64,000 bases of DNA from Octopus sinensis (lineage: Eukaryota), in assembly GCF_006345805.1 (NCBI RefSeq), contig NC_043010.1, positions 35,030,001 to 35,094,000 of the forward strand. The letters run 5' to 3'. Both the position numbers and the translations under genes were made by a program. Shown here one piece after another: positions 1-64,000 of the stretch (positions within the stretch are counted from its first letter, which is position 1; each line of letters starts with the position of its first letter). The notes beneath the pieces are model-generated. The model made no database searches. It worked only from the letters and a program-made list of their open reading frames with translations, and was not told the DNA's origin.

Positions 1-431
1 TGCACACTGACATTACACATCCATCGGACCAACCAGCCCCTGCTGGAGCCTCATGGAGATTTAGATGCTTTCCCTCAATAAACACACACAACGCCCAGTC
101 TGGGAATCGAAACCACGACCCTCTGACCATGAGTCCGCTGTCCTAACCACTGGGCCATTGTGCCTCCTCATATAATGTAGGTATAGGTAAATTATGTCTG
201 ATTAAAATACAGGGTGGGAGTGCTAAGCATTGATGTGTATAAATGCAATGTCATTGCCAGTTCAAATATGCTTGTGGCACATTCAAACCCATAAGAAAGT
301 TATTCATTGCATTTTGTCATAGAGAAAATTTCTTGCTGTAGACCTGGGGTGTCAAATTAAATCACACAGGGGGCCAAAACTCAAAGCACACTTTAGGTTG
401 TGGGCCAAACATGATAAACATTTATTGTATA

Positions 432-1240
432 GGTGTAGGAGTGGCTGTGTGGTAAGTAGCTTGCTTACGAACCATATGGTTCTGGGTTCAATGGAGGTGC
501 AATGGCCCAGTGGTTAGGGCAGCGGACTCGCGGTCGTAGGATCACGGTTTCGATTCCCAGACCGGGCGTTGTGAGTGTTTTTTGAGCAAAAACACCTAAA
601 GCTCCACGAGGCTCCGGCAGGGGATGGTGGTGATCCCTGCTGTACTCTTTCACCACAACTTTCTCTCACTCTTACTTCCTGTTTCTGTTGTACCTGTATT
701 TCAAGGGGCCGGCCTTGTCACTCTCTGTGTCACGCTGAATATCCCCGAGAACTATGTTAAGGGTACATGTGTCTGTGGAGTGCTCAGTCACTTACATGTT
801 AATTTCACGAGCAGGCTGTTCCGTTGATCGGATCAACCGGAACCCTCATCGTCGTAACCGACGGAGTGCTTCCACCACTGGGTTCAGTCCCACTGCATGG
901 CACCTTGGGCACATGTCTTCTACTATAGCCTCAGGCCGACCAAAGCCTTGAGAGTGGATTTGGTAGACAGAAACTGAAAGAAGCCCGTCATATATATCTA
1001 TATATATATATATGTGTGTGTGTGTATATGTTTGTGTGTCTGTGTTTGTCCCCACCAACATCGCATGACAACCAATACTGGTATGTTTACTCTCCATAAC
1101 TTAGCGGTTCAACAAAGAGACCGATAGAATAAGTACTTGGCATACAAAGAATAAGTCTTGGGGTCGATTTTCTCAACTGAATGTGGTGCTCCAGCATGGC
1201 CACAGTCACATGACTGAAACAAGTAAAAGAGTAAAAGAGA
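432..1240 (+). mobile_element. Bipartite tRNA-derived SINE ('SINE-B': head, central (TA/TG)n, tail), interrupted by another SINE
   Basis: Head ggagtggctgtgtggtaagtagc...gaaactgaaagaagcccgtc and tail ...gactgaaacaagtaaaagagtaaaagag. The same family recurs at about 17600-17990, 20930-21330, 33745-35530, 43545-44440 and 59490-59820. Confidence 0.85.
491..877 (+). mobile_element. tRNA-derived SINE ('SINE-A') with a 9-bp TSD
   Basis: A-box/B-box-like head (tggcccagtggttagg...ggtttcgattccc). CTGGGTTCA is duplicated at 482-490 and 878-886. Confidence 0.85.
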
Positions 1241-2855
1241 CTAAAACTTTCTGACCATGAACATATATTGAAACAGATGGTATATAATTTTATTCCAAAA
1301 ATAAATTAAGCTTAACTTAAAATATTTTGCCCTGCATAAAGATATCACCTCTCAATATTATAAAAATTTTAAATGAGAACATGTTGTAAAAGTGAAAATA
1401 TGATATAAATAAAAAATGTGATTTTTAGTGAAAATTAAAATAATAAATCAAAACCTTCAATTTTCTTTATGAAATTTTGTCTGAGCTACATACTTGGCAT
1501 CTTTTCTTGGCAATGAGTTCATTGATGTTTGGGGCAAGGTTCTGTGTTGTTGAGACTCTCAGGATGGATTGCAGGTGTTCATCTGTGAGACGACTCCTAT
1601 GTGACGTTTTATTCATCTTCATCACAGAGAACAGCTGCTCGCACAGATATGTGCTTCCAAACAATGAAAGTGTTCGAGCTGCATGTAAACGGAGCTGGGG
1701 CATTGCTTCAGATATGAAGCAAGTGAACTGTGCAGACCCTACAGAGTCACACTTTGCTTTTAATGTCCCATTACACTGCAGAGCTATCAGCTCCGTTTGA
1801 ATCTGTACAGGTGCAGTTTCCACATTGATAGCAAATGTGTTGCGAAGCAGCTCAAAATTATTTTTCTGTGCTTCAAAGTTACTAAAGCACCATGTAAATT
1901 CAGTGTGGAGTGCACTCAATTTATCAACAAAGTGTTGCTTTGGGAACACCGTGGTGCCAACTTGGCTCAACATTACTTGGAAACAGGAAAAGTGTGACAT
2001 GTTCAATTGGTGCATTTGTGTCTCCCATAACCACAGCTTCACTTGAAATGCCTTCACTGCATCATACACATCACAGATCATGCGATTCCATCACTGGAGC
2101 TGGATGTTTAAAACACTGAGTTGCACAGAAATGCCAACCAGAAATGTCAACTAGAACTGCCAACTTGCATTTCCACTTTTCATTTTGGATTCTTTTCCTT
2201 TACTGTACATGAACTGACATATCTCATCAACCAGCACAAAAATGATATAGAGGACCTCTCCCAGACTGAGCCACCACACCTCCATATGATAAAGCACATC
2301 ACCAAACTCTGAATGTATTTCCCAAAGGAAAGACTGAAATTGGCTGTGATATAACCCTTTGGTTCAGATAAAGTTTGCGTTACAGAGTTCATTACATGTT
2401 CCATTTTTAAGGCTTTAGCACACAGTGTTTCCTGGTGAATGATGCAGTGATATGTTATCAACTCAACAGCACAGTTCTCTTCTTGCATCTTTAAATGTAT
2501 CTTACACACAAGTCCACTTTTATCCCTGCACTCAAAAAGTAAACAATCACATCATCAAAATCTCAAAGCAGTGTTTAATACATGATAAATTCAAAACAAT
2601 GTGAATAAACAAGTATCACATTTAACAGAGTAATCTGAATACTAAAGGGTTGAAGCGAAAGATTGTCCATAAGCAAGTTTTTTTTCAACTGGAAAATCAG
2701 ACGAAAATAGATTTAATTTCCTCTAGAGTTCTCTCCCTTGAGAAGCTTTATTTTTTTTGTTTTCTTCTCTGTTTTTGCTGCGTAGTTTTCTAACATAATT
2801 AATACAGTTAGCTCCCATGACAAGGAACAACTAATCAAGAACGAAAGTATAAGTA

Positions 2856-3377
2856 CCGTAAATCCTCGTGTATAGTCAGCCCTTGAGTATAATACGCGGG
2901 GGATTTTTATGGGGCTGTATCTCTGAAAAACCTAAACCTTGTGTATAATACGCACGCCTTCTCTAACTTCAGTTAAAGAGGTCTATATAACGTCCTTGGT
3001 TTGTAAAAATGTATACGGTAACGTCCTTTATTATTATTATTGTATATATAACATAATACATACGTGAAGCTTTGGGGGCATTTTATTTGCAGAAAATAAA
3101 TAAATAACAGTAATAACAGCAATAACGTTTAATAAATGTTGCTTACTGCAAGTTATGAATGATTCTTTTATGACTTCATTGCTTTCAGGCTTAGCTTAAG
3201 GTATTTTCGCGCCCGACATCACAAAATGCGTCTGAATAAACATTGCCGGGGAGCAAATAGAGACTCGGACATTGCTTAGAAAATAATTATCATTTTTAAC
3301 CTCGTATATAGTGCGCATTAGGGATTTTGACCTTTAAATTTTGGGGAAAAATACGGATTATACTTGAGGATTTACAG
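2856..3377. mobile_element. Tc1/mariner-superfamily (pogo/Tigger-like) MITE
   Basis: TIRs CCGTAAATCCTCGTGTATAG and TTATACTTGAGGATTTACAG, each flanked by TA. Confidence 0.75.
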
Positions 3378-3866
3378 TACACGTAATATGTGCGCATGCA
3401 TATGTACGTGAATTTGCGTGTATGTGTTTCTTTTATCTTTTACTGGGGCTAATGCAGTTTCGCACCTCTCCTTGAAAAATACATTTAAAAAAAAAAATTT
3501 TCGGATTCCTACGTTTTAGATATTCGAGATTACGAATATGCAAAAAAAAAGTTATTTCACCCCCGCCTCTGCCACCCCAATTCAAATTTTTGATTTTGTT
3601 TACTTTAAAGAAATTGTAGTGAATTGAGAAACGTATGAAAATCGAAACTAAATACAGACAAAAACATTAAAGTGAAAAGAATTTGCGTTTTAGTGTTTGC
3701 TTTGCCTTTCCCTTGGATAACATAGGTGACGTGGAGAGGCGAGGCTGGTATGCGTGGGCAACTGCTGGTCTTCCATAAACAACCTTGCCCAGACTTGTGC
3801 CTCGGAGGGTAACTTTCTAGGTGCAATCTCATGGTCATTCATGACCGAAGGGGGTCACAACAATAT

Positions 3867-3898
<32 letters not shown>

Positions 3899-3988
3899 CA
3901 TATATCCCTCTCTCTCTTTCGGAGAGGCACAAGCAACTACACGCACATATACACACACAGCAGTAACTTCTGCCTGCCAAATTCAATC

Positions 3989-4033
<45 letters not shown>

Positions 4034-4489
4034 AAGAAGGGTTCAGATAGAACCAGGTACTTGTAAAGATATGCACCTGGTTGATAAGTATCAAATAGTA
4101 TATTCTGGTTGTGTACACACAGAAAACCAGCCTTATGAGTATTTAGCACATGGGGGCTGGTCCAAAGCATACATTACATTGAAAACATCCATGCCATATT
4201 CTTGGGATATTCTTCTGTTTGTTAAATTATATTTCATCCGATGATTACGGCTTTTTTATAATGAAGTTCTCATTCTTCTATTTAAAAAATATGTACAAAA
4301 CAGCTGTAATGAGCTGACAATTATCCACCATCTGTTATTATTCATTTGATTATATATATATATACATATATTCACCGTGATCACTGTGACCGACCAGGCT
4401 ATCAGATGTTGCTACACATCGCTGGTCACAATGCGCTTTGCATTGTTTTAGCCTTCAAATGATGCCACCCCACTGGCTAAGCAAGCAGA

Positions 4490-4525
<36 letters not shown>

Positions 4526-4527
<2 letters not shown>

Positions 4528-6330
4528 CCACTAATCCAAAGTGTAGAGTATTATATATCCATCATGGCTGATCTTACCAATCAATTTTGCACTAGGTGTA
4601 CAATGGAATGTTAGGTAACAATCTGATTATATAACCCTACGCTCATCAGAGGTAGCTGATATGGAATGAAATATGGTGACTGCTCTCTATTGTTAGAAGT
4701 GAATAGACAGATTTGATATGTGGTTGCTGTGAAAAGATGATGGAACAAACCAGGTAGGGGATTTAGTTAAGAGTTATGTTCCTTGGTACCAAGACATCGC
4801 CACTGGCTTGGTTATGCTGTAAGTTGGTAAGTGCTGTCATGTAGTGTTTGTGGGAATTGTGTCTTTCAGATTGGTGTTCTTGTGGAAAAGGGATATGTGT
4901 AGAGGTACTGCATGTATAACTTTTGCAGGGGGTGCAGGCGTCCCTTACTGTGCTCGCTAGAGAGTTTTCTGTCCGTATTGGTTAAGATCATGAGAGCTTT
5001 GTGTGCCTGCAGTGTGTGTAGGGGTGCAACGTGTGTGTGTGTAGGGAGTTTATCTTGGAGGTGGTGGGAAATGATCTATTTGGTAGGTGTCCACCATGTT
5101 GGGGCATGTATGTTTATGTGTGGATGTATTGGTGAATGCTCTGGTTAAACTCTTTGCCAGACTCCAAAGTACTGGTGGAGAGCCAAGTGTGGTGGACTGG
5201 TGATTGTAGTCATGATAGGGCATGCAGGTATGATAGGATGTATTTCCTTACATGGGGGCAAGGATTAAACACTTCACTTCTACAATTCAGGTGTGTGTGT
5301 GTGTTAAGGCTACCATTGGTTCCATATTGATAAAATATCTTAACAATTCTTCAAGTGATCTCATGGAGAAATTGATATTCATTTCCATTTTGGAGAGGAA
5401 AGAAACATGGGAATTGATAATAAACTTTTGCAAGAATCTTTGTTCAGCAAAAACTAGAAATCAGGGGAGCTGACTCTTGGGTAACAACTTCTGGATGATT
5501 ATCTCCCATGGGTTTGACCTTTGTGAAAAATTGTGCTACATGATAAGTTTGTTTATATTATGTGATATCCTAGGTATGTGTAATTCACATATGTTTGTGC
5601 ATTGCAGGAATTCATCATGTGGGCATGTGCTTTCTATGTGTATACATTTAATGTTCATGTTCAGAGAAAACAAAATCCTATCTTGATAGGATCGGTAGAG
5701 TGAGTGGTGGTTCCTCTTTGAAATGTTAGAGTGTAAAATATTGCTAATGTATGCAAGGAGAGGTTTCTTCCCTATTGGTTCAAATGTTATCTTTTTTGAT
5801 TGGATGATGTTTAGCTTTCTAGTATTGCAAATCTCACATTTGGTACCCCATCTCCTGTATTTTCTGGTTTTAACAATGATGCTCTATCTAGGGGTCTCTT
5901 ACTCTTCCTTCTTTCAACACCCATATCATATTGGCTAGGGATATGTTGCATGTCTTTTATTTTTGTCCATGAATGATGCCAGATGGTGTATGTATCTTTT
6001 CTTGAGTGAGTTGCCCATCATCCTAATGTAAGTCTTTGTTACTTCATTGGAGTCCATGATTTTGGCCTTGTACAAAAGTTCTTTTTCCAAACAACTATTA
6101 TTTAGAGGAAAGCAGATCTACAATTACAGTGTCTACAATTACAGTGTCCTTCTGGGGTATTCAGAAAGGAAAGTGAATATTTTATCACACTTTTCGATAA
6201 CGAGATTGTAAATTTTTATAGTTTTTGTACTTCAAAGTGAAAATTTGTATAAAAATTACTCTTCAGGAAAAGATATTCTTTGCTTTTTGCCTATCTGCCA
6301 CACATATTCATACAAACCTTTCTTGCCATT
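4526..6330 (-). mobile_element. 5'-truncated Penelope-like element (GIY-YIG endonuclease relic plus pLTR)
   Basis: The minus strand at about 6110-5950 translates CFPLNNSCLEKELLYKAKI...KTYIRMMGNSLKKRYIHHLASF (GIY-YIG PLE endonuclease pattern). The 3' terminal region at 4526-5250 matches the repeat arms at 32.4 and 33.1-33.5 kb. Confidence 0.75.
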
Positions 6331-6682
6331 TACAGGTTAAGAAATTCTTTAAAAAAATCAGTTGAAGAAATTACATCTCAAGATTAAACATAAGTGTGAA
6401 AGAGTTCAAACTAAGTTTTTAATTTTTATAATGCAAAAATATTTTTATTTAAAAATTTTCTTTAAAATAATGTAAGTTATAATAACAATAATAATAGAAA
6501 ATAGTGCTACTAGGCACCGTACATTCCTATGTAAAACCCTTTCAATACAGTAACAATAAGAGCATCACAACAAACCACAGCATATACCCAAGGCACACAG
6601 AGTTGTGCTCAGTAGTACAGTGAAAACACGTGATAAAAATGAGACTACTCAATAAAAAATAATAATTATTATTATTTTTAAT

Positions 6683-7113
6683 TTTTGCAACAAGGGCAGC
6701 TAGGAGAGGTGGAGATGAGTGGATTACATTGACCCAAGTGTTCAACTGGACAAAATGCTACTAAGCATTTGGTCTGGCATGCTAACAATTCTGCCAGCTC
6801 AAAGATTTAATAATAATAATAATAATAACAATAGTAATAATAATAGTAATAATGATAATAATAATAATGGTTTCAAATTTTGCCACAAGGGCAGCAATTT
6901 TGGGGGTGGGGATGAGTTGATAACATCGACCCCAGTGTTTAACTGGTACTTATTTTATCGACCCCAAAAGGATGAAAGGTAAAGTCAACCTCGGCGGAAT
7001 TTGAACTCAGAACATACCAATGGGTGAAATACCGCTAAGCATTTCATCCAGCGCGTTAACGATTCTGCCATCTCGTCCCCTTAATAATAATAATAATGAT
7101 AATAATAATAATG

Positions 7114-7145
<32 letters not shown>

Positions 7146-8148
7146 TTAATAATAATAATAATATTAAAATTAATATATTCACTGGGTAATTTGCAAAAAA
7201 ACTAGACCTGCCCCATGTGGAAAACTGGTGGGAACACAAACCACCTCCAGTGCTTGAAAATGATCACATCTCACACCTCTGGAACTTCATAGTTCAAACT
7301 GATAGAAAGATAGATGCAAATAGGCCAGACATTATATTGAAAGACTTCAGACAGAAATCATGCCTCCTCATTGATATGGCTGTCCCAATCGACATAAATG
7401 TGTCTGAAATAGAAATAGAAATTGGCAAAATGTGGAACCTAATTCAGATACCAGGAAACCCCAAAATGGCAGAAATTCAAAAGATAGTGTTCAGGGGAAC
7501 TGCCCATATCCTAGTTAAAATATTGTCTATGTTATCTCAAATTTTAAAACAAACTTATGATTTTCTTATGTTTTCTTAAACATTCTCTAGAATAATACTA
7601 TGTGCCAAACCAAATATATGGCACCCTAGGCATAACACCAACTCGAACTTCTAACTTGTTGTCTCTTGAAGCCAACTCATACAAACACAAAGCAAAGGTC
7701 CAACATATAATAATAATTATGATTTCAAATTTTATCACAAGGCCAGCAAGTTCGGTGGAGGGGCTAAGTCGATTACATCAACCCCAGTGCTCAACTGGTA
7801 CTTATTTTATTGACCCCCAAAAGGATGAAAGCAAAGTTGACCACAGCAGGATTTGAACTCAGAATATAGAGAGCAGGAAGGAATATCGATACTCCAATGA
7901 TTCTACCAAGTCACCACACTAATAAAAATAATAATCCTTTCTACTAATGGCACAAGGCCTGAAATTTTGGGGCAGGTGACTAGTCATTTACATTGACCCC
8001 AGTATTAAACTGGTACTTATTTTATCAACCATGAAAGGATGAAACACAAAGTCAATCATGGCAGAATTTGAACTCAGAACATAAAGGCAAAGAGCTGCAA
8101 AGTAATTTACCAGGCATGTTAATGATTCTGCTAGCTCACTGCCTTATC

Positions 8149-8196
<48 letters not shown>

Positions 8197-8439
8197 TAAT
8201 AATCCTTTCAACTAAAGGCACAAAGCCTGAATTTTGTTGGAAGGGGACTAGTCTATCACATCGACACCAGTGCTCAACTGGTACTTAATTTATCAACCCC
8301 TAAAGGATGAAAGGCAAAGTTAACCCTGACAGAAATTGATCTCAGAACCCAAAGACAGATGAAATGCTGCTAAACATTTCATCTGGTGTGCTAACAATTC
8401 TGCCAGCTCACATCCTTATCTAATAATAATAATAATAAC

Positions 8440-8472
<33 letters not shown>

Positions 8473-8800
8473 CTTTTGTACAATATTTCACTGGTACTTA
8501 ATTTATCTACCCCAAAAGGATGAAAGGTAAAGTTGACCTCAGTGGAGTTTGAACTCAGAACATTAAGATGGACAAAATGCTGCTAGGCACTCCGGCATGC
8601 CAACGATTCTGCCAGCTCATTGCCCTAAGTATAATAATAATAATAATAATAATAACCTTTCTACAATAGGCATAAGGCCTGGAATTTTGTGCGAGAGGGT
8701 TTGTCAACCTAGGTGGAATTTAAACAGACCATGAAGACAGACATAATGCCAAAAAGCATTTTGTCTGGCATGCTAATGGTTCTGCCAGCTTGTCACATTA
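6683..8800 (-). repeat. Cluster of 7 co-oriented tRNA-derived SINE ('SINE-C') copies separated by (TAA)n tracts
   Basis: Recurring gaccccagtgttcaactggtacttattttatcgaccccaaaaggatgaaaggcaaagtcaacctcggcggaatttgaactcagaac. Copies at about 6683-6810, 6869-7083, 7720-7921, 7935-8148, 8204-8420, 8489-8628 and 8656-8800. Confidence 0.85.
7190..7700 (+). mobile_element. R4/Dong-clade non-LTR retrotransposon 3' fragment (restriction-like endonuclease)
   Basis: ORF 7217-7579 reads WWEHKPPPVLEND...QTDRKIDANRPDIILKDFRQKSCLLIDMAVP (RPD...D RLE motif). It is embedded in TAA repeats. Confidence 0.8.
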
Positions 8801-8990
8801 ATGATTATAGTAATAATAACAATAACAATAATAATAATAATAATATAATAATGATATAATAATAACAACAATATCAATAATAATAGTAATAATATACAAA
8901 AACAAAAATAAAATGGTGATTATAAACAGTTAAATGGTGATTCATGTAACAATTTTCTTTTCATTTTTACTTTTCCAATTCAACAGACAT

Positions 8991-9175
8991 TCATAATACT
9001 TCATGTATGAACATGATGCCATCTTTTTCAAAATAATAATTCCGGAAGATGGTTCTACTTATTTCACGCCATTTGCCAGCATCTTCTAAACTCTGAATGT
9101 AAGGTTCCCATTTGTCTTTGTATTCTTCAAAGGAATTCAAATGGTTTTTCCTGGTTATGTTGAATATGAAACCAC
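8991..9175 (-). CDS. METTL27: METTL27-like, terminal coding exon 5
   Basis: Acceptor tttttctatacAG|, phase 1. Reads (G)GFIFNITRKNHLNSFEEYKDKWEPYIQSLEDAGKWREISRTIFRNYYFEKDGIMFIHEVL, with TGA at 8993-8991. The five exons total 714 nt, i.e. 237 aa plus stop. Confidence 0.88.
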
Positions 9176-9492
9176 CTGTATAGAAAAACAAATGAAAAAT
9201 AATAACTTTACTTGCTACAAACAGCAATCATATGTCCCTCAAGTCTCGCCCTATCATTTTAAAAGAGAAAATCATACACACACACACACAGAGACAGAGT
9301 TGAGGTGTATTCCATCAAGAATGTTTTAGAGTACAAAATAGAGCTTGTTCACCCTTAGAATTACCAGATAGCCGGCAGTATTATGGTATACTACTAATTC
9401 TAGGCTTAGGCATTCCTCGTGTGTGAAAATAAAAAGGAAACAATAAATAGAGTCAAAAGGAAGAGGGAGTATGTTTCGACAGCTGTTTAATA

Positions 9493-9564
9493 ACCACTAC
9501 ACATGTTTCGATACAACATAGATTTACCTGTATAATAGGACCTAGTTGTATCTCCTCAGGTGAT
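9493..9564 (-). ncRNA. Minimal type I hammerhead ribozyme, canonical core
   Basis: ATCAC-CTGAGGA-GATACAAC(...)GTTGTATC-GAAAC-ATGT-GTA^GTGGT: 5-bp stem I (one G-U pair), 8-bp stem II, all core nucleotides canonical. Confidence 0.8.
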
Positions 9565-11938
9565 ATATAATCACTGTCTCTGTAAATAAATGTTTGATTT
9601 CGATGCTATCATATCCAACTGGCTCCTTTGAATCTAGCAGAAGCTGACAGTTTCAATCCGCTTGCTGTGAGCATGCCTCTATACGCTCAACACGAGCAGC
9701 ATTGTGTACATTGTCTGTTTACTTTGTTTCACATGGTAGGCTGCACATGCTAAATTTTACTATTTCACAAATACACTCACACATACGCTCATACTTATAC
9801 GATCACTCACACACAGATATACCACTACATCTCTGGGCATCCCCATACATATATCTATAGGCTAATGTGGATAAATACCTTAACCCTTTAGCATTTAAAT
9901 TGGCCACACCCAGTCAAAATAATTTACACATTTTATGTTCAAACTGTTCAGATCTAGCATCTCACACTCACCTTACAATATCAGTCTAAAAATTAAGTTA
10001 CCTCATCAAAATTTCAAAGCTACAAGATAAAGCAGATTAATTAAAAGCAATGAGAATACATAAGCCTCACATTTGACAGAATGTAAAGCTTATTTATTAT
10101 TATGTAAGGCTGTGAATGCTAAAGGGTTAAACAAAATTCCAGATGATCATGATTTATATGCCTTGGATCATAGAACTGCTCAGTCAAGACTGGCTGAGGG
10201 CTAAATAACAACAATATCACAAATATCCAGTCATTATACATATTAGGGAAACATACTTATATAATACTCTCAGAAGTCATGCAAAGCAAACAACTAAAAG
10301 TTATGGCAAATGCTGACCTAACCGTCTCTGAGGGTCTCTGATAACAATTTTACAAAGACCAAGACTTCACTTCAGAACCTGAAAATACTTTATCCTACAT
10401 CAGTTTTTGGTTGTCTACAAAGCTCCAGTCTTGCCTCCATTCAAATACTTCACATAACAATCTTTCACACAAAATGATTTTCAAATATGTCCCCTACCAA
10501 AATTGTCTTGATTAGCAACCAACTCCCATGAATAGCATTCCCACTAATTGTGATGCATATGGACAGGGACAGTCATGTGTAGAAGTTCCACATTCTAATG
10601 GTGGAGGGAACCTATGGAAGAGGTAGACCCAGGAAGACATAGAATGAGGTGGTGAAGCATGATCTTTGCATGTTGGGCCTTGTGGAAGCAATGACAAGTG
10701 ATGCATTACTGGCATGTAAAAAGCACCCTTTGAATGTTGGGTGATACACAGTGCATGAGAAGATCTGTCAAGCCAAGTGAAATGGTAGTCATGGCCAATA
10801 CCAGTGCCATGTGAGTGGCACCCATGCCAGTGGCACATAAAAAGCACCATTCAAATGCTGGGCCTCACAGAGATAGTGACAGATGACCAAGACCTTTGAC
10901 AATACACCATATTTGAGAAGACTTATCAAGCCAAATGAGATCATAGTCATGTGGAGGTACATGGCCTAGTGGTTAGAGCAGCGGACTTGCGATCAAAGGA
11001 TCACGGGTTCGAATCTCAGACTGGGCGATGTGTGTGTTTATGAGCGAAACACCTAAGCCTCATGCAGCTCCGGCAGGAGGTAATGGCGAACTTCTGCTGA
11101 CTCTTTCACCACAACTTTCTCTCACTCTTTCCTCCTGCATCTTGCAGCTTACCGGCGTCCCGTCCAGGTAGGGAACCTATACGCCACTCAAATGGTGTTT
11201 TTTACATGCCACCTGCAGAGGAGCCAGTCCAGCAGCACTGGCAACGACCTCGCTCAAATGTTTTTTCACGTGCCAGTAAGGCGATGCTGTTAGAAGTAAA
11301 TAAGAAGCAACATATTGATCTCCCCAGTCTTGGGAGGCCTGTAAAGATCATGGGTATTACAATTCCTACTGCTACTATATGACCAACACCAACAACACAT
11401 TATTGTCACCATTAAGACCAGCAGCCATAGTAACACTAACATAATTACCCTCTCTAATTATCCCCATTACCATTACCAATAACACCAGCACCATCATCAT
11501 CATCATCATCGTCGTTTAGCGTCCGTTTTCCATGCTAGCATGGGTTGGACTAAACTATAAAATCATAAAACTATAAAACCACCAACTATAAAATCATAAA
11601 GAGACCTCTATATGATTAGAAATAACAGCCAAGTTTCCCTTAAATCAAACCTCACTTTTTTGCATTCTTTATGTATGAGAGACATCAGATATTATAGTCC
11701 TAGATATATTCTCTCTGAAATAAAGACTGAATAGACATGACAGGAATACTTTTGATAAGTCTACTCATTCAGGGCTTGCCTGGGGTTAAACAACAACAAC
11801 AACAGTAACATCAACATTAACATTTTCACTGCCACCTACAACAAAAAAAAACCTACCCCTAGGTTTAATACAATAAAAAGGCATAAGAAGTAATAACAAG
11901 AGCAACAGCAAGGACATGATCATTGCTGTTAACATTAC

Positions 11939-12031
11939 CTGGCTTGACTAACTCAATCATCTCAGGTATAGCTTCAAGGGTGATATGACCAGGACCAAAC
12001 CCTCCAGAAATAGTGATCACATCATAGGTCC
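11939..12031 (-). CDS. METTL27: METTL27-like, coding exon 4 (93 nt)
   Basis: Acceptor tttgtAG|, donor G|GTAATG, phase 1-1. Reads (R)TYDVITISGGFGPGHITLEAIPEMIELVKP(G). Not in the ORF track. Confidence 0.88.
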
Positions 12032-12095
12032 CTACAAATCAAGAAAAACAATACATAGCAATACATAGATACAGAATCAATACATACATATTTAC

Positions 12096-12144
<49 letters not shown>

Positions 12145-12341
12145 TTTCTACTAAAGGCACAAGACCTGACTGAAATTTGAGCTAGTCGATTACATCGACC
12201 CCAAAAGGATGAAAGGCAAAGGTGGCCTTGGTGGAATATGAACTCAGAACATAAAGATAGATGAAATGCCATGAAGCATTTTGCCTGGTGTGCTAACAAT
12301 TGTGCCAGCTTGCCACCTTTGTGTGTGTGTGTGTGTGTGTA

Positions 12342-12376
<35 letters not shown>

Positions 12377-12479
12377 TTATATATATTTATATATATATAT
12401 ATACATAGGTTATAGTCTAGTCACCCATATAGTCTGATACATGAAGGAGTCATACCCAATGACTGGTGTAGCAGCGACA

Positions 12480-12750
12480 TAGTCAACTGCTACAAAGGTA
12501 AAGGTGACGGATTAGATATGAATAATTAGAGATATCAAATTGTTGGATCAGGTGATAAAAGTCACAGAGAGGGTCATAGCCCAACTAATTAGGGAGAGAG
12601 TCAGTTTAGACGAGATGCAGTTTGGGTTTGTGCCAGAGAGAAGCACCACTGATGCTATATTTCTTGTAAGACAGCTGCAGGAGAAATACCTTGCCAAAGA
12701 TAAACCTCTGTACTTGGCTTTCTTTAACATGGAGAAAGCCTTTGTCAGCC
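12480..12750 (+). mobile_element. RTE-clade LINE reverse transcriptase fragment
   Basis: VIKVTERVIAQLIRERVSLDEMQFGFVPERSTTDAIFLVRQLQEKYLAKDKPLYLAFFNMEKAF. Confidence 0.85.
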
Positions 12751-15248
12751 CCCCCCCCCCGATCCCTTATCTGCATCTCTGATTACAAGCAGAAGTAGTA
12801 GGGGAGCATCATAGCCATGTGTTGAGAGGGATTCTTTGGGGTTTGAATAAGTCACCTCTGGAAACATGGGATGTTTTGTTCAACATCCTTAAACAACCCT
12901 TATTCAGGGACCTTTTGGGCAGGATGGGCTACTCAACCTGAAGAAAATTCTAACTGGGCCCCACCTGCAAGGTCATGTGCTGTTTATCTTGATATGAGAT
13001 CACCATGTCGCACACATATGGTTGTGATGCAAGTGCCTAGTGTACCCTTATCAGACGAGTAGTTATGATGGGTATACTGGGCTTTGTATATTTTACCCAG
13101 TGTCACTTTGATGGCATGCACTGCTCTTTCACTCAATAATGATGATGATGATGATAACAACAACAACAACAAATAAAAAGAGTGCACAAAAACACAAGTT
13201 TGAATTTGTAATATATGAACAGACAATTCAATAACTTATCAACCTAGGCATCTTGATTTAACTAATGAAAATCAACCATTAAAAATAAACATAAGACTAG
13301 TTGATATTCAGAACAAATTCTTTGAGAAAAAAACGTGCTCTGAAGTTTAGAACCTTGATGGGATTGTCAAACAAATATGTGTGCGTGTGCGTGTATGAGG
13401 TTGTATATATGCATGTGTGCTTGTTTGTGTGAGAGAGACAGATAGATAGACAGAGAAAGAGAAAGAGAGAGAGAGTGAGGTAGTGACCATTGCTGTGATG
13501 TGATGTGGCCTTGGCAAACATTTATGACATATGACAGGTGTCCTTAATCCCCTTCAAACTTTCTGAATTCTTATATTCATGACTAAAAGGCCTTCACAGA
13601 AGATTGGGAAATAGTCACATTCTCTAGTTGTTCTTATTTTGTTTTTAATTATGCAGTGCCCCCACCCCTGAGACACATGCACACACACACATACACTCAC
13701 ACATTCGTCTCTTTCTCTTTCTCTCTCTCTCTCTCTCTCTTACTTGGTTGTTTTGTTTTATTGTAAGGTTAGCTGACTGAGTCATCAAGTGAGAGTTCAT
13801 TTTCTTTATTCTACATGAATATAAGCTAACACATACTCACACAATACACACACACACACACACACATACATTCACACACACACACACACACACACTCACA
13901 TCGAAATAGCGTAACAGGCAATAGGTACTTTGCTACTGGTTTAAATTTTAGCTATGTAAACAAATGAGGTGATAAAAACAGGTAAGACTTTTGATAGACA
14001 GACAGACAAACATAGACAGAAGACAGACAGATAGATAATAGTGTAGATAAGTACATAGATGGACAGGTGAAATAAGTAAATACAGACAGACAGACAAATG
14101 GATGGACAGACAGAAAGATCACAGTGCTTGATATATAAAACCACATTTAATTACAATGAGGCCAACGACACATTTTAAACACTCCTTTAGACACACCAGT
14201 TCATTATTTCTGCATAGAGTTTTAACCTGATGAAACAACAAACATATCCCTCCTATCCAAAAACTTGACTCTTGTTTTGCTTTTGTTATAGATGGGGTTG
14301 GTGTTTTAAAGTCACCATCATCGTTTAACATCCATTTTTGATGTTGGAATGTGTTGGTCAGTTCAACAGGAACAGACAAGCTGAAGGACTGCACCAAGCT
14401 TTATTGGCTGCTTTTGTATGGCTTCTATGGCTAGATGCACTTCCTAATGCCAACTACTTCCTAATGCCAACTACTGTTGTAATCTTTCGCACCAACTTTC
14501 TCTCACTCTTTCTTCTTGTTTCTTGTCCCCGACTTCCTACGCAACCACTGAGCCTGGATGCACATTCATCTATCTGTCGATGCTCTCAGTGTCGGGGGTT
14601 GACCTGCTTTCTCTTCTGTGGGTCTTACGAATAGCAAAGGACCACGATTCGGACTTCTCCCACTGCGAGCTCTGGGACAAAGACCGCTTCACTCAACAGC
14701 AACAACAGCAACAGCAGCAACAACAACAATGATAACAAGCTAATGAGCAAGAGGATCTACATGGTTGTTTCACTTGCCACAAACATCAGGCAAATCTCTT
14801 GTTAGAGAAAACAGCAAGAATGAGGGCTGCATTGCATGATGCAATCCTAGGAGACTCCTAAAATGGAGAGTCTGGCCAAGACAGGGATGTTTTTCATCAA
14901 CTAAAGCTGACCCGGAGGTAAATAACATCAACTACTAATACTACAACTACCACCACCGCCACTGCCTCCACTGCCACCACCACCACCACCGCCACAAACA
15001 CCACTGATTTCTTTACTACCCACAAGGGGCTAAACACAGAGAGGACAAACAAGGACAGACAAATGGATTAAGTCGATTACATCGACCCCAGTGCGTAACT
15101 AGTACTTATTTAATTGACCCCAAAAGGATGAAAGGCAAAGTCGTCCTCGGTGGAATTTGAACTCAGAACCTATCGGCAGACGAAATACCGCTAAGTATTT
15201 TGCCCGGCGAGCTAATGTTTCTGCCAATTCACTGCCACCACTACCACC

Positions 15249-15280
<32 letters not shown>

Positions 15281-15353
15281 CACTTTTGTTAATAATATTC
15301 ATGATAGGAGGCAGGAGAGATTAAAGCTAGACCATTGTGGATGACACACTTAC

Positions 15354-15492
15354 TATCTGGGATGCCATGGACAGAACCTTCACCAATCACAGAGCAAATG
15401 TAGTTCTGGTAGGCACTCTTCTTCTCAGCATTCTCCAACATTCCACGAGCTGCATCCATCCCATCCACATTTGTGAAACCAAACTTTTTTAA
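15354..15492 (-). CDS. METTL27: METTL27-like, coding exon 3 (46 aa + 1 nt)
   Basis: Acceptor ttttattgcAG|, donor A|GTAAGT, phase 0-1. Reads LKKFGFTNVDGMDAARGMLENAEKKSAYQNYICSVIGEGSVHGIPD, with the acidic beta-2 motif VDGMD. Confidence 0.88.
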
Positions 15493-15829
15493 CTGCAATA
15501 AAAAAAAATTCTTCATGTCAACCAGTATATACGTGTGTGTGTATATATATATATATATATGTATATAGAAAGATATGTTTCTTTATTAGCCACACTGGGC
15601 TGCATACAGACAGGATAGATTACAAAGTAGAGCTTTTCTTTTTGGGGAAAAAAAAAAAAGTGGGATAGGTTTTTGATCAAAAGGGATCGTAAAAGGGAAA
15701 GAAGAAGAAAAAAAAGAAAAGAAACAAAAGGAAAGAAAAAAGAAAAAAAAGGAAAAGAAACAAAAGAAAAGAAAAAAGAAGAAAAAAGGAAAAAAGGGAA
15801 AAAAAACGATCAATAGGTATCTTGTATCA

Positions 15830-16440
15830 CAGTGTCATGATGTATGGTGTAAAGGGGGAAGCAGATAAGGATTATCCGTGGGAAGAAAAACCTACGGAAA
15901 AGACCATGATAACCTCACTTTAGATGTTAGAGGTGATGTAGTCACAGAAATTGTCTGATTGCCATGACTGGGTTCTCCTGCTTGCATGGCATGGTGCAGA
16001 GTCCTGTTGCCAGATATAGGGTCTTCCAACAGCCACCCTCTTGATCAAGGGCAGCACTACTTCCTTTAGGCACTTGATGTAGGCTTCCATGCTGAGACTG
16101 AGGCCAAGTGGGAAGATGAATGGAGGCATACTGTCGCTATCACTAGTGATCACCCCAAACACATGATGTTGACTGGATGTTTGATTTTTATCACTCTTGG
16201 TATATGTCCTCAGACTGACACCCAAACATTCTGAAATGTTTGTATTGGAGCTTCCAGTGTGAATACCAAGCTGTACAACATATCGTTTTCAAATTTCCAG
16301 CAGAGTGAATTGCATCATGGTGCTGGTTTTCTCACAGACAGTGCCCAACTGACCCTACTATACTGTGTAGTCAACAAAATCAAAAACAATGCGCATGTGC
16401 AAAATTAAAGATTAAATGGTCACAATTTACCCATTACAGC
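15830..16440 (-). mobile_element. Tc1/mariner-superfamily transposase fragment
   Basis: YIKCLKEVVLPLIKRVAVGRPYIWQQDSAPCHASRRTQSW...FCDYITSNI. Related to the fragment at 48.5-49.2 kb. Confidence 0.7.
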
Positions 16441-16442
16441 CC

Positions 16443-16490
<48 letters not shown>

Positions 16491-16497
<7 letters not shown>

Positions 16498-16748
16498 AAA
16501 TTTAAAAAGGAAAATATGCACACTTACATAGTTTTAATATAGTTTTTGAATATATCGACCGGTTTCGCTATCGCTATTCATGATATTATGTTTTACTTAT
16601 TTGAATATATATTTTTTCTTAAGAAGAAATTTGGTCCATGTTGTGTGTGATGAAATTCACACACATATAATCGAAACCGGTCGATATATAAAAAATTACA
16701 TTAAATCTATGTAAGTGTGCGTATTTTCTTTTTTTAATTTCTTATATA
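16491..16748. mobile_element. (TA)n-flanked fold-back element with about 77-bp arms
   Basis: Arms 16491-16567 and 16672-16748 are reverse complements with several substitutions. Confidence 0.75.
16552..16586 (-). ncRNA. Minimal type I hammerhead-like motif with A3-U8 core covariation
   Basis: ATATC-ATGAATA-GC(GATA)GC-GAAAC-CG-GTC^GATAT: 5-bp stem I, palindromic ACCGGT stem III, GUC triplet. Confidence 0.6.
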
Positions 16749-16789
16749 CATTACAACTCACCACGTGAATCGAAATTCCTCTTTTCTGT

Positions 16790-16831
<42 letters not shown>

Positions 16832-17094
16832 AACTGATCTTCCTGTATTTTCTTTTCAGTACACCTTTGTACGCTAATGCATAATTATCAAGGTAATTCA
16901 AAATTGGTTGTGGCACCTTGGGTAAGTGTCTACTTACTCACAAGGCTTTAGTTGGCCCAAGGGCAATAGTAGAAGACACTTACCCAAGGTGCCACAACCA
17001 ATTTTGGATTAACTTGATAGTGTTGCGTTAGCATACAAAGGGGTACTGAAAAGAAAATACAGATAATAGAAAACACAGGAAGATCAGTGAATTA

Positions 17095-17252
17095 TGATTT
17101 TATTCAACATATCCCCTTCTCAGATTTACACACTTATTGCAGCCATCTTTCAGTTTTTCTCAGCCCTATAAAAGAACTCTGAAGACAGGGCTTCTAACCA
17201 GGCCTTTCGTAAAACCCTTTAAAGCCAGGAACTTTTCAGCATACCCTCATAT
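17095..17252. mobile_element. Mariner terminal fragment
   Basis: The reverse complement at 17222-17252 reads atatgagggtatgctgaaaagttcctggcttt, a mariner-type TIR. Confidence 0.55.
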
Positions 17253-17564
17253 ATTTTTCTATACATTAATTAGACTGGTATTTTATACCATTTTCTTTAT
17301 CTAAATATGCTGGCACAATCGAAACAATTCTCGGTAATGTATGGTGTAATCAATTAAAGAAAGATGTGATTGAAATTCTTCTAAATGATGTTTGGATTTA
17401 CTTGTTATCCATAAGGAATTACCTCGGATGGTTTTTCTACTAGAATTTATTGGTATTTGATTGTTGAATATAGTTAACCAAATTCGTTTCACACTGAGTG
17501 GGTTATAGATACCTGCTTGTATTTATTAATCGCTTTTATTCCTTATAACATATGTACATACATA

Positions 17565-17603
<39 letters not shown>

Positions 17604-19214
17604 CCGCTAAGTTACAGGGACGTAAACACACCAGCATCGGTTGTCAAGACACAGACACACACACACACACACACACACATACATATATATATATACATAT
17701 ATACAATGGGCTTCTTTCAGTTTCCATCTACCAAATCCACTCACAAGGCTTTGGTAGAAGACACTTGCCCAAGGTGCCACAAAGTGGGACTGAATCCAGA
17801 ACTATGTGGTTGGTAAACAAGCTATTTACCACACAGCCACTCCTGCACCTGCATGTATGTTATACATATATATGTTTGTGTGTGTGTGTATGTATATATA
17901 GATGTATGTATATATGAATATACTCTTTTACTCTCTTTTACTCTTTTACTTGTTTCAGTCATTTTAACTGCGGCCATGCTGGAGCACACATAGACATATC
18001 CATATAAGAAAAGCAATGTCTGTGTTCAAGGAGATAGAAACGAGTGAGGCAGTTGGAGGCATATGTAAGAGAGAGAAATGCGAAAAATTATAATTACAGT
18101 GAGATGTAGTGAGAGGGTTTGCAATGGTTGATTGAAATGAAACTGCATATATTTGTCATAAATTCTGGGACAAATGTATTATTGCTATACTTCATAATTC
18201 GTATTCAAAACAGGAGTGGGGAGAAGAAAGGAATCAAAAGCAAAGCATTATATGTTGATTTTAAATGATGGAATTTCACACACATGCACGCACACACACA
18301 CACACACACACACAAACACATACAAACACACACACACACACAAAGGTCATATAGTTTTTATTTTTCTAACAAGCTTATATATGACAATCAATCAACTACT
18401 AACGAAACACATTGCCAGTCATATTAAAAAAGAAAATAGTTAAATTTTTCATTGGGGGTGGGGTATATAGGTGTGAGTACAAGTGTGTGTGTGTGTGTGC
18501 ATGTATACAGGTGCGAGTGCAAGTGTGTGTGTGTGTATTAATGTATGTATGTATTTATGCATCATTTTCTCAGGCCCATTCTGAGCACCTACCAGGGTCC
18601 CACATTGTGATTAAATAGATTTCCCAGTGGTAGAGGAGGTTCCATTTATTTTTGTCACAGGTTACAACAATGAATGTCCCAATTGATGCAATCAACAAAA
18701 TAGACCGCTTGTGGAATTAATAACCTCGAGGCTGATCACTCCACAGGCACATGTACCCTTAATGTAGTTCTCAGGGAGATTCAACACAACACAGAATGTG
18801 ACAAAGCAGGCCATTTGAATTACAGGTATAACTCATTTTTGACAGCTGTGCAGACTGGAGCAATAGGAAATTAAGTGTCTAGCTCAAGGACACAAGGCAC
18901 CACCAGGAATTGAACTCACAACCTTTTGATCATGAGCTGAATACTTGAACCACTAAGCAACACATCCCCACTAAAAGAAATAAGGAAATGGAATCTCTGC
19001 AGATGCTTGTCAGGTGGACTGTACTTGTAATTCAAAAGGTAGAACCATATCATGCATCATTTCACAATGATTCAACCTGAGAATTCCACATGTCTGTGGA
19101 ATACTCAGCCAGTTACATGTTAATTCAGGAGCAGGTAATTCAACTTTGTGAACAATTGAATCTTCATTGTCAAAATGACAGCAGTGTACTACCTCCCCGA
19201 CCAATCTCCTCTTT

Positions 19215-19253
<39 letters not shown>

Positions 19254-19598
19254 CCTACACCCCTATCAAGCATTCCACCAATCCCCTTAAATACTTAAAA
19301 AAACAATTCTTACTTCAAAGTTTCAAGCATACCCCATACCAATAATTAAGAAATTAATTAATCTATGGTTAACGCAGTTTCTTGCAAAAATCCTAGGCTA
19401 ATGCATGAAAGATAACAATTAAGATATTCTCAGAAGTTATCTCTCATAGTTGGAATGTTTATTTCAAAATCCCATTCAGTCTCATGTAACTTCGTGAATT
19501 ATTATCTAAAATGAAGACAAGTACCAACACTTCCATGTGGCAAGCTAGAACAATTGTGAAGATGTTTTCACATGAAATCATTGGTTGCTTTGTGTGGT

Positions 19599-19682
<84 letters not shown>

Positions 19683-21589
19683 ATCAAAATAGCAACAGGA
19701 TATCAAGAGGGATGCAGTACGACCATTTCAAGCGGCTCCATTTAATCAAACAATGCAATCATTACATCAGTTTAAATGCAGGGCTATCCTCAGCTGCATA
19801 AATAAATAAATAGAATCTTTAATCAGTTGGACCCATTAATATAATTTTACTCAAATGCTCTAATAGAGCAAGAAGACAAACAGAGTCCATGTTGCCACTA
19901 ATGTAGCTAAGAATATACTACACTTCTAGAACTGTATGAAGTTTGTTGGAGTCATAGCTTGTAAAGGATTGTGGTTCATTTTCAATTTATTAATCTTTTT
20001 ATCAACTACCAAATCTAAGACTAGAAGACTGTGTCTGTTTAGAATGGAGGGCAGGAATGAGTTGACAGCACATAGCTGGGTATGGTCATAAATATTGTCA
20101 AGATTAGTATAAAATAACTGTCTATAAGGGAGGCTGGGTAGGGAAAGACCCAAAACAAGATGTTAATTATCAGTTAAAGGGGCAAGACTCTAATAAAACC
20201 TATGATGTCAATACAGAGAAAATTATCATGGGGTATTATGGGTGATTGTATATAAACAATATTGTTATGCTGTATAAAGATAAAATTTAAGATTATTAAA
20301 AATGATATTATAACCAAATTGATAAAATGTGTATATATACCAATTTTCAACAATAGAAAGGGAAGATTACATAGAATTAGTTTAATATTCATTCATGTAC
20401 TTAATTATTCACTTATTAGGTGGTTTCTATAAAGACTGTTCTGGGCATTTACTTATGGAATACTGGGGAGATAAATCATGCTATGTATATGATTGATTCT
20501 AGTTTCAGCTAGGGCACCGCCATTAATTATAAGCTAAGAATCAGAAGAAAATTGGAAAAAAAAGTTGTTTACAGATACACACACATATTTAACTATATGC
20601 ACACATGCAAATATACACAAATATTTATGCTTTATTATGGATATGTTATAATCAACTCTCATTGACTTAAGTAACTAGAAAGTTTATATCTCTATTTCAG
20701 AACAGTAACAACTTATAAGGGATAAGAGGTTAATCGGTAAAGATATCAAAATAAGAAAACAAAATAAATAAGAAATTATAGAGAATAGTAAGAAAATATA
20801 CAGATCTTACATTTCAAAGAGACAGAGTATTAAAATTTGAGGTAGGAGAGAGATAAAGATAACCTCACAGAAGAAGCAATAGGTATGGTAGTAGTGAGAG
20901 CAGTAGGAGGTATTCAGACCGAAGGGGTCTCTTTTACTCTTTTACTTGTTTCAGTCATTTGACTGTGGCCATGCTGGAGCACCACCTTTAGTTGAGCAAA
21001 TCAACCCCAGGACTTAATCTTTGGAAGCCTAGTACTTATTCTATCAGTCTCTTTTGCAGAACTGCTAAGTTACAGGGACGTAAACACACCAGCATCGGTT
21101 GTCAAGCGATGTTGGGGGGACAAACACAGACACACAAACACATACATATATATATATATACATATATACAATGGACTTCTTTCAGTTTCCATCTACCAAA
21201 TCCACTCACAAGGCTTTGGTTGGCTCGGGGCTATAGTAGAAGACACTTACCCAAGGTGCCACGCAGTGGGAATGAACTCAGAACCATGTGGTTGGTAAGC
21301 AAGTTACTTACCACACAGCCACTCCTGTGCCTATTTAATAGGTTATAAAGTTAACTTTGCTATTTGCTATAACATACATGATTTAACAGTTTCACAGGGT
21401 TATATAATTATGAGGCTTACTTACATAAGCGCCATAACAAAATATATATAATATGATTAGTAGGGTAGAACATCATAGAAATGAACAAATAGTTTAATCA
21501 TTAAAAACATGAAGTCAGACTAACTAGGCAGGATTATTCATAGGATAGTAACTACATGTAGCATACCACATACCATACCATACCATATA

Positions 21590-22126
21590 TTGGGTTGTCC
21601 AGAAAGTTCGATTTTTAAAGGAAAGAAAAAGGTCAATAAATACTTGCCATTATATTTTTAATCAACCAAATATGAACTATTTTGTTACACAATGCATCTC
21701 CATCTTTCTTTTAAATTGAAAATACCCTCTTCCTAGAATTGAGGTGGTTTCATGGCAAAGAATTCATTAAGGTATCTTTTTACGTCATCCAAGGAATTGA
21801 AATGAGACCTGAATAAGTGGAAATCTGAAGGAGCAATATCTGGTGAATATGGAGGGTGGGGTAACACATCCCAGCCAAGCTGCAGCAATTTTTGTCTGGT
21901 TTCCAAAGCATCAAGTGCTGAAAAGGAACTTTCTTATCTTCGATTTTAAAGGGTTACAGAATTAACACAGGTTATAGGAACATAAACCTTCTTCCACGAA
22001 AAGATAGCTTAAACTGTGCTCTAAATGGAGGTGCAGTCAAATCCTATTTTATGGACTCAACCATGTTCTATAATAAGTTGAAAGGTAAGCTACTATAAAT
22101 TGGCATGAACTTTCCAGACAACCCAA
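21590..22126 (-). mobile_element. Internally deleted mariner element
   Basis: TA|TTGGGTTGTCCAGAAAGTTC ... GAACTTTCCAGACAACCCAA|TA. The minus strand encodes LLQLGWDVLPHPPYSPDIAPSDFHLFRS. Confidence 0.88.
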
Positions 22127-22239
22127 TAGCTTATAACATATGTAATGCACTTTAATTCATCACATTACTCAATATCCCATGATTTTATAATATATAATAC
22201 TAGGAGGTAAGTTCACATCAGATACGACACCAAAATTAT

Positions 22240-22557
22240 ATATATATATAAATTAGAAAAAGAACACCTTTTATCAATTCAAAATGAAAAATTAGATTAC
22301 ACCATCTAGAAAATTACATATAATAGAAAGACTGAATATAAGATAAAAAATATAACGATGATTAAGTAATGTGCAAAATAATAAATAAAACGTATATATT
22401 TGGTAGAATAACGACACGTGTTTTGTGGCTATATTTAATAAATGATTATAGTAAAAATATTAGTAGTAGTAGTAAAATCACTTCAATATAAATATAGCCA
22501 CTCATCAGGTTAAAGATAACTACAATAATAAAATAATTAATTAATAAGTATATTCTT

Positions 22558-22597
<40 letters not shown>

Positions 22598-24298
22598 AAC
22601 TATACATTAAGTGAAAACTAAATACAACACTTTAAACTATATACATTAAATCAGATTATTAACTAATATATTTATTTAATAAACATTCAAATAAAGTCTA
22701 ATACCCATTAAGTAATTAATACTAAAAACCTTAATATTAATTAATATACACAATTCTAGTACAAGCCATAAATACTGGAATCAAAAATAAGAAATGGTTC
22801 AAATATAGACACACCCATTATATAAATTAACTATATTATTAATATCTATGTAGTAACTATAGATTTAATATATCACTTAATAATATAGTTGACCAAAATA
22901 TCAATTAATATAAAAACTAATTTTCAAGTAATACTATTTGATAAATATACCACCTAATTATTAAATAATGTATTGGCTAACAAAATTAATTCTCAAATTA
23001 AATTATATGTAATACGTTAAATCCCTTTATAAAAATAATACTAAATCATATTAAATAAATAGATATCATAATTAATAACTATCAATATATATAAAAATAA
23101 TAATATTTCAACATCAATAATAATAACAATAATAATCAAACCCAATATAATTCAAAAGCCAAATAATATTTATAAGCAAAAACCATTACCTAGCTTGTCG
23201 ATGAAAATAATATAACTGAATTTTAAATGTAAAAAAATATATAGGTATTAGTGTTTATAAAAATTAAATGCATGAAGACTTAGTGTAAACAAATATAATA
23301 AACTATCAATGAAAATGGTGAAAACTATTTACTAATGAAAAATACAAAAAACATCTAAGCCCCATGAATTAAAGAAAGGTACAAAAAAATATTAGAACAA
23401 ATGAAGACATTCAACTACAATCGACAGTCCACTAAAAATCCAGTCAATAACAATAATAATAATAACAACAATCAAACTCAATATAATACAAAATCCAAAT
23501 AATATTAATAAACAAACAACATTACTATGCTTATCAATTAAATTGATATAACTGGATTTTAAATGTATAAAAATAGGTCTTAGCATCTTAATTGATATAC
23601 CCAATGCTAGTACAAGTCATAAATACTGGAATCAAAAATAGGAGATGGTTCAAATATACACAAACCTATTATATAAACTAACTATATTATTAATATATAT
23701 GTAGTATCTATAGATTTAATATTTCACTCAATAATATAGTTGACCAAAATATTAATTAATATAAAAACTAATTTACTTAAATGTAATACTACATGATAAA
23801 ATACCACCTAATTATTAAATAATGTATAGTCTAACAAAACTAATTCTCAAATTAAATTATATGTAATACGTTAAATCCCTTTATAAAAATAATACTAAAT
23901 CATATTAAATAAATAGATATCATAACTAATAATGATTGTAACAAATAACTATCAAGAAACTATAAATAAAAATAATAATATTTCAACAACAACAACAACA
24001 ACAACAACAACAAGCAAACCCAAAACAATTCAAAATCCAAATAATATAGATAAGCAAAAAACGTTACTTGGCTACATTTATATTAAAGTGATTTTACTAC
24101 TACTACTATAATCATTTCTTAAATATAGCCACGAAACACGTGTCGTTATTCTACCAAATATATAAGTTTTATTTATTATTTTGCACATTACTTAATCATC
24201 GTTACATTTTTTATCTTATATTTAATCTTTCCATTATATGTAATTTTCTAGATGGTGTAATCTAAAAAGTGTTTTTTTATCTAATTTATATATATATA
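22240..24298. mobile_element. About 2.06-kb (TA)n-flanked fold-back with about 230-260-bp inverted arms (PLE pLTR-like) and internal direct repeats
   Basis: Arms 22240-22500 and 24069-24298. Internal diverged direct repeats at about 22751-23180 and 23602-24068. Confidence 0.75.
22409..22512 (-). ncRNA. Type I hammerhead motif with a G12A lesion
   Basis: TAAC-CTGATGA-GTGGCTATATTTA(...)TAAATATAGCCAC-AAAAC-ACGT-GTC^GTTA. The opposite arm retains GAAAC at 24133-24137. Confidence 0.7.
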
Positions 24299-24403
24299 TT
24301 ATATTTTGTGAAATTTTATTTAGTATTTCTAATTTGAATTTTTCCCTGTAAGTTTGGAATAATATTCCCTCATATTATTATTATTATTATTATATATATA
24401 TCA

Positions 24404-24704
24404 CATGATCACATGACCGACCAGACCATCAGATGTTTTACACATCGCTGGTCACAATGTGTTTGCATTGTTTTAGCCTTCGAATGACGCCACCCCGCTG
24501 GCTAAGCGAGCAGGCCAACAGAAGAAAGAGAGAGAGAAAGAGTGGTGAAAGAGTACAGCAGGGATCACCACCCCCTGCCAGAGCCTCGTGGAGCTTTTAG
24601 GTGTTTTCGCTCAATAAACACTCACAACGCCCAGTCTGGGAATCGAAACCGCGATCCTACGACCGCGAGTCCGCTGCCCTAACCACTAGGCCATTGCGCC
24701 TCCA
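24404..24704 (-). mobile_element. tRNA-derived SINE with a SINE-A head and a different tail
   Basis: The head matches 491-600 (tggaggcgcaatggcctagtggttaggg...). The tail is shared with 4375-4495. Confidence 0.8.
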
Positions 24705-24736
24705 CATTATATATACATATATATATATATATATAC

Positions 24737-24773
<37 letters not shown>

Positions 24774-25902
24774 ATCTCATATATACACACTATATACTTG
24801 TTCTTCAAGTATAGTGAAGAAAAACTAATTGTATTTGTGCTTAATTGGCATAAAAATCACAACCATTCCCAAATATAGCAATACATTTAATATTTAAGGT
24901 CATCTATCTATGTATTTATTTATCTACTTATCCATGGCTATATTGCATTATCACAGTTCCAATCAGACCAACAGGTGTTATTATACACCACTGGTTACAA
25001 TGTACTTCCAGCTTTGTCTTGATTGCATTATTCTTTTCTCTCTTGACCCAAATTACTTGACTAAATCAGCTACCCACACACACCCACACACATGTCAAAA
25101 TAAATGTACAGAACATTTACTGATGAGGTGGGGCTCAATACTAAAAGTAGAATCAAATTTATTATAAAATACATGTTAGGTGAGACTTAAAGTTATGTAA
25201 CTATCTACAATACAAACTTCCGAAACAAGCCAGCCACCTAGTTACCTACAAATCAGGTGAACACATAAGTTAGACAGACTTTATTCTCAGCAGAAAACAA
25301 GACAAATACTTTCCTGATGAAGAATACATTACCCAACATAGATTAGCAATTAATTACTTAAGAATAAGTTATAGAGAGACAAAAGACAATCTTGAAAAAT
25401 CTTGAAGACTCGGAAGCTAAAAGAACTGCTGGCAGACTGTATGTTCGAGATGCTTAAGAACAAGGAAAAGATTTTATAAGTCTTTGTATCTACTGTCAGT
25501 CAGCCACTACTTCAGGAGGTGGAAGTTATCGTGGTGGTGGTGGTGGTAGTGGCAATGGTGATGGCTACAGTGGTGGTGACAGTGGTGGCAATGGTTGTGG
25601 CAGTGATGGTGGCAATGGCAGGGGCAGTGGTGGTGGTTTTAGAATGACAGTAGATCCCTGATTCCCAACATAGGGTGTATGCCCTACCGGTAGGGCATGG
25701 TAATATTTTGGTGGTATTTCGTCTGCCGCTACGTTCTGAGTTCAAATTCCGCCGAGGTCAACTTTGCCATTCATCCTTTCGGGGTTGATTAAATAAGTAC
25801 CAGTTAATGCACTGGGGTCAATGTAATCGACTTAATCCGTTTGTCTGTCCTTGTTTGTCCCCTCCGTGTGTAGCCCCTTGTGGGTAGTAAAGAGAGAGAG
25901 AT

Positions 25903-25961
<59 letters not shown>

Positions 25962-26178
25962 TATTTATGATACTGGTAACGCACACATACACACACATAT
26001 GTATATATATGAACAGAGTTGAAAATTAACAGGTCATTTTATTCCCACCAGTCTGTTTTGTTAATTCAGCAAAAAAGTAAGAAAAAACTTCCAAGCTAAG
26101 AAAATTCAGGGAATATTTTTTTGTTTCTTTTTTAGCATATTTTCCGAAAGTTTATACTGAAATCTTTTTGAACAAATA

Positions 26179-27119
26179 TGTGTTATATCATGTAGATTCC
26201 AAACATACAAAATTTTAGTGGGAAAGTGTTTTAGTTGGGGTGGTAATTTCAGAAAATTCACCGGAGTCTACTTCAATTTGTCTTAACTTTCAAGAAAATG
26301 GATTTTTTAAATGAAATTCTCTGCAAATATACCTTGGACTATGTAGATTCCAAGGACATAGGAATTTGAGGAGAAAATAATTGGGGGCTATTTTTGAGAA
26401 CTGTTCCCCACACGCAGGTGTTTCGGGACAAGTCATCCATATTTGTTTCATTTTCTTTGTTTTGTGCATTTGTGCATCCATAGATTTCTACTGCAGCAAC
26501 AAACAGGCAATGAAGGCAAATGAAGCCCTCACTAAAAAATTCGTTATGCTAAAAATAACAGCTAAAAGTCTGGTACACAGAAATATGTTATTAAGACGAC
26601 TTATCTGTTGCACGTTTCTAATAGAAAGGCAGAAGACACCAGAAGCAAAAATAAGGAATATACACACAGAGCTAAATATAGAAGTATAAAGTGTAATTTG
26701 TTACATAATCTCTATAATAAACATGATATTGAATGGAATAATTCCCCGTTTGAACTTTTTTAATTACATATATATGTGTGTATGTGTGAGTGCATGTGTG
26801 GTAGAAATCTATGAATGCACAAATGCACAAAATGCACAAAATGAAACAAATGTGGACGACTTGTTCAGAAGCATCCGTGAGTGGGGAACAATTCTCAAAA
26901 ATAGCCCCAATTGTTTTTCCCCAAAATTCCTATGTCCTCGGAATCTGCATAGTCCGAGGTATATTTGTAGAGAATTTCATTAAAAAATACCCATTTTCTT
27001 GAAAGTTCAGACGAACTGAAGTGGACTCCAGTGAAATTTCCGAAATCTCCTCCCAACCCCTCCTAAAACACTTTCCCCCCAAAATTTTGTATATTCGGAA
27101 TCTACATGATATAACACAT
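26179..27119. repeat. Inverted repeat pair with about 315-bp arms
   Basis: 26179-26491 and 26801-27119 are diverged reverse complements separated by about 310 bp. Confidence 0.75.
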
Positions 27120-27141
27120 TCATAGACAATTTCATAAAAAA

Positions 27142-27654
27142 CTAGCAGTATCGCCCAGCGTTGCTCGGGTTTGTAAGGGAAATAACTATATAAGCATTTT
27201 TAGAGAGTTACTTTCCTTATAGATGCCAATTCGGGCTTTCTTAGCCATTTCTGTTTTGGTGTCTTCAAGCCATTAAGTCGTTGTTCTAAAAGAACCCTGG
27301 TCTCCTTGACAACGCTTTACGACGTTGATTTCCTTACACTCCCTTCCCCACAGCTTCACGAGGGAGGGAAGAAGGAGGACAAGTAAACAGGTGCAGGTGT
27401 GACCATGGACGCCAACTCTGCCGCCTTCGACACACGAAAAATTATGCATTAAAATGGAATAAAAAATGATGTTAAATTATTTTTTAAATCGTAGACTCAT
27501 CGTAGACGCGCGCTAATACTCAGACGGGCTCGATATGAATCACGACTATAAGATACCCGAATTTGGTTAAACTGCACCGCAAAATGTGGGAGTAGTTAGG
27601 AATCCAAATCGAAGGGGACAGACACTCACACAACTACAGTTTTATATATATAGA
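27142..27654 (-). mobile_element. Non-autonomous Helitron
   Basis: The minus strand starts A|TCTATATATATAAAA and ends CCCGAGCAACGCTGGG (hairpin)...CTAG|T. There is no TSD. Confidence 0.75.
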
Positions 27655-27655
27655 T

Positions 27656-28175
27656 ATCCATTTTTCTGAAAGCTATGATCAATCCAAAGTCAGGGGCAAA
27701 GAAACATGTAGTTATGCTGATTCAAAAATACATAAAATGAGTAGTGCAAAAAAAAGTTCATCAATATTCAGAGGAATATTTAAAATTTGGATTTATACCT
27801 GCTATCCCCGATATGGACGAAAAGCTCGGATCTTGTGAAATTTCCAAAGTCCTCTCCCCATTCCTCAGAAAAAATTTTCCCACAAAAGGTATTTATATAA
27901 AATTTCATTTAAAAAAAACATTTTCCTAAAAATTATGAGAGAAATTTTCCCAAGTCCTCCCCCTCCCCACCGTTGATTTCCATGCATTTTTTTTATATTC
28001 GCTTCCTACATATTTTATTTACGTCCATTGCACTATTTAAAAAAAAAATTTGTTTCCAGGTAATATTGTAAACATTAACTAAATTTTAAATGACAAAAAT
28101 TAAATATCAGAAGGGGGCATCAGGATTTTAGAAATGATTTGGTGGGGCATGGCCAAAATTCAGTTGGGAATCACT
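27656..28175 (+). mobile_element. hAT (Charlie/ZBED8-like) non-autonomous fragment
   Basis: KKVHQYSEEYLKFGFIPAI matches the start of ZBED8/SCAND3-like transposases. hAT-like end ...cagttgggaatcact. Confidence 0.6.
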
Positions 28176-28631
28176 ATGGTAGATAGAGACATAAAATCTA
28201 AGGGACACGCTTGAAAAGCTGAAGTGGAAAGCAGAAAGCTTTACCAAATAGAGAGAAGAGATACTAGGGAATCAATTATATTTGGCTAAGAGAGAAGCAG
28301 AGAGAACAAGAACATGAGAATCAGGGACATAAGATGGTCCAGATGGCAAGGCAATGTGCTTGAGAGAACCATGTCACTGGGAAGTGATTAATGAGGGACT
28401 GCATCAAATCCAATACACCACTTCTCTTAAGCCCTTGATTAAGCAGTAAACCCAATCCTCTGGAATTACCTCATGGACAATCACCTCATTGTCCATCTTT
28501 TTGCTGTTGATTCTTGAAGGGTCTGACAAACTCATGAGCACAACCACTTCTTCAAGGACATGCTGTATACATATACACATGTACATACATATACATACAT
28601 ACATACATACATACATACATACATACATACA

Positions 28632-28667
<36 letters not shown>

Positions 28668-28683
28668 TATATAATACATATGT

Positions 28684-29400
28684 TCGTGGCTGTTTGCCAG
28701 CTCTGTCTGTCCCCCGTGCTGGTGACACGTAAAAGCACCATCCGTTCGTGGCCGTTTGCCAGCCCTGTCTGGCCCCCATGTCGGTGACATGTAAAAGCAC
28801 CATCCGTTCGTGTCCGTTTGCCAGCCCTGTCTGGCCCCCATGTCGGTGACATGTAAAAGCACCATCCGTTCGTGTCCGTTGCCAGCCTCGCCTGGCCCCC
28901 GTGCCGGTGACACGTAAAAGCACCATCCGTTCGTGGCCGTTTGCCAGCCCTGTCTGGCCCCCGTGTCGGTGGCATGTAAAAGCACCATCCGTTCATGCCC
29001 ATTGCCAGCCTCGCCTGGCCCCCGTGCTGGTGACACGTAAAAGCACCATCCATTTCGTGGCCGTTTGCCAGCTCTGTCTGGCCCCCGTGTTGGTGGCACG
29101 TAAAAGCACCATCCGTTCGTGTCCGTTGCCAGCCTCGCCTGGCCCCCGTGCCGGTGACACGTAAAAGCACCATCCGTTCGTGGCCGTTTGCCAGCTCTGT
29201 CTGGCACCTGTGCGGGTGGCACGTAAAAAGCACCCACTACACTCACGGAGTGGTTGGCGTTAGGAAGGGCATCCAGCTGTAGAAACACTGCCAGATCTGA
29301 CTGGGCCTGATGAAGCCTTCCAGCTTCACAGACCCCAGTTGAACCGTCCAACCCATGCTAGCATGGAGAACGGACGCTAAATGATGATGATGATGATGAT
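28684..29400 (-). mobile_element. RTE-type SINE with an internal 61-63-bp minisatellite (9 units) and a (CAT)n tail
   Basis: aaaagcacc recurs at 28731, 28793, 28855, 28916, 28978, 29039, 29102, 29163 and 29225. The family core ggatgcccttcctaacgccaacc also occurs at about 36400, 40800 and 42550. Confidence 0.85.
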
Positions 29401-29535
29401 ATATACATATATATATATGGTGTACTGGATCTGATATATATATATATATATATATATTCATGTATGTACATATATATATCATCATCATCATCATCGTCGT
29501 TTAGCGTCCGTTTTCCATGCTAGCATGGGTTGGAC

Positions 29536-29569
<34 letters not shown>

Positions 29570-29699
29570 ATTTATGTATGTACATATATATATATATATA
29601 TATACACATACATATATACATTCAGTTTTAAGTGCCCATAAATCTTGAAACAGATGTCCATAAATATCTTCTTTCTCACTGATTTGGCGAAAAAAAAAA

Positions 29700-30300
29700 T
29701 CTATAACAATTATTCCTTTCTGTCTTCTATACTATGCTTATCATGTTTGTATTTGCAGAAGTTCTGATGCAATCATTTGAGCAATATTCCTTGTCTTGAA
29801 AGAATTTATATACGAAATAACACAAATATTCTTTTTATGCTTATTCCTAATTTTTCCAATGGATTCTATTGTATATTGCTTTAGCAACAGTGTCATCATG
29901 AATTGGAAGGTAATATTTTGTTGATATTTGAAGCTGTTGCTAATTATATGTATAATATCTTCTGCAGACATGTAACTTAATTGATATCTTTTGGTTGACT
30001 CTTGGCAGCAAGGTTTAAGATCTTTCTTCTTTCTTTTGCTCAACTTTGTAGCTCTCTCCTATAACAAAATGACCATTAGAAAGGCTACACATCCCTCAAT
30101 ATTAGCATAATCTTCTAGTTTATGGGAAACAGACATCCTTTTTTTTTATATACAGAATGTTCCTCTTCTAAGTCTTTATCAAAGTATGTTATTGTATTAG
30201 TTCTGGGAATCACATGGAATATGATTGGAAAATTGAGCAATTCTTGAGAACTTTACTACACCCAAACCATAAGATGCTCTCTTCACTTTTGAGCATTAAG
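29700..30300 (-). mobile_element. R4/Dong-like retrotransposon C-terminal relic
   Basis: Frameshifted EDIIHIISN...YYLPIHDDTVAKAIYN, resembling the zinc-knuckle region of RLE elements. Confidence 0.55.
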
Positions 30301-32384
30301 CTAATGTATTTTACTTTTTAGGCTGTAGTTTAGAACAGTGTATCTCATAAGAGGGGCCTGTGAGGATTGAAAAAGGGCAACAATATTGCTATGCTTAATG
30401 ATTTCTGATTTAGGCAGAAGGCTAGCAATTTTGAAGGGAGTGGGGATAGTCATTGATACCAGTACTTGACTGTACTTTATTTTATTGATCCTGAAGAGAT
30501 GAAAGAACTGATCAAGGTGGGGTTTGAACTTAAAATGTAAAGAGCAAGAACAAATTCTGCAAAACATTTTTTTCTGAAGCACAAATGATTCTGATAGGTC
30601 TTTACATTATTGCTAAGTTCAATTTAATAAAGATAGCTTTAAACTTATTGAACATTATGGCAAAGAAGCAGCATGTGGGATGCAAGCCCAATTTTGTCTT
30701 CTAAATCAAGAGATGAGTGACCAAACCACTGGTTTAGAAGATGTTACTTGAATGATATCAAGAATACATGTAAATACATATGTATACATATGTGTACATA
30801 TACAAAGTCAAAGATACAGAATACTATTACATCATATAGATCTCATGCACACAAAAGGCGAAAACACTAAGAATTACACAGAGCACCTCTATAACATTCA
30901 CAGCAGATGTAAAAGACATTGTAAAGAAAACAAAATAACACAGAAACTCACTTAGAGAATTAAAAGTTATGGCTTTTAGACATCTGGCCAATACAAAGAA
31001 ATGATAGCACTAATGTACAGTCAATCAAGTATTGCTGTAGTCTTACCTAAAACTACCTCCCAACCTCTCCCCAACAAACCATAATAAATTACATGGAATA
31101 CAAAATAGTATGATTTGTATCATCACAGGTTGTGCAGAGTCCACACCTACATGCCAACTACACAATGAAACAAACAAACAAACAAAAAAAAACTCAAAAT
31201 GAAATAGCAGCTGGCCACGTGAGGTGCTCATTTTGTTGCTGTAGCAACCTCCAGACTTCATAGTCTCTGAAACTACATGCATAACCACATCCCCATAAAA
31301 CATCTACAACATCTCTGGAATATTTCTACAAGGGCCTTTGTCATCTGTTATAAATGGTCTGAGAATTTTCACCTGATGAGTTCTCCAAGGCAAAGGATTG
31401 GGCAAGGTTTTTTATGGAAGACTAGCAAGTTATCCATACATGTAAGTCTCCCCTTTCTTATGGCACTGCTCTTATTCAAGAGAAGGTCAAGGGTGATACA
31501 GCTCAGCATTAGAGTCATTGCAAGTGTAACTAATGTAACCCAGAGAGACTGAACATACTACTGGCTGTGTGGTAAGAATTTTGCTTCCCGACCATATGGT
31601 TCCAGGTTCAGTTCCACTGCATGGCACCTTGAACAAGTGTCTTCTACTACAGTCTTGGGCAGACCAAAGGCTTATGAGTGGATTTGGTACATGGAAACTG
31701 GAAGAAGCTTGTTGTTAGTTTGTTTGTGTGTGTGTGTGTTTGTGTCTCATATTGTAACAATTCTACCAGTCCACTAACTTGGCTGGTATTTTATTTATCA
31801 ACCTCCAGCCCTGAAAGGATGAAAGATAAGTTTTATCTTGATGGGGTTCAAGTTCAGTGTGAAGAGCATCGAAATGAATATCACATCACAAAGTATTCTG
31901 TCTGATGTTCTAGTGACTATCAATTCACAACCTACAACACTATCCTCCCCATGCAGTGCTGGCAAACATTAATAAAAGGCCCATACACAAACACAAAATT
32001 AGCATCAGAAACATCAATAACATCACTGGCTCTAAACACCTGTGTGTGCTGAGATGTACACAACTAATGCTACAAGAAGAGGAACAACAACTATAATGCT
32101 TTGAGTTCATGCCATACACTGCCATTGTGGCCAGTGTCAGGACATACAGATATTAAGGAAAAGACAGGACAAGAAAGAGAAAAAATTTTAAAATGTTGTA
32201 TGCCCATATTGCATCAGAAAGCATAGTGTTGGTGTGTGTGCAGTATTGTCTCCCTCACAAGACAAGAATGGAATGAAATATCTAGGTCACACACAAGCAT
32301 CTGTCTACATACTGTAGACCTGCAGCCACATAATGGTGTGTGTGTGAATATATATATATATATATATAAATAGACACACACTCT

Positions 32385-33525
32385 ATCCAAAGTGTGCAGT
32401 ATTATATAGCCATCGTGACCAATATTACAAACCAGTTTCATGCTAGGGGTACAATGGAGTGTTAGGTAAAAGTCTAATTATATAACCCTATGCTCATCAG
32501 AGGTAGCCAATATGGAATGAAATATACTGATCTCTTTCGTTGGAGGTAAATAGATACATTGGGTTTGTGGTTGCTATGAGAAGATGATGAAACAAAACAA
32601 GTAGGGAATTAAGTTAAGAGTTATACCCCTTAATACTGAAACATCACCACTGGGTTGGTTTACCTGAAAGTCAGCAAGAGCTATCTTGAAGTGTTTGTGG
32701 GAAATGTGTACGTCTTTCAAGTTGGTGTTCTTGTGGCAATTAAGGTATGTGTAGTGGTACTCGCTGTATAACTTTTCTAGCGGATGTAGGCACACACAAC
32801 TGTGATTTGGTAGGTGTCCACTACGTTGGTGAATGCATGTTTGTATGTGGGTGCTTTGGTGAATTTTCTGGTCAAGCTCTTTGCCAGACTCCAAGGTACT
32901 GGTGAAGAGCTGAGGCTGAGGGACTGGTGATTGTAGTCATGATGGCGCACAATGCAGCAGACACCTACCAAGCTGACTGTTTTCCTCCCCACCAATATAA
33001 ACTCTCCCCACACATACTGAACCTCTACACACACTGCATGAATACATAAAACCACAACAACCTTAACCAATACAGAAAGAAGACACATTAATGATCACAG
33101 TTGTGTATGCCTACACCCCCTGCAAAAGTTATATACATAGTACCAATACACATACCTAATTTCCACAAGAACACCTACTTGAAAGACACACATGTTTTCC
33201 ACAAACACTTCAAGATAGCTCTTACTGACTTGCAGGTAAACCAACCCAGTAGTGAGGTCTTGGTATCAAGGGACATAACTCTTAACTAAATCCCCTACTC
33301 ATTTTGTTTCATCATCATCTCACAGCAACGACAAATCGGATGCATCCATTCACCTCCAGCAATTGAGAGCAGTCGCTATATTTCATTCCATATAAGCTAC
33401 CTCTGATGAGCATAGGGTTATATAATCAGATTACTACCTAATACTCCATTGTACCCCTAGTGCAAAACTGATTGGTAAAATGAGCTATGATGGATATGTA
33501 ATACTGTACACTTTAGATAATATAC
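32385..33525. mobile_element. Head-to-head inverted pair of PLE pLTRs (same family as 4526-6330)
   Basis: Arms about 32385-32806 and 33094-33525. Each carries CTGATGA-GCATAGGG...CCCTAG..-(G/A)AAAC. Confidence 0.75.
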
Positions 33526-33987
33526 CCACTCTATTGACAGATATATGAGTACATATTTTTCTTCACTTATGGATCTTTAGACAACTTACGTGTATATATA
33601 TAAACACACATACATACATGCATACATACACACAAATACAGACATATATATATATTTTATGCAGAAGAATTGTCTACCCTTGATTATGGATGGACAGAAA
33701 GTTACCATTGGTTTCATGCACTTATTGCATTTGGTAACTCTCTCTCTCTCTCATCTGCTGTTTTATTCTTTTACTTCCTTCAATCATTTGACTGTGGCCA
33801 TCCTGGAGCATTGCCTTTAGTTGAAATAATCGACCCCAGGACTCATTCATTGTAAGCCTAGTATTTATTATATCAGTCTCTTTTACAAAACCGTTAATTT
33901 TCAGGGACATAAACACGCCAAAATCGGTTGTTAAGCGACAGCTGGGGTGGGGGTGGGGGACAAGCACAGACACACACACACACAAAT

Positions 33988-33989
<2 letters not shown>

Positions 33990-34060
<71 letters not shown>

Positions 34061-34142
34061 TATATATATATACATATATATATATACATATATATATACT
34101 ATATATATATATAAACATATACATATATATAGATATATATAT

Positions 34143-34209
<67 letters not shown>

Positions 34210-34286
34210 ATACATATTATATATACATATATATATACATATATATATATATAAACATATACATATATATAGATATATATATATAC

Positions 34287-34349
<63 letters not shown>

Positions 34350-34366
34350 ACATATATATATTATAC

Positions 34367-34404
<38 letters not shown>

Positions 34405-34420
34405 ATATATATATACATAT
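33990..34420. repeat. Long compound (TA)n microsatellite
   Basis: About 430 bp of TA/CATA repeats. It is the source of the spurious YIYI ORFs. Confidence 0.95.
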
Positions 34421-34688
34421 ACACTACACCATACGACATTACACATCACATCATACATACATACACACGTCCAGACCTTTCATACGCACATACATACTCT
34501 CTCATACACACACGCACCTTTATGTTGGGGCGAAGTCATTTGACCCTGTTATCTCCCCTACTATCCCTCTTGTGTCTCACGTCTGATCTCTGACTTCTGG
34601 CTGAAAATCAGACCGCCATGTTGAATCGTTAGCTTCTGCACGCATTTTTTTTCTCTCCTTGTTTCTCTCCGTGTTTCTTTTCTGTATA

Positions 34689-34726
34689 TCTTTCTGTTGA
34701 AGAGCGTAGGCTCGAAACGTAAAAGA
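34689..34726 (+). ncRNA. Variant type I hammerhead-like motif (CUGUNGA+A core), copy 1
   Basis: TCTTT-CTGTTGAA-GAGC(GTAG)GCTC-GAAAC-GTA^AAAGA. Confidence 0.6.
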
Positions 34727-34828
34727 CTTGTTTTATTTCTATTCCTGAGCGCCATACTAATACAATTGTTTGTTTGTACTCCACCTGCCTTGTCTTTTGT
34801 TTATTTTCATAAAGCTTCCCGTTATATA

Positions 34829-34882
<54 letters not shown>

Positions 34883-35213
34883 CATATATATATACATATA
34901 TATATATAATATATATACACACACACATATATATATATATACAATACACTACACCATACGACATTACACATCACATCATACATACATACACACGTCCAGA
35001 CCTTTCATACGCACATACATACTCTCTCATACACACACGCACCTTTATGTTGGGGCGAAGTCATTTGACCCTGTTATCTCCCCTACTATCCCTCTTGTGT
35101 CTCACGTCTGATCTCTGACTTCTGGCTGAAAATCAGACCGCCATGTTGAATCGTTAGCTTCTGCACGCATTTTTTTTCTCTCCTTGTTTCTCTCCGTGTT
35201 TCTTTTCTGTATA

Positions 35214-35251
35214 TCTTTCTGTTGAAGAGCGTAGGCTCGAAACGTAAAAGA
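35214..35251 (+). ncRNA. Variant type I hammerhead-like motif, copy 2
   Basis: Identical to 34689-34726. The predicted cut sites 34721 and 35246 are 525 nt apart. Confidence 0.6.
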
Positions 35252-35544
35252 CTTGTTTTATTTCTATTCCTGAGCGCCATACTAATACAATTGTTTGTTT
35301 GTACTCCACCTGCCTTTGTCTTTTGTTTATTTTCATAAAGCTTCCCGTTATATATATATATATATATATATATATGACAGGCTTCTTCAGTCCGTCTACC
35401 AAATCCTCTCATAAGGCTTTGGTTGGCCCAAGGTTATAGTAGAAGACACTTGCCCAAGATTCCACACAGTGAGACTCTGAACACCCAGAACCATGTGGTT
35501 GGGGAGCAAGCTTCTAACCACAGCTACACCTGCATCTTTGTCTG

Positions 35545-35585
<41 letters not shown>

Positions 35586-35768
35586 ATGTATGTATGTATG
35601 TATGTATGTATGTATGTATGTATGTATGATGTATGTATGTATGAATACACTTGCCCAAATGTATACACATTTGAATACACTTGCTCAAGGTGCCACACAG
35701 TAGGATTGAACCTGAAACCATGTAGATGAGGAAGTAACAGTTAGACTTGGCTTGGCATTACTTTAAAG

Positions 35769-38700
35769 CAGAGGTTCTTAAACTTTTTGAGTCACTGCCC
35801 CACTCATGGCCACATAATACCCTCAGTGACCCGCCACATAGTTTTATGTATAAATAAATATTTTATGTTTTACCTATTTATATATATTATGAATCATTTG
35901 ATGTTTAATATAATGTTATATTATTTGTATACAATACTATAATAATATTATAAGTCCATAACATCCCTCATTCCACTGCTAAAAAAGAAACCTTCATTAC
36001 ATAATCTTACTCAAAGACCTGTTGAGGCAAGTGAAATCAAAATCAAATTCGATGACTGGCATCCGTGCTAGCGGGGTGCAAAGAGCACCATACACGTGTG
36101 ATCGTTAACAGAGCAGCTAACTGGCTTCCATGCCAGTGGCACATAAAAGGCATCATTCGAGGGTGATCGTTACCAGCATTGCCTTACTGACACTTGTGCC
36201 CTGTGCTAGTAGAGTGCTAAGAGCACTATACAAGTGTGATCGTTGCCAGAGCAGCTAACCAGCTTCCATACCAGCGGCACATAAAATCACCATTCGAGTG
36301 TGATCGTTACCAGCGTCGCCTTACTGGCATCTGTGCCAGTGGCATGTGTAAAACGATTCAAGCGAAGTTGTTGCCAGTACCGCGTGACTGGCCCCCCGTG
36401 CCGGTGGAACGTAAAAGCAACCACTACACTCTTGGAGTGGTTGGCGTTAGGAAGGGCATCCAGCTGTAGAAACTTTGCCAGATCAAGATTGGAGCCATCT
36501 GGTTCGCCAGCTCTCAATCAAATCATCCAACCCATGCTAGCATGGAAAGTGGACATTAAACGATGATGATGATGATAAAATAATGCACAAATTTACAACG
36601 TATTTTGAAGAAGTCAGCAGTGTAGTGAGATGTATGTTTTTTTAAGGTTTTAATTATATCAGGAGAAGGCGTTGGACTTCGAAAAGCGTCTTTGTTAGGC
36701 GTGAAATTAAGTTATTGACTCACTTGAACAACAACATTACAAATTTATTTGTTATAAATTATATATACAAGTAATAAACATTGGAAGTGTTAACAGTTAT
36801 TGCTAGACGTGTCAAAGAAAGGCATTTTGTTGTAAGTAGAGAATATATGATGATCAGTGTTGAAATATCATAATATAAAACTTACAGTGAATTAATTGAA
36901 TTTTCATAGAGAAGAAATAATCTTTTTCTTCAGGAGAGAAAAAGGTGTTCAGAAGCATTTGGCTGTTGGACAAAGGTTTCCAAGATCTCTGATGGTTCAA
37001 CATTATTCACACTTCAGTCGCAGTTCTTCTCTCTTCGAAGTACAGCAGAAGCAGGTCTTGTTGCCTCTCTGTTTCGCAAAAGAACCTTTAGCAGCAACAT
37101 CCAGCAAAGTGCTGCACACATGCACAGCGATAGTGTTTTGGTAAACAGAGCTTTCCACTTCGTAAATGCAAATAATATGTGAAGAAAGGTAGTTAACTTG
37201 CTTTCATACATCATATTATCCCATGGCAAGCCAGTAAGGCGTTAGGAAAAAAGAGAAGCAGCATTGTAATACAAAAATTGCAAACATGCAAATAATAACA
37301 AAATATGCAAACATACTGAGAGCAAGTGTCAGTAGTATGCTGCACGGAAAGCTAGTTTCCATAGAGTCAGCATGTAATTTACGAGCTCTAAAAAATTATG
37401 CACAACTTTACATGAAACAGAAATCACAAAATACAGTGGTCAATAAGTGGTTGCAAGTGCAGCAGTGTTAATGGTACAAGAGTCTCCCACAAAAGAAATG
37501 CATGCAACAAAGGAATGTTATAAGTCCTGTGCGAAAGAAATTTCACACCAATAACAAGAGCTTTTTCATATAAATGTCACAAAGTTCATGCATTAAAAAA
37601 GTATATGTTGCTACGGCGTACATAGCAAAAGAAAAGAGAAGAAAGATTAAAGCCATAACAGCATACCACTAAAACAGATCATCCATGTAGGCTTTTAGGG
37701 AGGGGTTCAATGAGAAGGATGAGTTTGGTGAAGTGAAAGTAGCTTCTTTACCTCAGGCTGAATTGTGCTAAAAATAAACCTGAGATCACCACACTCCAAA
37801 ATTCAGATCTTACACCACTGCTTCGGAAGAAGGCAAGTGACTGCACTGAATCTTCTCCCAACCAAATATGATGTTAGAAAGGTAATGAAAAACAATTTGA
37901 CTTTCTTCCAAAGCTCCGGACAACGATCATGGATAGCCTTTTGAAGCCAAAATTCTTGATAGAACTTGTGCAATTTAGGCTGCAATTCAATATCATTTTA
38001 AGAGTTATCAGCTCTTCTTCTAACTCTCCATTTCTTCACCAATGTCAATGAAGGGGTTGACAATCCAGTCAGGAACTCGAAAAGCAAACAGATCATGAAA
38101 TCAACGCTCCATATCTTCATGTAGTTCAGTGAGAAGGCAAAAGACAAGCAGATCCTCGTCTGCAGGTTTTCTGTCCTTTTCAGAACCAGACAAGCAAGGA
38201 AACTGGAAAAACTCCCTGTGTCCAATATTGCACTTTTACATAACAAGTTTCGCTTGAAATTTTGAAATGGTTGACTTGAGATGGTACAGCAGAAACAGAT
38301 CTTGTTGCCTCTCTGTTTCACAAAAGAACCTTTAGCAGCAATGTTCAGCAAAGTGCTGCACACAGAGCTTTCCACTTCGTAAATGCAAACAATATGTGAA
38401 GAAAGGTAGTTAACTCGCTTTGATATATCACCATATTATCCCATGGAAAGCCAGTAAGGCATTAGGAGATTAACACCATCTCCTTGCAGCTGCTTATTCA
38501 CTTCACTGAATATAATGAATAAGTCAGACAGGTATGTAATATCTTTCTTTATACTTTTAAGCCTCACACTAAGTTCTGGGACAGTAGTATCAAAGAACTC
38601 CATTACTCAATCAAACAAAACATAAAAGCAATTCAGACAATTTCCTTATAATAACCACCTCACCTCTGTGTGGAGCAGCAAGTTTTGAAAGTCTTTATCA

Positions 38701-39570
38701 TTTTCAAAGCAAAGCTGTTGAAACAGGTGAGAGATCAGAGCATGAGATTTGATTTTATTCACAGCAGTGATGACCATGCTTAGGGAATCGTGAAGACAAC
38801 CACTGAAGTTTTGTTGGTGAATCACGTAGTACATCGTGAAGACATCAGGTAGACAAGAATTTGAGATAACTGATGAAGCTGCGATGGCAGCCAGTCATCA
38901 ATGGTGCAGCATCAGTCGCACAGGCTGCAATGTCATTCAGTGGGATGTCCTTTTTGTCAAAAAAGCTCTTGACCACATTGAAAATGGATTCACCCTTGGT
39001 ATTAGTTTCCAATAGTCTGGCAAAAGAGTAGTTCTTGGCATAAACTTTCCTCTTTCACAAAACGAACATATGTTAGGAGGAGGGAATCATCACCTGGCAA
39101 AGTAGACTCATCCAACTACAAGCTGAATTCTGTTTCCTTCAGAATTGTGCAGAGTTGGTCTTCAATGTCTTCTACCATTCCATCAACCCTCCTCGGAACG
39201 GAGCACTTACTCAGAGGAATACCTTTGATAATTGGCTCTGGTGCCTTGCATAGCACCGTCTTCAGGACTTCTTTTACAGCTGGCAAGATTACTGTTCCCT
39301 TATTGTGTGAGGTTTGCCAGACTTCACAATGAGAAGTTATATGTTATAAGAAGCATGCAAACCATAACTAGACTGACTGGATGAACTAGGGAAAAAACTT
39401 TCTATTGTTTTTCTCATGTGGAAATTATTTTTAAGGGGTTGAAAATAATTAAAATTTTTTTCTGCTCCATCAGGATGCATTTTATTCAAGTGTTCTTCAA
39501 GCCTTGATGGTTTCATTGCTTCATTTTCACAGAGTAGACAGAGTGGTTACTGTTAGTTGTGTAGCCCAAC
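35769..39570 (-). mobile_element. Decayed hAT (ZBED8/SCAND3-like) transposon with SINE insertions
   Basis: PLCLLC..NEAMKPSRLEEHL (about 39500), VIHQQ...LHDSLSMVITAVNKIKSHAL...LLLHTEVRWL (38646-38834), FWLQKAI...FLTSYLVGRRFSAVT (37803-37985). hAT-like end cagaggttcttaaacttttt at 35769. Confidence 0.8.
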
Positions 39571-42410
39571 ACCACTCAACAATAGAATAAGTACAAGGCA
39601 CTAAATATAAATAAGTTCTGGGATCAATTTGTTCGAATAATATAAATACTTTTATTTCTTTGCTTGTTTCAGTCACTAGACTGCAACCCCAGGCAGTAAT
39701 GCCTGGTACTTATTCTATGGGTCTCTTTCACCTAAATGCTAATTCATAGGAATGTAAACAAACTAACACCTGTTGTCAAGCGGTGTTAGGAGACAACCCC
39801 GGACACAAACACACACAGGTGGAGGTCTACAATCCGCTACCCATTCAAGTTGAATTTTCTCTACTTTGACAAGGTTTTTCATAATTTTTTTACCATGGCT
39901 TTCAAAATGATGCAGCAAATCATTCAATGATGTAGGGAGAAGGGAATTCCCAAGGGATGGGGGTAAGGGATTTTCACAACTACATTTAAAATATCCATGA
40001 GTATCCATTTCAAATCAAGTTAGGTTAGAACACACATCAAATGAAAATATTTATGTGTGTTTGCAAATGCCACAACCAACTTTTGATAATTCTATATAAG
40101 CAACACCAAACTAGAATATTGTTTTAATAACAACTGGTGTCTCTAAAGTTGCAAAAATTTTATGAATGCTGGCCTTGTTAAGTGGAGGAAAGAAAACCAG
40201 ACAAGTTTTCATACTTGCATGGACGGAATGAAACTAACAGTCTCTCCCTTCCTGCCAACATCTCCTTTTTCTCTACCAGCCCCATGCCCTCTTAGGTACC
40301 AGCGCCCACCTGGACTGTCTCAACACCCACTGGGATGCAGTAACATCCACTTTGAGAACCTTTGCTTTAAAGTTACATGGAGTTAGAACATGTGGTTCTT
40401 TTCTGTTTGGCTGCAGCTGAGGGAATTTCAAAGTTTATTGAAAATTTTAAAATTTGGAGAATTAATGTAATTTTCCAAGCTGAATCTCCTGAGATATTTC
40501 ACTTTTTTCAGAAAATTTGTTTTTTCAAATTATAGAGGTTTAAAGTTTGATAATTTTCACCCATTCAGAAAACAGGATTTGGAAGCTGTCATTTTGTGTC
40601 TGACATTGAGTTGTCAACATTCTGAAAAGAGCAGGTTTTAATATGAAAGTGTAAATAAATCAATTTTTGCTTTAAGTATGACATATAAACCCACATGATG
40701 TTTTTGAAAATTTGTATTCTACACTCAGGAATTCATACAATTATGCAAAAACCAAAAAGAAAAAAAAATTAGGTGTGTATGATTTAAGCACCACTACACT
40801 CTCGGAGTGGTTGGCGTTAGGAAGGGCATCCAGCTGTAGAAACTTTGCCAGATCAGATTGGAGCTTGGTGCAGCCATCTGGTTCACCAGTCCTCAGTCAA
40901 ATTGTCCAACCCATGCTAGCATGGAGAGCGGACGCTACATGATAATGATGAGGATGATGATGATGCATGTGTGTATAGTCACATTACACAAACAAATACA
41001 CAAACTCATATATACTTGTACATACTTCAAAATTAACAGGTGTGAAATAACATTGTAAATACAATGTATAATCTAATCTCAATAATAAGACCTGATTTCA
41101 GGTAAGTTGGAGGTGTGTGACGATGAAGATAAAAGCACTGTTGTACTTAACACTGGTTGAGTTAGGTACAGTGGGTTATAAAGGCCTGTATTGGATTACA
41201 ATAGTATATAGTGTGCTACAGTGGTTTTTAACAGTAGCATGTAATGATTTACAATGACATTACAGTATTCTATAGTGGTGTAAACTATTATATAATGTGT
41301 TATTGTAGTCTGTAAATCATATTAGGTTAATCTATATTATAACAGTAAAATATAATAATGATTTTAAATTTTGGTACAGGGATAGAAGTTTGAGGGGAGG
41401 GGGATAAGTCAATTAGATTGACTCCAGTGTTCCACTGGTTCTTATTTTATTGACCCCAAAAGGATGAAAAGTAAAGTCAACCTCAGTGGAATTTGAACTA
41501 AGAATGTAGAGATGGACAAAATGCCACAAAGCATTTTTCCCAGCATGGTAATGATTCTGCCAGATTGCTACCAAACAGTATAATATACTAATAATATGTC
41601 GTTTTTGGATTTGGTTTGCAAGATTCTTTATATGAGTTCATATGTTGAAGCATATTCTGTTGTGTCTGGGGAGAGTCATTTTCTTTTTGTGCCTTATAAT
41701 GTAACACACTCACCAGTAAAGACTATTGAAAAGGTTGCAAGACGCAACGGAAAATTTAGGAAAATAGAAATAAGAAATAAGTGGAAATTTTACCGGCACA
41801 AAAAGAAAATGACTCTCCCAGACACAACAGAATACTAATAATATTTTCTTCTACAGGCACAAAGTCTGAAATTTTGTAGAGAAGGTGCAAATTGATTACA
41901 TTGAGCCTGGTGCTCAACTGGTACTTATTTTATTGACCTCAAAAGATGAAAGGCAAAGTTGACTTAAGTGACATATGAACTCAAAATGTAATACTATAAA
42001 AAGTGCTACTAAGTATTTTGTCTGGTGTGCTAATGATTCTGTCAAAGTACCCAAGCGCACTACAACTTGTTGGAAAAGGGTGAAAGAGGGAACAGAAAAC
42101 AACAAGTTGTGTGAAGAAAGACAGTAATGATAACAAAACGTGCATGCACAATACTCATAATAAAGCACAAAATGACAGAAATGTGAACAGTAAAAGAGCC
42201 ATAAAGAGGAAAGGATGCATTGGTGCATTAGGGATAATGCTGGCAAATTTTGGGAAACATGGGACTTTTGAAGGATGCAGTGTCCTGAAAGCTAATAACT
42301 GATGTTGTTACTTTAATTCCTTGCTTTGACAATCTTAGTGTGGAAAAAATGTTCCCAAAAGTTATACGAGCTGTGCTGTTTTTTGATTTTATGATCATCT
42401 CCATGGGTAG

Positions 42411-42441
<31 letters not shown>

Positions 42442-43720
42442 TTAGCGTCTGCTTTCCATGCTAACATAGGTTGAACGGTTCAACTGGGGTCTGGGAAGCC
42501 AGAAGGCTGCACCAGGCCCAGTCTGATCTGGCAATGTTTCTACGGCTGGATGCCCTTCCTAACGCCAACCACTCCGTGAGTGTAGTGGGTGCTTTTTACA
42601 TGCCACCGGCACAGGTGCCAGACGGGGCTGGCAAACGGCCACGGTCAGATGGTGCTTTTTACGTGCCACCGGCACGGAGGCTCATCAGAGCGGCGCTGGC
42701 AACGGCCACGTTCAGATGGTTCGCTTACGTGCCACCAGCACTGGTATCACAGCTGCAATTTCCATTGATGTTGATCGATTTTGATTTCGATTCTGATTCT
42801 GATTCTCACTTGCCTCAAACAGGTCTTCAATAAATTCAAAAAGGTGGCTAAAGTTGTTATTGAAAACATGGAGGATAATTTTGTGGGCTTCTACAAAGTC
42901 TGCTGCTAGACACCAAAACTTTAATGTGTCAAAGCCCATAGAAGCAAGAAATTGAAGCTATGGTAAATGACTGAAAAAGAGTATTCATTTTGTTGCACAT
43001 TTTCCAGTGATTTATAGAGTTTTTATATAGAGTTTGCCAGGAACAGTGAAACATTGCAAATTATTATGTATTAGTGATCTGCAGTTACAACAAAATCCAT
43101 AAAAATAAAAACAGTAAATTGAACATCATCATCAACAACAATCACAAAAAATAAAAATTAAAAAAAAAAACAAGCATAACAGCTGTGTAGACAGTGTTAA
43201 TTTATGACAGACTGATGTACTAGACAGATAACTAGGTGTTCATTGCCACACTTATTGAAGTGTTTCAACTAACATAAAACAAAAGAAAAGAAAGAAAAAA
43301 ATGATCCCAACTTGAAACAATAGTTTGGAGTCAAAGGTCTAGTAGTTGACACGCTTCATGTACTTTATTAGCCAAGGGACTAGATAATAAAAGAGTGAAG
43401 CAGCTTTGCTCAATATATCGGAAAGGAATAAGTAGAAGTTCAATTTTTTGGATATTCAGCACAAAAAATAAGCATACAGCAAGACCATTGCCAGGAAGAC
43501 AGAAGAACCAGGACTTCTAATGTGATAAATATACAGTATAGGCATAGGAGTGGCTGTGTGGTTAGTAGCTTGCTTATGAACCACATGGTTCCGGGTTCAG
43601 TCCCACTGCGGGGCACCTTGGGCAAGTGTCTTCTACTATAGCCTCGGGCCAACCAAAGCCTTGTGAGTGGATTTGGTAGACGGAAACTGAAAGAAGCCCG
43701 TCGTAAATATGTATATATAT

Positions 43721-43778
<58 letters not shown>

Positions 43779-43858
43779 ATAATAAATATTAGGGAATAAA
43801 TCCAAATTTACAGGGAAAAAATCAGATTTAGGATTAAATCGATTTTATAGTAAAATAT

Positions 43859-44149
43859 TATAAAATATTATTCGAGACAAAACCACTATTTTGCAAAACA
43901 AACAAGGAAAGACTTAATCAATACATAAAATTTTAATAAATAGTCAAAAAAACCGCCACTACAATCGTTTCTTGTCTTGATCGACAATCTTCATAATTTG
44001 ACACTGAATTATTGGAAGTCCACCTGAAGATTGTCGATCAAGACAAGAAACGATTGTAGTGGCGGTTTTTTTGACTATTTATTAAAATTTTATGTATTGA
44101 TTAAGTCTTTCCTTGTTTGTTTTGCAAAATAGTGGTTTTGTCTCGAATA

Positions 44150-44159
<10 letters not shown>
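43859..44159. mobile_element. Perfect fold-back (135-bp arms, 31-nt spacer) inside the (TA)n linker of a SINE-B
   Basis: 43859-43993 is the exact reverse complement of 44025-44159. Confidence 0.9.
44020..44062 (+). ncRNA. Minimal type I hammerhead ribozyme, canonical core
   Basis: CCAC-CTGAAGA-TTGTC(GATCAA)GACAA-GAAAC-GATT-GTA^GTGG. Confidence 0.75.
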
Positions 44160-44198
<39 letters not shown>

Positions 44199-46299
44199 AT
44201 GTGTATATGTGTATATGTTTGCGTGTCTGTGTTTGTTCCCCCAACATCGCTTGACAACTGATGCTGGTGTGTTTACGTCCCCGTCTCTTAGCGGTTCGGC
44301 AAAAGAGACCGATAGAATAAGTACTGGGCTTACAAAGAATAAGTCCTGGGGTCTATTTGCTCGACTAAAGGCGGTGCTCCAGCATGGCCGCAGTCAAATG
44401 ACTGAAACAAGTAAAAGAGTAAAAGAGTAAAAGAGAGTATATTGGTTTCAAATTTTGGTACATGGCCAGCAATTTCAGAGGAGGGGTAAGTAGATTACAT
44501 CACCCATGGTGTAAGTCTGGATGTATTTCTCCTCCACTTATAACTGTAATTCATTGACTAGTTAATTCCATTAATCAAACAACTGAAACATTAATTTAGT
44601 AAAATTGTCACAAGATCCATTCAGTATTTAATCTAGTTAAACATAGTAAAGCAACAGCTTGTGAAAATGCATGTAGAAGACATGATGAAATACTAGTAGT
44701 GTTGATAGTAATGGTAGTGGTGGTACAGGTGCTGGTGCTGGTGGTCGAAGCAGTAGTGGCAACAGAGGTGGTGGTAGCAGTGGTGATGGTGTAGGTGGTT
44801 GATGAAAGTCCCTGAGAAATGCAGTCAATGCAAAAACAGATTTGGGGAAAAAGAATTCTGAGGGAGATGGAAGATGGAAAGGTGATATTCTAAACCATAG
44901 TTGTGGGTCTTTAGCTCTTGTTTTTTTTTTTGTTTTTTTTTTAATGAAATTGGTTTGAAACAAACTGGTTGGAAGCATTTGGTTAAGCTACACCTGTATT
45001 TGAAGACTGAACTTTATTGCAAAAGGTGTCACGTTGATTCAATTCAGTCTGAGGGATTTATTAAGGACACAAGTGTCTGTGGAACACTCAGCAAATTATA
45101 TAATTCAATGAACTGGTCATGCATTGAGTCTTTGAGCAAGACACTTTATTTCATGTTGCTCCAGTCGATTCAGCTGGCAAAATTGAGTAGGACCTATATT
45201 TCAAAGGTCAGCCTTATTACATTCAGTGCCATCTGAATATCCCTTGGAACTACATCAAGGGTACACATGTCTGTGGAGTGCTCAACCACTTTCACGCCAA
45301 TTTCACAAGCAGAGTGTTCCGTTGATCAGATTAACCAGAACCCTTGTTGTTGTAACTGACAGAGTGCTGGCACATGTGCACGCATGTGCATGTGTGTGTG
45401 TGAGTGCTTGTGTGTGTAACTCAGGGTTCCTAACTTGTGCTTGCCTAAAGAATTACATTGCTGCAACTGGGGACAGAAGTCTATAAGGAATTCTCAGCCT
45501 CTTGCAACTGTAACTCGATGAATGGTTAATTCCAATGACCAAAGAGCCAAAACATTAATTTAGTAAAAACATCAAAGGATTCATTAAGTATTTAAACTAA
45601 TTGAATGGAGCATAGTAACAGCTTGTGAAAATGTCACTGAAAGTGGTGGTGGTAGTGGTGGATGAGAGTTTTTGAGAAGCTCAGCTATTGACAAAGAAAC
45701 AGATATGAGGGAGAGATTATTTCTAAAAGAGATGGAAGAAAGAAAAGCAATATTTTAAACCATGGCTGTAGGTCAACTTTAGCATTTTTTTAAAACTGAA
45801 ATTGATCAGGCTAGTTAAAACTAGTAAAGCAACAACTTGATAAAAATGTCTGTAGATAGCATAAGTCATGGGAGAAGTGGGTGAGTGAGTCAAAGAGAAA
45901 TTCAGTTAATGCAAAGGACAGCTTAATTCCAAGGGAGACAGAAGTAGGAAATGCAGGCAAGGTATACATATATTATGTACACTGTAATAGTTGGACTGGT
46001 GCCTTCATCTTGATTATTAATTTCACTATGTTTCGGCTGTTGTATGCCCCACCCTTCTTGAAGTGTCTTGCGTTGAATTCGGTTGATGTATTGGAATTTT
46101 GAACCTAACCCTTTATTTGATCCACAGGGATATGCTGTTCTTGTTCCGCTCTGTGTTTTATGACACTTTTACTTCAGTTTATTTTTTTGTGAATTACCTT
46201 GTTGCTTTGCTTGGGATTGAACTCTGAACCTCAATTAATTTTTCCTCTTTGGTTTTATATTGCTTATAGACACCTTCATTAATTTGTGTGTATGTGTGT

Positions 46300-47400
46300 G
46301 AGACTCAACTGTCAGCTGTGGACAGTAGAGTGGCGCTGGGAAGGGGAGCTCCCTATTCTGAAGAACAGGCTAAGCTGCTACCAGCATACCTTGACATGCC
46401 AGGAGTGAGTTTGAAGGAGTAGTAGAGAGGTGGATTAAGGAGAGTGTCTTTATCCCGTGGAAGAAGCAGGTGGTAAGCAGAGTGCTACCACTAATTGCAG
46501 TGATGCAGCCAACAAAAGGTAAAGTCAGGCTGGTACTGAACTTTTGAGAGATGAATGGTCATGTATCATGCCATACAGGTGGGAGGTGACTGACGTCTGT
46601 GGTGAGATGCTGCATGAGTGGAGACAGATGACAAAAGCAGCAATGACTGTTGACTTGAAGTCCGCATATTTTCAATGAGAAACTGTGGCAGTATCAGCCA
46701 GTGTGATACAAGGACCAGACATACCGTTTAAAGGCAGCAAGCTGGCAGAAACGTTAGCACACCGTGCGAAATGCTTAGTGGTATTTCGTCTGCCCTTGTT
46801 TGTCCCTTCTGTGTTTAGCCCCTTGTAGGTAGTAAAGAAATAGGTATTTCATTTGCCGCTACGTTCTTAGTTCAAATTCTGCCGAGGTCAACTTTGCCTT
46901 TCATCCTTTCGGGGTCGATTAAATAAGTACCAGTTATGCACTGGGGTCGATATAATTGACTTAATCCGTTTGTCTGTCCTTGTTTGTCCTCTCTGTGTGT
47001 AGCCCATTGTGGGCAGTAAAGAAATAATACTGTTTGACTAGGTTAGGTTTTGAGCTAAATTCTACACCAAAGATCATGGTGACAGTACTCAAGTCTATCC
47101 TGGGAAAGGTGGACAGGATAAGAAAGTCCACTAATTCCTATACAGATGACATTTTGGTAGATGAGACCGTAGTGTCTGCCACAGAAGCTGAAAGTCATCT
47201 CAAGAAGTTCGGGCTGATTGCAAAGCCACCAGAGCCTAGAGAGGATAAGAGCAGAAGACCCAGTAAGAAGGAAGTGGTACATGCCCAAATTGGAGAATGG
47301 GGCCGTATGGTGCAATGCTAGCAGCATAGCAATAGTTGTACTGGAAATCAGAAGTATCAAAGTGGAGGATGTGGCCTGGCTTCAAAAAGCTGATGATTGT
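46300..47400 (+). mobile_element. Gypsy-like LTR-retrotransposon RT relic interrupted by a SINE-C dimer
   Basis: VLPLIAVMQPTKGKVRLVLNF...VDLKSAYF...[SINE 46730-47026, TSD atacYgttt]...CLTRLGFELNSTPKIM...NSYTDDILVD. Confidence 0.7.
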
Positions 47401-47604
47401 TATCAACCTTTTCTTTGTAAAAGTTAAGAAATATGTACTTGACTAAACAGTTTTGAGTAATCCTTCAATTTAATGCTACAGTGTTTTATATATAATTTGG
47501 CATAAAAACATATGTATATACTCATCATCATCATCGTCATCGTTTAGCGTCGATGATGATGATGATGATGAGTATATACATATGTTTTTATGCCAAGTAC
47601 ATAC

Positions 47605-47639
<35 letters not shown>

Positions 47640-48041
47640 ACGTATATATGTATATCTGATAAGCTTCTTTTTCAGTTTCCCTCAATCAAATCCACTTACA
47701 AGGCTTTGATTGGCACAGATCTATAGCAAAAAACACTAGCCCAAGGCATCACACAGTGGGATTGAACCCAAAATGACATGGTTAGCAAATGAACATCATA
47801 ACCACACAGCCATGCCACTACCAGTGGATCAGAAAATATTTATAAGGAGTCTATGGCTTGAAAAAAAACATATATAAGCTACAGTGGATCAGAGGAAAGG
47901 CTAAAGAAATTTAAAGTCATCATTATTCACATATACATAAAACATATGCAAGTTAATCTTCTATGATTACATAATGTTTACACAGTAATAACAATAATTC
48001 TTTCAAGATTGATTGTGTTAGAAAGAAATTTCTATACATAC

Positions 48042-48164
48042 ATGTTCACCAACGAATCCTGTACCACAAGCAATATCAAGAATTTTAGCATTTTTATTTG
48101 GAATGTTGTCGTTGACAGCCTTGGAAACCAGATATGGTCCCTTGTAAACATTGTTACTCATAGA
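48042..48164 (-). CDS. METTL27: METTL27-like, coding exon 2 (41 aa, SAM-binding motif I)
   Basis: Acceptor ttttatattgtAG|, donor |GTATGT, phase 0-0, 123 nt. Reads SMSNNVYKGPYLVSKAVNDNIPNKNAKILDIACGTGFVGEH (ILDIACGTG is motif I). Not in the supplied ORF track. Confidence 0.88.
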
Positions 48165-48265
48165 CTACAATATAAAAAAAATATAGAAATTTATAAATGA
48201 ATATATTAGTATTATTCTGAATAAAATCAACATTTCTTTTTTCAACTATTAAACTCATCTATAGA

Positions 48266-48299
<34 letters not shown>

Positions 48300-48518
48300 G
48301 AAATATGTTACAAAAAGAAAATAGAAATTACACATGGAAATGTAAGAAGAAAATATGTGAAAATATTGGAAACCCAAAAGAGTAAAGGCTTTTTTATGAA
48401 TAGTAACAATAGCTCTATCGTTACTTTTCATAAAAAGCCTTTACTTTTTGGGGTTTCCAACGTGCATTTTCGCGTTTTTCTTCTAACTTCCCCCTATATA
48501 TATATATATATATATATA

Positions 48519-49240
48519 CAGGGTGCATAAGATATTACAGGACAGATTTATGTTTATAAAAAAAAAAAACAGATATATAATAACAGATAACTTTATTTAT
48601 CAAAAAATGCTATGAGGATAAAAATAAACCTTCTTTTCTATAATGTTATTCAATAAAGCCACCTTCAGCTTCAATAACTGTTTCTATACAAGATCTAAAT
48701 CATCTACATGCTCGAATCAAGTGATCCTGGTTCATTTTGGACATTACTCTGATTATGGCAAATTTCAAAGAATTTTTGGTGTTATGAGTGTGTTCATTGA
48801 GCTCTCTCTCAACAACGCTCCACATGTAATAGTCCAATGGATTGAGATCTGGGGAATTGGTAGGCCAAATGTTAGGGGTTGTGTGATCATGAAAATTTTC
48901 AGCCATCTATTCCTGTGTTACCAGAGCCATGTGTGATAGTAGAGAGTCTTACTGAAACACATATGGCCTTCCATCGCATACACTGTCTATCCAGGGCTTA
49001 ACAATTATTTCCAGGGCCTCAATGTGGGTGGCAGAGTTAACTCTAAGGCCTTGTGGAAAGAAGTAAGGAGGCATCACATGTCCTTCATTGCTAGCAACCC
49101 CCAAAACCATGACAGTTGCAGGAAATTTTGTATGTATAACACTTGGAACTTCAGAAGGGTCTGCACATAACCATCTGTCATTTTTTCTGTTAACTTTTTG
49201 ATCTTAGTCAAAGTTTTTCTCGTTTGAGAAAAACCAAATC
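48519..49240 (-). mobile_element. Tc1/mariner-superfamily (maT-like) relic
   Basis: TA|CAGGGTG end; PNIWPTNSPDLNPLDYYMWSVVEREL. Confidence 0.75.
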
Positions 49241-49822
49241 AAATCTTCTGCTGGATTTTTCAGTTTGTTTATGAGCCTTTTAGATCTGATGTAGTGATTT
49301 TCTTTTGCTTTTACTAAGAAATTGACCTTTCCTCATAATATAAGACTTATATCTGATGTCTTCGTGGACATTTCTGACTTTCCTTCTATCTGAACAATTA
49401 CCAGATAGGGGAGCTCACACATTTATACACAACATTGTACCACACAGAAAGACAAATACATACGCACACACACACACACACACATATACAATGGGCTTCT
49501 TTCAGTTTCTCTCTAACAAATCCACTCACAAGGCTTTGGCTGGCCCGAGGCTATAGTAGAAGACACTTGCCCAAGGTGTCACTCCTGTGTATGTTTCTGT
49601 CATTTTGTCTTGACATGACAATGTTATAAATGAATGTTATTCATTTCCAATATTCTGAGAAAATATATCTGACCATGGGGAAATATTACCTTACTTGGAA
49701 ATAGATAAAGGTTGATGACAGGAAGAGCAATCCAGCCATAGAAAATCTATCTCAATCTATCTCTGTCCTACACATGCTTGCATGGAAAAATGGACATTAA
49801 AATGATGATGATAATGGTAATA

Positions 49823-49865
<43 letters not shown>

Positions 49866-51698
49866 CAACGACGATGATGATGGTGATGGTGATGATGATG
49901 ATGACAACAATGATGACAAATGGGTACAAAAACTGGCACATTGTCAGAGATTAAATGGCAACAGAGAAGAACCTTTTATATATATATGGAGATAGGTAGA
50001 AAGATAGACAGACCAACAGGCAGGAAGATAACAGGATCAGTAAAAGAGAAGAGAAAGGTTGTGGATGGTGCGACAGACAAGGCTGCATGCAGTAGTGATA
50101 GAAATGGTAGTGATGATAGCAGAGGAGCTGACGATGAAGATAATAGTCGCTGCGGTGGTGATGACAATGGTGATGGCGATGGTGACAATGACGACGATGA
50201 AGAGAGTGGAGATATTCTCAAGAAACAAGGTCTCCAAAACTAACGTGCTGTCAAGGAATAGGAGAGATTTATTATCTGGAAGACTTTACCACAGTCATGG
50301 ACATGTTTCTGCTTCAATAGGCATCATTATCACAGCAGTTGTCCAACCTTATCTACAATAGCCAATGATCATCATTTGAGTACTTCTAAAAGACATACAG
50401 TGACAGTTTGAATGCCTTTAAAGAAAGGCAGGCAGTTAGAAAGGCTCATGTTTTCTTGCATCATGTATCTACACATAAGTTGGACATTTCATTTTCAAAA
50501 TATTTTTGTATCAAATGCTAAACTATTGTAGATACTAGATACACTATGCTCAGGGCCTCGGGAAGAAATTTTGCAAAGCGGGGTCAAAAATGCTTTTGGT
50601 TTGACCCCTAGACAAGAGAACTCCTCTCAAAATTCAAGGGGAATTTAGTTATATTTTGTTTTTGTTTTTTTTGTTTTGTTTTTTATCTGCCCATTTCTGA
50701 AGGAGGTACTGAAGGCCCCATTAGATATTCATGGACTGTTCCTTGGTCCTTTGGACCTTGGAACAATGTACCAGCTGAATTCCCTCTTATGGGCCCTGAT
50801 TATGATAGATCTACTGAGGTAATCAAACCCTACTATGAAACCCTAGCATATATCAGTCTTTTAATTTGTACTGTTGTTCCACATTATCTAGATTTTGTTT
50901 CTGAAGGGATGGTGACTTCCATATTTTTTCTCCTCTTTCCTCATATCTTCATCTGTACCTGATTATTCTATCACCCCCCACCACGACCACCACCACAGCA
51001 CAGTTATTAATTTCAGGAGAGTGTAATCCAGTGGTCCTCTACTATTTGAAACAGCTATTTCAACGCTATTTGAAACAGGTTCGTAGCCTGCAAAATATCC
51101 GTTGTGAGTCAACGACAGTTATCTCCCCTGTTGAATATTCTAGAACATCCCAGCGAATTTGGTTTGCTCACCTTTTGCTAGCATACATGGCACAACTGCT
51201 AAATGACACACAGGTGGGCGTTAGAAGTATATCGCCTACTTAAGAGTTTATTCCAATTCAACTTTTTCTCTTTTTCTCTACAACGCAAGATCAACTTCAG
51301 AGAGCCAGACACACGGATTTCGATATCCTTTCCTACCAGCAGCTCCCTATGGTATTCTATGCCTAGTGCCTGTCTGAAAGTAAATTTTGCAGTTTGAATT
51401 CCTTCTACTTTCTCATTGTCATCATGAAACATGGCAAGATGTTCAGAATCTTTTTCTTCATCCCAGTTAACTTTACTGAACATTGTGTACTCACTGTATG
51501 AGTTCATTTATTCCTCATCTGAATAAAAATTTGGACACGAACTTGTTCACGCACAGACACGAGTGTTGTTATTTACTGCACCAGAGGCATTTCGCAGCCG
51601 TTGGATTAATGACTCAGTCCAATTATTAAAGTGTTGACATTTTCATTAGCGACATCCCTCGCTAAAGACCCCTTTGATTACTATTCTATTCTGGTAGA

Positions 51699-52480
51699 GG
51701 ATCTTTTCTTTTTGAATAGCACACAATTTCTAGTTAACTAAACACTTTAAAACTTCGTATACTGGTAGAATGTGTCAAAATAAAACATTTTTTTCCTCTT
51801 GGCTTTCTTGATAAAATTGTAATTTGTTTGTTTAAAGTAGTTTAATTTTTCGAATTTTAACCAATGAATCGCCTCTAATTGAGCTAAAATCATTTGTTGC
51901 GTCTAAAACTGAGACAACATCCTGTCACTAACCCTAAACCTAAACCTAACCCTAAATTTTTTCTTCTTAATTGTTAAATTAATTTAATTGTTACACGTGT
52001 AAAAAAAACGAAAGCAATCGAAAATAATTTAAACAATTAACAAACAAAATAATTCTATAATTTTATAATTTCCGTAACACACGTTTTCCGTATACGTACG
52101 GAAAGCGTGTGTATAAAATTATAGAATTATTTTGTTTGTTAATTGTTTAAATTATTTTTATCGCTTTCGTTTTTTTACACGCGTAACAATTAAATTAATT
52201 TAACAATTAAGAAGAAAAAATTAGGGTTAGGGTTAGTGACAGGATGTTGTCTCAGTTTTAGACGCAGCAAATGATTTTAGCTCAATGGAGGTAATCGATT
52301 GGTTAAAATTGCCGAAATGCTCGAAATTTCAGACGAAATATCTTACAAACTATAGAATTTTCTCAATAAAACCAAGAGAAAATGATGTTTTATAAACACA
52401 TTCTACCAGTATACGAAGTTTAAAACTTTTTAGTTACCTAGAAATTATGTTACAAAGTGCCGTTCAAAAGGAAAAGATCC
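51699..52480. mobile_element. 782-bp palindromic MITE with an 8-bp TSD (Merlin-like)
   Basis: CTGGTAGA at 51691-51698 and 52481-52488. Termini GGATCTTTTC and GAAAAGATCC. The arms converge at about 52095, with internal TAACCC/GGGTTA repeats. Confidence 0.8.
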
Positions 52481-53520
52481 CTGGTAGACCCCCATAGCCA
52501 TTTTTGTAGATACTTCTTTAAAATTCTTATTTTGCTTTACACACATTAACTTGTGTAGTTGAGCTACGTAAAACATTAGATAAAGAAAATTATTTCTTAC
52601 AATAAATACATCTAATGGAATTTTTCTATAGATCCTTAACGAACTACTATGGATCCTCGATTTGCTGTTTTTCACATGGGCACATCCCGCCAGGGGTCGT
52701 ATGAATCCCGGTTGAGACCCGTTGGTGTAATTTGAAGATTTGGCTACTATTTTTAGCAGAGTGAATGAGCACTTAAAGGCCTCTCCACTCATCGACATTA
52801 TACGGATGTCCTCCACCACTTTCCTAAATGAATTATAATCTTTAAAATACACGCACACACACATTCACACAAGCCCCCGCGCATACACGCACACATGAAT
52901 TAACTAGAAACACCACTGCCACCTCTCCCACTATCATCATCGAGTAACGAAATGAAAATAGTGTAGTGTAGTCCCGTTTGAACTGATTATGTTCAAAGTA
53001 TTGGTGTTGTAGCTGTGTTTAATCCCAGGCCTAAGATCAAATGCCTTCCGTTGTGACCATCTCGTCTTTTTTTTTTCTATATCTGTAACTACATCGTTCT
53101 CTCGTTCTCTCTCTCTCTCTCTCTCTCTCAAGATGTTAATATTTGTTTTGACTAGGAGAGATTTCGCTGTTATTTCTAACACGTCGAACGCCTATGCACA
53201 GCTTCCCTCAATTGCTAAATGATTAAAGTGTGGTTGTCTAGCCACAGACTGGCCATAAACGTGCAAACCAGTGATCAAAGCAATTCAAGCACTATCTCTA
53301 AATTCTTTATTATATTTTGGACATCAGATTACTGCAATTTTTTCCCTTTAATTCGTTATAAACATTTTTTTTCTTACTCAGAGTAAAAGGATTTGAAGAT
53401 GTACTTTCCTCAAAAAGTACTCCAGCTACCCTAAGCCAAGTCCGTCGTGAAAATCTTTCGGTATTTGTAGACGACGTGATTCGTCCACGAAATGCCCCCC
53501 TCATGACATCATCTACTAAT

Positions 53521-53935
53521 ACCTATTTCTTTCCTACCCATAAGGGGCTAAACACAGAGGAGACAAACAAGGACAAATAAATGGATTAAGTCGATTATAT
53601 CGACACCAATGCGTAACCGGTACTTATTTAATCGACCGCGAAAGGATGGAAGGCAAAGTCGACCTCGGCGGAATTTGAACTCAGAACGTAACGACAGACG
53701 AAATACCTATTTCTTTACTACTCACAAGGGGCTAAACACAGAGAGGACAAACAAGGACGGACAAAGGGATTAAGTTGATTATATCGACCCAGTGCGTAAC
53801 TGGTACTTATTTAATCGACCCCGAAAGGATGAAAGGCAAAGTCGACCTTGGCGGAATTCGAACTCAGAACATAACGGCAGATGAAATACGGCTACGCATT
53901 TCGCCTGGCGTGCTAACGTTTCTGCCAAGTCGCTG
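53521..53935 (-). mobile_element. SINE-C head-to-tail dimer (184-bp period)
   Basis: acctatttct starts at 53521 and 53705. The tRNA-like head is at about 53880-53935. Confidence 0.85.
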
Positions 53936-55432
53936 GTTAAAACGAAAATGAAAACTTTTTTAAATACTTCTTTTAATTTTGTATTTCGGGTTTCAAAAAA
54001 ATAAAAATCCGAAGACTATGATTAAAAAGTTAGAGGGTGTTGGGAAATCCATGCTAAAACGAATAAATGCAATGATTCAATAAGCTTTTTTTTTTATTTT
54101 TGCGTAGTGTGTAATAAGTGATATTTGACTGCTGTTTCTAACATGTCAAACAACCAATAAGTGGTTCCCTAGCTGGTTTGATAATCAGAGTGTTGTTGTA
54201 ATTTAAATTCAAGATTTCCCAAATCGAACAGAATTATCAAAGATGTTCAACCCAGTCATCGTGTACCCTAGGGACTGCCTTACTCACTGCCTCCTCTTCT
54301 GGTTTAAAAGAAATTTCACTGATATTTTTAGCAAGGCGTGTTTACTCCGTAGAAGATTCATTTACGACTTGAATGTTGTTTTTTTTAACAACATCTCGCT
54401 TTCGCGCCAGCCGGGATTGATCTAAGTTTTTGTTAAACTCCAAGTCAGCTTTGATCGAGTAGACAAATGGCTAAAGGCATTCCAGTTGTGACCATCCCGT
54501 ATTTCTGAACACCCCGGAAAGACTACATTATCCAATTTCCCCTCCTTCTTTAAGATGACAAGGTTTGATTTGAAGGAATTTGATTATTATTTCTAACAAA
54601 TCGAATGACTACGGTGATTATAGATATGGTGTAAAAAAAATAATAAACAAAACATATAATGTTATTTCAAGTGTGAGAAATCTGACCAAACGATGTATAC
54701 GTGTAACGGATCTCGTTCTTCAAACCACTTTGTTGATAGTTTGTAAACTTTGGAAAAGAAAAAAATAATTATATATTTTTCTTTTATTCATCTTACCAGT
54801 CTGTACTTTCGACATAATGTTGGTAAGAGATATCCTACTCTCAGATAAATATGCCAACATATCGTAAAAGTGAATATTCTACGTTGTTTTTTCAGGCTCG
54901 GGTCACTTTGAATCAAACATATCTTCGATTAACAGGTGTTCCAAGTTTGAACATAATGAACTATATATATTTCTCCTCGCCACCACTATTTTATTCTAAG
55001 ATGTTCTGTCGAGAACAATAAAGTTGGTTTTGTTTTGTTTTTGTTTTTGCTTTTTGCTTTGTACATAATGTATCGGAGGCTGCGTTGCCCAGTGTGTCCT
55101 TCCTTTTCACTTAATACGGTAGAGTGATTTGAGAATATTTGGGCAGCTATTTCTGACAGATCGAGCGGTCATGCAGAGACTCCTATTTTTTCCTTAATTT
55201 ATCGAGACTAATAAACATACACACAAACTAAAAAGAATGAGTTTGTATAAGTTTACTCTGAGGATGAAGAAAACAGGATTTTGGTTTCCGCATTACCATA
55301 CTGTAGATCTACATGTTTAAGTGGGGGGTGGGGGTAGGTAACAAGTTTGCAGATAAAAAAAAAAAAGGAGATAGAAAATGAGAACATATACAAAATAGCT
55401 TTAGGGTCCTCATGAGCCCTCTTTCTGCTTAC

Positions 55433-55606
55433 CTTATCGTATGTCCCTGTATCACCCCATTCTGAATACATTTGCTTCACATCATCGTTTGATAAACAGT
55501 CTTTGAGCAAATTCGCCATCGAATGACATCCTTCGTCAGTTGGGAAACCCAGTTTCACGGCTAAGTTGTGCTTCTCATTTGTATTATTTTCTTTAACTTC
55601 AGACAT
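55433..55606 (-). CDS. METTL27: METTL27/WBSCR27-like SAM-dependent methyltransferase, coding exon 1 (58 aa)
   Basis: ATG at 55606. Reads MSEVKENN...VKQMYSEWGDTGTYDK, containing the Y-x2-W-x5-YD motif typical of the N-terminus of this family, then a phase-0 donor AAG|GTAAGC. Confidence 0.8.
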
Positions 55607-56287
55607 CTTAATATTGTTGTTGACAACTGTTGAGTTTTGCTGTGGAAAGTTATCCAGTCTGTTTGGGAGATTGTTCTCTGTTTTGAGTATTCCTTTTATC
55701 TACCTGAATGTTGAAAGTCAATAAAAGGGACCAGTCACGCTCTAAGTACACACAACGCCCGCGTGCGCTTGCCAAATTGTTTTTTTTTTTTTCTCTTCTC
55801 TTTATTTCCCCACTTCGTTCATAAATTTTCTTTCTTATCGTCGATCCTTTTGTTGCGCTTTACTTTTCAGTATGTTGTTTGTGTTAGTTACCTCAATAAC
55901 TTCACACCTTCTGAATTGACACTAACCAGTTCAACTGTGCGAATGTCTATGTTATCACCCGAAGTCTGCTTTTATTAAACTGGGTTTCTCTTTCTCTTTC
56001 ACTTTATCTGTCTAGCTGACTGAATTTATTAGCTAAGCTTTCTCTCTCACTCTTTCACTTTAGATATCTATCAATACGACTAACCCAAGTTTGTTTTTTT
56101 AATATTGTGTGCTGTGACAAATCACAACTGATGTACAGGTGTTTATACATGTATGTATACAAACATACATGCATGTGTGTGTGTATATATTTATATCTGT
56201 GTATATATTAAAATGAGGTAGTTTTGGTGAAGAATTTTAAAGTATAACTTTAAAGAGCTGTGTAAGTCCGGAACAAGGCTTTGTATC

Positions 56288-57890
<1,603 letters not shown>

Positions 57891-57892
<2 letters not shown>

Positions 57893-58906
57893 CGGGAAGT
57901 TTACGAAAATAAACAAAAGACGAAGGCAGGTGGAGTACAAACAAACAAATGTATTAGTATGGCGCTCAGGAATAGAAATAGAACAAGTCTTTTACGTTTC
58001 GAGCCTACGCTCTTCGACAGAAAGATATGCAGAAAAAAAACAAGGAGAGAAAAAAATGCGTGTAGGAGCTAACGATCTATCATGGCGTTCTGACTTCAGG
58101 TAGAGGTCAGAGGTCAGACGTTAGACGCTAGAGGGACAGTAGGGGAGATAACAGGGTCAAGTGACCTCCAAAACAAAGGTGGTCCCAACACAAAGGTGCG
58201 TGTGTGTATAAGATAGTATGTATGTGCGTGTGAAAGAGGGCTGGTGGTCTGGACGTGTGTATGTATGTGTGGGTGTGGAGATATGGGGATGGGTGTGTGG
58301 GTGGTGTGTTGTGATGTGATATGTGTATGCATGTGTAGGTGTAAAGATGTGGGGATGGGTGTGTGGGCGGTGTATGTAATGTGATGTGTAATGTATGGTG
58401 TAGTGTAGTGTGGTGTGATGTTGTGGGGAGGTGGGGGCGAGAGTGGGGAAAGCCCATGTGGGGTGTGGGTTCGGCTGGGGGTTGGGGTAGAGTGGGGGTT
58501 GTGGGGAGAGTGAGAGAGGGAGAGAGGGGAGGGGAGAGAGGAGATGAGGAGGAGGAGAAGGAGAGGAGGAGAAGGAGGGGAGAGAAGGATAAGGGGGAGG
58601 CGGAGAGGAGGAGGGGGAGAGAAGGGGAGTGAGGGAGCAGAGAGAAAGAGAGAAGGGGAAGAGGGAAGAAGAGAGAAGAAGAGAGAAGAAGGGAAGAGAA
58701 GAGAAAGAGAGTAGGGGTGAAAAGATGAAGGACTGAAGAGAAGTAGGAGTCGGGGGGGGAGGTTAGATGAAAGTGGGGGAGTTGAGCCCAAATGGCGTAA
58801 AAGAGCGAAGAGAGAAAATTTATCCCTGTTCACGGCGCAAGCGGGAATCCGGATGGCCTCTGTGCAAGGACAATCCGAACACAGACAGGTGTTGCAAGGA
58901 GTGACC
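57891..58906 (-). mobile_element. Second copy of the same PLE family, inverted (tail-to-tail)
   Basis: The reverse complement of 58770-58906 matches the endonuclease 3' end. It ends ...cttcccgtt into (TA)n at 57855-57890. Confidence 0.88.
57988..58025 (-). ncRNA. Variant hammerhead-like motif (CUGUCGA+A)
   Basis: TCTTT-CTGTCGAA-GAGC(GTAG)GCTC-GAAAC-GTA^AAAGA. Confidence 0.6.
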
Positions 58907-59070
58907 GATATATATATATATATACATACACAATATAAATCTCTGAGCGAGGTATAAACAGTAGCTGCACAACATCGTGAAGTATATTTACTACTTAATT
59001 GGGAAATCTACTTCCCGATATATATATACATTTCTAAATATCTCAGAGAGATATAAGCAGTAGTGGTACG

Positions 59071-59481
59071 ATAGAGTAGTTGTGACAGTCCCATAAAGGG
59101 AATCACACCACTGCTATTTAGCGCTAGGAAGCATCAACGCTTCCTGTCGGCCATGACACATTTCCTGTGTCCTTATGTTTACAAAGGGGAGACAAGCTCA
59201 GCCACCCAGCTAAACCTGCATTCAGAGACTAGTTTCTGAGTCTTTTCTCATAAGGACACAGGAAATGTGTCAAGGCCGACCCATTCAATCCGTCGGTGTC
59301 AAAAGCACTAAGATAAGTGTTGTTTGGGAACAAACATACCTTAGTATCATCACATTCATTCAATCTTAATTCTAGGAAGGATTAAACACTAACATTATTA
59401 ATCAAACTAGGGCTAAATAGCAATGGTGTGATACCCTTCATGGGACTGTCATATTAAGCTGACAGTATACAACTACTCTAT
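59071..59481. mobile_element. TIR element with a nested internal inverted repeat
   Basis: Outer arms 59071-59127 and 59407-59481. Inner 32-bp arms 59146-59177 and 59249-59280. Confidence 0.6.
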
Positions 59482-60818
59482 ATATATATACTCTTTTACT
59501 CTTTTACTTGTTTCAGGCATTTGACTGCGGCCATGCTGGAGAACCGCCTTTAGTCGAGCAAATCGACCCTAGAGTTTATTCTTTGTAAGCCTAGTACTTA
59601 TTCTATCGGTCTCTTTTGCCGAACCGCTAAGTTACGGGGATGTAAACACACCAGCATCGGTTGTCAAGCGATGCTGGGGGACAAACACAGACACACAAAC
59701 ATATACACACACATATATATATGCATATATATACATATACGACGGGCTTTCAGTTTCCGTTTACGAAATCCACTCGCAAGGCTTTGGTCGGTCCGAGGCT
59801 ATAGTAGCAGACACCCGGGACCATGTATATATAATTAAAAATTAACGCATAGCTTAAGGACCAACGAGGCAGCAATATGTTTAGAAATAGGAGTTAGAAT
59901 CCCAAATCTACCACCGAAATATGACATAGGCAACAGTAGGCGAACAAACAGCTAAAGAATTAAACAATTAAAAACATATCATTAAAGATTAATTGTTTAA
60001 TTCTTTAATCGTTTGCACGTCTATTGTTGTCAGTCATATTTCAGTGATTTCGGTGGTAGCTTTGGGATTCTGACTCCTATTTCTAAACAGGTTGGTGCCT
60101 CATGCATCCTTAAACTTAATGCTTTTTTTTAAAATTTTAATGTATAGCTATATAATGCTAGTAAAAAACCTGTGAACCATTTATACTATCATTGTTATCG
60201 TTATCAGTTACTTATACTCACCACAGAAAATACCTTTTTTCGAATGCTTACATTCGAATTTTACTCATATATATATCAAATGGATGTCTTAAAAAATTAT
60301 TCCGCACATACAATAACAGCCATACCAACAATCCAGCATACCTCCATCATCAGCTGCCCCACAGATATCACTATGGTTTCGACACCTGGGCTGTACCATT
60401 CAATCCGTCGGTGTCAAAAGCACTAAGATAAGTGTTGTTTGGGAACAAACATACCTTAGTATCATCACATTCATTCAATCTTAATTCTAGGAAGGATTAA
60501 ACACTAACATTATTAATCAAACTACAACAAAGAAACACATTTATCCTATGTACAAAAACAGTATCGGTAAATTAATTCAATAAGTAAACCTATAAGTAAC
60601 TCCTAAAATATCTAACTAAACCTAGCCCTTGAAGTCGATGTAGATACTATTCCCACCAGTCTTCCATAGTTAATCATATAGAAGTGAATGATTTTATATT
60701 CTGTTCTTTCTTGGTTGAATTTAACTAATAATATAACTAATTCTGAGTGAATTACACTATTTCATAACCCAAAGTTAATAATTAAAACACTCCATACGTA
60801 TTGAATGTGTGAGTGTGA

Positions 60819-60858
<40 letters not shown>

Positions 60859-60904
60859 GTGTGTGTGTGTGTGTGTGTGTGGTGTGTGTGTGTGTGTGTA
60901 AGTG

Positions 60905-61228
60905 AAGGCGCGTAGCTTAGTGGTTAGGGCAATCGGCTCACGATCGTAAGGTCGCAGTTCAATTCCCGGCGACGCGTTGTGCCCTTGAGTAGGACACTTT
61001 ATTTCACGTTGTTCCAGTTCACTCAGCTCGCAAAAATGAATAGTAGTGCCTGTATTTCAAAGGGCCAGCCTTATCAGATTCTGTGTCATGCTGAATCTCC
61101 TTGAGGACTACGTCAAGGGTACTTGCGTCTGTGGAGTGCTCAGCCACTTGCACGTTAATTTTACGAGCAAGCTGTTCCGTTGATCGTATCAGCTGGGACC
61201 CTCGTCGTCGTAATCGACGGAGTGCTCA
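60905..61228 (+). mobile_element. tRNA-derived SINE with a CORE-like central domain and a SINE-A-type tail
   Basis: Head ggcgcgtagcttagtggttaggg...gttcaattccc, then gtgcccttgagtaggacactttatttcac. The tail gtctgtggagtgctcagccacttgcacgttaatt...gacggagtgct is shared with 770-870. Confidence 0.8.
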
Positions 61229-61237
61229 TATATATAT

Positions 61238-62795
61238 AAAACAAAAGAGGGAGTGTATGTCCATGCAGGAAAAAATATAGAAGAATTTGTGACTGAAAAT
61301 GCATCTGAAATTGAAAAACTTGTAATTGTTTTTAAATAAATTCATTTACTTACATACCAAACCAGTTTCAACAATGATAAAAATTTAATAATTGCGAAGT
61401 AGAAAAACATGTTTAAAAGATTCAATGTTTAAAAAATTCAATAACATCAAATATGATTTAAATGCTCACAACATTCAATGATATATAAAATGTGGATCAC
61501 CAAAGTTTCAGTCATACGGAGTTAAGAGGGGAAAAAAATGAAGATAGTAAAAAAAATGGGTTTGTTACAGTTTCCGTGATTTTTTCCCGTCTAGTGCAGG
61601 GATTTTCGCTTATAACAGCGTTTTTTTTTGTTTTTTGTTTTTTTGCGCGGGGGTGGAATCCAGTGTGTTTATAAATTCCTTCCGTGAACTGATCTGATTT
61701 TTAATTCATTAAAGTACTGAGAACGTCTTATTTTGTCGTTCTGTCCGGTTGATTTCACTGTGGGGGACGGTCATTAGCCGTTCCAGTTGGTTGAGTCTCT
61801 TAAAGGCTCATTTTGTTGTTGTTACTGAAGTTTGATTTCGATCGGAGGTAAAATTTCATTGTTCTAGAGCTAGGTGACGTCAGCAACTGGTGTTTGTATG
61901 GTGTTATTGTATGGTGATTTGAAGTTGCGATTTCGAAACCCGAGTGGGAACCTGTTACTAAAGCTTTTTAAATTATGTCTGTTATACCTGGTTGATTTTT
62001 TGTGGAGAAATTGGATATTTTTTCCTTTTAGTGTTTATTCTTTCTCAAGCATATTCAGCTGTGGTTTATGTTTTTTAATGGACATACTTTCCTTATTCAA
62101 ACGGATTTGGTTTGAAGTGTTTCCAGTGCATTGATAGAGAGGGAACATTTGGTATTTTGAGCTTATGTTTGCTGGGCATTGGTCTAGGTGTTTGCTTACG
62201 GGAATTCTCCTGGTTGTGGGGTTCCAGATTTGTTGCAAAGCCAACCAGACAGATCGACAAACTTGACCACCAGAAAAATAAGACGTTATCAGTACTTTAA
62301 CGAATCAAAAATCAAATCCGTTCGCGGAAAAAAATATAAATACACTGGATTCCAAAGGTTTTGTTAAAAGCGAAAATCCTTGCACATGACTTAAGAAGAA
62401 TCGCAGAAACTTTAACAAAAACCTTTTTTTACTATCTTCATTTCTCCCTTATATTTCTCCCTCTTAACTCAACATGACCGAACCTCTGGTGATCCACATT
62501 TCTTATCGATCACTTCAAACACTATTGAATTTTGTACATTTAAACAAGATAACCCACATTTTGTTGAATGTTGTGAACATTTAAATCATATTTGACGTTA
62601 TTGAATTTTATAAAAATTGAATGTTTTAAACATGTTTTTCTGCTTCGCAATTTAAATTGTTTACTATTGATAAACAAAAAATATTGTTGAAACTAGTTTG
62701 GTAAACAATTACAAGTATTTCAAACTAAGGTATATTTTCAACAACAAATTTTCTATATTTTTTCCTGCGTGAAAATACACCCCCTCTTTTGTTTT
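61238..62795 (-). mobile_element. PLE relic: GIY-YIG C-terminal fragment between about 500-bp inverted pLTRs, flanked by (TA)n
   Basis: ORF 62035-62244 reads QQIWNPTTRRIPVSKHLDQC...RLNKESMSIKKHKPQLN. Arms 61238-61734 and 62275-62795. Confidence 0.75.
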
Positions 62796-62889
62796 ATATA
62801 TATATATGTATATATATACAAAATGAGAAAATGGAGAAACATACCTAAATCAATCATCAACCATCAGATAATACCCAATCAATACTTTA

Positions 62890-64000
62890 CGAGGGGCGTT
62901 CAATAAGTAATGCCCCTGACCCACTTCCCATAGCAGTAGAGCAACGAAACTTGGAACAGTTATTAGTCTTTTTCTACATAGGAACCACCCAGAGTTACGC
63001 ATTTCTCCCATCGTTTGATGCAGCTCTGAAGACCGTTTTTGTAGAAGACCCCAGCTTGGTCCTCCAACCACGACGTGACTTCAGAAATCAAGGCTGCATC
63101 ATCTGGGAAACGCTTTCCTTTCAAAAACAACTTCATGGCTGGAAGAGGTGAAAATCAGAGGGTGCAAGGTCAGGAGAGTAGGGGGATGAGGGATGAGTTC
63201 ATAGCCGCACGCCTGTGCTTCTGATCTGGCGACACGCGAGCTGTGGATCGGAGCGTTGTCCTGCAGGAGGAGGATGCCTTTGCTGATCTTGCCTCGCCTC
63301 TTGATTTTGATAGCTTCTCTTAATTTCCTCAAAAGTGAAGCATAATAGACTTCTGTAATTGTAGCACCCTTTGCCAGGAAATCTGTCTTCACTACTCCGT
63401 CCTGGTCCCAGAAGACTGTAAGCATGACCTTGCCAGCGGAGGGCTGCACCCTTGCCTTCTTTGGAGGAGGTGAGTCACGGTGCTTCCACTGCATTGACTG
63501 GGCTTTGGTCTCTGGATCATAGTGATGGACCCAGGTTTTATCCTATGCAATCAGTCTTTTGAAAAATTTTGACTCATCTTCTTGGCACATCTCCAAATTC
63601 ATCCACGAGCAATCGACGCGTTCTTGCTTCTGGAAAGGTGTGAGCAGCCTGGGAATCCATCTGGCAGATACCTTTTGCATATGAAAATAGTCATGAATGA
63701 TAGTTTCCACAGACCCGGTACTAATCTTGACCTCATGGGCTATTTGGCGAATAATTATGCGTCGATCTTCCAAAATGGCAGCCTCAACTTGACAGACAGA
63801 TGCCTCATCAATGGCAGAAGGGGGCGACCAGATCTGGGAGCTGTTTCCACAGAGTTCCGACCATGTTTGAATTCACGATGCCAGCGTTTTACAAGGTCAT
63901 ATGATGGGGCATCATCACCATAAGTTACTTTCATTTCATGAAAAGTCTCCCGTGGTGTGCGTCCTTTCAAATACAAAAACCGGATCACTGCTTGACACTC
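62890..64000 (-). pseudogene. Mariner (DD34D-type) transposon with a disrupted transposase, running off the window edge
   Basis: TA|CGAGGGGCGTTCAATAAG TIR. Motifs YDLVKRWHREFKHGR, SARWIPRLLT, A*DKTW (stop where DETW is expected), LQDNAPIH and PHPP/YSPDLAPSD. Frameshifts near 63770 and 63190. Confidence 0.92.

What the first reader, a model, noticed from the sequence alone, without database searches (positions are those of the whole stretch)
9493..9564. Canonical hammerhead in sense orientation in the last intron, about 320 nt upstream of the final exon
Every catalytic core position is canonical, with a G10.1-C11.1 closing pair, an 8-bp stem II and a GUA triplet, predicted cut between 9498 and 9497. 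It lies on the transcribed strand of the METTL27-like pre-mRNA. Stem III (ACAUGUGU) is too short for a monomer but can pair with a second copy via two G-U wobbles. Established: intronic self-cleaving ribozymes exist in animal genes and can affect splicing. Inference: if active, it could cut nascent RNA before the last exon is spliced and tune expression.
Basis: partly seen in the sequence, partly recalled or inferred. Interest (0 to 1): 0.8.

Follow-up and report, generated by a model that had tools for sequence, protein, structure and literature searches.

The report
Retroelement-type hammerhead motif in octopus intron
The last intron of the Octopus sinensis METTL27 gene does contain a textbook hammerhead ribozyme sequence, but it has the build of the minimal hammerheads that Penelope-like retroelements scatter through animal genomes, so it is most likely an ordinary mobile-element relic and not a regulator of the gene.

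Summary
On the minus strand at 9564..9493 there is a type I hammerhead. Every core position is canonical. Stem I has 5 bp and stem II has 8 bp closed by G10.1-C11.1. The site is GUA, cutting between 9498 and 9497. It lies in sense in the last METTL27 intron, 322 nt before the last exon.

It is not chance. My descriptor finds 2 motifs in the window, against 0.026-0.033 per shuffled window, and only 1 in 2000 shuffles reaches these stem lengths.

The proposed function is not supported. The build matches minimal hammerheads of Penelope-like elements (PLEs): long helix II, short open helix I, and a tiny self-complementary helix III that needs a partner copy. No partner exists nearby. The hammerhead fold is about 10^-4 of the predicted monomer ensemble. 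Rfam Hammerhead_1 gives 11.9 bits against a threshold of 34. The orthologous Argonauta hians intron has no such motif.

The same gene holds a second hammerhead at 44020-44062, inside a PLE-style inverted duplication within (TA)n. A PLE endonuclease remnant lies at about 56.5 kb.

The best reading is a solo retroelement-derived hammerhead, inactive or barely active. Genome copy number and conservation in closer octopods could not be tested.

The parts
9560..9564 (-). Stem I, 5' strand (AUCAC, positions 2.5-2.1)
   Evidence: Pairs with GUGGU at 9497-9493 (C-G, A-U, C-G, U-G, A-U).
9553..9559 (-). Catalytic box 1, CUGAGGA (C3-A9)
   Evidence: Exact match to CUGANGA.
9510..9552 (-). Stem II hairpin. 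It has 8 bp, GAUACAAC/GUUGUAUC (9552-9545 with 9517-9510), closed by G10.1-C11.1. A 27-nt distal part (9544-9518) folds into a further imperfect helix.
   Evidence: The hairpin alone folds at -12.8 kcal/mol.
9506..9509 (-). Catalytic box 2, GAAA (G12 A13 A14 A15.1)
9499..9506 (-). Helix III segment ACAUGUGU. As a monomer it gives 2 bp plus a 4-nt loop. It is self-complementary over 8 positions with 2 G-U pairs, so it could form an intermolecular helix III.
   Evidence: The self-duplex is -6 to -8 kcal/mol.
9497..9498 (-). Predicted cleavage site: A17 (9498) ^ G1.1 (9497), with a GUA triplet
   Evidence: Follows from the core register. Cleavage itself was not tested.
9493..9497 (-). Stem I, 3' strand (GUGGU, 1.1-1.5)
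9176..11938 (-). Last intron of METTL27, the host of the motif. Donor is GTAATG at 11938 and acceptor is CAG at 9176.
   Evidence: tblastn of P0001 and reading of the splice sites. No Pfam domain in any of the three sense frames.
8994..9175 (-). Last coding exon of METTL27 (residues 176/177-237)
   Evidence: 100% match to XP_029644999.1.
44020..44062 (+). Second canonical minimal type I hammerhead in the same gene, in intron 2 and antisense: CCAC-CUGAAGA-UUGUC-GAUCAA-GACAA-GAAA-CGAUUGU-A^GUGG. It shows that retroelement-type hammerheads are present at this locus.
   Evidence: It lies at the inner end of a perfect 135-nt inverted repeat, 43859-43993 / 44025-44159, embedded in (TA)n.

Best explanation
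The 72-nt segment is a genuine hammerhead-type sequence of the minimal type I kind that Penelope-like retroelements (PLEs) and their non-autonomous derivatives carry. It is most likely the remnant of a fairly recent retroelement insertion into the last METTL27 intron, in the same orientation as the gene.

In their native setting such hammerheads work as pairs. Two adjacent copies in a tandem transcript form a shared, extended helix III, and each then cuts after H17 by the usual 2'-OH transesterification. Here there is a single copy with a 2-bp helix III and competing local folds. The intronic RNA is therefore expected to cleave not at all or only very slowly, and the motif has no selected role in METTL27 expression.

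Shown: the sequence anatomy, that it is not a chance match, its sense and intronic position, its absence from the Argonauta intron, and PLE-type hammerheads and PLE remnants elsewhere in the window.

Inferred: the retroelement origin of this particular copy, and its lack of activity.
For: 1. The architecture matches the published PLE minimal hammerhead: helix II of 7-8 bp (here 8), helix I of 4-5 bp with no defined loop 1 (here 5), and a small palindromic helix III (PMC4209133).
2. The motif is far above chance.
3. A second canonical minimal hammerhead lies in the same gene at 44020-44062. It sits in a perfect inverted duplication inside (TA)n. This is the PLE insertion signature described in PMC8557442: an inverted 5'-truncated copy and a microsatellite target.
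4. A PLE-like GIY-YIG endonuclease remnant lies at 56465-56921, with an inverted partial copy at about 58.1-59.0 kb. In other organisms its homologues are followed about 235 nt downstream by a minimal hammerhead and flanked by (TA)n (L003 and L004).
5. The candidate sits about 210 nt upstream of a (TG)n tract (9276-9289), with a TG-rich stretch about 200-260 nt on its other side. This is compatible with a microsatellite-targeted insertion, but the support is weak.
6. The orthologous last intron of Argonauta hians (1392 nt) has no CUGANGA box on the sense strand and no similarity to the octopus intron.
7. The hammerhead fold is 1.6e-4 of the predicted monomer ensemble. An upstream hairpin, GUGAU/AUCAC, competes for the stem I strand.
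8. Cephalopod genomes are already reported to hold hundreds of Rfam-level type I hammerheads as well as Penelope elements (PMC6962438).
Against: - No reverse transcriptase or endonuclease remnant lies next to the candidate.
- No second copy of its flanks exists in the 64-kb window.
- Its flanks are not significantly similar to those of the 44020 element (p about 0.12).
- The 27-nt distal extension of helix II is unusual.
- Genome-wide copy number could not be measured, so the retroelement origin of this copy is circumstantial.
- Some invertebrate hammerheads with a 2-bp helix III plus tetraloop do cleave as monomers (mussel, kobs about 0.1 per min; PMC7229834). Inactivity is therefore predicted, not shown.
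- The perfectly intact core and stems fit a young insertion, but they would also fit selection.
Confidence: 0.65

Rival explanations
1. This is a co-opted intronic ribozyme. The hammerhead cleaves nascent METTL27 pre-mRNA 322 nt before the last exon, alone or by pairing with a second nascent transcript, and so lowers or tunes production of mature mRNA.
For: - It is in sense orientation inside the intron.
- The core is flawless, and stem II and stem I are unbroken.
- Nascent transcripts at one locus could reach roughly micromolar local concentration. That is the range needed for a helix III duplex of -6 to -8 kcal/mol (the concentration estimate is my own arithmetic).
- Conserved intronic hammerheads exist in amniote genes (PMC6155905).
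Against: - It is not conserved in the Argonauta orthologue.
- The architecture is the retroelement type, for which single motifs show no detectable cleavage and dimers cleave only slowly (PMC4209133, PMC6765202).
- The hammerhead fold is about 10^-4 of the monomer ensemble.
- There is no match to the Rfam HH9 or HH10 models of the conserved intronic hammerheads.
- Introns cut by a hammerhead are still spliced normally in vivo (Dye et al. 2006 and Fong et al. 2009, as summarised in PMC2995048).
Confidence: 0.07
2. This is a chance match. An AT-rich, hairpin-rich intron happens to place CUGANGA and GAAA around an inverted repeat.
For: - Rfam Hammerhead_1 scores it only 11.9 bits, E=4.2 even in a 121-nt search.
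- The loose descriptor gives about 0.026 hits per shuffled window. Over a genome of about 2.7 Gb (size from memory) that would be roughly a thousand chance hits.
- No relatives of this copy were found.
Against: - At this copy's quality (stem I >=5, stem II >=8) only 1 of 2000 shuffles has a hit, and about 2% of hits have a self-complementary helix III. That gives of the order of 1e-5 per window, or less than one per genome.
- Permuted cores on the real sequence give 0.008 hits against 2 observed.
- A second independent hammerhead in the same window shows that real ones are common here.
Confidence: 0.04
3. This is part of a still-active retrozyme or PLE unit. That unit would be transcribed on its own and processed by the hammerhead into linear or circular RNAs, independently of METTL27.
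For: - Metazoan retrozymes with type I hammerheads are abundant and highly expressed in molluscs (PMC7229834).
- The intact core suggests youth.
- The neighbouring element at 44020 has 100% identical arms, so the family was active recently.
Against: - Retrozymes are tandem repeats of 170-400 nt. No tandem or second copy lies within about 800 nt, and no significant self-similarity was found.
- There is no adjacent ORF.
- No tRNA-like promoter module is present.
Confidence: 0.05

Closest known systems
Minimal type I hammerheads of Penelope-like elements (Cervera & de la Pena 2014, PMC4209133; Lunse, Weinberg & Breaker 2017, known to me only through its citation in PMC6765202)
   Same: - Type I topology with a canonical core.
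- Long helix II (8 bp) and a short open helix I (5 bp) without a recognisable loop 1.
- A very short, self-complementary helix III that implies action as a dimer.
- Occurrence in a genome that carries PLE remnants, and next to microsatellite-like sequence.
   Different: - It is not flanked by a PLE ORF or a recognisable pLTR.
- It has no inverted or tandem partner copy.
[quoted passage not shown]
- It carries a 27-nt distal extension on helix II.
Non-LTR retrozymes and satellite hammerheads (newt and axolotl, Schistosoma Sm-alpha, mussel; PMC7229834)
   Same: Type I hammerhead with a weak helix III (1-2 bp plus a tetraloop), low G+C, animal genome, and dimer-dependent cleavage in several families.
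   Different: Those are tandem arrays of 170-400-nt units with loop 1-loop 2 contacts in many families. Here there is one solo copy and no array.
Conserved intronic hammerheads of amniotes (RECK, CTCL, DTNB; Rfam HH9/HH10; PMC6155905)
   Same: Type I hammerhead, in sense orientation, inside an intron of a protein-coding gene. These too are thought to descend from retroelement hammerheads.
   Different: Those are conserved across birds, mammals and reptiles and keep the tertiary loop contacts. Here there is no conservation in the one orthologue available, no HH9 or HH10 match, and no evident loop-loop contact.

Membership tests
Hammerhead ribozyme, type I | Conserved core: C3 U4 G5 A6 N7 G8 A9, G12 A13 A14, A15.1-U16.1, H17 | tested here: met
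   All positions are canonical: CUGAGGA / GAAA / A...U / A17.
Hammerhead ribozyme, type I | Three helices around the core, with helix I open (type I connectivity) | tested here: met
   Helix I has 5 bp and helix II has 8 bp. Helix III has 2 bp as a monomer or 8 bp as a dimer.
Hammerhead ribozyme, type I | Rfam RF00163 score at or above the gathering threshold | tested here: not met
   11.9 bits against 34, E=4.2, seen only in a 121-nt search. The model penalises the 39-nt insert in helix II, and minimal hammerheads generally fall below it.
Hammerhead ribozyme, type I | Site-specific self-cleavage giving 2',3'-cyclic phosphate and 5'-OH ends | not testable with these tools
   This needs in vitro transcription or RNA end mapping.
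PLE-associated minimal hammerhead | Helix II of 7-8 bp, helix I of 4-5 bp, small palindromic helix III | tested here: met
   8 bp, 5 bp, and the self-complementary octamer ACAUGUGU. Criteria are from PMC4209133.
PLE-associated minimal hammerhead | [quoted passage not shown] | tested here: not met
   G10.1 pairs directly with C11.1. The feature is present in the L003, L005 and L006 hammerheads.
PLE-associated minimal hammerhead | Located in a pLTR next to an RT / GIY-YIG ORF, often with tandem or inverted partial copies | tested here: not met
   There is no endonuclease similarity near it, no Pfam domain in the three sense frames of the intron, and no partner copy. Solo copies are reported as widespread (PMC4209133), so this weakens membership but does not exclude it.
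PLE-associated minimal hammerhead | Multi-copy family in the host genome | not testable with these tools
   No octopus genome is searchable here. The motif is single-copy in the 64-kb window. Scans of metagenome and viral contigs were empty.
Non-LTR retrozyme | Tandem repeats of 170-400 nt, each with a hammerhead | tested here: not met
   No tandem copy is present. Local alignments to both flanks are at shuffle level.
Conserved intronic hammerheads (HH9/HH10 type) | Conserved at the orthologous intron across species | tested here: not met
   The Argonauta hians last intron has no CUGANGA box and no similarity. Closer octopods could not be obtained.
Conserved intronic hammerheads (HH9/HH10 type) | Sense orientation within an intron of the host gene | tested here: met
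   The gene and the motif are both on the minus strand, and the intron is 9176-11938.

The most novel reading that the evidence does not exclude
A retroelement hammerhead has been domesticated in the octopus lineage. It is kept intact in the last METTL27 intron of Octopodidae, cleaves the nascent transcript (as a monomer helped by factors, or by pairing between nascent RNAs at the locus), and modulates use of the terminal exon or 3'-end formation. That would be the first co-opted self-cleaving ribozyme in a mollusc gene.
Probability: 0.05. Interest if true: 0.6.

Novelty: new member of a known kind. Interest (0 to 1): 0.25.

Why it matters
On the best reading it matters little. Minimal type I hammerheads are already known to be scattered in very large numbers through metazoan genomes by Penelope-like elements and retrozymes, and a solo copy in an intron is an expected by-product.

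It has some use as a documented octopus example, together with the cleaner PLE-style element at 44020-44062. It is also a caution that a perfect hammerhead core in an animal intron is not by itself evidence of gene regulation.

It would become interesting only if the motif proved to be conserved at this position in other octopods and to cleave in vivo.

Tried and rejected
- Rfam scans. Nothing reached gathering thresholds over the whole window. Nothing hammerhead-like appeared at E<=10 over 701 nt. The only match is a sub-threshold Hammerhead_1 alignment in a 121-nt search.
- A second copy in the window. blastn with word size 9 found only microsatellite hits. Smith-Waterman alignment against both flanks stayed at shuffle level.
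- Homology between the candidate's flanks and the 44020 element was not significant.
- Closer orthologues. The O. vulgaris METTL27 locus returned no DNA because the gene range is too long. An exact look-up of the last-exon ORF was not on record. The protein search found only O. sinensis/vulgaris, Argonauta and a transcript-only cephalopod cluster.
- Pattern scans for the motif in metagenome contigs (two scans) and viral contigs (one scan) gave 0 hits.
- Sampling more octopus DNA through mariner transposase homologues. The contigs obtained (L006, L007) share no other repeat with the window, so they are not octopod.
- Profile search with the 50-aa pseudo-ORF that spans the motif, as a proxy for a multi-copy element. 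It returned only a spurious bacterial RCC1-repeat protein.
- A covariance model built from the other hammerheads found here was abandoned. MAFFT misaligned the GAAA box of one of the four sequences.
- tRNA-like SINE module: none found.
- Pfam domains in the sense frames of the intron: none.
- GIY-YIG was not detected by Pfam in the window's endonuclease remnant. Two of its homologues do carry PF01541.

Full report
**What is there**

The window is identical to Octopus sinensis chromosome record CM016872.1. The minus strand carries the gene for methyltransferase-like protein 27 (XP_029644999.1). Mapping the protein gives five coding exons:
- 55606 to about 55433
- 48164 to about 48042
- about 15495 to 15355
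- about 12032 to 11939
- 9175 to 8994

The last intron is 9176-11938, with a GTAATG donor and a CAG acceptor.

On the same strand, 9564..9493 reads AUCAC CUGAGGA GAUACAAC [27 nt] GUUGUAUC GAAA CAUGUGU A^GUGGU. This is a type I hammerhead:
- Every core position is canonical.
- Helix II has 8 bp and is closed by G10.1-C11.1. It is prolonged by an imperfect distal helix, and the hairpin alone folds at -12.8 kcal/mol.
- Helix I has 5 bp.
- The site is GUA, with the cut between 9498 and 9497, 322 nt upstream of the last exon.

That includes the remark that ACAUGUGU gives only 2 bp plus a tetraloop on its own, but pairs with a second copy over 8 positions with two G-U pairs.

**Is it more than chance?**

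Yes. A generic descriptor was used: CUGANGA, helix II of at least 4 bp, GAAA, A15.1...U16.1-H17, and helix I of at least 4 bp. It finds two motifs in the window.
- Dinucleotide shuffles give 0.033 per shuffle in 300 shuffles and 0.0255 in 2000.
- Only 1 shuffle in 2000 had helix I >=5 and helix II >=8. About 2% of shuffle hits had a short, fully self-complementary helix III. The expectation for this quality is therefore about 1e-5 per window.
- The reversed window gives no hit. 120 descriptors with permuted core boxes, run on the real sequence, give 0.008 hits on average.

Rfam does not validate it as a family member. Hammerhead_1 aligns end to end, but at 11.9 bits against a gathering score of 34. 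The cause is the long insert in helix II and the short stems, a general property of minimal hammerheads.

**What kind of hammerhead**

The build matches what Cervera & de la Pena (PMC4209133) described for the minimal hammerheads of Penelope-like elements (PLEs). Helix II is larger than usual (7-8 bp). [quoted passage not shown] Helix III is small and palindromic, so that two copies must pair to form the active double hammerhead. Those authors report massive, widespread occurrence in metazoan genomes, no detectable cleavage of a single motif, and only low activity of dimers. The review PMC6765202 says the same.

The rest of the window supports this context.

*A second hammerhead.* A second canonical minimal hammerhead lies at 44020-44062 on the plus strand, in intron 2 of the same gene and antisense to it.
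- It is the inner end of one arm of a perfect 135-nt inverted repeat, 43859-43993 / 44025-44159.
- The mirror copy begins at U4 and so lacks C3 and the helix I strand.
- The whole structure is embedded in (TA)n.
- An inverted 5'-truncated copy and a microsatellite target are the PLE insertion signature described in PMC8557442.

*A PLE endonuclease remnant.* A GIY-YIG endonuclease remnant lies at 56465-56921, with an inverted partial copy at about 58.1-59.0 kb.
- Its homologues include two proteins that carry Pfam PF01541.
- In contigs from other organisms (L003, L004) the endonuclease ORF is followed about 235 nt later by a minimal hammerhead and flanked by (TA)n.
- A further contig (L006) shows an inverted pair of minimal hammerheads whose helix III is ACAUGU.

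*Published cephalopod data.* The giant squid genome paper reports 235 Rfam-level Hammerhead_1 matches as well as Penelope elements (PMC6962438).

**What argues against simply filing it as a PLE hammerhead**

- This copy is alone. No reverse transcriptase or endonuclease remnant lies on its strand in the intron.
- It has no tandem or inverted partner.
- Its flanks are not significantly similar to those of the 44020 element.
- It lacks the unpaired base before helix II.
- Its 27-nt helix II extension is unusual.
- I could not measure genome copy number, because no octopus assembly is searchable with these tools. The indirect routes all came back empty.

The retroelement origin of this copy is therefore an inference from architecture and neighbourhood. 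It has not been demonstrated.

**Does it act on METTL27?**

Nothing supports that.
- The only orthologous intron I could obtain is from Argonauta hians (L002 17852-19244, 1392 nt). It has no CUGANGA box on the sense strand and no similarity to the octopus intron, although the flanking exons align at 76-81%.
- In secondary-structure terms the hammerhead fold is 1.6e-4 of the monomer ensemble. The minimum free energy structure keeps helix II but pairs the helix I and III strands differently. An upstream hairpin (GUGAU/AUCAC) competes for the helix I strand. Other minimal hammerheads score similarly low, so this shows dependence on a partner or on helper factors and is not specific to this copy.
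- The intermolecular helix III is worth only -6 to -8 kcal/mol, which implies micromolar affinity. With one copy per pre-mRNA, pairing would require two nascent transcripts. This is conceivable at a busy locus, but it is not the arrangement these ribozymes normally use.
- Even efficient hammerhead cleavage within an intron leaves splicing intact in vivo. Only much faster ribozymes abort processing (work of Dye et al. and Fong et al., as summarised in PMC2995048).

One caution applies in the other direction. Some invertebrate retrozyme hammerheads with a 2-bp helix III plus tetraloop do cleave as monomers (mussel, kobs about 0.1 per min; PMC7229834). Inactivity is therefore a prediction.

**Verdict**

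The motif is a real, well-formed hammerhead sequence. It is most probably a young solo relic of a Penelope-type retroelement or one of its non-autonomous derivatives, sitting by accident in sense in the last METTL27 intron, with little or no self-cleavage and no selected function (confidence about 0.65).

The regulatory reading remains possible but unsupported (about 0.05-0.07). The decisive data are a copy-number census and a check of orthologous introns in other octopod genomes, plus a simple in vitro cleavage assay comparing monomer and dimer. It is a new member of a known kind, and the interest is low to moderate.

Noticed in passing
window 43859-44159 (hammerhead at 44020-44062, + strand): A second canonical minimal type I hammerhead lies at the inner end of a perfect (100%) 135-nt inverted repeat embedded in (TA)n. 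The mirror copy on the minus strand starts at U4, so C3 is lost. This looks like a very recent PLE-style insertion with an inverted 5'-truncated copy and no ORF. It sits in METTL27 intron 2, with the intact copy antisense to the gene.
   Followed up: partly
window 56465-56921 (+) and about 58117-59007 (-): A Penelope-like GIY-YIG endonuclease remnant is interrupted by a (CT)n tract and has a tail-to-tail inverted partial copy. It lies only about 800 nt upstream of METTL27 exon 1. No hammerhead was detectable 3' of it, although homologous copies in other organisms (L003, L004) have one about 235 nt downstream.
   Followed up: partly
window 62850-63920 (-); L006 9681-10800; L007 10062-10812: A mariner/Mos1-like transposase remnant is 92-93% identical at the DNA level to copies on ENA contigs that share no other repeat with the octopus window. 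This is compatible with horizontal transfer of the element between distant hosts.
   Followed up: partly
L006 12430 (-) and 12895 (+): An inverted, diverging pair of identical minimal hammerheads lies 465 nt apart in an unidentified eukaryotic contig: helix III ACAUGU, an unpaired U before helix II, and helix I of 8 bp. The head-to-head layout is the same as in the window's 44020 element.
   Followed up: no
window 28620-29230: A tandem satellite of 61-62-nt units, about 10 copies at 63-93% identity, creates long spurious open reading frames on the minus strand. Related sequence occurs at 42422-42659 in inverted orientation.
   Followed up: no
window 1470-2551 (-), 12522-12779 (+), 15923-16288 (-): Other mobile-element debris is present: hAT-like ORFs (weak Dimer_Tnp_hAT match), a LINE-type RVT_1 fragment, and a second mariner-like DDE fragment. 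A SINE-like repeat also occurs in at least 8 copies (for example 6952-7082, 8287-8417, 12189-12319 and 15108-15238).
   Followed up: no
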